Assembly (NCBI GenBank): GCA_963702845.1
Contig: OY969763.1
Location: forward strand, 3,072,001 to 3,136,000
Direction: 5' to 3'
Origin: an uncultured Verrucomicrobiae bacterium
GTDB taxonomy: Bacteria; Verrucomicrobiota; Verrucomicrobiia; Limisphaerales; Palsa-1400
DNA length: 64,000 bases
Part shown: piece after piece, positions 1 to 64,000 of the stretch
Numbering within the stretch: position 1 is the first letter of the stretch
Layout of the letters: each line of letters begins with the position of its first letter
Translations under genes and position numbers: made by a program
The notes under the pieces: model-generated
What the model was told of the DNA's origin: nothing
Databases searched by the model: none
Seen by the model: the letters and a program-made list of their open reading frames with translations, nothing else

Positions 1-3
1 ATC

Positions 4-456
4 ATGGTCGTCGGCAAGCGCAAATTCACCCCGCTATTGCCCTTCTTTGCCTTCCCGATCGTTATGATCGGATTCCCACATATCACCCACGTCAAAATCG
101 CCGGCGCGGAACTCGACACGGGCGACTTGGTTCAATCAAGTGAACAATTCAAGAAGGACCCCAACAACCCCGCTGCTGCCACCGCGTTCATTACCTCAAT
201 CGCACAAGTGCAGTACGCTGAAAAGATTGCACCCGAAACGACGATGTCGCCCGAAACAAAATCCAACCTGAACGCGACTGTCAATGCGGTCAACCGCCGG
301 AAGGACCTCACTCCAGAGGCACGCCTTGCCATCGTTCACGCCCAACTCTATTTGCGCGAGACCAACACAGCCTCCGTCACCCTCAATGCAGTCGTCAAAG
401 AAAAGCCAAACATCAAAGCAGCCCTGGCCCCACGCCTGACACGCCTTTTGAACTAG
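4..456 (+). CDS. Hypothetical membrane-anchored protein, possibly 5'-truncated by the window edge
   Basis: 150-aa ORF with a hydrophobic segment (LLPFFAFPIVMIGF) and helical C-terminus; frame is open to position 1; no family recognised. Confidence 0.55.
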   Translation: MVVGKRKFTPLLPFFAFPIVMIGFPHITHVKIAGAELDTGDLVQSSEQFKKDPNNPAAATAFITSIAQVQYAEKIAPETTMSPETKSNLNATVNAVNRRKDLTPEARLAIVHAQLYLRETNTASVTLNAVVKEKPNIKAALAPRLTRLLN

Positions 457-624
457 CCTCGGTTCAGCAGCCCAGCCCTGTCGGCGCATTGCCCAAATCA
501 ATTAACCGCAGCAGCCGACGTTAGGAGGCTCTAACAGCCGATCAAGACCTTTTCGCGTGTTTTGTGTGTTTCGAGGTTAAACTTTTCCATCCCAGCTTCT
601 AACTTCCAGCCATTTCTTCACCTG

Positions 625-652
625 TTGACAGACCGTGACTTTCTGTTAAGCT
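625..652 (+). promoter_or_regulatory. Sigma70-type promoter
   Basis: TTGACA (625-630), 16-nt spacer, TAAGCT (647-652) preceded by TGn (extended -10). Confidence 0.6.
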
Positions 653-676
653 TCTTCACGTCTATCTAGGTAGGCG

Positions 677-720
677 ACGGGCGCTGGAAAATATTCCCCA
701 GACCCGTTTTTCAGTTTTTT
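677..720 (+). terminator. Intrinsic terminator-like hairpin ~20 nt after the predicted transcription start
   Basis: ACGGG-cg-CTGG...CCAG-a-CCCGT stem followed by TTTTcagTTTTTT. Confidence 0.5.
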
Positions 721-752
721 GAAATATGAAATTTGCGATTTGAAATTTGAAT
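718..752. repeat. Degenerate heptamer tandem repeat (TTTGAAA)x5
   Basis: TTTGAAA TATGAAA TTTGCGA TTTGAAA TTTGAAT. Confidence 0.7.
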
Positions 753-998
753 TATGAACATCATGCCACCCGCCGCAGAAACGCGACCAAGCCGCGCCGA
801 CGCGCTTCAAAAGCGGACCAATCCGCACCTAAATAAAAATCCGCGCCACATTTTAGCCCTATCCCAACCGTATTCTCGCCGTATCGAAAATGCGCCCAAC
901 TACGTCGAAATACACCTAAATACACCTTTAGCGCTGACAAAAACATTGCAACCCGCGCCGTCGCCAATCATTTTCATCGGAAAGATTTACAAGCCAAC

Positions 999-2576
999 AT
1001 GTCACTCGAAATCAAATCCCCCATCCCATCGTCCGCGCAACACATCCTTAGCAACGACGCGATTCAGTTCATCGAAAAACTCGTCCGCGAATTCAGCCCG
1101 CGCCGCAAAGAACTCCTCGCCGCCCGCGTCGAACGCCAGAAACAACTCGACGCCGGTTTTCTCCCCGATTTCCTGCCGTCCACCAAACACATCCGCGACG
1201 ATCGCAGTTGGAAAGTCGCCTCCATCCCGAACGACCTTCAGGATCGCCGCACCGAAATCACCGGCCCGCTCGATCGCAAGATGATCATCAACGCTCTCAA
1301 CAGCGGCGCGAAAGTGTTCATGGCCGACAGCGAAGACGCCACCTCGCCGACTTGGGTGAACCAATTGCAAGGCCAGGTCAACCTCGCCGACGCCGTCCGT
1401 CGCAAAATCGATTTCGTAAGTCCAGAAGGCAAAAAATACGCGCTCAACGAAAAGATCGCGACCATGATGGTCCGCCCGCGCGGTTGGCATCTGCCCGAAA
1501 AGCACGTCCATTTCAACGGCGAGCCCATCTCCGGCAGCTTATTCGATTTCGGCCTCTACTTTTTCCATAACGCGCGCCATCTGCTCGAAAACGGTTCCGG
1601 CCCGTACTTCTACCTGCCGAAACTTGAAAGCCATCTCGAAGCCCGTCTTTGGAACGAAGTCTTCAACTTCGCGCAAGACCAACTCAAAATCCCACGCGGC
1701 AGCATTCGCGCCACCGTCCTGATCGAAACCATCGTCGGCGCATTCGAGACCGAAGAAATTCTCTACGAACTACGCGACCATTCCGCCGGCCTCAATTGCG
1801 GTCGTTGGGACTACATCTTCAGCTTCATCAAAAAGCTGCGCGCCCATCCTAAATTCATTTTGCCCGATCGCGCTCAAGTGACGATGACTGTTCCGTTCAT
1901 GCGCGCCTATTGCCTGCAAGTCATCCGCAACTGCCATCGTCGCGGCGCCCACGCTATGGGCGGAATGGCCGCGCAAATCCCGGTGAAGAACAATCCGCAA
2001 GCCAACGAAGAAGCGCTCGCCAAAGTTCTTGCCGACAAAGAACGCGAAGCCACCGACGGCCACGACGGCACCTGGGTTGCCCACCCTGCCCTCGTCCCGA
2101 TCGCACTTAAGGCCTTCGACAAACACATGCCGCAACCGAACCAGATCAGCAAACTGCGCGAAGACGTCAACGTCACCGCTGCTGACCTGCTCTCCGTTCC
2201 GAAAGGCACCGTCACCGAAGACGGCATTCGAGGAAACCTTCGCGTGGGAATTCAATATCTCGAAGCCTGGCTCGGCGGCCAAGGCTGCGTCCCGCTCTAC
2301 AATTTGATGGAAGACGCGGCCACCGCCGAAATCTCGCGGTCCCAAATTTGGCAATGGCTCCATTACAACGTCACGCTCGCCGATGGCCGCAATATGGATA
2401 GCGCTCTTTACGACCAGTTCCTCAAAGAAGAACTGGTCCGTATCGAAAAAGAAATCGGCAGTGAGCGATTCAAAAACGGCCACTTCGATCAAGCCGTGAA
2501 AATGTTCACTCAGTTATCGAAGAGCCAACAGCTCGAAGACTTTTTGACGCTGCCCGCCTACGAGCGTATTGATTAA
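999..2576 (+). CDS. aceB: Malate synthase A
   Basis: Motifs [76 protein letters not shown]; 525 aa. Confidence 0.97.
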
Positions 2577-2592
2577 GTGACTACGATTGACA

Positions 2593-5500
2593 ATGGACAA
2601 ACCGATAATGACACCGGTGCCGGGCGAGCGCATGTTGCGCTTCGTCGGCGACCGCGTGCGCTTCAGTTTACGGTTGCCGCACGGTTTCCCAACCAACGGC
2701 CGCGCCCTCCTGCGTACCAATCTCGGCAAAGCTGATCGCACACGTCAGGAAATCATCAACACGCATGCGGGCAAAAATCCCATGTCCGTTGCTTTCTGGC
2801 GCGACATCCCACTGCAGCCACAAACCAATGGCGAGTGGGCCATAGAACTTCCGTTAACCGATGTCGGCTTTTTCCGCGCCAAGGCCTATCTCATCGACAA
2901 CCGCGGCATGCAAATTTGGCCGGACGGTCCCGATGCTGGTATCTCCGTCCATCCCGACATCTACCGGACGAACAATACGATTTATTGCGCGTTCGTCCGC
3001 ATGTTCGGCGAGAGCAAGACTGCGCGAAAAACAATCGACGAAACCCGCGACAAAGAATTGGCAAAGCTCGATGCGCAAGGCTACAGCGTCATTCCACCTT
3101 CTGGAAAACTGCGCGATGTCATCCGCGAACTACCGCACATCGTCGACAAACTCGGTTGCCGTATCCTCCATCTATTGCCGATCAATCCGACTCCGACAGT
3201 CTTCGCACGCATGGGCCGTTTCGGCAGTCCATACGCTTGTTTGGATTTGACGGCCATTGATCCCGAGTTGGTCGAGTTTGACGAACGCACCACCGGCATC
3301 GAACAATTTTGCGAACTCACCACTGCCGCGCACCGTCGCGGAGCGCGAGTCATTCTGGATTTCGTCATTAACCACACCGGCTGGGGCTCGACACTTTACG
3401 AAAATCATCCCGAATGGTTTTTACGCGAACCGGACGGTCGTTTTGCCAGTCCTGGCGCGTGGGGCGTCAAATGGGGCGACCTTGTCGAACTGGATCCAAA
3501 CCATGTCGAACTTTGGGACGTCCTCGCCGAAGCATTTCTGACCTGGTGCCGTCGCGGCGTTGACGGATTCCGCTGCGATGCCGGTTACAAAGTTCCCGTC
3601 CAAGTCTGGCAATATATAGAAGCGCGCGTGCGGCAGGAATATCCCGACACGTTGTTCCTGCTCGAAGGTTTGGGCGGGCCACTCGAATCGACGGAAAACC
3701 TGCTGACCAACGGCGGCATGCAGTGGGCCTACTCGGAACTGTTCCAAAACTATTCGCCTCAGGAAGTCGCGCATTACCTCGATTACAGCTTGCGCCAAAG
3801 CGAACGTGTCGGTGTTTACGTTCACTACAGCGAAACGCACGACAACAATCGCCTCGCCGCCGGTGGCGCTAAATGGTCTTTAATGCGCAATCGGCTTTCT
3901 GCCCTCGCGAGTGTCGCCGGTGGTTTTGGTTTTACGTGCGGCGTAGAATGGCTGGCCGACGAAAAGATCAATGTGCATTCCAGCCGCGGCATGTCGTGGG
4001 GCAGTGAAACGAATATCATCGACCAACTCGCCAACATCAATCGGTTGCTCGCTGAACATCCGTGCTTTTTCGACGGCGCACGCATCGAAAGAATCAGCGA
4101 CGAGACCTCTCCTGTTTTGGCACTGCGCCGCGATTCCGGCGAAGGGCTTGATCACGTTCTCGTGCTGGTCAACACCGACGCCAAACAAACTCACTCCGTC
4201 AAATTGGACGCAGCGGTTTTTCAAGAGCTCGGTTCGCCACGATTCGATTTACTTGGCCAAAAGACGCCGCTCATGGACTCGGGTGAAAAAGCCGTAACGA
4301 TTACCGTTAATGCCGGTGAAGCTTACTGCTTGTCGGCAACACGGACGCCTATCGGATTTAGCGGAAACGATTATCGCAAGACCAAGTCACAAGCGGCCTG
4401 GGCCATCAGTGCGTTGAGCAAAGTTTTACTGCCCGAAGATATCGGGCCTGACTCGTGGCGCGAACTGGCTCAACGCGTCGCCACAAACCCACGCGAATTT
4501 CTTGGATCAATTCATCATATTGACCGCCTGCATTCCCGCCGCGATCTCCTCGGCGCGCTCGACGCCGCGAAGGGGAAGTTTCCCGAAGTCGTCACGTGGA
4601 GCATGATCGATTCGCGGCGCATCACGCCAGTCCCGCCGAATCACTGGTTGCTGATCAAAGACTCGCGGCCATTTCGAGCAACGTTGAAGACTGCCGGCAC
4701 TGCCCGCCAGGAACACATCGAGTCAATTGAAGCGGGCAACGGTCACATTGCATTTTTCGCGCCGAGGAAGCTGAACGAATCCACGGATGCCGATCTTCAA
4801 TTGGAACGCTATGCGCTGACAACCGAACGAGTTTCTGGAACGGTGCGCTTTCTGGGGCTGCAACCCGTGGTGTCGTCGATAGTCCACAACGTGCCGGAAG
4901 ACGCGATGGTCTTACTGACGAATGGACGCGGTGGCATGGCGCGACTGTGTGTTGACCTTGGCAGGATTCGTTCGAAATACGATTGTGCACTCGCTGCGAA
5001 TCTCCACCCTGAGTTCCCGGTCGATCGCCACGTTTTCGCTAAACGTCTTCGCGTCTGGGTAAATGCGAATGGTTTTATCACAGCGTTGAATTCGCTCAAC
5101 ATGGTGAGCCTCGAAATCGGACCACCGGCCGTTTGGACTTTTTCGGCGGATGCGGGTGACGGGCGAACCGTCGAGATTCAGCTAACCGCCGATATGCTGG
5201 ACGACTACAACACGACCGTGTTCCGATTCGTTCGCCCGGCGGGTCAACCGACGGAACTTCCCGCGGAGTTTGACGTGCGTCTCACTGTGCGAGTGGATAT
5301 TGAAGACAGAAGTTTCCATTGGGAAACACGTCGCAATCCGGAATCTGAAAATCATTTCGCAACGAACTGTCACACGCTGGATGAACTCAGGGGTTTTGTG
5401 TTCACTCCGGACCAGACACGTCAACTGCGTGTCGTTGCGACCTCCGGCGTCTATCATCCTGAACCTGAATGGACCGAGCGCGTTCCTCATCCGGTGGAAG

Positions 5501-6909
5501 CTTCGCGCGGCCAAACAGGCGAAGGCGACGCGTATAGCCCGGGCTGGTTCGAGTTACCGTTGGCTCGCGGTCACAATGTTTCGGTGGTGCTTTCAGCTGA
5601 CATTCCACCCGCGAGCTTTGACCTGGTGGACGAAGTCTTCCCCGCACGACGAGTCACTAACAAACTCGCTCTCGAACGAGCTAAGTTGCTCGAGAGTGAC
5701 GCATTCGGCCGCCGCCTCGCGTTGGCAGCGCGCGCGTTCATCGTTCAACGCGGCGCCGGCGACACCGTCATTGCGGGATATCCTTGGTTCCTCGATTGGG
5801 GCCGCGACACCTTTATCAGCGCGCGCGGTATGCTCGCCGCAGGAATGGTCGCGGACGTCGCGGAGTTGCTCGTGGTGTTCGGCAAGTTCGAAGCAAACGG
5901 CACGATGCCGAATACGATCAATGGTGACAACGCATCGAACCGCGACACGTCCGATGCTCCGCTGTGGTATGGCGTGCTCTGCGAGGAAACTGCCGAGCAG
6001 ATGAATGAAAATCTGTACACGATTACTGTAGATTCACGCGGACGTCGGATCGTCGACGTGTTGCGCGATATCGCGGTCAATTACGCACGCGGAACTCCGA
6101 ACGGAATCCGCATGGATCCCGAATCAGGCCTCATATGGAGTCCCGCACATTTCACGTGGATGGACACCAATTATCCGGCATGCACACCGCGCGAAGGTTA
6201 CCCAATTGAAATTCAAGTGCTCTGGATTCGGCTGCTGCGCCTTTTGGAAGAACTAAACGCCGCGCCCCCGGGCGAACTATGGAGCGAGTTGGCCAATCGC
6301 GCTGAAGCTTCGCTGAAGAAATATTTCTGGCTCGATAAGGAAGGTTACATCTGCGACGTCCTGATCGCGCGCGCCGGTCAATCCGCATCGCAAGCAATCC
6401 CTGATAACGCACTGCGCGGCAATTTTCTGTTGGCGGTTGCGTTTGGATTCTTCACTGGTGAGCACGCACGTCGTGCCGTCGATGCGGCGGTCCGATATTT
6501 GATTGTGCCCGGCGGGTTACGCTCGCTTGCTCCCCTGCCCGTCTCGCCACCGCTCAACGTTGTTGGCAATAATGGCCAGCCCGTACTCAATCCGAACGAA
6601 CCGTACTCCGGCCGTTACGAAGGCGACGAAGACACACGTCGCAAACCTGCATATCACAACGGCACCGCGTGGACGTGGACATTACCGCTGCTTTGCGAAG
6701 CTCTGGTGAAGGCCTGGGATAATTCTCCAACGGCAGTCGCCGCTGCAAAAGCTTACCTCGCGAGCATGGACCACCTGCTGATGAGTGGCTGCCTCGGTCA
6801 GATTCCTGAAATTCTCGACGGCGACACACCGCACGCCGAACGCGGCTGCGACGCGCAGGCATGGGGCGTCCTGGAGGCACTGCGTGTTTGGAAACAACTC
6901 AACAGCTAA
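2593..6909 (+). CDS. Bifunctional glycogen debranching enzyme-like protein (GH13 alpha-amylase domain + amylo-alpha-1,6-glucosidase)
   Basis: GH13 motifs DFVINHT, GFRCDAG, LLEGLG, ETHDN; C-terminal GDE motifs IAGYPWFLDWGRDT, FTWMD, YHNGTAW, QIPEILDG, GCDAQAW. ATG at 2593 preferred over TTG at 2587. Confidence 0.9.
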   Translation: MDKPIMTPVPGERMLRFVGDRVRFSLRLPHGFPTNGRALLRTNLGKADRTRQEIINTHAGKNPMSVAFWRDIPLQPQTNGEWAIELPLTDVGFFRAKAYLIDNRGMQIWPDGPDAGISVHPDIYRTNNTIYCAFVRMFGESKTARKTIDETRDKELAKLDAQGYSVIPPSGKLRDVIRELPHIVDKLGCRILHLLPINPTPTVFARMGRFGSPYACLDLTAIDPELVEFDERTTGIEQFCELTTAAHRRGARVILDFVINHTGWGSTLYENHPEWFLREPDGRFASPGAWGVKWGDLVELDPNHVELWDVLAEAFLTWCRRGVDGFRCDAGYKVPVQVWQYIEARVRQEYPDTLFLLEGLGGPLESTENLLTNGGMQWAYSELFQNYSPQEVAHYLDYSLRQSERVGVYVHYSETHDNNRLAAGGAKWSLMRNRLSALASVAGGFGFTCGVEWLADEKINVHSSRGMSWGSETNIIDQLANINRLLAEHPCFFDGARIERISDETSPVLALRRDSGEGLDHVLVLVNTDAKQTHSVKLDAAVFQELGSPRFDLLGQKTPLMDSGEKAVTITVNAGEAYCLSATRTPIGFSGNDYRKTKSQAAWAISALSKVLLPEDIGPDSWRELAQRVATNPREFLGSIHHIDRLHSRRDLLGALDAAKGKFPEVVTWSMIDSRRITPVPPNHWLLIKDSRPFRATLKTAGTARQEHIESIEAGNGHIAFFAPRKLNESTDADLQLERYALTTERVSGTVRFLGLQPVVSSIVHNVPEDAMVLLTNGRGGMARLCVDLGRIRSKYDCALAANLHPEFPVDRHVFAKRLRVWVNANGFITALNSLNMVSLEIGPPAVWTFSADAGDGRTVEIQLTADMLDDYNTTVFRFVRPAGQPTELPAEFDVRLTVRVDIEDRSFHWETRRNPESENHFATNCHTLDELRGFVFTPDQTRQLRVVATSGVYHPEPEWTERVPHPVEASRGQTGEGDAYSPGWFELPLARGHNVSVVLSADIPPASFDLVDEVFPARRVTNKLALERAKLLESDAFGRRLALAARAFIVQRGAGDTVIAGYPWFLDWGRDTFISARGMLAAGMVADVAELLVVFGKFEANGTMPNTINGDNASNRDTSDAPLWYGVLCEETAEQMNENLYTITVDSRGRRIVDVLRDIAVNYARGTPNGIRMDPESGLIWSPAHFTWMDTNYPACTPREGYPIEIQVLWIRLLRLLEELNAAPPGELWSELANRAEASLKKYFWLDKEGYICDVLIARAGQSASQAIPDNALRGNFLLAVAFGFFTGEHARRAVDAAVRYLIVPGGLRSLAPLPVSPPLNVVGNNGQPVLNPNEPYSGRYEGDEDTRRKPAYHNGTAWTWTLPLLCEALVKAWDNSPTAVAAAKAYLASMDHLLMSGCLGQIPEILDGDTPHAERGCDAQAWGVLEALRVWKQLNS

Positions 6910-6921
6910 ATCGGAACTGAA

Positions 6922-8301
6922 ATGGATTTCATTCCCACAGAGCTGGAAACGATTTTCAGGGACACACCTGAACTGCAACACGCCTACCTCGTCGGCGGTT
7001 GTGTTCGCGATGGGTTGCTTGGAAATGTCGGTAAAGATTTCGATGTCGAAGTTTTCGGAGTCACTTACGAGCAATTGGCCCAGGCACTCTCGCGCTGGGG
7101 TCGGACCGATCTGGTTGGCCGTTCTTTCGGTGTCGTCAAATTGACTACCGGCGGCAATCACACCTACGACTTCACCATTCCACGCCGTGATTCCAAAGTC
7201 GCGCCCGGCCACAAGGGTTTCACCATCGAGTTCGACACTAACATTAGTTTGCGCGATGCCGCTGCGCGGCGCGATTTCACGATCAACTCGATCATGTACA
7301 ACCCGCGCTCGCGTGAGCTGTTGGATTTTTTCGGCGGCAAAGCGGATTTGGAAAAGCGTGTCCTACGGCACACCAGCGACGCGTTTGGTGAAGATCCGTT
7401 GCGCGTTCTTCGCGGCATGCAGTTCGTGGCGCGGTTCAATCTCGAACCAGCCGCTGAAACATTAACGCTGGCGCGCGCAATTTCTCATCACCACGGCCAA
7501 CTCGCTCCGGAACGCGTTCGCGAAGAGTGGTTCAAGTGGGCCGCCAAAAGCACCAGCCCTTCGGCTGGCTTGAGATTTCTCGTCGCGACTGACTGGATTG
7601 ATCATTACCCCGAACTCAAAGCCTGCATCACTACGCCTCAGGAACCGGCTTGGCATCCTGAAGGCGACGTTTTCGTGCATACCTGTCATTGCTGCGATGC
7701 ACTGGCCGAATTGCCACAGTGGCAACAAGAAGACGAACAGTCACGAATCGCGCACATGCTCGCGATTTTGGCTCACGATTTCGGCAAACCGCAAACAACG
7801 CGCCGTGAAATGAAAGATGGCGTCATGCGCATCACTTCGCCAGGCCATGACGAAATCGGCGCTGATCTCGCGAAATCATTCATGGATCGCATCAATGTGC
7901 CGCTCGCGATTCAGCAACGCGTCGTCCCGCTCGTGCGCAGTCATCTTTTTCACTTCAACACCATTACCGATCGCGGCGTGAGACGTTTAGCAAAGCGTCT
8001 CGAACCGGAGAACATTGAGTCGCTCGCGCTGATTATGACGGCGGACAGTTTGGGACGACCACCGCGTCCACCACAGGTGCCGGAGCATGTAACCGAGTTG
8101 TTGGAAAAAGCGCATGAATTACAGGTTCGCAAACAACCAGCACCACCGATCCTGATGGGACGACATTTGATTGAATTGGGAATGCAACCAGGTTCAAAAT
8201 TTGGGGAGATTCTCCACGCCGGTTACGAGGCGCAGCTGGAAGGAACGTTTTTTGATTTACCGGGAGCCTTGGAATGGCTGAAAACGTATCGCGCCACGTA
8301 G
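6922..8301 (+). CDS. cca: Multifunctional CCA tRNA nucleotidyltransferase with HD domain
   Basis: YLVGGCVRD, DFDVE, RRDFTINS, EDPLRVLR, ERVREE, HPEGDV, HDFGK. Poly(A) polymerase or CC-/A-adding specificity cannot be excluded. Confidence 0.8.
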   Translation: MDFIPTELETIFRDTPELQHAYLVGGCVRDGLLGNVGKDFDVEVFGVTYEQLAQALSRWGRTDLVGRSFGVVKLTTGGNHTYDFTIPRRDSKVAPGHKGFTIEFDTNISLRDAAARRDFTINSIMYNPRSRELLDFFGGKADLEKRVLRHTSDAFGEDPLRVLRGMQFVARFNLEPAAETLTLARAISHHHGQLAPERVREEWFKWAAKSTSPSAGLRFLVATDWIDHYPELKACITTPQEPAWHPEGDVFVHTCHCCDALAELPQWQQEDEQSRIAHMLAILAHDFGKPQTTRREMKDGVMRITSPGHDEIGADLAKSFMDRINVPLAIQQRVVPLVRSHLFHFNTITDRGVRRLAKRLEPENIESLALIMTADSLGRPPRPPQVPEHVTELLEKAHELQVRKQPAPPILMGRHLIELGMQPGSKFGEILHAGYEAQLEGTFFDLPGALEWLKTYRAT

Positions 8302-8324
8302 GATTTGAGATCGGCAAATCGCCA

Positions 8325-8780
8325 TCAGCTCAGCATGCGTTCGTAAATCTGATAATCGCTCCGCTTCATCCCGAGCCATTCGTAGGCCTTTTGCGCAGTC
8401 GCGTTGTCACCCTCAACATAGAGGCGAACACCGCAGACATTTCCTGCCTTTTTGGCTTCAGTCACGACGTGCGCGTAAAGCGATTTGAAAACTCCCTTGC
8501 CGCGCGCGGACTTATCCACGTAGACACTTTGCAACCACCAGAAGTTGCGGTTGCGCCAGTCGCTCCACTCATACGTGATCAGCACCTGGCCGACGAGGTC
8601 TTCACCGAGTTCCGCAACAAAATAAGTCCCTTTGGCTGGATCGCGGACCAAAGCTTCGACACCGGCGCGAACGGTTGCCGGATCGAGGCGAATGTCTTCA
8701 GTCTCATGAGCCAGGAACGCATTGAAATCGGCAATGATTTCAACGTCCCGCAGTTCAGCTTTTCGGATAATGGTATTGAT
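8325..8780 (-). CDS. GNAT family N-acetyltransferase
   Basis: TYEWSDWRN, LQSVYV, RGKGVF, RLYVEGDNATAQKAY. The frame extends upstream of the ORF-track TTG (8651) to INTIIRKAELRD, starting at an ATC codon (8780). Confidence 0.85.
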   Translation of the reverse strand: MNTIIRKAELRDVEIIADFNAFLAHETEDIRLDPATVRAGVEALVRDPAKGTYFVAELGEDLVGQVLITYEWSDWRNRNFWWLQSVYVDKSARGKGVFKSLYAHVVTEAKKAGNVCGVRLYVEGDNATAQKAYEWLGMKRSDYQIYERMLS

Positions 8781-8967
8781 GAGATCAGAATACTTGCGCG
8801 AGACTCCAAATCAATCTTTGACGCAACCGCGAGCGCACATAGGTTTGCGTGGGATAAAAGGGAAAAGCGTTTGCGGCTGAACCGCCCTCGTTTCCAGCAT
8901 AAGTGTCTGGAGCGACTCACAGGATGCTCAATGCCGCAAACGCATTTTTTTTCAGGTGCGCGAACTC

Positions 8968-8998
8968 ACTTGGACAATGGATGTCCAGGTAGTAGGAT
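8968..8998 (+). promoter_or_regulatory. Promoter of the WYL gene overlapped by an inverted-repeat operator
   Basis: ACTTGGACA-atgga-TGTCCAGGT (8/9 inverted repeat); TGGACA-N16-TAGGAT promoter geometry; ATG 8 nt downstream. Confidence 0.6.
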
Positions 8999-9006
8999 TG
9001 CGCGCG

Positions 9007-9999
9007 ATGAAGACCGCTTCAGGCAAAAACAATCCACTTTCGCGTGCGCCGTTGGAACGCATGCTGCGGATTCATCAGGCCCTTCAAGCTGCTGATTACC
9101 CGAACGCCAATAAACTGGCGGAATTGATCGAGGTCAGCGCCAAGTCCATTCATCGCGATTTGGAGTTCATGCGCGACCGACTCGGGTTGCCGCTCGCCTA
9201 CTGTTTTGATCACCGGGGATACTATTACACGCAGGAGGTCAGCAGCTTTCCCACGTTGCAGATCACCGAAGGCGAATTGTTTGCCCTGCTCGTCGCGGAA
9301 AAAGCGCTCCAGCAATATCGCGGAACAACATTTGAAAAACCGCTGGTGAGCGCGTTTCGCAAAATGTCGGCATCGTTACCCGACACGATTTCGCTGAGCG
9401 TCGCTGACTGGGAACAGACCATTTCCTTCCGCACGCGCGCCGAGCCCCTGCTTAATCTGGAAATTTTTGACGTGCTCGCAAAAGCCGCTGCACAACGCAA
9501 GCAACTGAAGTTGATTTATCGCAAACCCGGCCAGCGCGAAACCGAATCGCGCATCGTCGACCCATATCATCTGGCAAACATTAACGGTGAATGGTTCATG
9601 TTTGCCTGGTGTCACTTGCGCAAAGCCATTCGAACATTTGCTCCGGCACGAATCAAATCAGTTGAAGAAACCGGCAAAACGTTCGTGCGTCCGCTAAAGT
9701 TTTCACTCGATAAACGATTGCGCGATAGTTTCGGCGTTCGTTCGGGCAACGAACAATTCAAAGTCGTGATTCGTTTCAATGAAATCGTGGCCGACTACAT
9801 TCGCGAAAAAAAGTGGCATGATTCGCAGCAACTGAAGGAACTCGTTGACGGCGGGGTTGAACTGACCCTGACGCTGTCGAGCCTTGTCGAAGTAGAACGT
9901 TGGGTCCTGAGCTGGGCAGGCAACGCCAAGGTTATTCAACCGATCGCATTGCGCAAAACCGTCAAGGTCGCTGCGCAAAGGATCATCGACGCAGCTTAA
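9007..9999 (+). CDS. WYL-domain transcriptional regulator (HTH + WYL + WCX)
   Basis: N-terminal [51 protein letters not shown]-terminal [19 protein letters not shown]. Confidence 0.92.
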
Positions 10000-10349
10000 C
10001 CTCGATAGATGCATCGCGCCGTACACGTCTCGGCGACGACAACTTCCGTCAGCAGCGGTAGCTTTGGCTTGAGCTGTTTCCAAATCCAAATCGCTACGTT
10101 TTCACTGGTCGGATTTTCAAGGCCGGGGACTTCGTTCAAGTAGTAATGGTCGAGCTTTTCCCAGATCGGTTTGAACGCGTCGCTCATGTCGGCGTAGTCC
10201 ATGACCCATCCCAATTTCTCGTCGCAGGGGCCGTTGACGGCGATTTCGACTTTGAAACTGTGCCCGTGCAACCGACGACATTTATGCGCGACGGGCAGAT
10301 TTGGCAGGAGGTGTGCGGCTTCGAACTGAAATGTTTTTCTGAGTTCCAT
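9996..10349 (-). CDS. queD: 6-carboxytetrahydropterin synthase
   Basis: [46 protein letters not shown]; stop codon overlaps the WYL stop (TTAA at 9996-9999). Confidence 0.95.
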
Positions 10350-10357
10350 GAGTAAGG

Positions 10358-11695
10358 TCAGTGTTGAGATTCGAGAGTGGTCCAGGTGATGAGGTCCGCC
10401 AGCGGCGACCGGCCGTCGTGCCGCCAGGTGAGCGGTGGACGTTGCATCTCGCCAAGTGGGCAGATTCGAGTCACGCCCCAATGGGCGAGTTGGACGGCCA
10501 GTTCATTCGTCTGCGAGGCAATTGCTGCAAGGCCCACGGTGGACACCTTGTCGCGAACCATCTCGGCCGCTTGCAAGGTTTGCGTCAGATCTGCCACTGG
10601 CTTGACGTAGACGAATCGGTTTAAGCACGACATTTGAAAGCGCGGATCACTCTCAAAAATCACCGTCCACGCCGTTGAATTTGAACTCGCCCACATTTGC
10701 GTTTCCGGCGAATGCGCGGCACGCACTTCGTAGAACGCGCGCCGTGTCGAGATTGCGGCTGCTTCGGCTGTGGTCAATTGTGCGCGTGGTTGATGTTCTT
10801 CGAGGGCGTCGAGTTCTTCGGACAATCGCTGCGCAAACAATTCAGGGGCAACCTTGCCACCGGATTCAACGTAGATAACGTGCGGCGACAGACATCCTTG
10901 TTGGTCCCAGGCCGCGACATCGTGAGCGGCGATTTTCGCCAAACCTTTCGTGTCGCGCACGAGCGCTTCACGTGTGATAAAACCAAAACTAACGCGCGTT
11001 CCGTAGCCGACGAATCGCGTTTTGACCGGAAGCTTGTTTCGGACCGCCTCGAGCGTCTCATCGCTGCCGGTTGCAGAAACACAATCAGCTTCGGCGAATG
11101 CAGCGGAATCTAAAATGTCGGTTCCACCTTTCCATTCCGCGATCTCGATGCACGCGCCAAGCTTTGCATCGGCTTCGTAAATCGAATGCGCGAACAAGCG
11201 CGGTATGAATGATTGGCCCGATGGACATTTGACGAACTGCGCCGACCTGACGAGTAAGCCAAGCGCCATATCCAACAGAATGGGATTTGGAATGCTCCCA
11301 GCGCCAACATGCATGAGCAATTGCGGGCCGCGCGCAAGCAAACCGTCGTGAAAGCCGTCAAGACGGTTGATGTCGCCGAGTTCTTGTTTTACAAGTGCTT
11401 CGAGGTTTTCTGCTGTGAGTTGTTTAAAAAATGAATCCAAGCCGTGCTGTAAAGTGCGTTGTGCAAATCCAGTTTTTGCCGGGCCTTGCTCCAGCATGTG
11501 CACGCGAAATAGTGAATCAGTATCCAGCCATTCGCGGCCAAGCGAGTCCAGCAATTGAATGATACTGCTCGTTGAACGTGATGTCAGATACTGCTGCCGA
11601 TTACGTCGCAACGTCTGACAGGCCTCCGTAATGAGCGTCGGCGTCAAAGAAGCTTCCGCAGGTAAATCGGCTAGAAAATAATTCGGAAGGTTCAT
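10358..11695 (-). CDS. LuxC-like acyl-CoA reductase
   Basis: ALDH-like fold; [18 protein letters not shown] (catalytic Cys motif), [20 protein letters not shown]. Confidence 0.88.
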
Positions 11696-11701
11696 TGCTG
11701 C

Positions 11702-12958
11702 TCAATGATTTTCAGCCGTTGTTACCGGCTGCGGAGTTTCGCGATGTTCGAACACGTCGTGATCGCGGCGCCGGATACCATGCAGGAAAGCGAGACCCGC
11801 AAGGGAGAGCAGGAGCATGACCGCGAGAATCGCATAAATGCTAAAATAATTTGCGACGTTACCAGCACCGACTCCGAGCATTTCCACCCAACGTCCAACA
11901 AACCAATGTGAGATGTTGCCGAGTAAACCACCAATGGTAATGAACAGCCCAAACACACGTCCGCGCACCGAGTCGTGCACTGCTTCCATCAAGGCTGCTT
12001 CCACAATGGGATAACTGGCCATGAAGAAAAATCCGTAAATACCAAGCGCAGGTGCCAGCCAATGTGAGTTGAGATGCGGGAAGATAAAGACTGTAAACGC
12101 CGCAATGCACAGGACGACGGCCGTCAGGCGGATACGCCCACGATCGCTCCAACTGCCGAAGATCGGGTTGCTGATCAACGACGCGAGATAAATACAACTG
12201 AGCGCGATACCGGTTTGCTTCGCGTCCATGCCATGCGCGCGTTGCAAAAACAATGAACCGAGACTCGCGACGCCCATACCCGAGAAATCGCGCAAGCAAA
12301 AGAAGAACGCCGCGCTGAGGAACAGGACCCAAAGCATAGGTGTCGCGAACAGCTTCTCATTTGATTTATTGATATCGTCTTGAAACTCGCGCGTCGGATG
12401 ATCGTGCGCGAGCCACATGAACGCAGCCGCCGCAATGAGCCCGAGAATGCCAAGTTCCAGGACGGGGGCACGCCAACCGGATATCCCGGCGCGCCATCCT
12501 GCATAAAACGGTGCGATAAAGAATCCGAAGCTTGCGCCCATTCCAGCAGTGCCGAGCGCTTTGCCGGTGGCTTCGGGATAGAGGCGTGCAATCAGCGATG
12601 TCGCCGCAGGATGATAAAAACTTCCACCGAAGCCCGCCAAAACAACGGACAGCAGCGCCATCGGCAACGAATTAGCGTAAGCCAAAGTAATGAAGCCGAG
12701 CGCATTGATCGTTAGCCCTATACCGAGCAGTTTCTTGCGACTGAATCGGTCGGCTAACATTCCCATCGGATAACTTGGGACAAAATAGGCAAAGCCCATG
12801 ACAGTAACGAGCAACGTAGCTTGCGCGTCGCCAGTTAAATGAAGGTCTTTTCGAATGAGCACGTAGAGCGGCAGCAACGCCACCTGGTAAATGTGCGTGA
12901 AAGCATGCAACGCGGTGCAAAGCAGTAACGTGCGTTTTCTGTGCAAATGATCGCTCAT
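11702..12958 (-). CDS. MFS transporter
   Basis: About 12 hydrophobic segments; GMLADRFSRK motif A; FYHPAA; GSWSDRGR. Confidence 0.9.
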   Translation of the reverse strand: MSDHLHRKRTLLLCTALHAFTHIYQVALLPLYVLIRKDLHLTGDAQATLLVTVMGFAYFVPSYPMGMLADRFSRKKLLGIGLTINALGFITLAYANSLPMALLSVVLAGFGGSFYHPAATSLIARLYPEATGKALGTAGMGASFGFFIAPFYAGWRAGISGWRAPVLELGILGLIAAAAFMWLAHDHPTREFQDDINKSNEKLFATPMLWVLFLSAAFFFCLRDFSGMGVASLGSLFLQRAHGMDAKQTGIALSCIYLASLISNPIFGSWSDRGRIRLTAVVLCIAAFTVFIFPHLNSHWLAPALGIYGFFFMASYPIVEAALMEAVHDSVRGRVFGLFITIGGLLGNISHWFVGRWVEMLGVGAGNVANYFSIYAILAVMLLLSLAGLAFLHGIRRRDHDVFEHRETPQPVTTAENH

Positions 12959-12970
12959 CGAATCTTCACG

Positions 12971-14008
12971 TTAATGCATCGCTGGTTGCGTGGCCATCAA
13001 CGAACAGCCACGCGGTTCGGCTTCTACCGCGCGCCCGAGCAGCTCGAAACCGCCATCGCGCCGAATCGCGAGGTCTTCAGTTTGAATCGCGAGGACCGAA
13101 TAAACGTTGGCCAAATCAAAGATGCGGACAAGGCCAATGTCACGGACGGCAACTTCTTTTCCAGTCTCCGGCGAAATGATTTGCGCGCAAGCCCACGGTG
13201 GAAAACGAAAGACGCGATCTGGGTTATCGTAAGCTTGAGAGCTCAGTTCGCTCATTCCGTATTCAGAGATGATTTGTGAGGGCGCAATCCCGAACCGATC
13301 TTCGATCATCGCGAGTAATTCTGTTTTCGGCACGACGCGGCTGCGGCCTTTGTATCCGCCGGTTTCGAGCACGCGCGAGCCCGACGGCAATTTGAACCGA
13401 ATGTTTCGAGCGGCCATTTCATCCAGGAGATGGACGAAGCTGAATGCCGTTCCAACAACCGCAACCGGTTCACGCTGGCTACAGAACATTTCCAGCAAAG
13501 TCAGGGTTTTATCGGCATTCACAACCCATGCACGATCTTCAGCAATGGTTCCTGTAAATACCGTATCGTGAACGTCGGCAATCGTGCCGAACATATGGAC
13601 CAAAGAGGAATTCGGCACGGCGGATGCCGACGGCGTTAATGAGATAAACCTCAATTTCCTATCGCGCTCAAAAAACTTTTCGGAAAACCAACGCATTAAT
13701 GACGCTTCGTAAATCATCAGCGATTGGTCGGAATGAAAATGACGGCTTGGACGTTGTTCGGTCGTGCCGCTTGAATGGAAGACGCGCGTCCGCTCTTCAG
13801 GCGCGAGGCTGGTCAGTTCGAAATCCTTGAACGCACTTGTCGGGACCGATGGGATGGCGCACCAGTGCGCGGGCTTGGCATTGCGTAAGACACGTTCGCA
13901 AAGCTTACGATAGGCCGGCACGCTGTCGAACTGCAATTGAAATAACGCCAACGCGAGTTCGTTGAATCGATCAGGATCGTTCTTACCGGAATCAATAAAT
14001 GCCAGCAA
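12971..14008 (-). CDS. LuxE-like acyl-protein synthetase
   Basis: FHSSGTT, ETGGYKGR, SEYGMSELSSQAY, IQTEDLA, C-terminal GRAVEAEPRGCS (acylated Cys motif). Start uncertain: TTG at 14008, or ATG at 14046 with an indel. Confidence 0.88.
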   Translation of the reverse strand: MLAFIDSGKNDPDRFNELALALFQLQFDSVPAYRKLCERVLRNAKPAHWCAIPSVPTSAFKDFELTSLAPEERTRVFHSSGTTEQRPSRHFHSDQSLMIYEASLMRWFSEKFFERDRKLRFISLTPSASAVPNSSLVHMFGTIADVHDTVFTGTIAEDRAWVVNADKTLTLLEMFCSQREPVAVVGTAFSFVHLLDEMAARNIRFKLPSGSRVLETGGYKGRSRVVPKTELLAMIEDRFGIAPSQIISEYGMSELSSQAYDNPDRVFRFPPWACAQIISPETGKEVAVRDIGLVRIFDLANVYSVLAIQTEDLAIRRDGGFELLGRAVEAEPRGCSLMATQPAMH

Positions 14009-14116
14009 CTCCCTGAAAAATCCCGAAGTGAATGAAATTGTTTCATGTGCGGTTTTGCGAACCCGGACTTTCCGGTTTCGGCTGGTTTTCCGCTACAGCC
14101 GCGACTGAAAATTATG

Positions 14117-14779
14117 TTACTTCGACGCCGTCGTAGCAGTCTTGGTGAGGGTCCAGTCGAATATGACCTTCACCTCATCACCGCACTTCATTAATCCCAA
14201 ACCGAAGCTCGGGGCCGGCGGCTTGACGCCGTAAGCGGTCATTTTGACGGGAGCGGATCCGGCGATCTTCAGTTTGTCTTTCTCCGGCACGTCGATCGTT
14301 ACGGGAAATGTAACTTTGTTCGTCACGCCCGCAATGGCGAGTTCACCGGATGCGTCGAACTCGAACGGCTTACCGGCGGCATGCGGTTCTTTGAACGTCA
14401 GTTCAGTAATATGACATTCAATCTTCTTGTTTTGAGGTTCTTTCAAAGACTCCTGCATCAAACCTTCCATAACCTGCGGCATCGCCTTCGCGTCGCTCTT
14501 GAGGGAGCGAACGGGAATGATCACTTGCGATTTGATCGCGAGTTTTTTGTCCTTGAGACCGGGAATGGTCGCTTGCGCGGTATCGAATTGGACGCCAGGC
14601 TCAAACTCGACAAAGCCGCCGATCAACGTGCCTTCCATTTCCCAATCGTGCGCAGTTGAAGTGCCTTCGATTCGCACTTTGTTCCCAGCCGGTTGAGATT
14701 GATAGCGATCCCCATCCGCAGCATGTAAACCGAGCGCGGACGTTAGTGCGATAGTCGTGAGTATTAGGCGTGTTTTCAT
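14117..14779 (-). CDS. YceI family periplasmic lipid/polyisoprenoid-binding protein
   Basis: Signal peptide; IEGTSTAHDW, GELAIAGVT, KMTAYGVKPP. Confidence 0.85.
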   Translation of the reverse strand: MKTRLILTTIALTSALGLHAADGDRYQSQPAGNKVRIEGTSTAHDWEMEGTLIGGFVEFEPGVQFDTAQATIPGLKDKKLAIKSQVIIPVRSLKSDAKAMPQVMEGLMQESLKEPQNKKIECHITELTFKEPHAAGKPFEFDASGELAIAGVTNKVTFPVTIDVPEKDKLKIAGSAPVKMTAYGVKPPAPSFGLGLMKCGDEVKVIFDWTLTKTATTASK

Positions 14780-14797
14780 TTGGTGCTTTGCTTGAAA

Positions 14798-16204
14798 TTA
14801 AACTTCGAACCATTCGTTCTCGAACTTGATCCGTGTGTTTTTCATCACGGCTTCATGTGTCTTAAGAGCGATGACGGTGGCGTCGAAACCGTCCTGCCAA
14901 GTGGCGGCGGGATGTTGTTTGAAAGCGCTATGTTTCGCCGCCTGCATCTGCTCGGCCATCGCTTTTTGATCGCTGTCACCGTAGAGCTGAACGAAGTCGT
15001 CAATGGCTGCATTAATTGCCACCGCGTTGATCATGAAATTTTCCAGGCAATAATGCAGAGCAGAAAACGGATACGCTGAATCCTCCGTCGCTTTGGTGCC
15101 GAGTGCTGCTTGCTTGGTCGCGTTGGCGACGAGTGCGACACCAGTTTCTTTATAGAACTGGTCCTTGCGCGCGTAGACTTCCCAACCGAGCAGCGGAGCG
15201 TCGACTTCCTTAAACATCCACGCCTTGTTTTCGCGCAGCATGATCGAAGCGTCGACACCGTAATACATCTCGTAATCAGCATCGAAGGAACTGGCGAGAG
15301 TCGCGTCGTACATGAACTTCGCGCCTTCGGGATATTCGAGCACAGCCTGCATCGTGTCAGGGATATCGCGACCATCGTTCCACAAGAGAATCGAGCCAAA
15401 ACCATTGACTGCGGTCGGACGCGTTTTCCAGAACCAGGTAACAGCGTCGAGTTGATGAATGCCGATTTCACCAGCGAGACCAGCGCTCGTTTCGCTATGC
15501 AGGCGCCAGTTCACGATCTTGTCGCGATCGGGATTGGACGACGGCCGTTGCCAGCTTTGTTTATTGTGCCATTGCGCGCGCGCCATGATCTGTTTACCAG
15601 AAGCGCCCGAGCGAATGAAGGGCAAAAGAAATTGGCGTTGCGGATGCGAGCGTTCCTGCAATCCGCTTTGGAAGTACCGAACTGAATCGCGAGCGGCGCG
15701 GGCAATCGCCTTGGCGTCCTCGACGGTATGGGCCAACGGCGCTTCGCAATAGACATGTTTGCCGGCCTTCAACGCAGCAATCGCGATGTCTTTGTGCAAA
15801 TGCGTCGGCGTTGCGACGATGACGGCGTGGATATCTTTGTTGGCCAGCAACTGGTTGTAATCCTCATATTGCTGCGCCTTGGGGGCCGCTTCGGAGTTAC
15901 GAGCGAGTGCGCGTTTATACGTGTCGCAAATGGCGATGACGTGCGGTCCGTTTTCTTCTTTCTGCTGAGGAAATTGTTGGAGCGCATCGAGAATGGCACG
16001 GCCTTGCACGCCCATACCGATGATGCCGAAATTGAGACGCGGAAGGTCAGGGATTTTTGTCAGTTCCGGTTCGGCGGGAGTAGCAGCGGCGTTCGCATCT
16101 TCTGCGCGAAGTTCGATGCCGCCCATCAATGCCATCAATGTCGCGACGGAAGTACCTTTCTTAAGGAAATCGCGGCGATTCAATTCAGATTCGTTTTTGT
16201 TCAT
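14798..16204 (-). CDS. Tat-exported Gfo/Idh/MocA family oxidoreductase
   Basis: NRRDFLK Tat motif; GIIGMGVQG, VATPTHLH, KHVYCEAP, EIGIHQLD. Confidence 0.9.
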   Translation of the reverse strand: MNKNESELNRRDFLKKGTSVATLMALMGGIELRAEDANAAATPAEPELTKIPDLPRLNFGIIGMGVQGRAILDALQQFPQQKEENGPHVIAICDTYKRALARNSEAAPKAQQYEDYNQLLANKDIHAVIVATPTHLHKDIAIAALKAGKHVYCEAPLAHTVEDAKAIARAARDSVRYFQSGLQERSHPQRQFLLPFIRSGASGKQIMARAQWHNKQSWQRPSSNPDRDKIVNWRLHSETSAGLAGEIGIHQLDAVTWFWKTRPTAVNGFGSILLWNDGRDIPDTMQAVLEYPEGAKFMYDATLASSFDADYEMYYGVDASIMLRENKAWMFKEVDAPLLGWEVYARKDQFYKETGVALVANATKQAALGTKATEDSAYPFSALHYCLENFMINAVAINAAIDDFVQLYGDSDQKAMAEQMQAAKHSAFKQHPAATWQDGFDATVIALKTHEAVMKNTRIKFENEWFEV

Positions 16205-16241
16205 GCGCCTCTCGTGTATATCGGACGTGCCAGCGAGACTA

Positions 16242-17729
16242 CTAATTCACAGCGGTGCTGAGCGCATCGCCGGAGGTCTTCGCCTTGGGTGATTTGAGTG
16301 ATTTTGCGGGTTTCGCTTTTACAGCTTTCGCAGCTTTAGGAGCGTTAGAGCCTTTGGAGCCCTTGGATGTTTTGGCCGTCTTATAGAAGTAACTACTTTC
16401 GCCGTTCATGATGCGGACATCGAACGGCGACAAATCGCGAACGCGCATGTTGCGATACGCCACAGGGCCGTGACCACCTTGCAAAATGAGCGGGCTTTTT
16501 TCGGCTGACGGAGAATCGGGAGCTTCGGTGCTAACCTCAGAGAGTGGTTGCTTGTCGTAAATCGGATGGTTATTTACCGTCACGCTGACCTTATCGCCGA
16601 TCAGGATGAGCTCGACGTTCTGCCAAACACCGGAAAGAGGAAGCGCAATCTTGTCCAGAACATCGTAACGACCGCGCAAAAGAATACTGCTCGAACCGTT
16701 GCCCGCTACCACATATTCGAAGCGCAGGACGAAGTCGGTATGAGGCTTCTCGGTGACAAGATCATTGATGGATTCGTTCGCATGCTCAATCAACATGCCG
16801 TTAGCAATGTGCCACGGACTTTCCTTTTCGAGATTGCGGACATTCCAATTTGCCAGATCAACACCGGTAAAGAGAGCTTGATAACCGTCGATCTTCTCGC
16901 GTTGCCGCAATTTCAAAGCGGCATTCTGAGGCACTGCGTCACCCTGCTCCAACCCGAGCGCCCAGCGAATTGCTCCCAAAACGTGGTCCTGGTAAGTCGG
17001 GCTGTCCCAAACTTCTTCGCGATGGCCAAGTGAGGTGTAGAACACTTTGCCTCGGCCGAATTGTTTGCACCATGCCACCGGATAATCACCGGGCGTTCCG
17101 TTGTTCGGGTGCTTGTTCAGCGTCAGCAAACCGTGCACTTGGTCACGATGGAAGTTTTGCAATTGGTAAATCTCGTCGAACACTTCGTACGTCGCGCCCA
17201 ACCGGCGGGTTGCCGGATGGCGGATGTCCTGGTTGACGCAAGTCACGCTAACTTGGGGTCCGTGCTGTAGGAATTCGCCGCCGATCATCTCGATAAAGGG
17301 CGAATATTTATGTAAAGTGTCCGTGGCCGAATGCATGCCGATGAAAGCATGGCCGGCTTTAACCCAGTTTATAAACGCGTCCTTATCGGGAATGGGAAGT
17401 TCGCCGGTCGTGTTCGCGAAAATCACGCCGTCATAGTCATTCAGCGCAGCGGGCGACATCAACTCGGCGAAGTCGTGACGCATCTTTTCCATCCATTTGT
17501 TTTCTTCAGCGGTGTCTTTTGGACGCGGACCGCTGCGAATGACGGCCACCACTTTATAAGCACCGCTTTGAGTCCCGAGTTTGTTCAGCACGCGTTCGGC
17601 GGTGATGACGGAACTATGTGGGAACCCTTCCGTAGCCGTGACGACCAGAACCCTTTTTGGTTCGGCGTGAGCGAACGAGCAAGCGAGCGACAACACGACA
17701 GTCAGCAAGAACGGACGCAACATTTTCAT
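16242..17729 (-). CDS. ThuA-domain protein with C-terminal DUF1080-like domain and Lys-rich tail
   Basis: GFPHSS, FIGMHSATD, GKVFYTSLGH; LFTGVDLANW, DFVLRFEY, VAYRNMRVR. Confidence 0.82.
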   Translation of the reverse strand: MKMLRPFLLTVVLSLACSFAHAEPKRVLVVTATEGFPHSSVITAERVLNKLGTQSGAYKVVAVIRSGPRPKDTAEENKWMEKMRHDFAELMSPAALNDYDGVIFANTTGELPIPDKDAFINWVKAGHAFIGMHSATDTLHKYSPFIEMIGGEFLQHGPQVSVTCVNQDIRHPATRRLGATYEVFDEIYQLQNFHRDQVHGLLTLNKHPNNGTPGDYPVAWCKQFGRGKVFYTSLGHREEVWDSPTYQDHVLGAIRWALGLEQGDAVPQNAALKLRQREKIDGYQALFTGVDLANWNVRNLEKESPWHIANGMLIEHANESINDLVTEKPHTDFVLRFEYVVAGNGSSSILLRGRYDVLDKIALPLSGVWQNVELILIGDKVSVTVNNHPIYDKQPLSEVSTEAPDSPSAEKSPLILQGGHGPVAYRNMRVRDLSPFDVRIMNGESSYFYKTAKTSKGSKGSNAPKAAKAVKAKPAKSLKSPKAKTSGDALSTAVN

Positions 17730-17894
17730 AAAAGGCTCAGCCGGACACATTGGTGTCGCGGTTTTTAATGATTCAGAGCTTTAGCCTCTGGTTCAAGTTT
17801 TTTCGGCGGTAAGTGGCAGGAAACAGGTAAGGTTTTGGAGGTCAGAAGCTGGACTTTCGCCTTACACGCGGCGCTTGCCTTTAGGGCGTACAGC

Positions 17895-17925
17895 AAAAGA
17901 GCCCTGGTAAATAAAACCAGGGCTC
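17895..17925 (-). terminator. Rho-independent terminator
   Basis: GAGCCCTGGT-N7-ACCAGGGCTC perfect 10-bp stem with a T-run on the minus strand, just after the stop at 17943. Confidence 0.8.
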
Positions 17926-17942
17926 GTGCAAAACTGTTTAGC

Positions 17943-19847
17943 TTAGTGACCGCGGCTGTTATCGCTTCGGTCGGCGCGAGAGGCTGCGGGTGCAGCGTGG
18001 CCACCACCAGAAGCTCCGCCTGCGCTGTGCGCTGCGGAACTTGCAGGAGCAGCGGCCGAATGACCGGCCGGAGAACTCGGCGCGGATGCCGAGTGCCGGA
18101 AGTTGCCTGAACCGTAGTAGTTCGCTGGCTGTTCGACGGTCTTAGTCGGGCTCGGACGCTCCGCCGCGGTGGAATGAATGGTCGGTTCATGGCTCGGCGT
18201 CGTCGGAGTAAACGAGTGAGTAGTGTTCGCACTAGAAACCCGCTCCGCGACCGACGGGGAATGCGATGCTGATGATGCGCTCACGTTCTGCCCCGGCCAC
18301 GATTGGTGGACTTCAGGACTGGTCGAAGCTGAGTTCTGTCTCACTGGAGGAGATGCAGGTCGTGCCGGTGTCGAACGCGGCGTGGAAAACGACTCATGGG
18401 AGTTGACCTTCGGAGTAACCGTTGGCAAATGGCTTGCCGATGGCCGCACGGGAGCGGTAAATGCTGAACGCGTTTGCACGGAACCAGCCGATGACGTCCT
18501 GCTCGCGGTGTTAATCAACACAGGTTTGTTGTGAACCGTTGATGTCGCCGATACTTTGGCGATGACGGTCGGACTTGGACGATAAACGGCCAACGCCGGT
18601 TTGTTGCCGACGTGTTCCATACGACCGTGTGCCGCCGCCGATGACGTGTCCCTTAAGACGACCGTTTGCACCGGTTTATGGGTGACCTGCGTGATCCTGT
18701 CCTTGCTGATGCCATTGTTGATGATCGTTGTTTTGTTCACGACAACCGTGTTTTTGATGACAGTGCTGTGATTATAAATATTCACGACTTCTGTGCGTGA
18801 AGGCTGGTGTTGCCAAGGATGATGGTCGGTGAAGTGATCGTACCCAACGAATGTGAAGGCACCAATCGACAGGCCAAAGCCCCAATCAACGTGTCCGCCA
18901 TGTCCGCCGTGTCCTCCAGCCCACACGATGCCGACACCGGGCCGCCAGGCTGCGTATGGTGGCAATGGAGCCCAACCACAATAACGATCGTGCTCACGCC
19001 AAGCGACCCACGCCGGTCCCCATGTGCTATCCGGAACCCAGCACCAACCAAATCGCGGCGTGCTACACCAACGACCATAATGGAACGGAGCCCAGCCCCA
19101 TGAATAATAGGAGCGCCAATACCAACCGGCATCGGTGTTTACCCAATATCCATTGTCGCAATAGGGACGCCAACCGGTGTTGACGACCGCGGCGCTCGGA
19201 CGCCAGCAACGTCCGTAGCCTTCGACGTTGACCCATGAACCGTAGGGTGAGAGCGAGTCGTAGAAATAGTTCACGGTTACTTCCGGAGGCGGTGCTTGTT
19301 CCACAACAGTGGCGGATGCAGAAGGAGCTGGTACATCAGGCGGCGCAACCGGTGCATCAAACCCTGGGTCTTGCGTCACATTGTAGGTCGGGACTTCTGG
19401 GCTGCTCAGTGTAGCATTCGACGGTGGTGTCGGGATCTGTTGCTGCGCCGGATCAGCAGGAGCGGCCGCGAGAGCCGGCTGACCGCCGGTCTTTCCATTT
19501 TGCATCAACGCGTTGATGACGTCCTGAGAAACGCCCACGTCGTTGAGGTAAAGAATTTCGTCCGCAGTCGGTTTGAAGGTGTTACCGGAATTCTTGATGT
19601 ATCCGACCACCACGTCATCGCCGACGTTCGATTGCGTCAGCTTAATGACATCGGCTAAACCGGGTGAAAGGTCGGCGGGCAATTTCGGCAATTCCGCTGG
19701 CGCGAGGTTCGTAGATGCCGGCGCGTTTGCGGGAGCCGGTGCGGGGGTGTCGGTTTGCGCGCGACTGGTTGTCAGTTGGGCAATGGTTCCGGTCAGGACA
19801 AGCGCCGTAGCGCCGACCATCCAACCTCGCTTTTTTAGGGTGTTCAT
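17943..19847 (-). CDS. Secreted DUF6600-like protein with W/G/P-rich repeats and Ser/Pro-rich tail
   Basis: Signal peptide; FYDSLSPYGSW, WRPYCDNGYW, WGWAPFHYGRW, WGPAWVAWR, GWAPLPP; GGAG RBS before the ATG at 19847. Confidence 0.75.
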   Translation of the reverse strand: MNTLKKRGWMVGATALVLTGTIAQLTTSRAQTDTPAPAPANAPASTNLAPAELPKLPADLSPGLADVIKLTQSNVGDDVVVGYIKNSGNTFKPTADEILYLNDVGVSQDVINALMQNGKTGGQPALAAAPADPAQQQIPTPPSNATLSSPEVPTYNVTQDPGFDAPVAPPDVPAPSASATVVEQAPPPEVTVNYFYDSLSPYGSWVNVEGYGRCWRPSAAVVNTGWRPYCDNGYWVNTDAGWYWRSYYSWGWAPFHYGRWCSTPRFGWCWVPDSTWGPAWVAWREHDRYCGWAPLPPYAAWRPGVGIVWAGGHGGHGGHVDWGFGLSIGAFTFVGYDHFTDHHPWQHQPSRTEVVNIYNHSTVIKNTVVVNKTTIINNGISKDRITQVTHKPVQTVVLRDTSSAAAHGRMEHVGNKPALAVYRPSPTVIAKVSATSTVHNKPVLINTASRTSSAGSVQTRSAFTAPVRPSASHLPTVTPKVNSHESFSTPRSTPARPASPPVRQNSASTSPEVHQSWPGQNVSASSASHSPSVAERVSSANTTHSFTPTTPSHEPTIHSTAAERPSPTKTVEQPANYYGSGNFRHSASAPSSPAGHSAAAPASSAAHSAGGASGGGHAAPAASRADRSDNSRGH

Positions 19848-20160
19848 AAATCTCCGTTTTAAAGCTGATTTGCAGCTCTGCATTTTAGTCGTTTCGCGCT
19901 CTTTGCCACAAGTTTATCCCAACCGTTTTGGCTGGCTGACCGCCCGTGGCTTCTTCGCGAAACATCTGACCATCGGACGCCGGACAATCATAACTATTCA
20001 AAAGCCCGGCGAATACTTACATAAGATGCTCTAACGTAGGCATCTGCCCGATGGCGCAAAAGTGGCAGGAGCTTACGGCAGGTTTCGGTTTTCGCAAGTG
20101 GAGATGGTCCGGGAGCATTACCAGTTCCACAACCACCGACAAAATATTTTTTTACTTTTT

Positions 20161-20210
20161 GCCGTTATGAAGCGTTATAAGCCGTTACAAACCGTTTTGA
20201 GGCGTTTTGA
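20161..20210. repeat. 10-bp-period tandem repeat x5
   Basis: gccgttatga agcgttataa gccgttacaa accgttttga ggcgttttga. Confidence 0.75.
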
Positions 20211-20377
20211 CGCAACGCGCATTCTGGTCGCGCCTTGCGCCCGCAATATCCGGCACTCACCTTACTTAGTATCAAGGAACACGAGCCGACAGAGTCGGCC
20301 CAATGGACCTCAGCATCTAATTAGTAACTACCTTTGTCAATAATGAAGTGTTGTGTTGCTGAATCAAATTCACACGG

Positions 20378-23300
20378 CTACTTAGGCAGCACCCGATAAA
20401 ATTTCTGCAGCTCCCCGGCAGATGCGTTGATCGTCACTGAAGTAACTGCGCCTGTTCCAACTACCTCGCTGACGGTTTTCCAGTCGTGGCTGCCCAGGTC
20501 GGTTTTCGACTGCAATTCGTAGAGCTTGCCGGATACGGACGTCCAACTAATCACCGCTTCCGAGGAACTGACACTGGTCACCGACATGATAACCGGACCG
20601 GAATCAATCACAGTAGTTCCGAGACTTAGTCCGTGCGGCCCAGCACCACCGCCCTGGGTATAGTTCAACACGATGCTCCCGCTGGAGAGCGATACGGAGA
20701 AACTGCCGGTGTTGAATGTCCCATTCACGATACTGACAAACTGGCTATTGCCGGGGTTCAGTCCGCCAGCGAGGCTGACAATCGTCCAGCTATGATTTGT
20801 CTGCCAGTACGAATCGCCAAAATCGGGATTGGTTGCCGTTCCCGCAAATTGTATCGAAACCTGTGAACTGCCATTCAAAACCAGGTTACCTCCTGTGATC
20901 TGGAGTTGATCGAAATTGGTTCCGGCAACACCACTGGTGTCGTCTGCGAGAGAGTAGAGGTTCCACACATCGGTTCCTCCGCTGCTCAGGTTCAATCCGT
21001 TCTGAAGCCTCAGCTTGCCGAGCGCACTGCCACCGGAAATGTTTCCGCCAGAGTTGACCACGACATTGCCACTAATCAATCCGGTTCCAGCAATCGTCCC
21101 GCTGGAATTGACCTGCACGGTACCCGTTCCTGTGCCGCTGGCGTTTGCATTGTTAATGAGAAGCGTCCCGGCATTAACGACCGTTCCACCGCTGTATGTG
21201 TTAGTTCCGCTCAAGGTCGCGATGTTCGTCGTGCTCTTGGTCAACGTGGCAGTGCCACCGAGAACAGCGGAGACATCACCACTGCGCCGCACATCATAAC
21301 TGCTGGCGGTCAATACGCCTGAACCGATTACTCGGGCATTGCTGCCGTTGAGGACCACTGTATTAACCGTTTCATTAAATCCATTTAGGTCCACCTTTGC
21401 ACTATTGCTGATCGTCAGCGTCGTGGTGTTCGGAATGACTCCATTAGTTCCTAATTTCAGGGTGCCGACGACGACAGTTGTTTCACCCAGATAGTTATTG
21501 TTCGTGTTGTTGAACACGAACGTGCCTGCTCCGCCGTGGATTTGCGATGGGAAGCTCGCGTATCCAGGGAAAGTAATTCCACCAGGCCCGGTGAGAGGCG
21601 CATCGAGCGTTAGAGTGACCGAACTGGAACGAACGCCCATTTTGTTGCCCGCTGTCGTGCCAAGTGTAACACCGCGCGTGCTGTCCAGATCTGGCGCGGT
21701 TCCGTCAAAGCCAATGCCGCCGCCGTCGATCTTAATGAAGTCTGCAACGAGAGTCGGTGGAGCGCTGCCAAAGCGTCCGACGGCTGCCACTGAAATAATG
21801 CCGCCGTTAATGCACCATTTGCTCACGCTATTGTTGGTGCTGGTCAGATGAATACGCCCCGCCCCGGTCTTGGTGAAGTTTGTGCCGGCAATGGGACAAT
21901 CGAATGTCAGCCGATTGGTGTCACCGACGTCTACGATTTTGTAGTCGGCTCCATTTCCGGTGCCCGCGAACGTGATCGTATTCGTTCCTTCAAGGTAATA
22001 GGCGGACGTGCCTGCGATGATCTGTTTAACAGTAATCGCCACACTGTTGGTAACGCTTCCGGCGACGCCATCGAAAATGGCGTTCTTGCCGTTCGAATTA
22101 TTCCAGGCCTGGTTGAAAGGTCCTGCGGAAGATTTGGCCCAGTTGTTACTGGTGATGTTCCATGTGCCTGAACCACCGAGCGCCGAAGCATCACCCGACC
22201 AGAACAGGTCGTTGGTGCTGGAACTGGTAAAGTTCAGAACCACGCTGCCACTACTGAGTGTGGTCGAGAAGTAACCTGCGGCATTTGTGGGATTGATGAT
22301 CGTGGCGAAGCTCGCGTTGTTTGTATTCTGCCCGGCGTTGAGCCTGACGATTGTCCATGAATGATTCGTCCGCCAGAACGGATCGAGGATGTCTGGCGAA
22401 GTTGCTGTGCCGGAGAAGCGGATGAGCAGTTTGGAACTGCCGCCCAATCGCAGGTAGCCGCCGGTGAGAACCAGTTGATCGAAGTCTACGCCAGCCACAC
22501 CGTTCGAATTATCCACATTCGCCGCAAGGTCCCAAATGTTTGTTCCAGCGTTTGTCAGCGTCAACCCATTCTGCAATGTTAGCGCTCCAAGAGTATCGCC
22601 AGCGGAAATGACGCCGCCGCCATTGACTATGACATTACCGCCAATGAATCCGGAGCCAGCGAGCATGCCATTGGTATTAACCGTCACAGTATTGGTTCCC
22701 GTGCCGCTGCTCGGACCGGGGTTGTTCACCACTAACGAGCCGCCATCCACAGTCGTCACACCACTGTAGGTGTTATTGGTTGCAAATACGGTCCGTCCTC
22801 CGGCACCGCCGCTCACAGATCGGCGGAAACTTCCGATGCCCGAGATCTGGCCCGAAAATATCTGGTCCGGCGCGTTCAATAAACTGTACCCCGTCAATTG
22901 TGTCGCCTTATCTCCAGCGTTTCCGATGACAATGGGCTGCGTAAAACTGAATCCGTTTGTCAGCAACAATTCAAAAGAACCAGCTCCAGTAGAGGTCGTG
23001 TTACGAAGCGTCAGTGTGCCAGCCGTCCCGCTCAACGTGCCGCCGTAAGGCAGTTGCGTCACATTTGCAGTGGCATCTCCGTTGTTGATGCTCGAATTGG
23101 CGGTAAGGAGCAACGGGTTGAGAATGGCATTGGCCAATACACGGTTTGTGCTGAGAACAATTGCGCCACCCGACAGATTCAATTTTCCAACGCCACTGCC
23201 AAAGCGGCCCACCGCATCAATGGTCAATGTGCCAGCACTGACAGTTGTATCGCCCGTGTAAGTATTGGCAGCGCCCAGCGAAACATTCCCGGTGGTTGTC

Positions 23301-26300
23301 TTGGTCAAGGTTCCGTTTCCGGCCAGAATGGCGCTGACGCTCGAGCCCGCCGTGTAGCCGCTGCCGCGCAAATCAAATATGTTTGCAATCAGGCTGCCGG
23401 TTCCAACCGTGTCGAAAATACGCGAGTTGGTGCCGGTGCTATCGAGTGTTACTGCCGCAACCGTCTGAGTTTTTCCGTTCAGATTCAGGCGGCCGTTGAG
23501 TGAAGTGCCGCCAAGGATAATCGTCGTTCCCAAGGGGAAGACCTGATTCGTTCCGGCGCGCACTTCGGTCGTTTTGATTCGCGTCGCGCCGCCCCAACTG
23601 TTGTTGGTGCTGCTCAACACGAATGTTGTGTCCGAGCCCGCCTCTCCTGCCGGCCATTCCGATGGATCGGGGAAGCTTAGATCGCCGGGGCCGGATATCG
23701 GACCATCAATCGTAATAACCACTGACGCATTGCTCGCGCCGATTTTGCCGCCGCCGGACCCCAGATAAATTCCGCGAGTTGCTCCTATAGAGAAACTGCT
23801 GGGAACTCCCAATGCAGTGAAGCTCAATCCCCCAGTGTCGAGAGTCAGGAAATTCGTCACCAGCGAAGCAGGATTACCGGTGCCGAAGATTCCGTTGGCC
23901 GGATTGGACGTCACATTACCGGTGCCAATCGTGCCGTTTTTGACTACCCACAGACCGACCGAGTTGGCGGTGTTGTTCAGATTCAAGCGTCCGCCGCCGG
24001 TCTTCGTCAACACGGAGCCCGCGACCGGGACCTTTATGGTAAGGTTATTGGTTGCATCTCCGTTATTGACTCCCGGCACATCAACACCCGCCCCATCCCC
24101 GGCGAAAGTGGCGGTACTACTGCCCTGAATTGTGTAGTTGGAACTTACGATTATAATTTGATTTACAGTAACGTTCGCACCGATAGTCACTGTGCCGCCA
24201 GTTCCACCAAACGTTGCCGTGTTGGTCAAAGAGTTGTTCCAGATGAGACTGAATGGCGGCGCGTTCGTTGCGCCCCAACGGGTGTTGGTTACATCCCAAG
24301 TTCCCGTGCCACCCAACGTGCTGCCGTTAGCCGACCACCAGAGCGAACTCGAGATCGAAGTCGTAAACCGCAGAATGATGTTTCCCGAGCCATCCACTTG
24401 GTTGGTAAATGTTCCGCAGCTATAGGTTCCGTTGACGATCGATGCGAATGCAGCATTGCCGAGGTTCGATGCGCCGGTCAGGCTGACGATTTTCCATGCG
24501 TGATTGGCGCGCCAGAACTGATCGAAATCGTTGGGCGTAGTGCTGCCGTTGAAGCTGAGCTGCAATTTGGAAGTGCCGCCCAATTGGAGTTGCCCGCCAG
24601 TCAACAGCAACTGATCGTAATCCGTTCCAGGAATGCCCCCGGATGCGTCGTCCTGCAAGTTGGCCAACTCCCAAGTGTTTGTTCCTGAACTCGACAGGTT
24701 CAAACCATTCTGCAGGGTCAAAATCCCGACTCCATTACCTGCCGAAATTGTGCCGCTGACCACCACGTTTCCTGCAATTTTGCCGGAGCCATACAACACG
24801 CCACCGGCGCTGACCGTTACAGTATTCGTTCCCGTGCCACTACCGGGACCCGGATTATTCACCACCAAGATGCCGCCATCCACAGTGGTCACACCGCTGT
24901 AGGTGTTATCGGCCGCAAATACGGTACGACCTCCGGAACTGCTGCTAACAGACCGGCGAAACGTTCCAACACCGGAAATTTGACCCGAAAAAATCTGATC
25001 CGCCGCACCCAATGGGCTGAACGAAGTTAACTGCGTGGGTTTATCTCCTGCGATTCCAATGATAATCGGCTGCGCGAAGTTAAAGCCGTTCGTCAGCAAG
25101 ACATCAAAAGAACCAGCTCCGGTAGAGGTCGTATTGCGAATTGTCAGCGTGCCAGACGTCCCGCTCAATGTGCCGCCGTAAGGCAATTGTGTCGGGTTGG
25201 CAGTGGTGTCTCCATTGTTGATGCTCGAATTGGCTGTAAGGAGCAGCGGGTTGAGCAGCGCATTGGCCGTGGGACGATTCGTGTTCAACACGATGCTGCC
25301 ACCCGCCAGATTCAAAGTCCCCGCACCACTTCCAAAACGGCCCACTGCATCAATGGTCAACGTACCAGCGCTGACAACCGTGGCGCCTGTGTAAGTGTTG
25401 GCAGCGCCCAGGTAAATGTTTCCGGCGGTGGTTTTTGTCAGAGTGCCCGTCCCTGCCAGCACAGCGCTGACACTGGGGCCGCTGGCATACGCGCTTCCTC
25501 GTAGATCAAACAAATCAGCCGACAAACTCCCCGTGCCATTGGTGTCGAAGATTCGGGAATTGCCGGCGCTGTCCAAAACCACCGTGGCTACCTTTTGGGT
25601 ATAACCATTTAAATTGAGGCGTCCATTAATGGAGAGATTGCTGATGATGAGCGATGTGCCAGTCGGGAAGACCTGATTGGTGCCCATGCGGATTTCAGCG
25701 GTCTTTATTCGCGTCACACCTGTCCAACAATTATTGGTGTTGCTAAGGATGAAAATGCAGTTGTCGCCGTGAATCTGGCCCGGAAATTCTGTAGTGCCCG
25801 GGAAACTCAGTTCGCCAGGGCCGCTGATGGGGCCGTCAATGGTGACGATGCCTCCGGTGCCATTATTGCCGATTCGACCGCCGTTCGTGCCCAGATAAAT
25901 ACCGCGGTTTGCACCAACGGTCATCGCAGCAGATGCGCCGAAGCCCAACGCTCCGCCATCAAGCGTGATGAAATCCGGATCGAGCGCGGCAGGCGCTGAC
26001 CCGAAGAGCACATTCGCATTATTGCCGGTGGTGGAAGTAATCATCCCATCTTTCACCACCCACTCGTTCACGGAATTGCCCGTGTTATTGCAGTTGAGCC
26101 GGCCGCCCCCGGTCTTCACGAGCAACGGCCCGGCCAGCGGGCAACTCACCGTCATAACATTTGTCGTACTGCTGCTCAGCGCACCCGGATTGCTGATGCC
26201 GGAATCAACGCCTGTAAACGTTATCGCGTTTGTGCCTTGCAAACCATACAAGGCAATTTGAAAGATCAGTTGGTTGACGGTGATTGGTTCGCCAATGGTA

Positions 26301-29300
26301 TTCGTTCCGGCAGTGCCGCCGAAAACGGCCATATCGCCATTGCCGTTGTTCCATGTCAGATTGAACGGTCCGCCCGAAGAAAGCGCCCATTGGTTGCTCG
26401 TCGTGTTCCACGTTCCAGAACCGCCGTAACTTGATCCGTTCGCTGACCAATAACGCGTGCCTGACACGACCGTCAGTAACGCCGGATCACTGTCTTGAGT
26501 ATATGCGCCTCCACCCGAGGTCACGACGACGGTGTAATTTCCAGCGTCAGTCGCGGCGACGTTGTTCACTGTCAAACCGGTAGTGGTAACGCCCGAAACG
26601 TTGCCGCCATTCGACAAATCCACGCCATCCTTCTGCCATTGATAAGCCAGATCAACCCCGACGGCTGCGACGGTAAATACGGCCGAGCTACCGGTGGGCA
26701 GTGTCTGACTTTGCGGTTGGGCCGTAATCACTGGTGGACCGACTAAAGCCAGGACAGTCAACATGTCGTAACGAATTACAGCATTGGTACTATAACTACC
26801 GGCAGGGTCGGCTGGCACATACGCAGCGAGGCCTGATCCGGTTGCCGTACTCTGGAATTCAGTAACAATTCGAACAGCAAAGTTCGTATTGGCGTTTACA
26901 TCCAGCACTTCAGAAAGATCACTCGATTGGAACACAAACTTCCCGAAGTTGGTGTTTACGATCACATCTCCATCAATCCAATCTGTTCCATTGGTAGTGT
27001 ATTGAAGGCGGGAATAGCGGCTGGACTGGGCATCGTTATACTGTTCCCAAGTGACGACAAGGTTCTGATATCCCAGCGTGCTGACATTGACCTGTATGCC
27101 GTGGGTCTTATTGCCAATATTGGTGACGGCATAATTGGTTATCGCCCAGCTCGAATTATCGGTCCCTAGCGACGCAACATCCGTGGAACTTCCCGCCGCA
27201 AAACGGCTGTTTGCTCCGCCAATGACAGTCACAGTTCCAACGCCTGTCGAGGGTGCGTTTGTGCCAGTAGTGACGTTTGCATCAGCAGTTGGACTATTGA
27301 AATTCCATTGCACAATCTTGAGCAAATCTCCGTACGGAACTGACAGCACTGCGCTATTGGTCAGGTTGGTTGCGTAGGGACTGCTTAGAATGACACTGTA
27401 GGTGCCCGCATTTGTCACGTCGTTGACAGTAATGTTGATCGCGCTGGTCGTCTGGCCGGAGAGATTTCCACCATTGAACTGCCATTGATAGGTCAGATTA
27501 GTGCCCGTAGCCGTCACACCGAAAAACGCATTGTCGCCGATGTTGTTGGTCCGACTCTCTGGAGCCGATGAAACAATAATCGGAGCCAGAACGCTGAGCA
27601 CCGCATTGGAACTGGTCACTGAAAACAAGGTGTTACTCACCACGACCGAGTAGCTGCCAATGTTGGTAATCTGAACGTTGCTCAATGTGAGAGACGCATT
27701 CGTCTTCGCAGACAAAACATTGGTTGCATTAAACAACCATTGATATTTCAGTGAGGTCCCGGATGCCCCCACGGTAAACGTAAGATTCGCGCCAACGTTG
27801 GTAGTCACGCTCTGGGGTTGATTGGTGATGACAATCGAGCCGTCAGAAACAAACACCGTGAACGTATTGGTTGCCTTCAATGCAGGCACACTATCGTCGC
27901 TGGCAATGACCGAAATCACGTTCGTGCTCGGCGCTTGACCGGATGTGGGCGTCCACGAGAACACGCCGCTTGCGGAATTGACCGAAGAACCCGACGGCGC
28001 TCCTGCACCAAGACTGTAAGTTAAGGTTCGCGGATTTAGCACCGCGAAATTATCCAAATACACATTGTAAATGTTGCTTCCCGCTGTTGGCACAATCGCC
28101 AAGTGCTCCAGGACGCCGAGTCCGGAGGTGGTGGACAACACTCCATTGCCTCCAGAGAAATTGCGGATGGGTTCGGATGGGAAGTTAAACACGAGATTCG
28201 TCCAGGTGTTGGCGGGAAGAACACGCGTTGCCATCGGAGCCGTCCCAGCCACGTTGGTGACACCAGCCCATTCGATGGCTCCGTTGGTGCCGCCGTTGAA
28301 ACCGATCGCCGTTCCAGCGGCATTTGTCGTTTCACGGCAACCAACTGCGAGTTTGATAGTTTGATCCGAATACACATCGAACCGCAGCTTTTTGGTGAAA
28401 TCGATGACCGGATTTGGATAGTTTGAAGCGTTCAATGTCGTCAATCGCAGCCAGGGATTGCTCGTGTTTGTGACCAGGAAGTGGGTCATCAACACCTTCC
28501 CCGAAGCCATTCCTCCCGTTGGATAGGTGTCCGTCACCGTCGTGAGATCCACCTCGGGTGCCTTCGACAGAAAATTCGTAGTGTTGGTTGCGCACAGCGG
28601 GTCGCGGAACATAACTATGCCGTTGGCTGTTTCGCTCAGGAACGGTTCGAAATCGGTAATCAAACGAACCCGGTCCGAGGAACTACCCACGTTCGTAATC
28701 GTCAGGAGCGTGTTGGGTGCAATAGTTCGATTCGAAACAGGCGCGACGGTGGGCGGATCTCCTGCAGTAGTCGCATTGGTGATTGCACAATACGCAGTGA
28801 AACCAACGGAATTGTATGCTCTGACACGATAATACCATGTGCTTGCGGCATACAGGTTCAGATCTGAGTAATTAGTAACGTCAGCCTCCAACGTTGCAAG
28901 TGCTACCCATGGCCCATTCGTTCCAGGCGCACGTTCCACGTAATAGGTTGATTCATAGCCACTGGTGTCTGTCCATCGGAGGTCAATGCGGTTGGTTCCC
29001 ACTGGTGTCGGGATGAGGCTCGTCGGGGCCGTCGCACTGGGCACCACTCGCGACAGGAAATTCTCCGAGGACCAGCCGACAAGGCCATCGCTGTTCCATT
29101 GAACTTGGTACCACGTGAAACCTGCGCCGTCATTGGTAATTGACGTGGGGCCTCCAATGATAACACCCGTGTCTCCCGAGCTCCGGGTGGTCAGCAATGT
29201 GCAGTTGACGCCTTTACTGATGCCCCCATTATCGCACTGATAAACTCGACAGTTGTTGGCCGTGCGCGCCGAGACATCGTCTCCAACAATTAGCTCAGCG

Positions 29301-30726
29301 CCTTTAACGAGATACAAGTCGGGATAATAGTGCGCCAGCATCCAGAATGCATCGCGCACAGGATAACCCAGCGTTCCTTTGCCCCAACGGTAAGTCCCGG
29401 ACCTGGCACATGCCGCGACCATGGCCGCTTTTATCTTTGCCCACGCAAATGGGATCATAAAGACAGCCGTCCGTCGGAGCAGTAAAACCGTCTCCGCAGG
29501 GAAATCCCATCTGGTTGTTTTCACTGGAGTATTCGGTGTTGGCAAAGCTCCCATCAGAATTGAGCATCACGTAATCTGTCATGTAGTCCACAGCGTTGTC
29601 CGTTTTCGTGGCGCTTGAATCGTTTTTATAATTTTGACAATCGCTGTTTCCGCAAATGTCCTGATCCGAATCAGCGTCCTTGGATTGATAACGATTGATC
29701 GCATATCCCAGCACCGCCACCGCGCCGGCATTGAGAGCGTTCGTATTCCACGATGCAAGCCATTCATGGGGCAACACGTGCTTGCAGTAATAATTCATCG
29801 TTACGTAGTAGTTCGTAATGACGCCGTTAACTGTGTCCTGCACGCGGATACTGCGCGGAATGCGGACGGTAGCGTTGGCGGGCAATGTGGCGTGCGGAGT
29901 GAACTTGAAGTTTTGCGCCGGCTGGATAGCAGCTAACATCTCGGGCGAGACCGGGGTAGTGGCCTGGTCCACCTCTTCCTCAGGTTCATCATAAACGCTA
30001 TTACGATGCTTGGAGCGCTCGTCGATAATGTCTTTGCCGCCGCCGCGTTCGAGTTGGATCTTAAATGTCCAGTCGCCACGCGGCCAGAGTTCCAGATGCT
30101 GGCGTTCTATCGCTCGATAACCGTTTTTATCGTAGATCAATTTGGCGGACGCGGTCGCTCGCTGTTCCTTCGTTTGCACCGGAACGAGCAGTCGATAAAA
30201 TCCGCGCGCATCGGTTACGGTTTCGCCGCCGCTGGGCAAGGTTCGCACCCGCACGCCAGGCAACGGTTCGCCGCTGTCGTTGTCCGAGATGAATCCTTCG
30301 AAGATCGTGGCATCATCACGACGCAACGCGTCCACCACTTCGCGACGCAATTCCTGTGGCGGCTCAATCGGATCCAAAAGGAAATGAATATGCGCCATGG
30401 CATTCTGCCTCGCGTGCAGCAGTCCAGATACCTCCTTGTAGTTCCGCGCGCTGGCAGAAACGTTATGCGCGCCGGCTTCCAACGACAGGATCGCTCGTCC
30501 GGGCTTTGTTCGAATGGCGCTTGTCAAAATGGCGTTCCGCGGCTCCAGCGCGCATCGGCTTGGCCGCGATCGCATCCGGTTGGAGCGCAAAACCGGTAGC
30601 GCTGTCGAAGAACCGAATCTCAGTCGAAACTTCGGGCGGAGTTTGTTGCGCTACGGCGGGCAACGCATGCATTAGGAGGACCAGTCCAGCCAGGCGGCGG
30701 ACAGAATCAGACAAAGGCATATTCAT
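20378..30726 (-). CDS. Giant (~3,450 aa) secreted protein: carboxypeptidase-regulatory-like, SpoIID/LytB-like, SH3-like, FN3 and Ig domains plus autotransporter-associated beta-strand (PATR-like) repeats; two frameshifts
   Basis: ORFs 30463-30726, 29304-30590 and 20378-29554 join at ~30500 and ~29400 into one protein; YCKHVLPHEW, GHGRGMCQ, WYQVQW..GWSSENFL, YYRVRAYN, YQWQ Ig repeats, LTKxxxG/N.YxGxTxVxxGxL repeats. Confidence 0.8.
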
Positions 30727-31010
30727 CGGATAGATATGTTTTCAGTCGTCAACGCGGCAACTGAGCAGCAGGGGTCAAGCAGATAGTGGCAATAAATCGG
30801 AAGCCTTGGGAATCGCTCAGATGAGTGACACTGCGGGACGTGACTGCGGCCATCCGATTCACTGTCGTTCACGTTGTGAGGCAGCAAGGGACTTAAAAAT
30901 TAACTTGCCGCCCACGCGAACCCGTGCGAATAACATCTTCGGTGGTTTGTATGATCAAATTTGGCAATAAAACCATCTATCCTGAAGTAAGTTTCTGGAT
31001 TCAAACGCGT

Positions 31011-31102
<92 letters not shown>

Positions 31103-31150
31103 TCGCTTACAGCGAAGACGGGCCACCGCGACTTTCCCGTCTTCGATTGT

Positions 31151-31186
31151 TCGATGTTCAGTGTTGGACGTTGGATGTTGAATGTT
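31151..31186. repeat. Degenerate heptamer tandem repeat (TNGATGT)x5
   Basis: tcgatgt tcagtgt tggacgt tggatgt tgaatgt. Confidence 0.7.
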
Positions 31187-31210
31187 CTATCTTCCTAGGC
31201 ACACCAACAA

Positions 31211-34115
31211 ATGCTCATCAGACACATCAGTCGAGTTGTCTTTGCAATCGCATTTGTGTCTCTGTCATTAACGGCGTTGGCCGCAAAATGGTGGGCGTTT
31301 GAACCGCCCTCGAAGCCGGCAGTTCCATCTGTTACAAATCAACGCTGGCCGAAAAACTCCATCGACAATTTCATTCTCACCAGGCTCGAACAAAAAAGTC
31401 TTAAACCTGCCAAAGCCGCTGACAAACGAACTTTAATCAGACGCGCAACGTTCGACCTCATTGGTCTACCACCGACATCACAAGAAATCGACGCGTTCCT
31501 GAACGACAAATCTCCCGATGCGTTCGCCAAAGTCATCGACCGACTTCTCGCCTCGCCACATTACGGCGAACGCTGGGGCCGTCATTGGCTCGACGTCGTC
31601 CGCTACACCGATTCCCAGGATTCGCGTGGCATTGGCGGCGAAAGCGATGTTGCTGAATCCTGGCGCTATCGCGATTGGGTCATCCGAGCGTTCAACGACG
31701 ACCTCCCCTACAACAAATTCATCGAACAACAAATCGCCGGCGACCTCCTGCCCGTCGAACCTCCCGCCGAAATCAACACCAATGCCATCATCGCGACCGG
31801 TATGTATGCCATCGGCAATTGGGGCAACGGTGACGCCGACAAAGATAAAATCCTCACCGACATTGCCGACGATCGGCGTCGACGTCACCGCGCGCGGTTT
31901 TCTCGGAGTGACCCTCGGTTGCGCCCGCTGTCACGACCACAAATTCGATCCCCTCACCCAGCGCGACTACTACGCGATGGCCGGAATATTTTTCAGCAGC
32001 CACATCCTACCCAAACTCACACCAAAGGGTCAGGGTGAAAACATCCTGCGCATCCCTCTCATTTCAGACGCTGAAATGAAGCGCCGAAAAGCTCGCGAAG
32101 AAAAAATCACCAAGCTCGACTCCCAAATCGAAAAACTCATCGACACCGAACTAAAATCCCAAAGCGACAAACTTCTGCCGCGCATCGCCGGATATCTCAA
32201 TTCCGTACCGCAGGTTTCCAAACCGGCAAACTCCCCAAACACAGTTGATACACGGATATTACAACTTTGGCGCTCCTATCTCGGCCTCGCCGATCTCCAT
32301 CTCCTATCCAAATTCGTCCCCAACATCACCGACAAACCCGGCCTGCATGCCATACGCAACGTCGCCAACGCCGACACACCATCCGCTGTCGCCAACACCA
32401 CCGACCAAGAAGTCTCATTCATCACCATAAAAATGCCACCCCACTCCGTCGCCGTTCATCCACCGCCGAGTGGCGCGGTCGCCGTCGCATGGAAATGTCC
32501 GACCTCCGGCAAATTCACCATCAACGGTCACGTCACCGACGCCGACCCAAACTGCGGCGACGGCATCGCCTGGAAACTGTCCATCCGCAACAAATCCGAA
32601 CCACTGGAATCCGGAATGATTTCCAACGGCGGCGAACAACCGATCCACGAACTAACTGACGTCGTAATCAACGCCGGCGAATTGCTCGAACTCCAAGTCC
32701 TTCCCAAAGGCGAATACTCCTGCGACACCACGCTGATTCAATTCGAAATCAGTGACGCCAACCATACGTGGAAACTCCAATCCGACGTCCTCAACGACTT
32801 CGCCTCCAACCCACACTCCGACAATTACGGCAACAACAGCGTCTGGCATTTCTACGACCTCTCCACCCAACTCGCCGATCCTGTCGCCGCCGGCTCACTC
32901 TTGGCCAAATGGCGATTCTCAACCAACGACACGGAGAAAACAAATCTCGCCAACGAAATCCAACAAGCGCTGCTTACCAAGACTAATGTCGCAATCACCA
33001 ACCTCCTCGCCGACCTAACAAATTCCCACTCCGCGTTCTGGAACCCGGCGCGCTCGGACGAATCCGCTTTCTCAAAATCCGCTCGTGATCAACTCGTCTC
33101 TCTGCGCACCGAAGCGGATTCCATCCGCAAAGTTTCTCTGCCCCCGATTCAAATGGCCAACGGCCTCCAGGAAGGCGGCGTTCCCGAAAGCCCGCACGCT
33201 GGAGTTCACGACGTCAAACTCCACATCCGTGGCCGCTACGATCGCCTTGGCGATTTAGTCCCACGCGGTTTCCCGAAAATCCTCAGCGAAGGCGAACCAC
33301 CCGCGATCACCAACGGCAGCGGTCGCCTCGAACTCGCGCGCTGGGTAGCCAGTGACAAAAACCCGCTCACCGCGCGCGTCATGGTCAACCGCATCTGGCA
33401 ACACCATTTCGGCGAAGGCATCGTGCGCACCCCAAACAACTTTGGAAAACTCGGCACGCCACCGAACCATCCCGAACTCCTCGACTACCTTGCCACCGAA
33501 TTCATCAAGAGCGGCTGGTCCATCAAAGCCATGCATCGTGCCGTCATGCTCAGCGCCACCTATCAACAATCCAGCATTCCCGATCCTGCAACGCAAAAAG
33601 CCGATCCCGACAATTTGCTAGTAGGCCACATGAACCGCCAACGTCTGGAATCCGAGTCCATCCGTGACAGCCTCTTGAGCGCCAGTGGCGAACTCGACCT
33701 AGCCATGTTCGGCCCGAGCATCCGCGACCTCAACACCAAACGCCGCACCGTCTACGTCACCACCATCCGCAGCGACCGCGCAACCTATCAAAGTCTGTTC
33801 GACTGCGCCGACCCGACCGCTGTCGTCGAAAAACGCATCACCTCCACCGTCGCGCCGCAAAGTCTGTTTCTACTCAACAATGATTTCGTCATGACCCGCG
33901 CCGCCCAACTCGCCAAACGCGCGATACATGACGTTCCAAAATCAGACAGACAACGTATCACTTGGCTCTACGACCTCCTCTACAGCCGCCCCGCAACAGA
34001 TCGCGAAATCAAACTCGCCCTAAATTCTTTCGATAAAACCCAACCCGCCGACGTCCAATGGCAGCAATATTGCCAAGTGCTCCTTTGCGCGAATGAGTTT
34101 ATTTATATAGATTAA
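31211..34115 (+). CDS. PSD1/DUF1549-DUF1553 domain protein; frameshift at ~31875
   Basis: LIRRATFDLIGLPPT, YGERWGRHWLDVVRY, CARCHDHKFDP, NPLTARVMVNRIWQHHFG, HPELLDYLA; ORFs 31211-32038 and 31518-34115 join. Confidence 0.9.
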
Positions 34116-34128
34116 TCAACGCATCGAT

Positions 34129-34512
34129 ATGTTTGACTGGTTCAACAAAAAATCTACGCCTGTGCAAGGACCTGACTTTTCTGGCATAAACACAAAAGAC
34201 AAAGCAGAGGCGGGGTGCCAAAGCGGTGAACTGGAAAAGTTGTTCCTTCTTCCAGCTGAATTTGGCGGTTCTGAAGATTCACGAAACGTCGTCTACGTGC
34301 CGCGGGGCTTCGTGGCAATTAAAGTCGATATCGACAACAACATCATTAAACCGCTCGTCGCGAAAGGAAAGGTGGCGCGCTATGAGGCTGTCCCGGAATA
34401 TGCCGGAAAAAGCTTCGTCCCAATAGCGATCAAAATCGTCGCATCCAATCCAAGTTCCTTCACAAGCGATATTAATATTTGGGGCAAGGCTTTAGGGAGG
34501 ACGCCTAGCTGA
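34129..34512 (+). CDS. Hypothetical protein, possibly an inactive non-specific endonuclease-like fold
   Basis: 127-aa ORF tightly spaced between two operon genes; LLPAEFGGSEDSRNVV and YEAVPEYAGKSFVP motifs. Confidence 0.65.
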   Translation: MFDWFNKKSTPVQGPDFSGINTKDKAEAGCQSGELEKLFLLPAEFGGSEDSRNVVYVPRGFVAIKVDIDNNIIKPLVAKGKVARYEAVPEYAGKSFVPIAIKIVASNPSSFTSDINIWGKALGRTPS

Positions 34513-34518
34513 TCAATC

Positions 34519-35934
34519 ATGTACCCTTTGCCAATAACCCGCCGCCAGGCTCTCCGCCGTTTCGCCAACGGCTTCGGCATGCTCGGCCTCGCTGGATTAT
34601 TCGCCAACGATTTTATTTCGAGCGCATTTGCGGCTGACAACCCGCTCGTCGTCAAACCGCCGCAATTTCCGGCGAAAGCAAAGCGTATCATTTTCCTGTT
34701 CATGTCCGGCGGCCCATCGCACGTCGACACTTTCGATCCAAAACCGCGTTTAGCAAAGGACAACGGCAAACCGCTCCCGTTTGAAAAACCAAAGCTCGAA
34801 CGCACGAAAACCGGCAACCTTCTCGCCTCGCCCTGGTCATTCCAAAAACACGGCCAGTGCGGGACGGAAGTCAGCGAACTTTTGCCGCACCTTTCCACCT
34901 GCGTCGACGACATGTGCGTCATCCGCTGCATGGTCGCCGACAACATCAATCACAACGGCGCTTGCCTGCAGATGAATACCGGCGAGCAGGCCTTCTCGCG
35001 ACCAAGCATGGGCTCGTGGCTTAACTACGGGCTCGGCAGCGAAAACCAGGACCTGCCCGGCTTCATCGTCATCAGCCCCGCGCAACCGGCCCAGGGCGCG
35101 CCGCTCTGGAGCTCCAGTTTTCTCCCTGCGGCTTATCAAGGGACGCTCGTCTCCGATTTAAAGAACCCGATCAACAATCTCAAAAACCCGACCTTCACCG
35201 TCGCGCAACAACGCCATCAACTCGATCTCCTAAAAGACCTCAACAAACTCCACGCCGCCGCGCGCGAGGAAGACAGCCGTTTGAGCGCGCGCATCGAATC
35301 CTTCGAACTCGCCTTCCGCATGCAAGCCAAAGCGCCCGAAGCCTTCGACATTTCGAGCGAATCGCCCGAAACTAAAAAACTTTACGGCCTCGACGAAAAA
35401 ATCACCGAGACGTTCGGCAAACAATGTCTGATGGCCCGCCGCCTCGCCGAACGCGGCGTCCGCATGGTTCAGGTCTATCACACGCAGACGACTTATCGCT
35501 CCAGTTGCCAACTTTGGGATCAACACGGCGAACTCCGCAAAGAACTGCCGAACAACTGCGCGGCCGTCGACAAGCCCATCGCCGGCCTGTTGAAAGATCT
35601 GAAAGCCCGCGGCCTGCTCGAAGATACTCTCGTCATCTGGGGCGGCGAATTCGGCCGCACGCCCACCGCCGAAGGCACCAATGGCCGCGAACATCATCCC
35701 TTCGGTTTCACCATGTGGCTCGCCGGCGGCGGCGTCAAAGGCGGCATGACCTACGGCGCGACCGACGAATTCGGCTGGCACGCCGTGGAAAACAAAGTCC
35801 ACGTCCACGATCTCCACGCCACCATCCTGCACCTGATGGGCATCAACCACGAAAAGCTGACCTACCGCTACAGCGGCCGCGACTACCGCCTGACCGATGT
35901 CAGCGGGAATGTCGTAAAAGACATCCTCGGCTGA
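34519..35934 (+). CDS. DUF1501 domain protein (Tat signal)
   Basis: TRRQAL, AKAKRIIFLFMSGGPSHVDTFDPKP, CLMARRLAERGVR, WGGEFGRTP, VHVHDLHATILHL. Confidence 0.93.
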   Translation: MYPLPITRRQALRRFANGFGMLGLAGLFANDFISSAFAADNPLVVKPPQFPAKAKRIIFLFMSGGPSHVDTFDPKPRLAKDNGKPLPFEKPKLERTKTGNLLASPWSFQKHGQCGTEVSELLPHLSTCVDDMCVIRCMVADNINHNGACLQMNTGEQAFSRPSMGSWLNYGLGSENQDLPGFIVISPAQPAQGAPLWSSSFLPAAYQGTLVSDLKNPINNLKNPTFTVAQQRHQLDLLKDLNKLHAAAREEDSRLSARIESFELAFRMQAKAPEAFDISSESPETKKLYGLDEKITETFGKQCLMARRLAERGVRMVQVYHTQTTYRSSCQLWDQHGELRKELPNNCAAVDKPIAGLLKDLKARGLLEDTLVIWGGEFGRTPTAEGTNGREHHPFGFTMWLAGGGVKGGMTYGATDEFGWHAVENKVHVHDLHATILHLMGINHEKLTYRYSGRDYRLTDVSGNVVKDILG

Positions 35935-36008
35935 TTCGTCGGCCATCAGATTTCTATTAAATATCAAAGAACAACGGACGGGCGATAACGCCGGCCCGGA
36001 AAATTGAT

Positions 36009-36497
36009 TCAGGGTTCGCTTTGCGATTTAAAACGAGCGGTGTACGCGCTGAGCTTTTTAGCTTCAATCTCAAGGCGATCGCGAGAGAGGGCGGTTGCTT
36101 CGCGCTGAGTATGGATGCGAACCAGTTTGAAAAAGCCATCGGCGGTGTCGAGCTTCAGGTTCGCAGGATCGAATGCGGCAACAGTGTCGGCGATTTGCAT
36201 CGCCACCAGATTCTCGTTAAAGCGACCAACGTGCGCTTCGTCCTCGGCAGTCATGGTGCGCACTTGATTGAGGGCGGCTTCAGTCCGTGTGAGGAGCCAC
36301 TGGCCGTAACCCGAGCGACGCCAGCGGGTGAGGTTAAATTTGTTGAGGCCGGGGTAGCCCTTGTCCGCCAAATGTTGAATGATCGTTTTATATTCCACGC
36401 CATCGTGGATGGATTGGTTAACGTATTCGATGAGAGCAGAGGGCAATTGAGACACTTTGCCGGTCGGCTTTCGTGAGAGATGAAGTTTAATTTCCAT
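36009..36497 (-). CDS. Hypothetical protein resembling the phage Mu Gp27/DUF3486-like helical DNA-binding family
   Basis: GKVSQLPSALIEYVNQSIHDGVEYKTIIQHL...NLTRWRRSGYGQWL pattern; family assignment is by resemblance only. Confidence 0.5.
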   Translation of the reverse strand: MEIKLHLSRKPTGKVSQLPSALIEYVNQSIHDGVEYKTIIQHLADKGYPGLNKFNLTRWRRSGYGQWLLTRTEAALNQVRTMTAEDEAHVGRFNENLVAMQIADTVAAFDPANLKLDTADGFFKLVRIHTQREATALSRDRLEIEAKKLSAYTARFKSQSEP

Positions 36498-36523
36498 ATA
36501 GTAAGGGGGGGGTGGTGTGTTTA

Positions 36524-36623
36524 ACCGCAACTAGGCGCAACTCTCCGCAATTCACCTCGGAAGGCTAAGTTGGCGAAATCCGTAACATTCCGCAAGATTC
36601 CGTAACTCTCCGCATATTTCCGT
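36524..36623. repeat. Two blocks of 10-bp-period repeats with core CG(C/T)A
   Basis: accgcaacta ggcgcaactc tccgcaattc; tccgtaacat tccgcaagat tccgtaactc tccgcatatt tccgt. Confidence 0.75.
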
Positions 36624-36720
36624 GTCATTGTATTCATATTCGTTGTTCCTGTGGCATGATCCGGTCGCCTTGACCAATTCACTGCATTCCGATGCAAATG
36701 GTCACATGCCACGTAAGTAG

Positions 36721-36749
36721 TGTCTACATAACGCAGCTTTCTTTGTCAA
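36721..36749 (-). promoter_or_regulatory. Sigma70-type promoter pointing toward the Gp27-like gene
   Basis: Minus strand TTGACA-N17-TAGACA. Confidence 0.45.
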
Positions 36750-36776
36750 CAATGTAAATTGTCGAAGGGCGCTTGA

Positions 36777-37173
36777 AAGTGGACAGTCACAGCGGAACCG
36801 TTCGCAGTAAAAGGCCCCGGTGGCAAACTAACCAACAAAGACATCGATCACCTTCTTTATGGTCGGACGTCGTGACGTATTTCTCGACACCTCGGGCCTT
36901 TTTTCTGCGCTGGTAGACAAAAACGACGGCTGGCACGACAAAGCCGCCCACTTGGTCCGCCAAATCCTCCAAAGCCACCGGAAGCTCGTTACCACTGATC
37001 AAATTATCAGTGAGACCGTCAACCTTGCCATCGCCCGCAAAAGCCATTTCGTTGGCAAACGTGTTCTCGACCTCGTGGAACAAAGCGCCGGCATTTCGGT
37101 CGAATGGATCGACTCCTTGACGTCAGACGTTGTTTTTGTCGCAAATTTTAGTTTGTTACTGAATACTCGATAA
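36777..37173 (+). pseudogene. Truncated VapBC-type toxin-antitoxin remnant (antitoxin C-terminus + PIN-domain N-terminal part)
   Basis: PIN motifs VFLDTSG, DGWH, LVTTDQIISET, diverging after SVEWID; an overlapping upstream frame without a start ends KLTNKDIDHLLYGRTS*. Confidence 0.7.
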
Positions 37174-37195
37174 ACCCAGCCGGTCATTTCCTATC

Positions 37196-38974
37196 ATGAC
37201 AAAATTTACGCGCCGCAACTTTTTTGAGAAAACGGCGATGGCGATGGGTGCTGCGGTGGCTGCCGCGCCGGGAATGGGTTTGGCAAAGATGGCTGGTTCG
37301 GAGGGACCGACTTTTTCCCGACCGGGTTTTTCTTTTCTGCACACATATGAAGGCAGCGGACGCTATTGGCGCGGCCTGGAAAAGGCTGGTTTGCTGCGAC
37401 GCACCACGGGCGTGCGATTGGTCAATTCGCCCTGGGCCGACGACGCGTTGCGTTTTAATTCTGTCGCCCGGGCAGACGGTGAATTGCATCGCATTATCCA
37501 GAAACGAAAGTGCCCCTTTGTCATCGATCGAGTGACCGGCGGCGCGCACTATCGACCCTACAATTACGACCAATCACTGATCGAGAGCTACGCCAGGTTG
37601 CTCGGCAACAAATTCCTGGGCGGGCAAGTGCATGAAACCGTCTGTAACACGCATAACGATTGGGATCGTTTTGTCAGTGCGAACAAAAAGTTCACTACTG
37701 AACCAATCAATCCGGACGAATTGCGAAGTTATTTTACCTGCAAAAACGCCCCACGCTGCCTGGAATACGGAACAGTGGACGATTACGCCGGACGAATGCA
37801 TCCCAGGGATAACAATGATTTCTGGCGGGAAATTGAGTCGAACTTCCGTCGTGAGAGCAAACGTTTCGGCTCGCATACCAGCTACTGCGAAGGCAGTGCG
37901 TGGGGAGACCTGACGTGGCACGCTTTTTATAAATCTGGCGCAAACTTCTGTCTGGCTGAACTCGGTGCTTGGGCTTCGTCGAAATCGCAATTTGCCATTG
38001 CCAGCCTGCGCGGCGCGGCGCGGGCAGCGGGCAAGCCGTGGGGCATTTTCTATGCGCCATGGGGTCCAGAAGGATGCACCGCGATGGTTCCGGAAAAGGA
38101 TTGGTCCTGGCAATGCCCCATCACATTTTTCGAAGGAACCGGCTGGCCAATGGGACCAGACCGCGGTCCATCCACCGCATTACAACAGCGGCTGTTTTTT
38201 CATGCTTACCTGTCCGGGGCCTGGACGCTTCACGAGGAATGGGGTGCCGAATGTAATTTGCTCGATTGGGAAACAGCACAGCTTTCCTGTTGCGGCCATA
38301 TCACGCAGGCACTGCTGGACTTTCAGGAGAAACATCCTGACGTCGGCGAGCCATACACGCCACTTGCTCTCGTTCTGGACGCGCGGATTCCCACGTCTGA
38401 CGCGCCGCTGTGGGAAGAAATCAAAACGGCTCTTTTTCAAAATAGCCCCAAAGACAAGGCCTGCGCTACCCGCAAGAATTCTGGCATTGCCGAAGCGGAT
38501 TGCTACGCACCGTGTGTTGTCCCGGAAATATTCAACATCGTGCCCGCGGATGCACCCGCTTCTGTTTGGAACCAATACAAAGAAACGATCCTGGTCGGAA
38601 CTGGAGCACCTCCTCCGGGCGCTAAAGTTTTCCCACCCGAAAAGCAGGCCGGAGAAATCATCCGAAGTGCGCAGAAGCTATCTCCGTTCGAACGAAGCAC
38701 ACACCTGCCTATGCAAATCAATTACCGTAAGCATGACGGAGCGTGGATCGTTGGCCTGCATAATCCGTGGGGTGCTCGTCGTGGTGATGTTAGGAACCTT
38801 GGCAGCATTCTGAACGAGAGCTGCGCGCAACGAGAAGTCTTTCAGCCAAAATTTTCCATGAAATCAGCGAAAGTAATCCACGCGTGGCCCGCCAGTTCGC
38901 GCCTGTCACGCCACGGCGATACGCTTGAAGCGATTGTAGGCGCAGGCGGCACTCTGATCGTTGAAGTCAGATAG
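37196..38974 (+). CDS. Tat-exported hypothetical protein
   Basis: TRRNFFEK twin-arginine signal; 592 aa, Trp/Cys-rich; no family recognised. Confidence 0.75.
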   Translation: MTKFTRRNFFEKTAMAMGAAVAAAPGMGLAKMAGSEGPTFSRPGFSFLHTYEGSGRYWRGLEKAGLLRRTTGVRLVNSPWADDALRFNSVARADGELHRIIQKRKCPFVIDRVTGGAHYRPYNYDQSLIESYARLLGNKFLGGQVHETVCNTHNDWDRFVSANKKFTTEPINPDELRSYFTCKNAPRCLEYGTVDDYAGRMHPRDNNDFWREIESNFRRESKRFGSHTSYCEGSAWGDLTWHAFYKSGANFCLAELGAWASSKSQFAIASLRGAARAAGKPWGIFYAPWGPEGCTAMVPEKDWSWQCPITFFEGTGWPMGPDRGPSTALQQRLFFHAYLSGAWTLHEEWGAECNLLDWETAQLSCCGHITQALLDFQEKHPDVGEPYTPLALVLDARIPTSDAPLWEEIKTALFQNSPKDKACATRKNSGIAEADCYAPCVVPEIFNIVPADAPASVWNQYKETILVGTGAPPPGAKVFPPEKQAGEIIRSAQKLSPFERSTHLPMQINYRKHDGAWIVGLHNPWGARRGDVRNLGSILNESCAQREVFQPKFSMKSAKVIHAWPASSRLSRHGDTLEAIVGAGGTLIVEVR

Positions 38975-38993
38975 CTCTGACTACCATCGATCT

Positions 38994-39413
38994 TCAATGC
39001 TCGACGCTTACCATCCAACCAACACCGAACTTATCGGTGAGCATACCGAACTTGGATGTCCAAAATGTTTTTGTCAGAGGCATGCGCACTTGTCCGCCGG
39101 CAACAAGAGCGTTAAAGAGTTTTTCAGCTTCGGCATCGTTCGCTGCGGAAACACCCAGGGAAAAACCTTCGAATTTCGCGGTGGCTTCGCAGCCATCGGA
39201 GGCCATCAGCACTGAACTGCCAATTCGGAAGCTTGAATGCATGATTTTGTTTTCCCACCCCGCAGGAACCATCCCCGGCGGGTGCGGCTCAGGACTTTCG
39301 TTGTAACGCATGATGAAGTCCACTTGCGCACCGAGTGCGGATTTATAGAAATCGAGCGCTTCCTGGCAACGACCACCGAAGAACAAATACGGCTGGACTG
39401 ATTTGTCTTTCAT
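38994..39413 (-). CDS. VOC family protein (PhnB-like)
   Basis: PYLFFGGRCQEALDFY, KIMHS, LMASD, FWTSKFGMLTDKFGVGWMV. Confidence 0.92.
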   Translation of the reverse strand: MKDKSVQPYLFFGGRCQEALDFYKSALGAQVDFIMRYNESPEPHPPGMVPAGWENKIMHSSFRIGSSVLMASDGCEATAKFEGFSLGVSAANDAEAEKLFNALVAGGQVRMPLTKTFWTSKFGMLTDKFGVGWMVSVEH

Positions 39414-39458
39414 TTGACTAAGCTAACCCGAGACCGATGTCGCACAAGGGGAAATGGT

Positions 39459-39734
39459 CTACCGAAAGAAAATCGCCCAGAGGCCGCTGATGACGATTAG
39501 TAAAATAATCGCGATCACCCACCAAAATCGGCTGATGCCGTGTGGAACGGCTTTCTTTTTGCCGAACTCGCGGTCGACGAATTCGTCGTAATCGAAGTTT
39601 TCCTCCGGCAAGTCCAAGCCATCAACGTGCGTTTCGTCAGACCAACCCGTCGATTCGTCTGACCCGCATTCGGGACAGGATTTAGCGTTGCGCGGGACGT
39701 CGGCGCCGCAGTTGGGGCAGACTTCGGGAGTCAT
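39459..39734 (-). CDS. Zinc-ribbon membrane protein
   Basis: CPNCG...CPECG followed by an acidic linker and a C-terminal TM helix. Confidence 0.8.
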   Translation of the reverse strand: MTPEVCPNCGADVPRNAKSCPECGSDESTGWSDETHVDGLDLPEENFDYDEFVDREFGKKKAVPHGISRFWWVIAIILLIVISGLWAIFFR

Positions 39735-39736
39735 GA

Positions 39737-39770
39737 AGCAAGGCTAAAGGCTAAAAGCTGAAGGCTAAAG
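39737..39770. repeat. Degenerate heptamer tandem repeat (AAGGCTA)
   Basis: aaggcta aaggcta aaagctg aaggcta. Confidence 0.7.
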
Positions 39771-39785
39771 TGAAAAAGAAACGGC

Positions 39786-40559
39786 TCAATGCGGCCAGGC
39801 TTGGGTGAACTCACCGACGATGCCGTGCGCGTTCCAGGCGGAATCGGGAACGGTAGTTGGATCGATACTCCAGCGCGAAGCCAATTGGTTCACCTTTTCA
39901 CAATTGAGCGTAAGGCCATCCTTGGCGCTAAAGAGACTGGCGCTCACACCGTATTCATAACAGGTCATTTCGAGTTCTTTTTCTGCGGCGGTGAGCGGAC
40001 CCTGGTTCCAAAGCGTTTCGCCACCCCATGCGTAGGCGCGAAACACCTCGCCTTTGTCGATCAAGGCCCACGCGTGGTAATTCAGAACACGATTCGTATC
40101 AAAAAATTGGACGTGCCCGAGCTTGCGGCTGAGGTCGGCGAGGAAGTGATAGGTAATATCCACGTCTTCGGCCGGATCTGGAAGTCCCGAACCGACCACC
40201 AGAATCCAACCGGAAATTACGGGTGAGACGAATAGCTTATCGTCGTGCGCTTCAACCAAACCTTCTTCCCACGAACAGGGGGTGGTGTGGTGAAGGTGGA
40301 GCGCTTCCTGAACTGCCCGGGCGTTGTTGCTTTTGACGGCAAGCCAGCGAGTGGGCTGGTCGAACGAAAACGGACGATAGCTGCTGACGCCAGTATTAAA
40401 AACGGGTGTGTTAAACTGGGCTTCCAAAGCCGCCTCGTGCCGGCGAGCCTGGGCTCGTCTTAACGCACAGGCGATGAAGAATATCCCCGTCCCTAAAACG
40501 ATGCCGAAAGGAATCAACATCAGCAGCCACGCAACTTCCTTAATCTCTGAAGGGCTCAC
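39786..40559 (-). CDS. Hypothetical protein with N-terminal TM anchor
   Basis: 257 aa; N-terminal hydrophobic helix followed by a globular Trp-rich domain. Confidence 0.7.
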   Translation of the reverse strand: MSPSEIKEVAWLLMLIPFGIVLGTGIFFIACALRRAQARRHEAALEAQFNTPVFNTGVSSYRPFSFDQPTRWLAVKSNNARAVQEALHLHHTTPCSWEEGLVEAHDDKLFVSPVISGWILVVGSGLPDPAEDVDITYHFLADLSRKLGHVQFFDTNRVLNYHAWALIDKGEVFRAYAWGGETLWNQGPLTAAEKELEMTCYEYGVSASLFSAKDGLTLNCEKVNQLASRWSIDPTTVPDSAWNAHGIVGEFTQAWPH

Positions 40560-40736
40560 CTTGTTGTTAATCTAGTCTCCCAATTTGGTTGTTCAACAGG
40601 GAAAAGCTTTATTTCTCACCCCATGGAAAACATTCGCGGCGCGTGCGTTGCACCGGAAAACTTACAAAAAAACTGGCGCGCGGGGCTTGCGAAATGTTCA
40701 ATGGACGGCAACGAACCATCGTCCAAAACCCTGATC

Positions 40737-43700
40737 ATGCGCAAAACTTTTGTCCTACTATTCCTGATCTGTCTGCGTGCCCTCGCCTTTGCGGAGAATT
40801 CTACAAAGGACGACGCAGCGCGATCGTCCCTACCTGCGAAGGTCGGGGGCCGGTTTGAAATTTCGGAAAACGACCGCGTTGCGCTGGTCGGCGACACATT
40901 CATTGAACGCGAACAGGAATATGGCTGGTTCGAAACGGTCCTCTACTCGCGCTTTGCCGACCGGCATTTCACGGTGCGCAATTTGGGCTGGAGCGCGGAC
41001 ACGCCGATGGGCGAATCGCGCGCGAGCTTTGATTTTACCGACGCAAACAAAGGGTTCGAGCGGTTGATGGCGAACATCGCCGACGTCAAACCTACGGTGG
41101 TTTTTCTAGGGTACGGCATGGCGTCGTCGTTCGACGGAGACGCTGGCCTGCCGAAGTTTAAGAGCGATCTCGAACATTTGATGCAGGCCATCCAGGACCA
41201 TTCGAGTAACAGCGTTCGTTTTGTTTTATTGAGTCCGATTCGACATTTCAAATTACCCGCTCCCCTGCCCGATCCGACGGCGCACAACAAACAACTGCTC
41301 GCCTACACAAAAGCCATCCGCGAAATCGCTGGAAAACGCGTTCTGCCGTTTGTTGATTTGTTCGATTGGTCACCGTCCGCATCCGCGCGCGAAATTTCTG
41401 ACGACGGAATCCACCTCACTTCGACCGGCTACCAACTCGTATCCAGCGAGATCGCGCGTCAACTGAAATTTCCTTCCACTGCATTCAAAGTGGTGAAGCC
41501 ATACGAACAGCGGCTGCGCGATACGATCGTTCGCAAGAACCATCTTTATTTCGATCGCTGGCGTCCGCAAAACGAAACGTATCTACTCGGCTTCCGAAAA
41601 CACGAACAAGGGCAGAATGCGAAAGAAATTCCGTTGTTCGATCCGCTCGTTCAGGATGAAGAGCGCAATATCTTCCACGTGCAGGATTTGATCTCTCACA
41701 AGTTAAACGAACCCGAACCGCGCCCAACCGCCACCATTCCGAATCTGATTAAGCCGGACACAAACGCGCCACCACAATGGCAGCCGCAGTTCGATGTCGC
41801 GCCTGGATTTGAGATTTCGTTGTGGGCTGAAAATCCGCTCCTCGCCAAACCGATTCAGATGAACTTCGATCCGCAAGGACGGTTGTGGGTAGCGAGTTCG
41901 TCGCTCTACCCGCAAATCATGCCGGGGCAAAAACCCGACGACAAAATCATCGTGCTCGAAGACACGACCGGTTCTGGCAAAGCCAACAAAGGTTCAGTTT
42001 TTGCAGACGGTCTTTTCCTACCGACGGGCATCGAACCCGGCGATGGCGGGTGTTACGTCGCAGAGAGCACGCAACTGCTGCATTTGTCTGACGAACATCA
42101 CAGCGGAAAGGCCGACACGCGCCGCGTCGTTCTCTCCGCCTTCGGGACCGAAGACACCCACCACATCCTCCACACGTTGCGTTGGGGGCACGATGGCATG
42201 CTCTATTTCGACCAGTCGATTTACATTCACAGCCACATCGAAACACCAAACGGCGTCGTTCGACTAAACAGCGGTGGCATCTTTGAATTCCGTCCACCCA
42301 CGATAGAACTCGAAGTTTTTCTGCGCGGCTTCTGCAATCCGTGGGGACATCAGTTTGATAAGTTCGGGCAATCGTTCGTCACGGACGGCGCAGGATATCA
42401 GGGCATTACCTACGGGGTGCCCGGTGCGACATATTTCACTTACGCGAGCATGCGGCGCGAACTGCAGAGCATCAGTCCCGGGAGTTATCCGAAATTCTGC
42501 GGCCTCGAAATCGTCGGCAGCCAACAATTTCCTGCTGATTGCCAAGGGCAAATGATCACGGCGGATTTTCGCGCCCATCGCATTGCCCGATTCAGCGTCG
42601 CGGAAGAAGGTGCCGGTTATGTTACCAAAGAACTTTCGGATCTTGTGCGCACGACCAATGTCACGTTCCGGCCGATCGACATGAAGTTCGGCCCGGACGG
42701 CGCGCTTTATATCGCTGATTGGTCGAACCCCATCATCAACCACGGCGAAGTCGATTTCCGCGATGGACGTCGCGATCACGAGCATGGAAGAATTTGGCGG
42801 ATCGCTGCCAAGGACCGTCCGCTGCTGCCGCGCGTCAACTTCACAAAACTTTCGGATGAAGAACTTCTTCGCGAACTCGTTTCTCCGAATTCCTACAACG
42901 CTTCCCAAGCGCGGCGCGTATTAACGGAACACGGCAAGCGCGTTGTGCCCGCTCTGCGAAAGTGGATGACTCTTCAAAACACCGATACCGGGTTGCTTCA
43001 AGCGTTGTGGATGTTCCAATCGCTCGACATCGTCGAAACAAATGTTCTCAGCAAAATTTTGCAATCGAACGATGGTCACATTCGCACGGCTGGCTACCGT
43101 GTCTTAAGCGAATGGCACAAGCGCGTGCCGCAAGCGACTGCGTGGCTGGCGCGCGGCTCGCAGGATTCTTTCCTTCGTGTTCGAGTTGAAGCTGTTCGTG
43201 GTCTCGGAAAAATTCCAACCGCAAAATCCGCCGAACTCGTCCTGAACGCATTGGGCACCAAAGACACGTTCGTCGACTATGCAATTTGGCTGAGCATCAA
43301 CGAACTCGCCAAACCCTGGCTGGCTGCGGTGAAGTCCGGCGAATGGAAAGTCGAAGGCCACGAAGACCAGCTTGAGTTCGGTCTCACCTCAATCGAATCC
43401 GACCTCGCCGTTCCGGCGCTTGCCAGTTATGTCAAAGACCACCCGCTGACACGCGATGGCCAAGGTCGCTGGATTGAGCTCATCGGCCGCGCCGGGACCG
43501 CCAACGAGTTGCAGCTTCTCTACGATCACGTCCTCCAAAACGAATTCGATTCCGCTGCTTCGTTACGCGCACTGACTGCATTGCGCGAAGCAGCGAAAAA
43601 CCGAAGCATCAAGCCGGCGTCGCGTCTGGATGAAATCAGCGGTGTGATAAAGAGCAGCACTGCCAAAAACCAACTTGAAGCCGTGCGACTGGCCGGCGAA

Positions 43701-45071
43701 TGGAAGATCAACTCCAGCGTTTCAGAACTCGCCACGCTAGTCAAAACGGCAAAAACTGGCGAACTGCGCGATTCTGCGTTCGAGTCCCTGCGCAAAATCG
43801 GTGGCGACAAAGCGCTCGCCGCAGTGCGACAACTAGCCTCAAAAGATCAGCCGATGGAAATTCAACGCGCTGCGATTACATCAATGGTGGCGCTCGATCT
43901 TTCCAATGCCGTTCCTGCTGCCATTTCGCTGTTGCGCGATTCCACCAACAGTGACCAGGCCATCGCAATTTGGAAGTCCCTCTTGGAAACCAAAGGTGCC
44001 ACGCCCCTGCTCGCTCGCGCGTTACCTCAAAAAGGATTTCCGCAACTTGCTGGCAAAGCCGGTCTGCGAGCCGCCCGCGAAACAGGTCACAATGACGTAG
44101 AATTCATCGTCGCACTGACCCGCGCTGCCGGGTTGCAAGACGCTGAAACAAAACTTACCGAAACCGAAACGAAGGAACTCATCAAGGCGATTAACGAATC
44201 CGGCGACGCCGTTCGCGGAGAGAAAATATTCCGCCGTGCGCAGGTTTCGTGCGCTTCTTGTCATGCTATAGGTGGTGTCGGCGGAAAAGTCGGCCCCGAC
44301 CTCACCTCTATCGGTGCCAGTTCACCACTCGATTATCTCATCGAATCTGTGTTCTATCCGAACGCAAAAATTAAAGACGGCTATCACTCTTATCTGATTG
44401 AGACCGACGACGACACGGAAGCCTCCGGAATCCTAGTTCGCGAAAACAACGACGAACTTGTCCTTCGCAACGCGAGCAACAACGAGGTTTCAATTCCAAA
44501 AAATAAAATCAAAAAGAAAACCCAGGGTGGTTCGCTCATGCCTTCCGGCTTGCTCGATGCTCTTAATCATCAAGAGAAACTTGACCTGTTCCGCTTCCTT
44601 GCCGAACTCGGGAAACCCGGCGCCTTTGACGCCTCACATCCGAACGTTGCTCGTTTGTGGAAAGTTACCGTCTCATCGATACACTCTGAACAATTTGGCG
44701 ACGATAACGTAGTGAAGGCCGATTGGTCCGGTGAACAATGGCACACCGCGCCGACTTACGTTGACGGCCGTTTGTATCGCGCTGATCTGAAACACGCCGC
44801 AGTAGCCGAACGCGGCAGCATCGCGGTGTCTGTTTTTTGTGCGACGGAGTTTCGTGTTTCGCAAAATGGTCTGGTGCCTTTGGACCTGACCCTCGACGGC
44901 AAAGCCCAAGGCGTCGCCGCATGGTTGGACGGAAAGCCAATCGAATGCCGCAAACAAGTAACGACCGAACTGAAGTCCGGCGTCCATCGTCTCGTCCTGA
45001 AATTTGATCCAAAAAACCTGCCTGATTCCTTGCGGGTTGCGTCTCCGGAAGCCGCCTTTAGCGCCAATTAA
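40737..45071 (+). CDS. PVC-type heme-binding CxxCH protein (SGNH/GDSL-like domain + beta-propeller dehydrogenase-like + HEAT repeats + cytochrome c)
   Basis: RNLGWSADT, DDGIHL; KPIQMNFDPQGRLWV, FRPIDMKFGPDGALYIADW; CASCH, VGPDLT, SLMP. Confidence 0.9.
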   Translation: MRKTFVLLFLICLRALAFAENSTKDDAARSSLPAKVGGRFEISENDRVALVGDTFIEREQEYGWFETVLYSRFADRHFTVRNLGWSADTPMGESRASFDFTDANKGFERLMANIADVKPTVVFLGYGMASSFDGDAGLPKFKSDLEHLMQAIQDHSSNSVRFVLLSPIRHFKLPAPLPDPTAHNKQLLAYTKAIREIAGKRVLPFVDLFDWSPSASAREISDDGIHLTSTGYQLVSSEIARQLKFPSTAFKVVKPYEQRLRDTIVRKNHLYFDRWRPQNETYLLGFRKHEQGQNAKEIPLFDPLVQDEERNIFHVQDLISHKLNEPEPRPTATIPNLIKPDTNAPPQWQPQFDVAPGFEISLWAENPLLAKPIQMNFDPQGRLWVASSSLYPQIMPGQKPDDKIIVLEDTTGSGKANKGSVFADGLFLPTGIEPGDGGCYVAESTQLLHLSDEHHSGKADTRRVVLSAFGTEDTHHILHTLRWGHDGMLYFDQSIYIHSHIETPNGVVRLNSGGIFEFRPPTIELEVFLRGFCNPWGHQFDKFGQSFVTDGAGYQGITYGVPGATYFTYASMRRELQSISPGSYPKFCGLEIVGSQQFPADCQGQMITADFRAHRIARFSVAEEGAGYVTKELSDLVRTTNVTFRPIDMKFGPDGALYIADWSNPIINHGEVDFRDGRRDHEHGRIWRIAAKDRPLLPRVNFTKLSDEELLRELVSPNSYNASQARRVLTEHGKRVVPALRKWMTLQNTDTGLLQALWMFQSLDIVETNVLSKILQSNDGHIRTAGYRVLSEWHKRVPQATAWLARGSQDSFLRVRVEAVRGLGKIPTAKSAELVLNALGTKDTFVDYAIWLSINELAKPWLAAVKSGEWKVEGHEDQLEFGLTSIESDLAVPALASYVKDHPLTRDGQGRWIELIGRAGTANELQLLYDHVLQNEFDSAASLRALTALREAAKNRSIKPASRLDEISGVIKSSTAKNQLEAVRLAGEWKINSSVSELATLVKTAKTGELRDSAFESLRKIGGDKALAAVRQLASKDQPMEIQRAAITSMVALDLSNAVPAAISLLRDSTNSDQAIAIWKSLLETKGATPLLARALPQKGFPQLAGKAGLRAARETGHNDVEFIVALTRAAGLQDAETKLTETETKELIKAINESGDAVRGEKIFRRAQVSCASCHAIGGVGGKVGPDLTSIGASSPLDYLIESVFYPNAKIKDGYHSYLIETDDDTEASGILVRENNDELVLRNASNNEVSIPKNKIKKKTQGGSLMPSGLLDALNHQEKLDLFRFLAELGKPGAFDASHPNVARLWKVTVSSIHSEQFGDDNVVKADWSGEQWHTAPTYVDGRLYRADLKHAAVAERGSIAVSVFCATEFRVSQNGLVPLDLTLDGKAQGVAAWLDGKPIECRKQVTTELKSGVHRLVLKFDPKNLPDSLRVASPEAAFSAN

Positions 45072-45168
45072 AAGTTCCTTGTAAATTCGGCGTTTTGTGG
45101 GCAAGGTCTGCCCTCGTAAGGCGGTAGAGCCGCTTGCGCAAATCACGTTTTTAATCAGAGTAGAAACG

Positions 45169-45384
45169 GTGACAAAAGAAGAACCAATTGAACTTACCGG
45201 CACGGTGACCCAAGTGCTGCCCGGAACAATGTTTCGGGTTGCGCTTCCCAACGGTCACGAAGTGCTTGCCCATATCTCGGGCAAAATGCGCAAACACTTC
45301 ATCCGCATCAGCGTTGGCGACAGGGTGAACGTCGAGATGTCTCCTTACGATTTGGGCAAAGGCCGCATTTCTTTCCGCCAATAA
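45169..45384 (+). CDS. infA: Translation initiation factor IF-1
   Basis: GTG start; [41 protein letters not shown]; 71 aa. Confidence 0.97.
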
Positions 45385-45393
45385 GTCTGCCGT

Positions 45394-45783
45394 CTATTCC
45401 GGCACGACCATTTTAAAGCGCGGAATTCTCGTGAGCAGCCGCCGCCCCTCATCATCCACTCCGAGATAACTTCCTTCAGCGACCGCCGTTTTTGTGTCGA
45501 GCAGGTGAAATGAGTTATAGCTGAATTTTGATCCAGGATTGATCAGCGGATATTGGCCGACAACACCGTTGCCTTCGTAAGCGCAAACTTCCCCACGATC
45601 GTTTGTCACTACCCATTTGCGTAACTTGATCGTCACCGGAACATCCGTGTCATTGTGAATGCTGATGAAATAGACAAAACAATGCGGCCGATCCTCCGGC
45701 GCCTCGAAGCTGGGGTTATACACCACCCGATCGACCGTCACTCGCAATCCCTCGGGTTCCAAAAATTCCTGCGGCAAACTCAC
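45394..45783 (-). CDS. apaG: ApaG domain protein
   Basis: FVYFISIHN, RKWVVT, EGNGVVGQYP, FSYNS, EGSY, IPRF; GTG at 45783 preferred. Confidence 0.85.
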   Translation of the reverse strand: MSLPQEFLEPEGLRVTVDRVVYNPSFEAPEDRPHCFVYFISIHNDTDVPVTIKLRKWVVTNDRGEVCAYEGNGVVGQYPLINPGSKFSYNSFHLLDTKTAVAEGSYLGVDDEGRRLLTRIPRFKMVVPE

Positions 45784-45870
45784 GTCCCAAGCTAACTTCC
45801 CGTCAACCACTCGCCAAGCGGCGATTTCTCCAACTCTCGACTTTTTACTCAGCGCTCCTATCCTGATTCA

Positions 45871-46755
45871 ATGCAGTGGGAAAAAATCAGCATCATCGGC
45901 GCAGGCCTTTTAGGAGGCTCGCTTGGATTGGCGATTCGGCAACGCAACGTCGCCTCGTCCGTCTACGCCTATGTGCGCCGGCCTGAATCCATTGCAGAAT
46001 GCGAGCAAGCCCAAGCCGTCACCAAAGCGACATTGGATCTTGGCGAAGCGGTGAAAGATTCGTCGCTCGTTATTTTCTGCACCCCGCTCGGGCAGATGCG
46101 TGAACTCGCCCAAAAAATGCGTCCGCACCTCAAATCCGGCACCGTCGTGACCGATGTCGGCAGTGTGAAAGAAAGTGTCGTGCGCGAGCTCGAACCTGTT
46201 TTCGCCAGCATCGGTTGCCATTTCATTGGCAGCCATCCGATGGCGGGCTCCGAGAAGACCGGTGTCAAAGCCGCACGCGGCGATCTTTTTGAAAATGCCG
46301 TCTGCCTTGTCACCCCCACGCAACGTTCCGACGCAGATGCTGTTTGCACAGTGCAGAATTTTTGGAAAGAAGTCGGCGCACAAACCATTCGATTGAGCCC
46401 GGAACTGCACGACGACCTCGTCAGCCGCTCGAGCCATTTACCGCACGTCGTTGCCGCCGAATTGGCCAATTACGTCCTGAGCCCCGTTCATCCGAAAGAA
46501 CAATCGCTCGTGTGCGCATCTGGTTTCCGCGACACGACCCGCATTGCCGCGAGTTCGCCCGAAATGTGGCGCGATATTTCCCTGGCAAACCGCAAGAACC
46601 TGATGCGCGTGCTGGGCGTTTTTATCGAAGACCTTCAGGAATTTCAGCACGCCCTGGAACGCCAGGACAAAAGCGCGATCGAAGAGTTTTTTGCCAACGC
46701 AAAGACCCGCCGCGAACAATGGCACAATCGCGGCGCCAGCGCTTCGCCGGAATAA
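45871..46755 (+). CDS. tyrA: Prephenate/arogenate dehydrogenase
   Basis: IIGAGLLGGS, TDVGSVK, GSHPMAGSE, HDDLVSRSSHLPH, GFRDTTRIA, PEMWRDI. Confidence 0.92.
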   Translation: MQWEKISIIGAGLLGGSLGLAIRQRNVASSVYAYVRRPESIAECEQAQAVTKATLDLGEAVKDSSLVIFCTPLGQMRELAQKMRPHLKSGTVVTDVGSVKESVVRELEPVFASIGCHFIGSHPMAGSEKTGVKAARGDLFENAVCLVTPTQRSDADAVCTVQNFWKEVGAQTIRLSPELHDDLVSRSSHLPHVVAAELANYVLSPVHPKEQSLVCASGFRDTTRIAASSPEMWRDISLANRKNLMRVLGVFIEDLQEFQHALERQDKSAIEEFFANAKTRREQWHNRGASASPE

Positions 46756-46760
46756 CCGCT

Positions 46761-49252
46761 TCAATGCCTGCGCAAGATCAGCCGGTGATCGACGCGTTTT
46801 GTCTGTGAATACTCCAACGGTGGCAAGTCCGTGATCGTTGGTGATTCCGTCTCCTTCACAATTGCAGTCGCTATTGCCTGCAGCGTCTTCCAACGCGGCC
46901 ATTCCAAATCCGCCGCGTGACTGATCTGTCGCAACGTGCTGCGCCATTCGATAATGATACGATCGATGTCTCCCGCGCCGAGCAACTCCGTCACCCACGC
47001 GTGTTTCGTGAGTGGATTCTTGTGAACTCCCGCGACAACTTGCTCCGCACCAAAACCGTATTTCGGCGGGACACCATTCTCTAAATAACCGGGGATGGTC
47101 TGATTCCCGTAAAGTTTGTGGCACGCCGTGGCGAGCCGCCCCCCCAACGATTGTCCTCGCCGCAAAACCGATAACTCGCGTCCAGGTCCGCGAGATCATA
47201 AACGAGTTCATCGATCGGGTACGATTCATCATCAAGCGCGGCAGCAATCGCCAGCCCATCGCCTTGTGAAAAAAAGCTGCAAACTTTACCGCGCAATGTC
47301 GGCGCGCCACCTGCATCAACCAGACCAAGCCGACGCCAGAGCAGCGCGACGCCAGTTGAGGCGGGCAATTCGCGACAGACCGGAACGAGCGGACAAATAG
47401 CGCAATCGGGAGGCAAGACGTCGCGTTCGATCGGTCGCCAAAGCGCCACGCCGTGTGCGTCTACCGGAACACGCACCGTCTGTTCGGCTAAACTTAAATG
47501 TGCAACGACGCGTTCGTGCCGATCGATGTATTGGACCACCGGCGTTTTCTGGTGAGCCAACTTTTCGGACAACAGCGGGATGATCTGCTCTTCCCAAACT
47601 TTTATAGGAACCTGGCGGCCATTCCAATTCGTCAGCCGGCGCACCCACTTGGCAATCAATACTCGCTCTGTGTTCAATCGATCGGCAACTGTTACCTCTC
47701 GTCCGTAAGTTTTCTCGATCTCCGTTTCGCTAATGATGCAAAGGCTCCCCTGCCCGACCTTCTCCAATGCTGCAGCGCTGGTGACCGCCGGCCGCAAATT
47801 CTCGAACTTCGCATCCGAAACTCCTGTTTGCACCAACACATCACGCAACGGCACTTCAGTCGACGTCGGATAATCCTGCCATTCACCACGGCTGTTCAGT
47901 AGTTGGCGAACGCGCTTGCGAACGTGGCGCGCTCGCTCGGCGTCCGTCATTAAGCCGCAGGGCACGTCTGGATTCTTCATCGATTCCTCAACTCCCAAAG
48001 CAATTCGCTTGGTCGTGAACAACCGATCCTGCACCCGCACAGCTTCGCGGAACGGATCGCGTTCCTGCTCTGCTGCCGCCCACATCAGCCCGAGCAACGC
48101 GTTCCAATCGACCAGGGCCGAGCGCGAGAGATGGCAAGGCCGTCCATCTAATAACCGAAGTTGATTAGCCGTAATCAGAACGAAGCCCGTTTCATCCAAA
48201 CCGCGTCGGCCGGCGCGACCAAACATCTGCAGAATTTCATCCGAGCGCAGCGGCTGTTCAATCCCGTCGCGCTTGTATGAATCTGCCGCCAGCGCGACGC
48301 TTCGAAGCGAAAAATTGATTCCTGCGGCAAGCCCCATCGTGGCCACGACCACGCGAAGCTGACCCGCCTTTGCCAACGGCTCGACCACGCCTGCTCGTGC
48401 CGCGTAGCTCAGTCCGCTGTGATGATAGGTGATGCGGCTCTTCAGCATGCGCGCCATGTTTTCGCCCACCAGCGCTCGTTGTTCCACCGTCAGGTTGAGT
48501 GGATTGGGATTTGGTAAAACGCGCGCCAGTTCAGCGGCCAGGGACTCCGTTGCTTGTCGTCGCGGTGAAAATACCAGAATCGGACCGAGATCCTCCGCCA
48601 GCGCTTTAGCAATAAAACGAGGCCAATAGCCGCGAATTTCCGAAGGCACATTGTAGTTGAGATTATTGGCGTGAACTTCTTCCAGCGGCACAGGGCGCAG
48701 TTCATGTCGAACCAGCACCGGCTTTCGGCCAAGGCGCTGAAGCCATTGCACAACCTGATGAGGATTACCGACACTGCCGCTCAGCAAAAGTAATTGCGTT
48801 TGCGGCGGAGCGAGGGCCAGCGCCAATTCGTAATTCAGCCCGCGATCCGCATCGCCGATCATTTGATACTCATCGACCACCAGCAAAGTCGGACCATCGC
48901 CGCGAATCAGCCGGTTCTTCTGTGTCTCCAGTGTCGCGACAATCACCGGCGCAGAAAGATTCTCCGACAAATCGCCCGTGGCAATGCCGACATCCCAACC
49001 CTGCGCGCGCCATTCCGCCAATTTATCGTTGGCCAGAGCCCGCGTCGGCACCGTGTAAATCGCCTGCCCGCGATTCTTCCCGTGTCGGGACCACAATTCG
49101 AAAATGAGCGTTTTGCCGGCGCCGGTCGGCGCATGAACAACAACGTCATGACCTTCGCGCAACGCACCGACAGCCTGTTGCTGCCACAGGTCGGGAATGG
49201 TAATTCCACCCATGCTGGACAGGCTGCCTTCCAATGTTTGGGCGAACGCCAT
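46761..49252 (-). CDS. Ski2/HelY-like DEAD/DEAH-box helicase; frameshift in a G7 run at ~47140
   Basis: APTGAGKT, VPTRALANDK, DEYQ, HHSGL, AGINF, QMFGRAGRRG; the C-terminus continues in ORF 46761-47165. Confidence 0.85.
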
Positions 49253-49329
49253 TACTGTAAGATAAAGCTAAAGCGCAAAACCCAAAACATAAATGCTTGA
49301 GGTCCACAAACAAACTTTCCCTGGGAAAC

Positions 49330-49362
49330 AAAAAGCCCCTCTTCTCACTCGAGAAGAGGGGC
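49330..49362 (-). terminator. Rho-independent terminator
   Basis: GCCCCTCTTCTC-actc-GAGAAGAGGGGC 12-bp stem with a T-run on the minus strand, after the stop at 49385. Confidence 0.85.
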
Positions 49363-49384
49363 CAAATGAATTAGAATCCGACTC

Positions 49385-52300
49385 TTAATGCTTTAAACGG
49401 AAGAAACCAGGTGTCGCTCCGAATGGAACCGTCACGGTGTAGTTCGTCCCGGAAACACTAACACCACCCACTGCGTTCCATGACGCGGCGTTTACAGTGC
49501 CGGCGTTTTGCAGGACGTAAGCGCTGTTGTTATTGGTCGGCCAGGAAATCTGAATCGCGCTGGCCGAGCGCGCGGCTGTCAAACTCGGCGCAACTGTTGT
49601 CACATCAGAGAAGGACGTGCTGACCACGATGTTGTCGATTATCTGGGAACCAGCAGCTGTCGGAGCCGATGGAGTTCCCGACTCGCGGATACCAATCCCA
49701 GTTACGTCGAACGGCGTCAATGGGTCCGTAGCGGTAGCGCCCACGTCGTTAGGCGAGGTCGGATTCACCCAAATGGTCGAAGACCCGACGCTGACTTTAT
49801 ATCGAACAACGACGTTGTAGGTCGTATTCAGACTCAGGTCCAATGGGAATTGCACATTCGGCGGATTATTGGCGCGATTGGACAGACCAAGACGGAACTT
49901 GCCGCTTCCAGCACTGCCGATCGAAGCAAAGACTTTGGCAACAAAGTTTGTTCCCGCAGCGTCACGCAAGTGAATGAAGTAGTCACCATTTGCACCTGGC
50001 AATACTGTTTGTTTAAGCGTGAAGCCAATGTAGAGAACGTCTCCAGAAGTCGCGGTAAACGGCCCACTCGGAAACGTCGCGTAAAGATCTTCTGAGTTCG
50101 TCAAATACAGACTGACCTGGGCGGAAAAGTTGCTCACAATCAATTCGTAATTCGTGCCGCTGCTATGGAACCATGGGCTGTTATTTGCGAAGGACAACGA
50201 TGTGCCATCGGGATATTCATCGAAGTTTTCGCTGAACAAAATTCCGAGCTGAGGACCACTACCGACAAACAAATCGAAGCTGCTGGTCGCGGTCATGTTG
50301 TCAGTATCTGTCACAGTGACAGTCACCAGAGCCGTTCCAGTTTGGCCGGAAACGGGGTTCAACGTAATATTTCGCACGATTCCGCTTCCGCCCAATGTAA
50401 TTTGATTATTGGGAAGGAGTGTTGGGTTCGACGACGAAGCAGTAACAATTAGATTTGCCGGAGCCGTTTCAGCATCGCCGACGTTGAACGAAATCGGGCC
50501 GACGGGAACGCTTGAATCGATCGATTGATTTGCGATAGCGGATATCGTCGGCGGCGTTTGCGCGGAGCAAATGTTCTGCGGCGAAGCGCTGTTGTGCGGA
50601 TTCGGCGCTGCTGTAACGAAATCCAGGGCGTTGTTGTCGTTATCGATGCAGCCCCAAGTCCCGTTGGCGACATCGCTGGCACTTCCACGGAAATCCGCAG
50701 TGGTATTGGAAGGAGCTGGAGCCGGGCCAGTTCCTTCGGCTGGAGTTGAGCCGGAACCGAAAGCGACGAGGTCAACCACGCGCGCATCGGGCAAAACTAC
50801 CGTTCCAAGCGCATTCGTGGTATTTGCCAACGCAACTTTGCCGCCGGTTGCGCTAACCGCAATATTAGTATTGCCTGCGTCCGGCGTTGGAAGCGCGGCT
50901 GCTCCTGTATTAGCGCCCGGCGCGAGCTGAACGAGGAAGTAGCTGTACGGGGCGATGTTAACGGAGGGCAGATTGACACAGAAATTCGTGGTCGTTGTAA
51001 ACGCCGCAGCACTGCCTGCATACTGAAGTGACCATCCAGCAAGACTCACGTTGGTGCTTGTGCGGTTAAACAACTCGACGAAGTCGTTAGCGTATTGTCC
51101 GCCGGAATTGCCGCCACCGCCGTAGACCTGGCTGATCACGACAGCGGCGCGAACAGGTTGAACAACGTTCAACACCCCAGAGTCCGTCGCAGTCAACGCA
51201 CCCGAGCTAGCGCGAACCGTTGCAGTTCCGGTGCCGTTAGCGGTAAAAACTGCACTTTTTGAATCAACTGCTGGAACAAGGTCACCTGCAACAACTGAGC
51301 CGGTTATAGTAGGCAACGACCAAGCGGACGCTGCGACGTTATCAACAAAGTTGGCATACGCATCACGACGGATCGCATAAACCGTGATCGAGCGTCCGGC
51401 TATGAGAGTTTGCGCAGGAACGACTGTGCCGCCGCCGTTGGCTGCAGTTTCCACACGCACCTGCGCAGGACTTCCAGCAACAACAGTGATAATGCCGGAA
51501 TCGATATTAATCAAACTGCCGGAGACCGCGCGAACTGTTGCCGTTCCGGCAACATGCCCGGTGATTACAGCGCTTTTCTTGTCGCCTGATGGGACTAGGT
51601 CACCAGCAACAACACCACCAGTTGACCCACTTAATGTCCATGAGTCTGCGGCCACATTCGCGACGAAATTATTCGCGGCATCACGTTGGATTGCATAGAC
51701 GGTGATGGAATTTCCAGCAGTAAGATTTTGGGCCGCGACAACTGTTCCACTACCATTGGGCTGGGTTTCCACGCGAACCATAGGACTGCCACCACCTCCG
51801 CCAGTGCCCGTTACTACGATATTATCCAGTGAAATTTTTGGGCGAGAGCCAGTGGTTCCACCATCGCCGTTGTATTCGTAAAAGCGAATTCTCGCATTGG
51901 GATTACTGTTAAAGGCGGCTGGAAGCGTGATCGAGGAGCGGGTTCCCGAGGCAGGTACATTGTTATTGCACGATACTGAAGCAGCCGTCAGTTCTGTAAA
52001 GGTCGTCCCATCAGTGCTGGTATAAACCTTAAGTGTGGCCGCTCTGTCTCCAGTGACCGTTATTTACTTCGGCCCAATCAAAGCTCAAAGTTCCGGCAGT
52101 GATGCCGGTAAAATCGAGAAAGAGATCGCGCCAATTGCCGCTGAATGATCCGTGCTACCGGTGGTCAAGAACAGCATGGCTCCGGTTCCCTTCTGAATAC
52201 CAGTGCTTTGGCTGACGGCAGCGGGCCAGCCGGCAGTAGCAGTAGCATTGGTCGTGATTTTCACGCCATCGGGAACTGTTCCGGATGTGTTGATAGGCGC

Positions 52301-52507
52301 GGCGGACCAGCGGCTCGCACCAATTCCGCTGGAAAAGTTAGCGCCCCAGTTAGCAATGTCATCGAAACCTTCGGAGTAATTGCCGGACGACATCGGGTAA
52401 GGCGTTGCAGCGACTGCACTCCAAGAGCACATTAGTGCGACCGCGAACAATGCGGCCCGAACTATTAGGGAAACTTTAGATACTGATCCTACAGGGGTTG
52501 CTTTCAT
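49385..52507 (-). CDS. Large secreted lamin-tail-domain (LTD)/Ig-like repeat protein; frameshifts at ~52128 and ~52056
   Basis: Signal peptide at 52507; reading continues DLFLDFTG...GDRAATLKVYTS into ORF 49385-51781; LTD motif VVISQVYGGGGN..NDFVELFN; two ~100-aa VRVET repeats. Confidence 0.8.
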
Positions 52508-52683
52508 AAAATTGCGCGAGATACGGATTTGCCGGGCGTTCGAAGCTTGTGCTGGTTAAGCAGCTTTGATTTACCTTTCTTTAGAGTAGTAGATTATGGA
52601 TTTTTGACGGGCTCATAGCAAATCAAAAACAGGGTAAGAATCATCATTTTTGCGTGGGCCATAACAACCAAGATTTGGAATCG

Positions 52684-53283
52684 TTTACCGTTTCTTGACC
52701 GTTTCTTTACCGAATTTGACCGGCCACATAAAATTACGGATTTCGGATTGCGAATTGCGGAATGGTTCAAGACAAACCTTCTGCGATGGGCGCAATGCAC
52801 GCGACATCAGGTAGAAATGGTGCAGTTTTGCGTACGGTTGACGATGGGTGGCGCATTAGGATTACCTCAGATGACCAGACGTGACCAAAGATGACCAAAC
52901 GTGACTGAACGTTGCCGCTGGTGGATTTTGTACTGCCTCGATTTGGGAAATGATGCAGAAATGATGCAGAAATAGTGCAGTTTTCTTCGGTCGCGGATTT
53001 CGAACCACCGAACGACCGTCGGGGCTCGCTTTGCTCGTTGGCGGATTTGCGGCATAGTGAGATTACCTCCGATTACTTCTGATTACCTCCCGTTGCCTTT
53101 TTCATTTTTTTCCAGACGTGGACCCGAAAACTGAACTTTTCTGTACATTTACCTGTACGTTTTTTCGTTTTGACCGTGTTCATTTTACGAAAGGCGGCAA
53201 AAGTTTACCTTTTCTTTACCGAAGTTTTACCTCTGCCGGAATCGCGACTGGTAAAGTTTACCGTTTCTTTACCGAATTTGACC
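52684..53283. repeat. Cluster of different 10-11-bp-period tandem repeats plus one heptamer repeat
   Basis: Blocks at 52684-52721, 52734-52761 (heptamer), 52871-52910, 52947-52979, 53061-53090, 53204-53232 and 53257-53283; the 24-mer ACCGTTTCTTTACCGAATTTGACC occurs at 52698 and 53260. Confidence 0.8.
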
Positions 53284-53481
53284 ACTTGCGGAGTTTTAGC
53301 CACTGACCGCAACGTCCGGCGCGCGAACACGGATTGAACACAGATTCTTCCTGTGAATTTGGAACTCAGGCCAGTTTCCTGATCTTTCATAAGACGGACA
53401 CCTTTCCAGCCGGGACAAACGCCGGCACGTTAAGTCAGCGAACGACAACAGTTCACTGACGGATTCTTAGGATTCAGATAT

Positions 53482-53616
53482 GAGTTATATAGCGGCGCGT
53501 TTTCACGCATCGCATAAACCCTCTCTCACCGAGAAAGGCCCGAATGGCGGGGGCGCTGCATTCCACCGGAATGAGTTGGCCGGTCGCACGAACCCTGCAC
53601 CGCAGGGTTGATTGAC
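53482..53616 (-). ncRNA. Structured RNA with three C-GGU-G hairpins and a GAAA hairpin, copy 1 (core resembles the Acido-Lenti-1 motif)
   Basis: AACCCUGC-GGU-GCAGGGUU, CAUUCC-GGU-GGAAUG, CCUUUCUC-GGU-GAGAGAGG, GCGU-GAAA-ACGC; G-U pairs form only on the minus strand. Confidence 0.7.
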
Positions 53617-53968
53617 AGAGGCATTTTTGGGTTTTCAAAAGAAATTTGCAAGAGATAAAACTGCGGTTGGAATTGGAAGTTGCTCCGGGCTTGGTACCGG
53701 GTCGGAGTATGATCAAGCCAAAACCGGCGATCATGGTGGCGGTTATGGGAGAGTGAAATTCTCTGTCGGCGAAGCTGGCGCCAGCTAAAGGTCAGATATC
53801 ACTGATATGACAATACCATTAACTTTTTCGCCAGAATTGCACGCGACCTCAGCCACAATTGATCGGACCAAATCTCCTGAAGGCAGATACCCGTCCGACC
53901 ATTATGCAGGCACAGCAATACTGCGGTGGTAATCGGGCACGAGCCAATTCCGATCAATTCAATCTCTA

Positions 53969-55678
53969 TTACTGATGCACGCTGATGCTGTAAAAACCGG
54001 CGGTGATGTGGCTCAGGATATTTGTCCAGGAATTCTCCGGGGGCGTGGCAATGAGGTTGGCTGCGCCGGGTAGCGCTGCGAAAGCAGCTGCGCCCGAGGT
54101 TAGGTTCGTCGCACAAAGGACGTCATAAAGTCGGTTGGACACACTCGACCAGTGCAGAACGAATTGCGTGCCCGAAATGACCTGCTTGCTCGTAATTTTA
54201 AAAACTGAATTGGCGTTGGTCGGATTAGTTCCCGCAACATACTCCTGCCGGTTGTTCATCCCATCGCCGTCCGAATCCAGATTGTCGGCGCTGCCATCGG
54301 TCGGCAGGCCGTAAGACGCCAACCAAGTGTGAAACGCCTCGGTTTGCGTCTGAAACGTGAAGCGCGCAACCGTCGAGGTGGCAGACAACCCGTATCCCCA
54401 AATCGCACCCGTGTAATTTTCCGTCGAGGTCGTGCCAATGCCCGATTGGACCCGCACGTCCACCGTTCCCGAGCCTGCAGGCGCAACCGCGGTCACATGG
54501 CCATCGTCGCTAGCGCTCGCCGGCACCTGATTGGTTCCGAACCAGACGGTTAAGCGGCCTGCCGCTCCCGAGAAATTCTGGCCGGTGATTGAGACCGATG
54601 TTCCTGCCACACCTTGCATCGGGCTCACGGACGTCACGGCGGGGCTGAGATCCACCATCTCAAAATTTGTAAACCAAAGGCTTTTTAGCCCATGGACGGT
54701 ATCCTGGATGTCGTTATCGTTCCAGGTAAGGGCGAATCCGTTGGTCGCATTGACCGAATAACTGGCGCCGTTGATGTAGAAAGCCGACCCATTATCGGCA
54801 ACGATTAGTCCGTAATCTTTTAAAGCCTGGGCAACGATCCGGGCTTGCGGATTGAGTGAGGAGATGTCCACGTTGGCTTTCAAGCGGAACCGTGCGCCCA
54901 TCGGCGGTTGAATGGCGCAGTTAGTGCCAGAGTTCGCGACGTGTGAGCCTGGATAAACAAATTGATCCAGGATGATTGAGTTTGGGAGCGTGAACCGAAG
55001 CGCATGATAAATGCCGCCCTGCCCTCCCTGCGCCACTGGCAACGCCTCGTCGGGCCGCGCCAGTCCGGCAAGGATCGAAAGTCCAGCCGCATCCGCTGAG
55101 GTCAATTCCAACGGACGGAAGTAATTGTTTGTCATGTTCCAAAACGTCTCACTATCCGCATGCCACTTGCCATCCGCGTTTTCCGACGGGCGCGACGCGC
55201 GATAAAATTCGTAGGCCACATTGTTGTCTTCGTCCCAGAGCAGCAGATGTGAATCGCCCCGAGTGTCGACGCCGACCGTCGGCGCAGTCTGCATATCGCC
55301 TTCAATTACGGCGTTGGCAGGAATGGGGGCATCGAGCAAATCGCTGTCGCCGGCGTACGCATCGATTACAACGTGAACCTTCGGGGTAGCGTTGCCGTGA
55401 ACGACGTTGTAAGGAATGCCATACAAATCAGTGTTGGCGAGCCTTTGGTCCTGCCCGAAATCGGGGTGGAGATGACCGTTTCCGTATCTGTTAACGATGT
55501 TGCTTATGATTACGTCCGAATTGGTCGCGGCAGGCGCCTGGGAAAGCTTTTGGTTCCACGGATAATCGGCGGGAAAAAGATTCGACCCCAGCAGCGCACC
55601 ACAAGCCGGTATGATCGGCGCGGCCAGCACGCAGACACAGAGAAAACTAAGAAGAAGGACTCGGCTTGGCCGGTGCAT
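53969..55678 (-). CDS. Secreted protein: uncharacterised N-terminal domain + IPT/TIG domain + TSP3-like DxDGDG motif + C-terminal F[YF]x domain
   Basis: Signal peptide; PAVTSVSPMQGVAGTSVSITGQNF (IPT); DSDGDGMNNRQEYVAGTNP. Confidence 0.8.
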   Translation of the reverse strand: MHRPSRVLLLSFLCVCVLAAPIIPACGALLGSNLFPADYPWNQKLSQAPAATNSDVIISNIVNRYGNGHLHPDFGQDQRLANTDLYGIPYNVVHGNATPKVHVVIDAYAGDSDLLDAPIPANAVIEGDMQTAPTVGVDTRGDSHLLLWDEDNNVAYEFYRASRPSENADGKWHADSETFWNMTNNYFRPLELTSADAAGLSILAGLARPDEALPVAQGGQGGIYHALRFTLPNSIILDQFVYPGSHVANSGTNCAIQPPMGARFRLKANVDISSLNPQARIVAQALKDYGLIVADNGSAFYINGASYSVNATNGFALTWNDNDIQDTVHGLKSLWFTNFEMVDLSPAVTSVSPMQGVAGTSVSITGQNFSGAAGRLTVWFGTNQVPASASDDGHVTAVAPAGSGTVDVRVQSGIGTTSTENYTGAIWGYGLSATSTVARFTFQTQTEAFHTWLASYGLPTDGSADNLDSDGDGMNNRQEYVAGTNPTNANSVFKITSKQVISGTQFVLHWSSVSNRLYDVLCATNLTSGAAAFAALPGAANLIATPPENSWTNILSHITAGFYSISVHQ

Positions 55679-56011
55679 CTCGTGAGTATAACCAAAAAAC
55701 GATGGAGCAAAAGCACCCACCCTGCCGAAGCCAGCACCCTTAATGCCATTATCACTGCAATTCTTCTTTAGCATTCCCGCCTAGAACCTTAACTGAAAGG
55801 AAATTGCTTTTGACGCTGGCGCGGTTAATTCGCTCGGTAAGCGAATCAGCCCAGTGCACTCACCACCGTTACGCGACTTTGTATGCATTGTATCGCGCGA
55901 AATGGAAGGCGTCGGGCGTCGGATCAAGTAATGGGGTGGAAATGTCATCCAGAGACTCAAACGAAAGGAGGATTCCAAGTTCGCGGCAGTATTCTTAGGA
56001 TTTTTTGAGTT

Positions 56012-56192
56012 TCAGAGCGTATAAAAAAATGCTGTGTCCATTCGGCTGAGCAGAGGGGAGAGCGGTCTTTTTGAATTTTGACTTCGTTTCGACTCAGTCA
56101 CAGACCGCTGCGGGTATGCTCCTTCGTTAAAGCCTCGCCAAAATCCAAAAATCCTCGCTCCGAACGGCTACAGAATTTTTTTATACGCTCTA
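56012..56192. mobile_element. MITE (~181 bp, non-coding)
   Basis: 22-bp terminal inverted repeats AGAGCGTATAAAAAAAT(G/T)CTGT (21/22); flanking GAGTT direct repeat; internal IR TTTTTGAATTTTG/CAAAATCCAAAAA; absent from the equivalent site of RNA copy 1. Confidence 0.8.
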
Positions 56193-56328
56193 GAGTTATA
56201 TAGCGGCGCGTTTTCACGCATCGCTTAAACCCTCTCTCACCGAGAAAGGCCCGAATGGCGGGGGCGCTGCATTCCACCGGAATGAGTTGGCCGGTTCGAT
56301 CGAACCCTGCACCGCAGAGCTGATTGAC
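56193..56328 (-). ncRNA. Structured C-GGU-G RNA, copy 2
   Basis: Near-identical to copy 1; first hairpin varies to AGCUCUGC-GGU-GCAGGGUU, with substitutions that keep pairing via G-U. Confidence 0.7.
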
Positions 56329-56796
56329 AGGAGAAAAATATAATATGGGTAAGAAAATGCAAGACTGTGCCGCGCGAATTCCCAGAAATAGTGGAGGGGT
56401 AGTGGGCGAGTAGTGAGTGAAAGGAACAGGAGCAAACGGAGGGAACGGAGGTGCTGGCGTGCAGCCAGGGTGGCATGAGATGCATTACTGGAACGACCGG
56501 GGCTGAATGAAGATGCGAAAAACCCGCGGCGCGGGCAGAAAGTGCAGCGAACCATTCGCCGGCCAAGGGAGTCCTATGTCAAAAACCGGGTTATTTTGCC
56601 CGAACAACAACCGGCGTCGCTGGGTAGGCTGGACTGAGGAGTGGTTTCACTCAGTCTGGATGAACACTAAGGAACCAAAGCATCTGCTGGTTGATATCAT
56701 TAACACTGGTGAGCGCGCACCTCATCCGCCACTCAGCCTCGTTAACCCAGCACCGGTAGTCGCGCTTTCGAACCGTGCCGAACACCCTGTGCCGGT

Positions 56797-57084
56797 TCAG
56801 CCTGCGCTCAAATCTTCCATCGCACCATAGAACGATATCTCCGGTTTGCCGACGACACCAGCCCCCGCCATCGCCTTCCGCAGCTCTGCGGATTTGATGA
56901 ATTTTTTCAATCGCGCGGTGGTATCCCACTCGCACCAGACCAGTAGGTCGTTTGGACTCTTGCTGCCGCGGCAAACATAAAAACTTTTCTCCCCGGACGC
57001 CTTGCGAACGGCAGCGAAGGTTTTGACCTCCCGTTTCCACTTCGCGTAATTGGCGACCTTGTGCTGAATCATGACGTATGGCAT
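56797..57084 (-). CDS. Small ABM/cyclase-like dimeric alpha+beta barrel protein
   Basis: HKVANYAKWK, R..SG, PNDLLV..EW, SAELRKAMAGAGVVGKP; GAAAGG RBS. Confidence 0.75.
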   Translation of the reverse strand: MPYVMIQHKVANYAKWKREVKTFAAVRKASGEKSFYVCRGSKSPNDLLVWCEWDTTARLKKFIKSAELRKAMAGAGVVGKPEISFYGAMEDLSAG

Positions 57085-57598
57085 GTCGTACCTTTCGGTT
57101 AATGTGTTGTGCTACCAAGTGCGGCTAAACGGCAAACGCGCCGTCCCCCCGGGTGAACATGTGCGAGCTCCTTCCGTCTGTCCAATCAAACTTGGTCTGG
57201 ACTCGCTCGAGAGCTTCAGCTTACTAGCATGAATCCTGCACGGCCAAAATATTCAGCCTAAGGAACCATCGAACTTGAAATCCCCAATGGGGCCGCTGTT
57301 TCAATTCCGGACTGGCGGCTCAGAACTGCAATGATTTATTTCCAATGGTTAGAGGACCAGTTCGCTCCAGGCTGTATCAAACCCTCTACCGCGCAAGAGG
57401 ACAAAAAGCAAAATCCTGCTATGAGGGACGGCAACTTGTTTCTTTGATGTTGTTTAGTTTTCTTGCGACATGAGTTAGAGGGTGAAGTTCAATTTGGCAG
57501 ATGGAATGGAACGGAGGAGGCCGGGCAACCGTGGGTCCCGGTTCCGAATCGGGATCATCATCAAGTCACCGTGCGAGGGCGCGTGATGCTGGCTTGTT

Positions 57599-57692
57599 GC
57601 TTAAACCCTCTCTCACCGAGAAAGGCCCGAATGGCGGGGGCGCTGCATTCCACCGGAATGAGTTGGGCGGTCAACCCAAACCGAGCCGATCC
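57599..57692 (-). ncRNA. Structured C-GGU-G RNA, copy 3 (conserved core, divergent flanks)
   Basis: 57599-57666 is identical to the copy 2 core; the 5' hairpin is replaced by GGaUCGGCUC-GGUUU-GGGUUGACC. Confidence 0.65.
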
Positions 57693-57756
57693 GAAGGACT
57701 TGTTACTTTCGCTTTAGCTCGTTTGCATGCTGAACAGTAGAAAAAAGTTCGTGTTC

Positions 57757-60700
57757 TCATTTGTTTTCAGTCCCACGCGTTGAATCACTACTCCGTTCGA
57801 AAATCAGGTAGAGGACCGGCAGCACAATGAGCGTGAGGAGCGTGGCTGAAACCAAGCCGCCTATAATGACAACGGCTAACGGCCGTTGTGTTTCGGAGCC
57901 AATCCCGTGCGAGAGCGCCATCGGCAACAGCCCAAGCATCGCCAATAATGCCGTCATCAGCACCGTTCGCAGCCGTGTCGCGGCGCCTTCCATGATTGCC
58001 TCATAGAGGGAGACACCTTCATCCCGAAGCTGGTTGAAATAACTGACCATGACCACGCCGTTGAGGACGGCCTGGCCGAAAAGCGCAATAAAACCGATCG
58101 CCGCCGAAACGCTTAACGGGATGCCGGTGAGCAGCAAGGCAAGTACTCCACCGATCAAACCAAGCGGCACGTTTACCAAAATCAGCAGCGCACTTTTGAC
58201 GGATTTGAACGCATCAAATAGCAGCACAAAAATCAGGAACGTGCTAATCGGAACAATGAGAGCGAGGCGTTTCATCGCCCGTTGCTGGTTTTCAAATTCC
58301 CCACTCCAACTCACAAACCAGCCCCGCGGAAGCGACGTTTTTTGCAAACGAGCCTGCATATCGGCCACGACGCTGCCCATGTCGCGTCCTTTGATGAAGA
58401 TGCTGATAGCCGAGAGCCGCGTCCCGTTTTCGCGGCTGATGTTCATGCTGCCGCCGGTTTCCTTGAACACAGCCACTTGTTCGAGCGGGATGTGGAGACC
58501 ATCTGGCGTGTCCACGAGGATTTTTTTCAAGTTGGCCAGGCTGCGCTCAGCCTCGGGCAGTCGCACAACGATACTGAAGTGCTGTTCCCCTTCCCACAAC
58601 TCAGTGGCGGCTTTTCCGGCAAGGCCGATTTCGATCACGTCCTCGATATCGCCGACATTGAGCCCATACCGAGAAGCACTCTCACGATCAATTTCAATGA
58701 GCGCCTGGGGCACTTCCCCGGCGCGATCGACAACCGCCGTTTCAACGCCAGGAATATCGGCAATAGCCTTCACCATCTCTTGCGCTTTACGGCGCAAGGC
58801 AGCGGAATCATCGCCGAACACTTTGATCACGACCTGCCCGTCAATCTGCGAAATGCTCTCCAGCACATTGTCGCGGATAGGTTGTGAAAAACTGATTTCA
58901 ACTCCCGGCAAACTTTCAAGATTCCGCCCCATCTCCTGGATGACCGCTTCCTTGCTGAGCCCGCGTTTCCATTCGCCGGGCGGCTTTAAATCCACAAAAG
59001 TCTCCGCCATATTAATCGACTTCGGATCAGTCCCGTCTTCCGGCCGTCCTGCTTTGGAAATGACCGTGCCGACTTCGGGCGTCTTGCGAATGAGCTCGCG
59101 CATCTTCGGCAATACACCCGCGCCTGCTCGACCGAAATACCCGGGGGCAGATTGGCGTTAACCCAAATCTTTCCTTCGTTCAGCTCGGGCAAAAATTCCG
59201 TGCCGAGCCTGGTAGCCATCACCAGGCTGGCGACAAACACCCCCAACGCGGCAATGAGGACAAACTTTGGATGGGCCATCGCACGCCGGAGGACAGCCAA
59301 ATACGGCTTCTTAATGGACCGCACGAGCGCGTTTTCCGTGTGCGGAATATTTTTCCGCAGCAAAAACATGCAGAGCAAGGGCACCAACGTGAGCGAAAAC
59401 AGCAGCGACCCGGCCAACGCACTGGTCACAGTCCATGCCATGGGGGCAAAAATCCGGCCTTCATGACGTTGCAATGTGAAAATCGGGATATGCGCGGCGA
59501 TAATGATGAGCATGGAAAAGAACGTTGGCCGGCCAACCTCAATCGTCGCCTGTTCAATCGCCTCGCGGAAAGTTCTTTTGTCACCGCTTTGCTTCAATTC
59601 ACCAAGACGCCGGAAGACATTCTCAACAACGATCACTGCACCATCCACAATAATGCCAAAGTCCATCGCTCCCAGAGAAAGCAAATTAGCCGGTATCCCT
59701 CGCCAACTCAGCCCAATGAAAGTGGCCAACAAAGACAGCGGGATCATAAGTGCAACGATGGCGGCAGCGCGGAAGTTGCCCAGAAACAGCAGCAAAACGA
59801 ATGTCACGAGAATCGCGCCCTCCGCCAGATTCTTGAAAACGGTATGAAGCGTTGTGTCAATCAACCACGTGCGGTCGTAATAAGGAACAATTGTGACACC
59901 TTTCGGGAGGATAGACGTATTGAGCAGCTCAATCTTCGCCTTCAGCGCCTAAGCACATCCGAAGGATTTTCGCCTTTGCGCATGAGGACGATTCCCGAGA
60001 CAATATCATCTGTGTCGTCCTGCCCGATAATCCCTTCCATCGGCAAATGGCCCAATCGTAATGTCCGCAATGTCCCTTGATCAAAATCGGTGTCGCCGCC
60101 CCGGCTGGTGATGACGATGTTGCTTATATCATCAGGAGAGCGAAGAAGACCGACACCACGAATGATATACTGCTGTGAACCCTGCGTCACTTTGCTTCCG
60201 CCCACATTGGCATTGCCGCGGCCCAACGCGGTAATAGGGTTGCTGCAGCGTAATACCATAGTACGCGCATCCGACCGAGGCTGGGGTTGACTTCATACGT
60301 TTTACCAAGCCCGCCAAGAGTCACGACATCGGCAACACCTGGCACGCCGCGCAGGTTTCGCTCCACAACCCAATCTTCAAGCGTGCGCAAATCCCGCGTT
60401 GTATAACCTCGGGGCCATTCAGGGTGTAGCGGTAGATTTCGCCGATCGCGGTAGAGAGCGGCGCCAGTTGCGGTTGGACGCCTTGAGGCAAATCAGCTGT
60501 CGTAAGCCGTTCGAGCACTTGCTGGCGCGCCTGCCTATCAGTCGTTCGGTCATCAAAAGTCAGCATGATGAACGAGAGACCAAACTGCGTGTGTGAAAAC
60601 ATCCGCACCATGTGCGGCAGACCATTCAATACTGTTTCAAGCGGCATCGTGACCTGCTTCTCCACTTCTTCCGGAGCGCGGCCCGTATAAAGCGTGATGA

Positions 60701-60845
60701 CGTTGACCTGAATATCCGATACGTCAGGAAACGCCTCGATCGGCAAGCTGTGAAATGCCGCGAGACCACCACCGATAAAAAGAACCGCCATCAGCACGAT
60801 GAACAGCGGCTGATGCAGGGCAAAACTGACGACGCGTTTAATCAT
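57757..60845 (-). CDS. CusA/CzcA family RND efflux transporter with five or more frameshifts (assembly artefact or pseudogene)
   Basis: LPIEAFPDV, APEEVEKQVT, ANLLSLGAMDFGIIVDGAV, EGRIFAPMA, GTEFLPELNEG, GFIALFGQAVLNG, RLRTVLMT, GSETQRPLA spread over several frames. Confidence 0.85.
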
Positions 60846-60876
60846 TTGAGTGAAGGGCTGGGAGGAACCGTCATGA

Positions 60877-62010
60877 CTATTCCAGCATCTGTTGAAGCAA
60901 GACGCAGCCGTCGGTGACGACTTGCTGACCCGGTTGCAGACCGCTTACAATACGAACAAGTCCGTCCTGCTCGGTGCCAATCGCGACCTGCTGCCGTTTG
61001 AATTGGGTGTGAGCTTCTTCGACAAAGACGTAGTGCTTTTCACCTTTCAGGAAAACCGCCTTTGACGGTACAGTTAAGACAGACACTCCACTCCCTGGCA
61101 GGTTTACGGTGACGAACATCTCCGCTTTGAGCGACCCGCCGTCATTGTTCACCGTGCCTCGGACTTTGATCGTGCGTGTGCCGGGGTCGATGAATTGCGA
61201 AACATGGTCCACACGTCCCGTAAAGGTCTGGTTTGGGAACGCCCGGCTGATGAATGTAAACTCCCGGCCCCGCTCTAATCGCGACAGATCAACTTCCGTT
61301 GCATCGATTTGAATCCACAATTTCGACGGATTACTTACGACAAACAGCGGCGAAAAAAATTGCGGCGCGTTCGCCAGCATTTGGTCAGGACGGATTTCCT
61401 GTCCGGGATTGATATTCTTTTCGACGATCGTTCCGGCAATGGGGCTTTTCAGGACGAAAACTCCATCAACCGAATCCGCATTCGCGCCATAAGCGACCAA
61501 TTTGGATAGCGTTCGTGCGCGTTCCGATTGCGCGCGAGCTTCATCCGCCTCGCTGGCTTCGACGTCCTTTTGCGGAGCAGCGCCGTGTGCAAACAATTCA
61601 CGCACACGCTTCATGTTGCGCTCCGCTAATTGCAGATCACTTTCAGCTTTGCGCGCCTCCGCCTGCGCCTGGCCGAAATCCGGCGACTCGACTTCTGCCA
61701 GTGGTGCACCTTTCTCGACTGTCTCTCCCGGATGAGCGAAAATTTTACGCACACGCCCAGCGAACGGTGTGAAAATGTGCACCGTCACCTCGTCATTCCA
61801 AACGAGCCGGCCAAAAAGCGCGGTGCTTGTGGGAGGACGCGAATCAACGGGTTTAACCTCCAAGGAAGTCAGTTGCGGCGACTCCGCCGGAAAAGTGATG
61901 CTCTCGTCGGCAACCTTGGGCTCGGCTGCTTGCTCTTCTTTCATCTCGCGATGGCAACCTGCAACCAGGCTTGCCAGCAGCAATGAACTCATCAAATGGA
62001 TCGTTTTCAT
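60877..62010 (-). CDS. RND efflux periplasmic adaptor (CzcB-like) lipoprotein
   Basis: Lipobox VAGC; FAGRV, LKSPIAGTIVE, IDPGTRTIKVR, LKAEMF, SGLQPGQQVV. Confidence 0.9.
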   Translation of the reverse strand: MKTIHLMSSLLLASLVAGCHREMKEEQAAEPKVADESITFPAESPQLTSLEVKPVDSRPPTSTALFGRLVWNDEVTVHIFTPFAGRVRKIFAHPGETVEKGAPLAEVESPDFGQAQAEARKAESDLQLAERNMKRVRELFAHGAAPQKDVEASEADEARAQSERARTLSKLVAYGANADSVDGVFVLKSPIAGTIVEKNINPGQEIRPDQMLANAPQFFSPLFVVSNPSKLWIQIDATEVDLSRLERGREFTFISRAFPNQTFTGRVDHVSQFIDPGTRTIKVRGTVNNDGGSLKAEMFVTVNLPGSGVSVLTVPSKAVFLKGEKHYVFVEEAHTQFKRQQVAIGTEQDGLVRIVSGLQPGQQVVTDGCVLLQQMLE

Positions 62011-63329
62011 TTTGTTCGTGTGGCTATCACCTCTGTCGCGGCTTTGAATGCGGCGGCGGCGGTGGCGGCGTCATTTGCAGCCTGAATCGCTGCCAGGCGG
62101 ACGGTGTTGTCGTCTCGTTCCGCTGAGAGCAAATCGAGCAATGAAGCGCCGCCTTTTTCATAAGCAAAGACAACCGTCTTGCGAATTTGGCCGGATTTGG
62201 GACGAAGCTGGTCGCGGTAGCTTTGCCAGCGCGTGAAAGCGCTTTCGTAAGTATGCCGCGTGGTCGCGATCTCCGCGGCGATCTGCGCTGCTACTTTCTC
62301 CATCTGTGTTTGGGCCTGTTCGCGCGCGGCTTCAGCAGCCTTTATCGCGCCGCGATTCCGGTTCCACAACGGCAAAGGAAAACTCAGACCAAACCCGATC
62401 GTGTTCGGCATCGACGGTGGCTGGTGCTCGTATTGAGCAAACAAAGTTGGATCGGGAATGCGTTGCGCTTTTTGCAGGTGCAAATCCGCCTCCGATTTCT
62501 TCAATGCCTGTGCCGCCGCGATCAGATCTGCGCGATTTCCCACAGCCTCCGTTCCGCCGGTCGCAACCACGGCGCTGGCGAGATCCTCCAGATCGTCAGT
62601 CAGCGTAGCTTTTCCCGCTGCCTTCGAAACGCCGAGGAGCAATTCGAGGTTGATCAGCGCTATCTTCGCCGTCGTTTCAGCTGACCGCGCGTCCAACTCA
62701 AATTGTTGCGCAGTGATTTCGATGCGGCTTTTATCCGCCGTGGAAATATCCCCGGCCGTCAATCGAGCAGCAGCAATATCCGCTTCACGACGCAGGCTCG
62801 CGGCCGATTCCCGGAAGACCAGAACGTTTGCGTTCGCCTGGTCGGCCGCCGAGTAAGCGTTGGCCACCGCGAGATCGAGTTTACGTCGGGCATCGGCAAG
62901 ACGAGCCCGCGCACTTTCGATCCCTGCCTGCGCTGAAAGTTGGCGACTCTTCCGTTTGCCGCCGATCTCAAAAAGCTGATTAATGGCCGCGACCGAATCG
63001 TAATCGCGCGACCAGAACGAGCCGCCTTGATTGGGATACTTTCCGTCGACGCTGACCTGTGTCACGGATACGCTCAACGAAGGATTGGGAAATTCCCTGG
63101 AAATTATTTTTTGCGCAGTGGCAATGCCCACATCACTTTTCGCGGCCAGCAGGTCCCAATTGCGCTCAAACGCAATCCTTTGCGCATCGGCGAGGGAAAG
63201 CCGCTCCAACGCGCCTGAGCCGACAGCATCCATGGCGGTTGTCTGTTGATCTCCTTGCGAGGCGAACGCACATAACAACAATAATACGGCGACGACTCCT
63301 GGTTGAATCCGATCCGGAAAAAACTTCAT
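62007..63329 (-). CDS. TolC family outer-membrane efflux protein (CzcC-like)
   Basis: FPNPSL, QLFEIGGKRKSR, LPLWNRNRG, AYEKGGASLLDLL. Confidence 0.9.
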   Translation of the reverse strand: MKFFPDRIQPGVVAVLLLLCAFASQGDQQTTAMDAVGSGALERLSLADAQRIAFERNWDLLAAKSDVGIATAQKIISREFPNPSLSVSVTQVSVDGKYPNQGGSFWSRDYDSVAAINQLFEIGGKRKSRQLSAQAGIESARARLADARRKLDLAVANAYSAADQANANVLVFRESAASLRREADIAAARLTAGDISTADKSRIEITAQQFELDARSAETTAKIALINLELLLGVSKAAGKATLTDDLEDLASAVVATGGTEAVGNRADLIAAAQALKKSEADLHLQKAQRIPDPTLFAQYEHQPPSMPNTIGFGLSFPLPLWNRNRGAIKAAEAAREQAQTQMEKVAAQIAAEIATTRHTYESAFTRWQSYRDQLRPKSGQIRKTVVFAYEKGGASLLDLLSAERDDNTVRLAAIQAANDAATAAAAFKAATEVIATRTK

Positions 63330-63424
63330 CTAGCCCTGTCAGGGTAGCGAAGATCCATCGGGTGTCTGTTAGGCGGGGTCTAATTATTTTGTACGGCGAG
63401 GTACTACACGCCAACAGGCACTGA

Positions 63425-64000
63425 TCACCGCGGATGTTTGGCTTCATTCCAGCGAATGGCTTCGCGGAGCAGTTCCGTTGCGCTTTTAAGATTCAGCTTC
63501 TCTTTCACTCGCGCGCAGTATGCCTGGACCGTTTTCATGCTGACGTTCAACGCCTCCGATACCTGCCGTGTTCCAAGCCCTTTTCCGAGCAGATCAAATA
63601 CAGCCATCTCCCGGTCGCTCAGCAGTTCCACCGGCGAAGCGCTTGAGGCGGACTTCCCTTCAATCAGCCGCGCTGTCATGACTTCGCTGACCCTGGGGCT
63701 GATGTAGAGTTTCCCATCCAAAACTTTGCGAATCCCTTCAATTATTTTTTTGGTCGCTTCCCGTTTCATCACGTAGCCCTTTGCACCGGCGCGGATCGCG
63801 CGTTCGGCATAATGCAATTCATCGTGCATCGAAAGGACCAAAACGGCGATTTCCGGATGTGAATTCTTCAAATCCTTGATCAGTTCAATACCCGAAGAGT
63901 TATCCAATGAAATATCCACAATCGCTACCTCAGGTTTACAAACGCTCATCGCCTGCAAGGCTGGAGGAGCACTTTCCGTTTCTCCGCAAACCACGAGATC
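63425..64000 (-). CDS. NarL/LuxR family response regulator (5' end beyond the window)
   Basis: IVDISL, VLSMHDE, GAKGYVMK; HTH LSDREMAVF...KTVQAYCARVKEKL. Confidence 0.92.
   Translation of the reverse strand, partial: DLVVCGETESAPPALQAMSVCKPEVAIVDISLDNSSGIELIKDLKNSHPEIAVLVLSMHDELHYAERAIRAGAKGYVMKREATKKIIEGIRKVLDGKLYISPRVSEVMTARLIEGKSASSASPVELLSDREMAVFDLLGKGLGTRQVSEALNVSMKTVQAYCARVKEKLNLKSATELLREAIRWNEAKHPR

Follow-up and report, generated by a model that had tools for sequence, protein, structure and literature searches.

A conserved, strand-specific and multicopy structured RNA element is encoded on the minus strand of the window analyzed here, a stretch of 64,000 nucleotides from the genome (G000) of an uncultured Verrucomicrobiae bacterium of the order Limisphaerales. 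The element comprises about 100 nt in four conserved hairpins (P1 to P4), three of them capped by C-GGU-G loops, and it matches no Rfam 15 family. With these repeated loops it probably binds a protein. It appears to begin at the start site of a predicted promoter and to serve as the 5′ leader of a small, dispersed cassette built around an HTH gene; the copies in the window are partial derivatives of the full cassette.

Structure and strand of the element

In an alignment of 23 sequences, 93.1% of 837 cells were paired, compared with 41 to 53% in control alignments that had been slid. Two-sided changes were present in 18 of the 37 pairs, a number that none of 500 shuffles matched, and in 11 of the 15 pairs of P1; RNAalifold found all four helices unaided. 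GGU occupied 55 of 69 loops, and A stood at the third loop position in 6. Covariation and loop conservation among homologs, both named as checks by a first-pass annotation of the window, were thus found, and its observation that G-U pairs favor the minus strand was reproduced: G-U and U-G cells outnumbered A-C and C-A cells by 104 to 13, which supports the minus strand as the RNA strand. A G-T bias is found in DNA hairpins too. P2 has an internal loop that may be a bulged-G/loop-E motif; it reads GAA/AGUA in 13 of the 18 sequences from other lineages and is altered in that of the window. P1 to P4 are spaced 0 to 1 nt apart.

Single copies in the window did not fold significantly (minus-strand z = -1.25, -1.62, and +0.18; plus strand no worse), and they differ by one-sided G-U changes, with two-sided changes absent, so the case for structure rests on the homologs. 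A pairing test within genomes, using the copies in G000 and in a second multicopy genome (G125), held too few independent events to carry weight.

Rfam gave no match in the window at gathering thresholds, none within 53300 to 57800 at E ≤ 10, and none over the motif in 12 homologous loci. The suggested likeness to Acido-Lenti-1 (RF01687; gathering threshold, 37 bits) was not borne out: the element had no covariance-model match, and true matches elsewhere in the genome are unrelated to it in sequence. The genome search for RF01687 scored 150 of 1,108 candidates, and the negative rests on the Rfam scans of the window and of 53300 to 57800. Both are multicopy intergenic hairpin elements of the same genome, but Acido-Lenti-1 (PMC2864571) is an unrelated 46-nt two-hairpin sequence. 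A mini group II intron (GUGCG after P1, D5-like P5) was rejected by eye, since both features vary among copies, and a hairpin ribozyme (GUC start) was rejected because the GUC pairs with covarying partners. No description of the motif was found in the literature searched, which lay outside the supplements of Weinberg-type motif surveys and a 2026 language-model preprint.

Copies in the window

Of the three structured copies first proposed, all on the minus strand, two are complete for P1 to P5 and carry three C-GGU-G-capped stems each. Copy 1 spans 53616-53482, and copy 2, which scores 78.4 bits against model R2, spans 56193-56328. Copy 3 (57599-57672) is a fragment defined by homology, limited to P2 to P4, with two GGU stems and with promoter and P5 absent. 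Decay is plausible for individual copies here, copy 3 above all.

Copy 1 is preceded by a predicted sigma-70-type promoter (53623-53651; -35 TTGCAA, 17 nt, -10 AAAAAT, 6 nt to +1). P1 (53583-53616) begins at the predicted +1, a G at 53616, and has a C-GGU-G loop, as do P2 (53552-53581), with its internal loop, and P4 (53520-53538); P3 (53539-53551) has a variable pyrimidine-rich loop, and P5 (53482-53519) differs between homologs. An A/C-rich linker common to HTH-bearing copies follows (53391-53481), with hairpins P6 and P7 (53460-53434 and 53426-53409) and a ribosome-binding-site-like GAAAGG at 53406. Next comes an HTH gene stub of six initial codons (MKDQET; 53373-53390), the remainder having been deleted, and then phased DNA repeat modules (52684-53273) with GGTAAA-type units 11 bp apart, plus others (5 matches versus 0.03 expected). 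All of these features lie on the minus strand.

Upstream of copy 2, also on the minus strand, are CCACTAC repeats 11 bp apart and a predicted promoter (56335-56405; -35 TTGCAT, 16 nt, -10 TATTTT); by eye, metagenome homologs have upstream repeats that resemble these. A MITE-like element of 178 bp, flanked by terminal inverted repeats of 32 bp (56014-56191), is inserted directly after P5 of copy 2, and further copies of it lie after a P5 at genome position 3255255 and in locus L089. Two accessory minus-strand genes separate the copies. One, between copies 2 and 1 (53969-55774), is co-oriented with copy 2, lies outside the cassette, and encodes a 601-aa protein with IPT/TIG and TSP3 repeats; the other, between copies 3 and 2 (56797-57084), is a 95-aa ORF with a weak ABM-like match below cut-off.

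A predicted promoter-proximal leader

Across 32 copies, a sigma-70-like promoter stands 6 to 7 nt ahead of the first paired base. A custom-made promoter score peaks exactly at the first paired base, the predicted +1 (14.3 versus 9.9 ± 0.35 in shuffled sequence); -35 TTG and -10 A..T are each present in 27 of the 32, and a stock promoter scanner calls none of these sites. We infer that the transcript starts at this +1. Two short, low-depth contigs from RNA libraries of relatives, both within the leader and without a DNA control, give a weak indication of transcription; the two runs contained a small share of words and covered the leader partly, the uncovered remainder being uninformative.

In intact loci the HTH gene starts at +187 to +301, and a U-run of six or more before that start is absent from 14 of 15 loci with a called start. 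No terminator-like site was found at the ends of the window copies. The element therefore looks like a leader rather than a separate gene. Its conserved part stops 90 to 200 nt before the HTH start codon, and the intervening sequence is variable.

The downstream cassette

Intact loci run from the RNA through a gene for a 136-aa HTH protein and phased DNA repeats to, sometimes, an ORF derived from a terminase small subunit (TerS). In 21 full-length loci with downstream DNA, with genomes G000 and G002 left out, the RNA is followed by an HTH ORF in 9, an HTH stub in 4, phased modules only in 4, a TerS-like ORF in 2 (duplicates of each other), and none of these in 2. The protein is predicted to combine an HTH with long helices. 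HTH_23 was detected in 57 of 70 members and Terminase_5 in 3, with weak PHROG hits, and a structure search gave no clear fold match (best Z, 7.0 over 52 residues; rmsd, 2.5).

On the HTH tree the distribution of the RNA is patchy; the element has passed from one HTH type to another and outlasts loss of the HTH gene. It is carried by 12 of 36 HTH rows, which do not form one clade (AU p = 0.001), and the label is clustered on the tree (3 to 4 of 500 shuffles were as low); the same loops precede HTHs just 33 to 46% identical. In G000 the RNA stands before a 33%-identical HTH type, and the orthologous site of G002 has a different leader. In genome G166, which is 96% complete, the RNA lies 550 nt from the end of a contig, and no HTH match was found. 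The tree argues against an obligate HTH-RNA pair. Intact HTH genes are present in trans in both multicopy genomes, and given these, binding by the HTH protein is possible.

Distribution and copy number

G000 holds 17 pieces of the family, in line with the multicopy character first noted; 7 have complete P1 to P5, and 10 are truncated. Thirteen lie at 3.12 to 3.26 Mb among accessory ORFs. C-GGT-G hairpins are slightly enriched genome-wide (5.95 per 1,000 sites versus 3.3 to 4.9 for other loops). Besides one congeneric genome and 11 metagenome loci, homologs turned up in 6 of the 149 other genomes sampled from the order; of 149 sampled from the remainder of the phylum, 0 had one. The covarying sequences come from metagenomes and from at least seven families within the order; the known range is narrow, the element having been found only in one order of Verrucomicrobia. 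G125 has 7 pieces, and 5 of those 6 other genomes have a single copy; in distant genomes the state is single-copy and HTH linked. Flanks consist of ordinary or accessory chromosomal genes. RNA and HTH were not found in IMG/VR contigs or INPHARED phages, and viral, phage, and plasmid searches were empty; a scan of genome contigs, made with one protein query, returned two near-relative loci.

Copies within a genome evolve in concert. Homogenization driven by retro-mobility or cDNA was rejected, with copies retaining the upstream promoter and RVT_1 not found in G000, as was a specific nick site, the break points of truncated pieces being scattered. No attC or dif-linked motif was seen, and the cluster lies at neither the origin (about 4.75 Mb) nor the terminus (about 2.2 Mb).

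In layout these pieces recall the PeSL (promoter-stem-loop) cassettes of T4-type phages. As portrayed in PMC2839356, those are likewise repeated units of a sigma-70 promoter plus a stem-loop; they lie among the accessory genes of a variable region, and their copies show signs of having recombined with one another. The two differ: ours are on a bacterial chromosome, derive from an HTH cassette, and place a conserved multi-helix fold downstream of +1, whereas PeSLs have single terminator-like stems around the promoter. Neither a T4-type phage genome nor a U-tract or terminator stem-loop at or before the promoter was found here.

Proposed function of the leader

Our preferred reading, held tentatively and at somewhat less than an even chance, is that the leader works in cis. 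The three C-GGU-G loops would recruit a host protein, and transcription would then continue, or the transcript survive, through long untranslated repeat stretches into downstream genes. That a protein binds, that it comes from the host and not from the cassette, and that the output is read-through or stabilization are each inferred. A host partner is suggested because the RNA-bearing HTHs form no clade and only a third of HTH rows carry the RNA, because the RNA in G000 stands before a diverged HTH type at a site where G002 has another leader, and because no HTH was found in G166. Read-through is suggested by the orientation of the next non-cassette ORF, in many cases a surface-protein or polysaccharide gene of great length: in 11 of 13 full-length loci it is co-oriented, against a base rate of 54% (p about 0.02, post hoc and with non-independent loci). 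HK022 putL and conAn, in the descriptions of PMC9378689 and PMC8191782, are also promoter-proximal, packed stem-loops with internal loops, and act in cis ahead of long transcription units. The element resembles the lambdoid phage put sites, which have two stems and a triplex (PMC9378689), in layout: P1 starts at the predicted +1, with its neighbors adjoining. Since putL is depicted there with two stems and repeated loops absent, three identical loops would suit a multivalent binder better than RNA polymerase. A boxA-like site, which holds the same position in another repeat-array family of G000, was found within 1.5 kb of 0 of 7 RNA cassettes. Among the six truncated pieces that have a promoter, four point toward convergent genes, which a read-through role leaves unexplained.

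The copies in the window, which have lost the HTH gene, probably now serve as portable units of promoter plus leader and as homology anchors among accessory genes. An extended form of the cis-acting reading would make the element a portable protein-docking platform or RNA antiterminator of a new type. A nascent leader bearing three equivalent GGU triloops would load a multivalent factor, and the unit would hop between terminase-derived mini-cassettes, be homogenized within each genome from +1 onward, and find further use as a promoter-plus-read-through module by which very long accessory genes are both captured and expressed in Limisphaerales. Taken jointly, these steps are improbable.

Autoregulation by the cassette protein is a serious but unlikely alternative. 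The HTH would bind both the phased DNA repeats and the GGU hairpins, buffering its own level, and copies without an HTH gene would act as decoys for HTH protein produced elsewhere. The model is the set of Aca1, Aca2, Aca10, and Aca12 motifs, which PMC13551039 presents as 5′ untranslated region RNA motifs of acr-aca operons. There, as here, covarying hairpins come right after the predicted start of a transcript whose product is a small HTH protein, and DNA repeats surround the promoter. Of the 21 distant loci in the present set, 13 have an HTH ORF or stub after the RNA, and both the clustered RNA label and the protein's predicted architecture agree. Set against that source, the element has four or five hairpins, three of which share an identical triloop, not one or two, and lies far from the ribosome-binding site, with variable sequence between; no acr or anti-defense genes or phage context were seen at its chromosomal flanks, and no phage records were found. 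Aca1 motifs are reported to track the protein tree, whereas 24 of 36 HTH rows lack this RNA, its carriers are diverged, and G166 has it with no HTH found.

Less probable still is the stand-alone sponge of the first-pass annotation, a processed RNA of 100 to 140 nt that titrates a host RNA-binding protein such as an RRM protein. Near-identical loops, many pieces in G000 and G125, promoter and structure kept by HTH-less copies, both RNA-library contigs falling inside the leader, and the presence of 4 to 5 RRM genes in every one of 5 RNA-bearing genomes searched all fit it. Bacteroides offers a precedent in FopS, a multicopy sRNA family with repeated motifs bound by the RRM protein RbpB; as characterized in PMC11697453, FopS has a single-stranded seed plus a terminator, and the element has neither. 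No U-tract or terminator-like site follows the hairpins, and in intact loci the RNA continues into the HTH gene. Sponges of the CsrB/RsmZ type, also multicopy RNAs with repeated motifs, carry GGA motifs in larger loops. The loops here are GGU triloops, and a CsrA link is lacking: a search of 5 RNA-bearing genomes for CsrA (PF02599) found it in 2 of them but not in G000 (89.8% complete), G076, or G125, and thus in neither multicopy genome. With single copies in most other genomes and truncation at scattered points as well, the proposal is weakened, and the element is probably not a stand-alone sponge, its multicopy nature and repeated loops notwithstanding.

A role in packaging or mobility is very unlikely. 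The cassette would be an orphan terminase-small-subunit or pac-like module borrowing resident prophage capsids, with the RNA, or single-stranded DNA hairpins, as scaffold for a packaging step. In hhalign the second ORF matches the resident prophage TerS over the C-terminal half of the latter (96.7%, E 4.5e-10; no Pfam, PHROG, or Atlas hits), the RNA precedes a TerS-like ORF in locus L093, HTH look-alikes include Terminase_5 and Phage_terminase clusters, congeneric genomes differ in presence at two sites, and no integrase or dedicated transposase was found in the flanks scanned. Against this, neither RNA nor HTH was found in the viral collections, the resident prophage TerS genes have no RNA copy, the HTH matches the TerS profile in the HTH turn only (45%), and most HTH cassettes lack the RNA; no TerL was seen beside RNA-bearing cassettes.

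A REP-like DNA repeat or neutral relic, with hairpins acting as single-stranded DNA or no longer acting and copies as debris homogenized by recombination, would accommodate the truncations, MITE insertions, concerted evolution, G-T bias, and decayed window copies, but is also very doubtful given the fixed promoter distance in 32 copies, covariation across at least seven families, the conserved internal loop, and the single-copy, HTH-linked state of distant genomes.

Biological significance

As a structured RNA motif the element is well supported; few RNA regulators have been characterized in its phylum, and it marks a gene-shuffling region of the chromosome. Its candidate partners are RNA polymerase, RRM proteins, and the cassette HTH. 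Should it promote read-through, the short list of RNA-based antiterminators would gain a member; if the HTH protein binds it, RNA binding by HTH proteins would extend beyond anti-CRISPR operons.

Copies in the Window and in the Genome

Copy 1 (53616-53482) and copy 2 (56328-56193), both on the minus strand, each consist of five adjacent hairpins, three of them capped by C-GGU-G, as the first-pass annotation had described. Its count of three repeats holds for the window, but copy 3 (57672-57599, minus strand) is a fragment comprising only P2-P4, and the genome (G000, 6.03 Mb) contains 17 pieces, seven with complete P1-P5 and 10 truncated, 5' or 3', at scattered positions. This host, a verrucomicrobium, has relatives labelled Verrucomicrobiales and Limisphaerales. 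Thirteen of its 17 pieces fall within 3.12-3.26 Mb among accessory genes, many of which are long surface-protein genes.

The fullest copies are ordered as promoter, P1-P5, an A/C-rich linker, P6, P7, a ribosome-binding site, a 136-aa HTH gene, phased 11-bp DNA repeats, and a 275-aa ORF. The window copies are partial derivatives lacking the HTH gene: copy 1 retains six codons of that gene along with the phased repeats, and copy 2 is cut off by a MITE-like element of 178 bp whose inverted ends measure 32 bp (56014-56191). That element recurs at G000:C1:3255255-3255431 and in L089; both G000 copies follow P5 of the RNA directly, and relatives occur in RNA run X2.

Around G000:C1:3.16-3.27 Mb, where GC skew is flat, the orientation of the pieces changes from leftward (up to 3.155 Mb, one piece excepted) to rightward (from 3.21 Mb), possibly marking an inversion inside the accessory region. 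Two genes at window 49385-52507 and 57757-60845, for a lamin-tail-domain surface protein and for AcrB-type efflux, are apparently split across several frames, a pattern that either decay or indels from assembly could produce. Unrelated to the motif are one tRNA gene (31011-31096) and diverged direct repeats spaced about 2.13 kb from each other (22408-25915).

Structure and Distribution

Folded singly, the three copies showed no significant gain over shuffles (z of -1.25, -1.62, and +0.18). In a 23-row alignment (leaving out the duplicates L073 and L097, L067 with its degenerate P1, and most G000 copies), 93.1% of 837 cells are paired and 18 of 37 pairs show two-sided change; none of 500 shuffles, which ignore relatedness, scored as high, and slid controls reached 41-53% pairing. 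RNAalifold predicted the same four helices. This covariation, together with the 17 genomic pieces, bears out the proposal of a conserved, structured, multicopy RNA. The loop is GGU in 55 of 69 cases (three per row), with the middle G in 68; because the metagenome pattern had preset portions of these loops in P2 and P4 for ten rows, the unbiased figure comes from P1, where 18 of 23 are GGU. Of the 18 rows that lie outside the window's lineage, 13 carry a GAA/AGUA internal loop in P2, presumably a bulged-G/loop-E motif; in the window's lineage this loop is altered.

BLAST found the motif in one of 30 other genomes of the family. Model R1 gave full matches in four of 28 HTH loci and six of 149 other genomes of the order, and model R2 found it in six of 150 genomes of the order and in none of 149 from the remaining phylum; weak copies may be missed in these searches, since only 22-27 candidates were scored per genome under strict filters. 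A metagenome pattern search added 12 loci, 11 of them confirmed. The motif is real, supported by covariation, and so far limited to one order. A search of the window repeats against Rfam returned no family, and a literature search, covering few subscription papers or motif-survey supplements, found no description.

The suggested likeness to Acido-Lenti-1 (RF01687; a table entry in PMC2864571) was dropped, as the genuine matches elsewhere in G000, at least five above cut-off, are unrelated in sequence. Those matches (G000:C1:844991-847758 and others) are arranged as inverted pairs, some just past what by eye appears to be the 3' end of a Y1 tyrosine transposase gene; this arrangement suggests that Acido-Lenti-1 may be a DNA repeat of the REP-like kind and not an sRNA.

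A Probable Portable Leader

HTH homologues number 528 at E<=0.001; when 150 other genomes of the order were sampled, 18 had the HTH. The predicted structure is HTH_23-like (three short helices plus a long one and one more) and has look-alikes among terminase small subunits; structure searches gave no clear fold match. The 275-aa ORF and the TerS encoded by a resident prophage have a common C-terminal half (hhalign 96.7%, E 4.5e-10). Other TerS-like genes in G000 (G000:C1:5405056, 6004712, 2924358, and 2816199) belong to a wider set of terminase-derived mini-cassettes: two precede a large-terminase-like start and two instead precede repeats, either 10-bp tandem or phased. The genes on either side of the cassettes are ordinary or accessory, with no integrase found among them, and one locus lies between IS3 copies. 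Viral and phage collections yielded neither the motif nor the HTH.

Of seven intact HTH genes in G000, three have the RNA leader and four another. On quick HTH trees, RNA-bearing genes require 6-7 changes, and a single RNA-bearing clade was rejected (AU p=0.001, also without the swapped copy; six rows left out). At one orthologous site the RNA precedes a C-type HTH in G000, the congeneric G002 has the same HTH behind another leader, and G001 lacks the cassette; at phoR the cassette is present in G002 and absent from G000.

The RNA copies evolve in concert from near +1: the first 58 nt cluster by genome (G000 copies 86-98% alike, two G002 copies 95%, between genomes 78-90%) and the 70 nt upstream by subfamily across genomes (matched pairs 89% and 73-76%, between subfamilies 40-61%). 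Ordinary gene conversion limited to the conserved part accounts for this pattern. The search for a reverse transcriptase found none in G000; RNA-bearing genome G076 has 24 matches, of which 17 score identically, reflecting a recent expansion of a single such element.

A custom consensus score for promoters peaks exactly at the first paired base in 32 copies (mean 14.3; 9.9+-0.35 in 2000 shuffles, 6.9-10.9 with shifted anchors), with -35 TTG and -10 A..T each in 27 of 32 and unrelated spacers; a stock scanner did not call these promoters. Two studies' RNA-library runs each yielded one contig inside a relative's leader (53500-53589, depth 3.7; 53455-53600, depth 3), a weak hint of transcription. 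No terminator was found 3' of the motif, and the HTH starts at +187 to +301. Leaving aside G000 and G002, 21 full-length loci have downstream DNA: nine continue into an HTH ORF, four into a stub, four into phased modules only, two (duplicates of each other) into a TerS-like ORF, and two into nothing recognisable.

Possible Function

The data establish the structure, its strand, the loop consensus, its position, and its portability; transcription, protein binding, the partner, and the output are inferred. The reading we favour, though at somewhat less than even odds, is a cis-acting leader: the RNA would bind a host factor that promotes read-through or transcript stability. It is favoured because the leader works with very different HTHs, persists after HTH loss, and lies far from the ribosome-binding site, ahead of lengthy untranslated repeats and of long genes in the same orientation (next genes co-oriented in 11 of 13 against a background of 54%; post hoc p of about 0.02). 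A separate G000 repeat-array family has a boxA-like site at the equivalent position, where none was found in the RNA cassettes; this second type of leader ahead of repeat arrays (G000:C1:665750-666050, minus strand) comprises a promoter-like site, boxA-like GTTCTTTGACA, and 10-bp tandem repeats. HK022 putL (PMC9378689), RNA-based antiterminators such as conAn (PMC8191782), and the PeSL promoter-stem-loop cassettes of T4-type phages (PMC2839356) offer comparisons. Counted against a host-factor leader, the identical loops would suit a multivalent binder.

Perhaps one chance in four attaches to Aca-like autoregulation by the cassette HTH, which has the best layout precedent (PMC13551039), but the HTH tree speaks against an obligate RNA/HTH pairing. 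The sponge acting in trans, as first proposed, is unlikely: RRM proteins are candidate partners, with 4-5 genes in all five RNA-bearing genomes tested, and FopS, a multicopy sRNA family bound by RbpB (PMC11697453), is comparable, but CsrA was found in two of five. A packaging signal, and equally a DNA repeat or relic, is improbable. The best interpretation of the motif is that of a portable 5' leader belonging to HTH/terminase-derived mini-cassettes.
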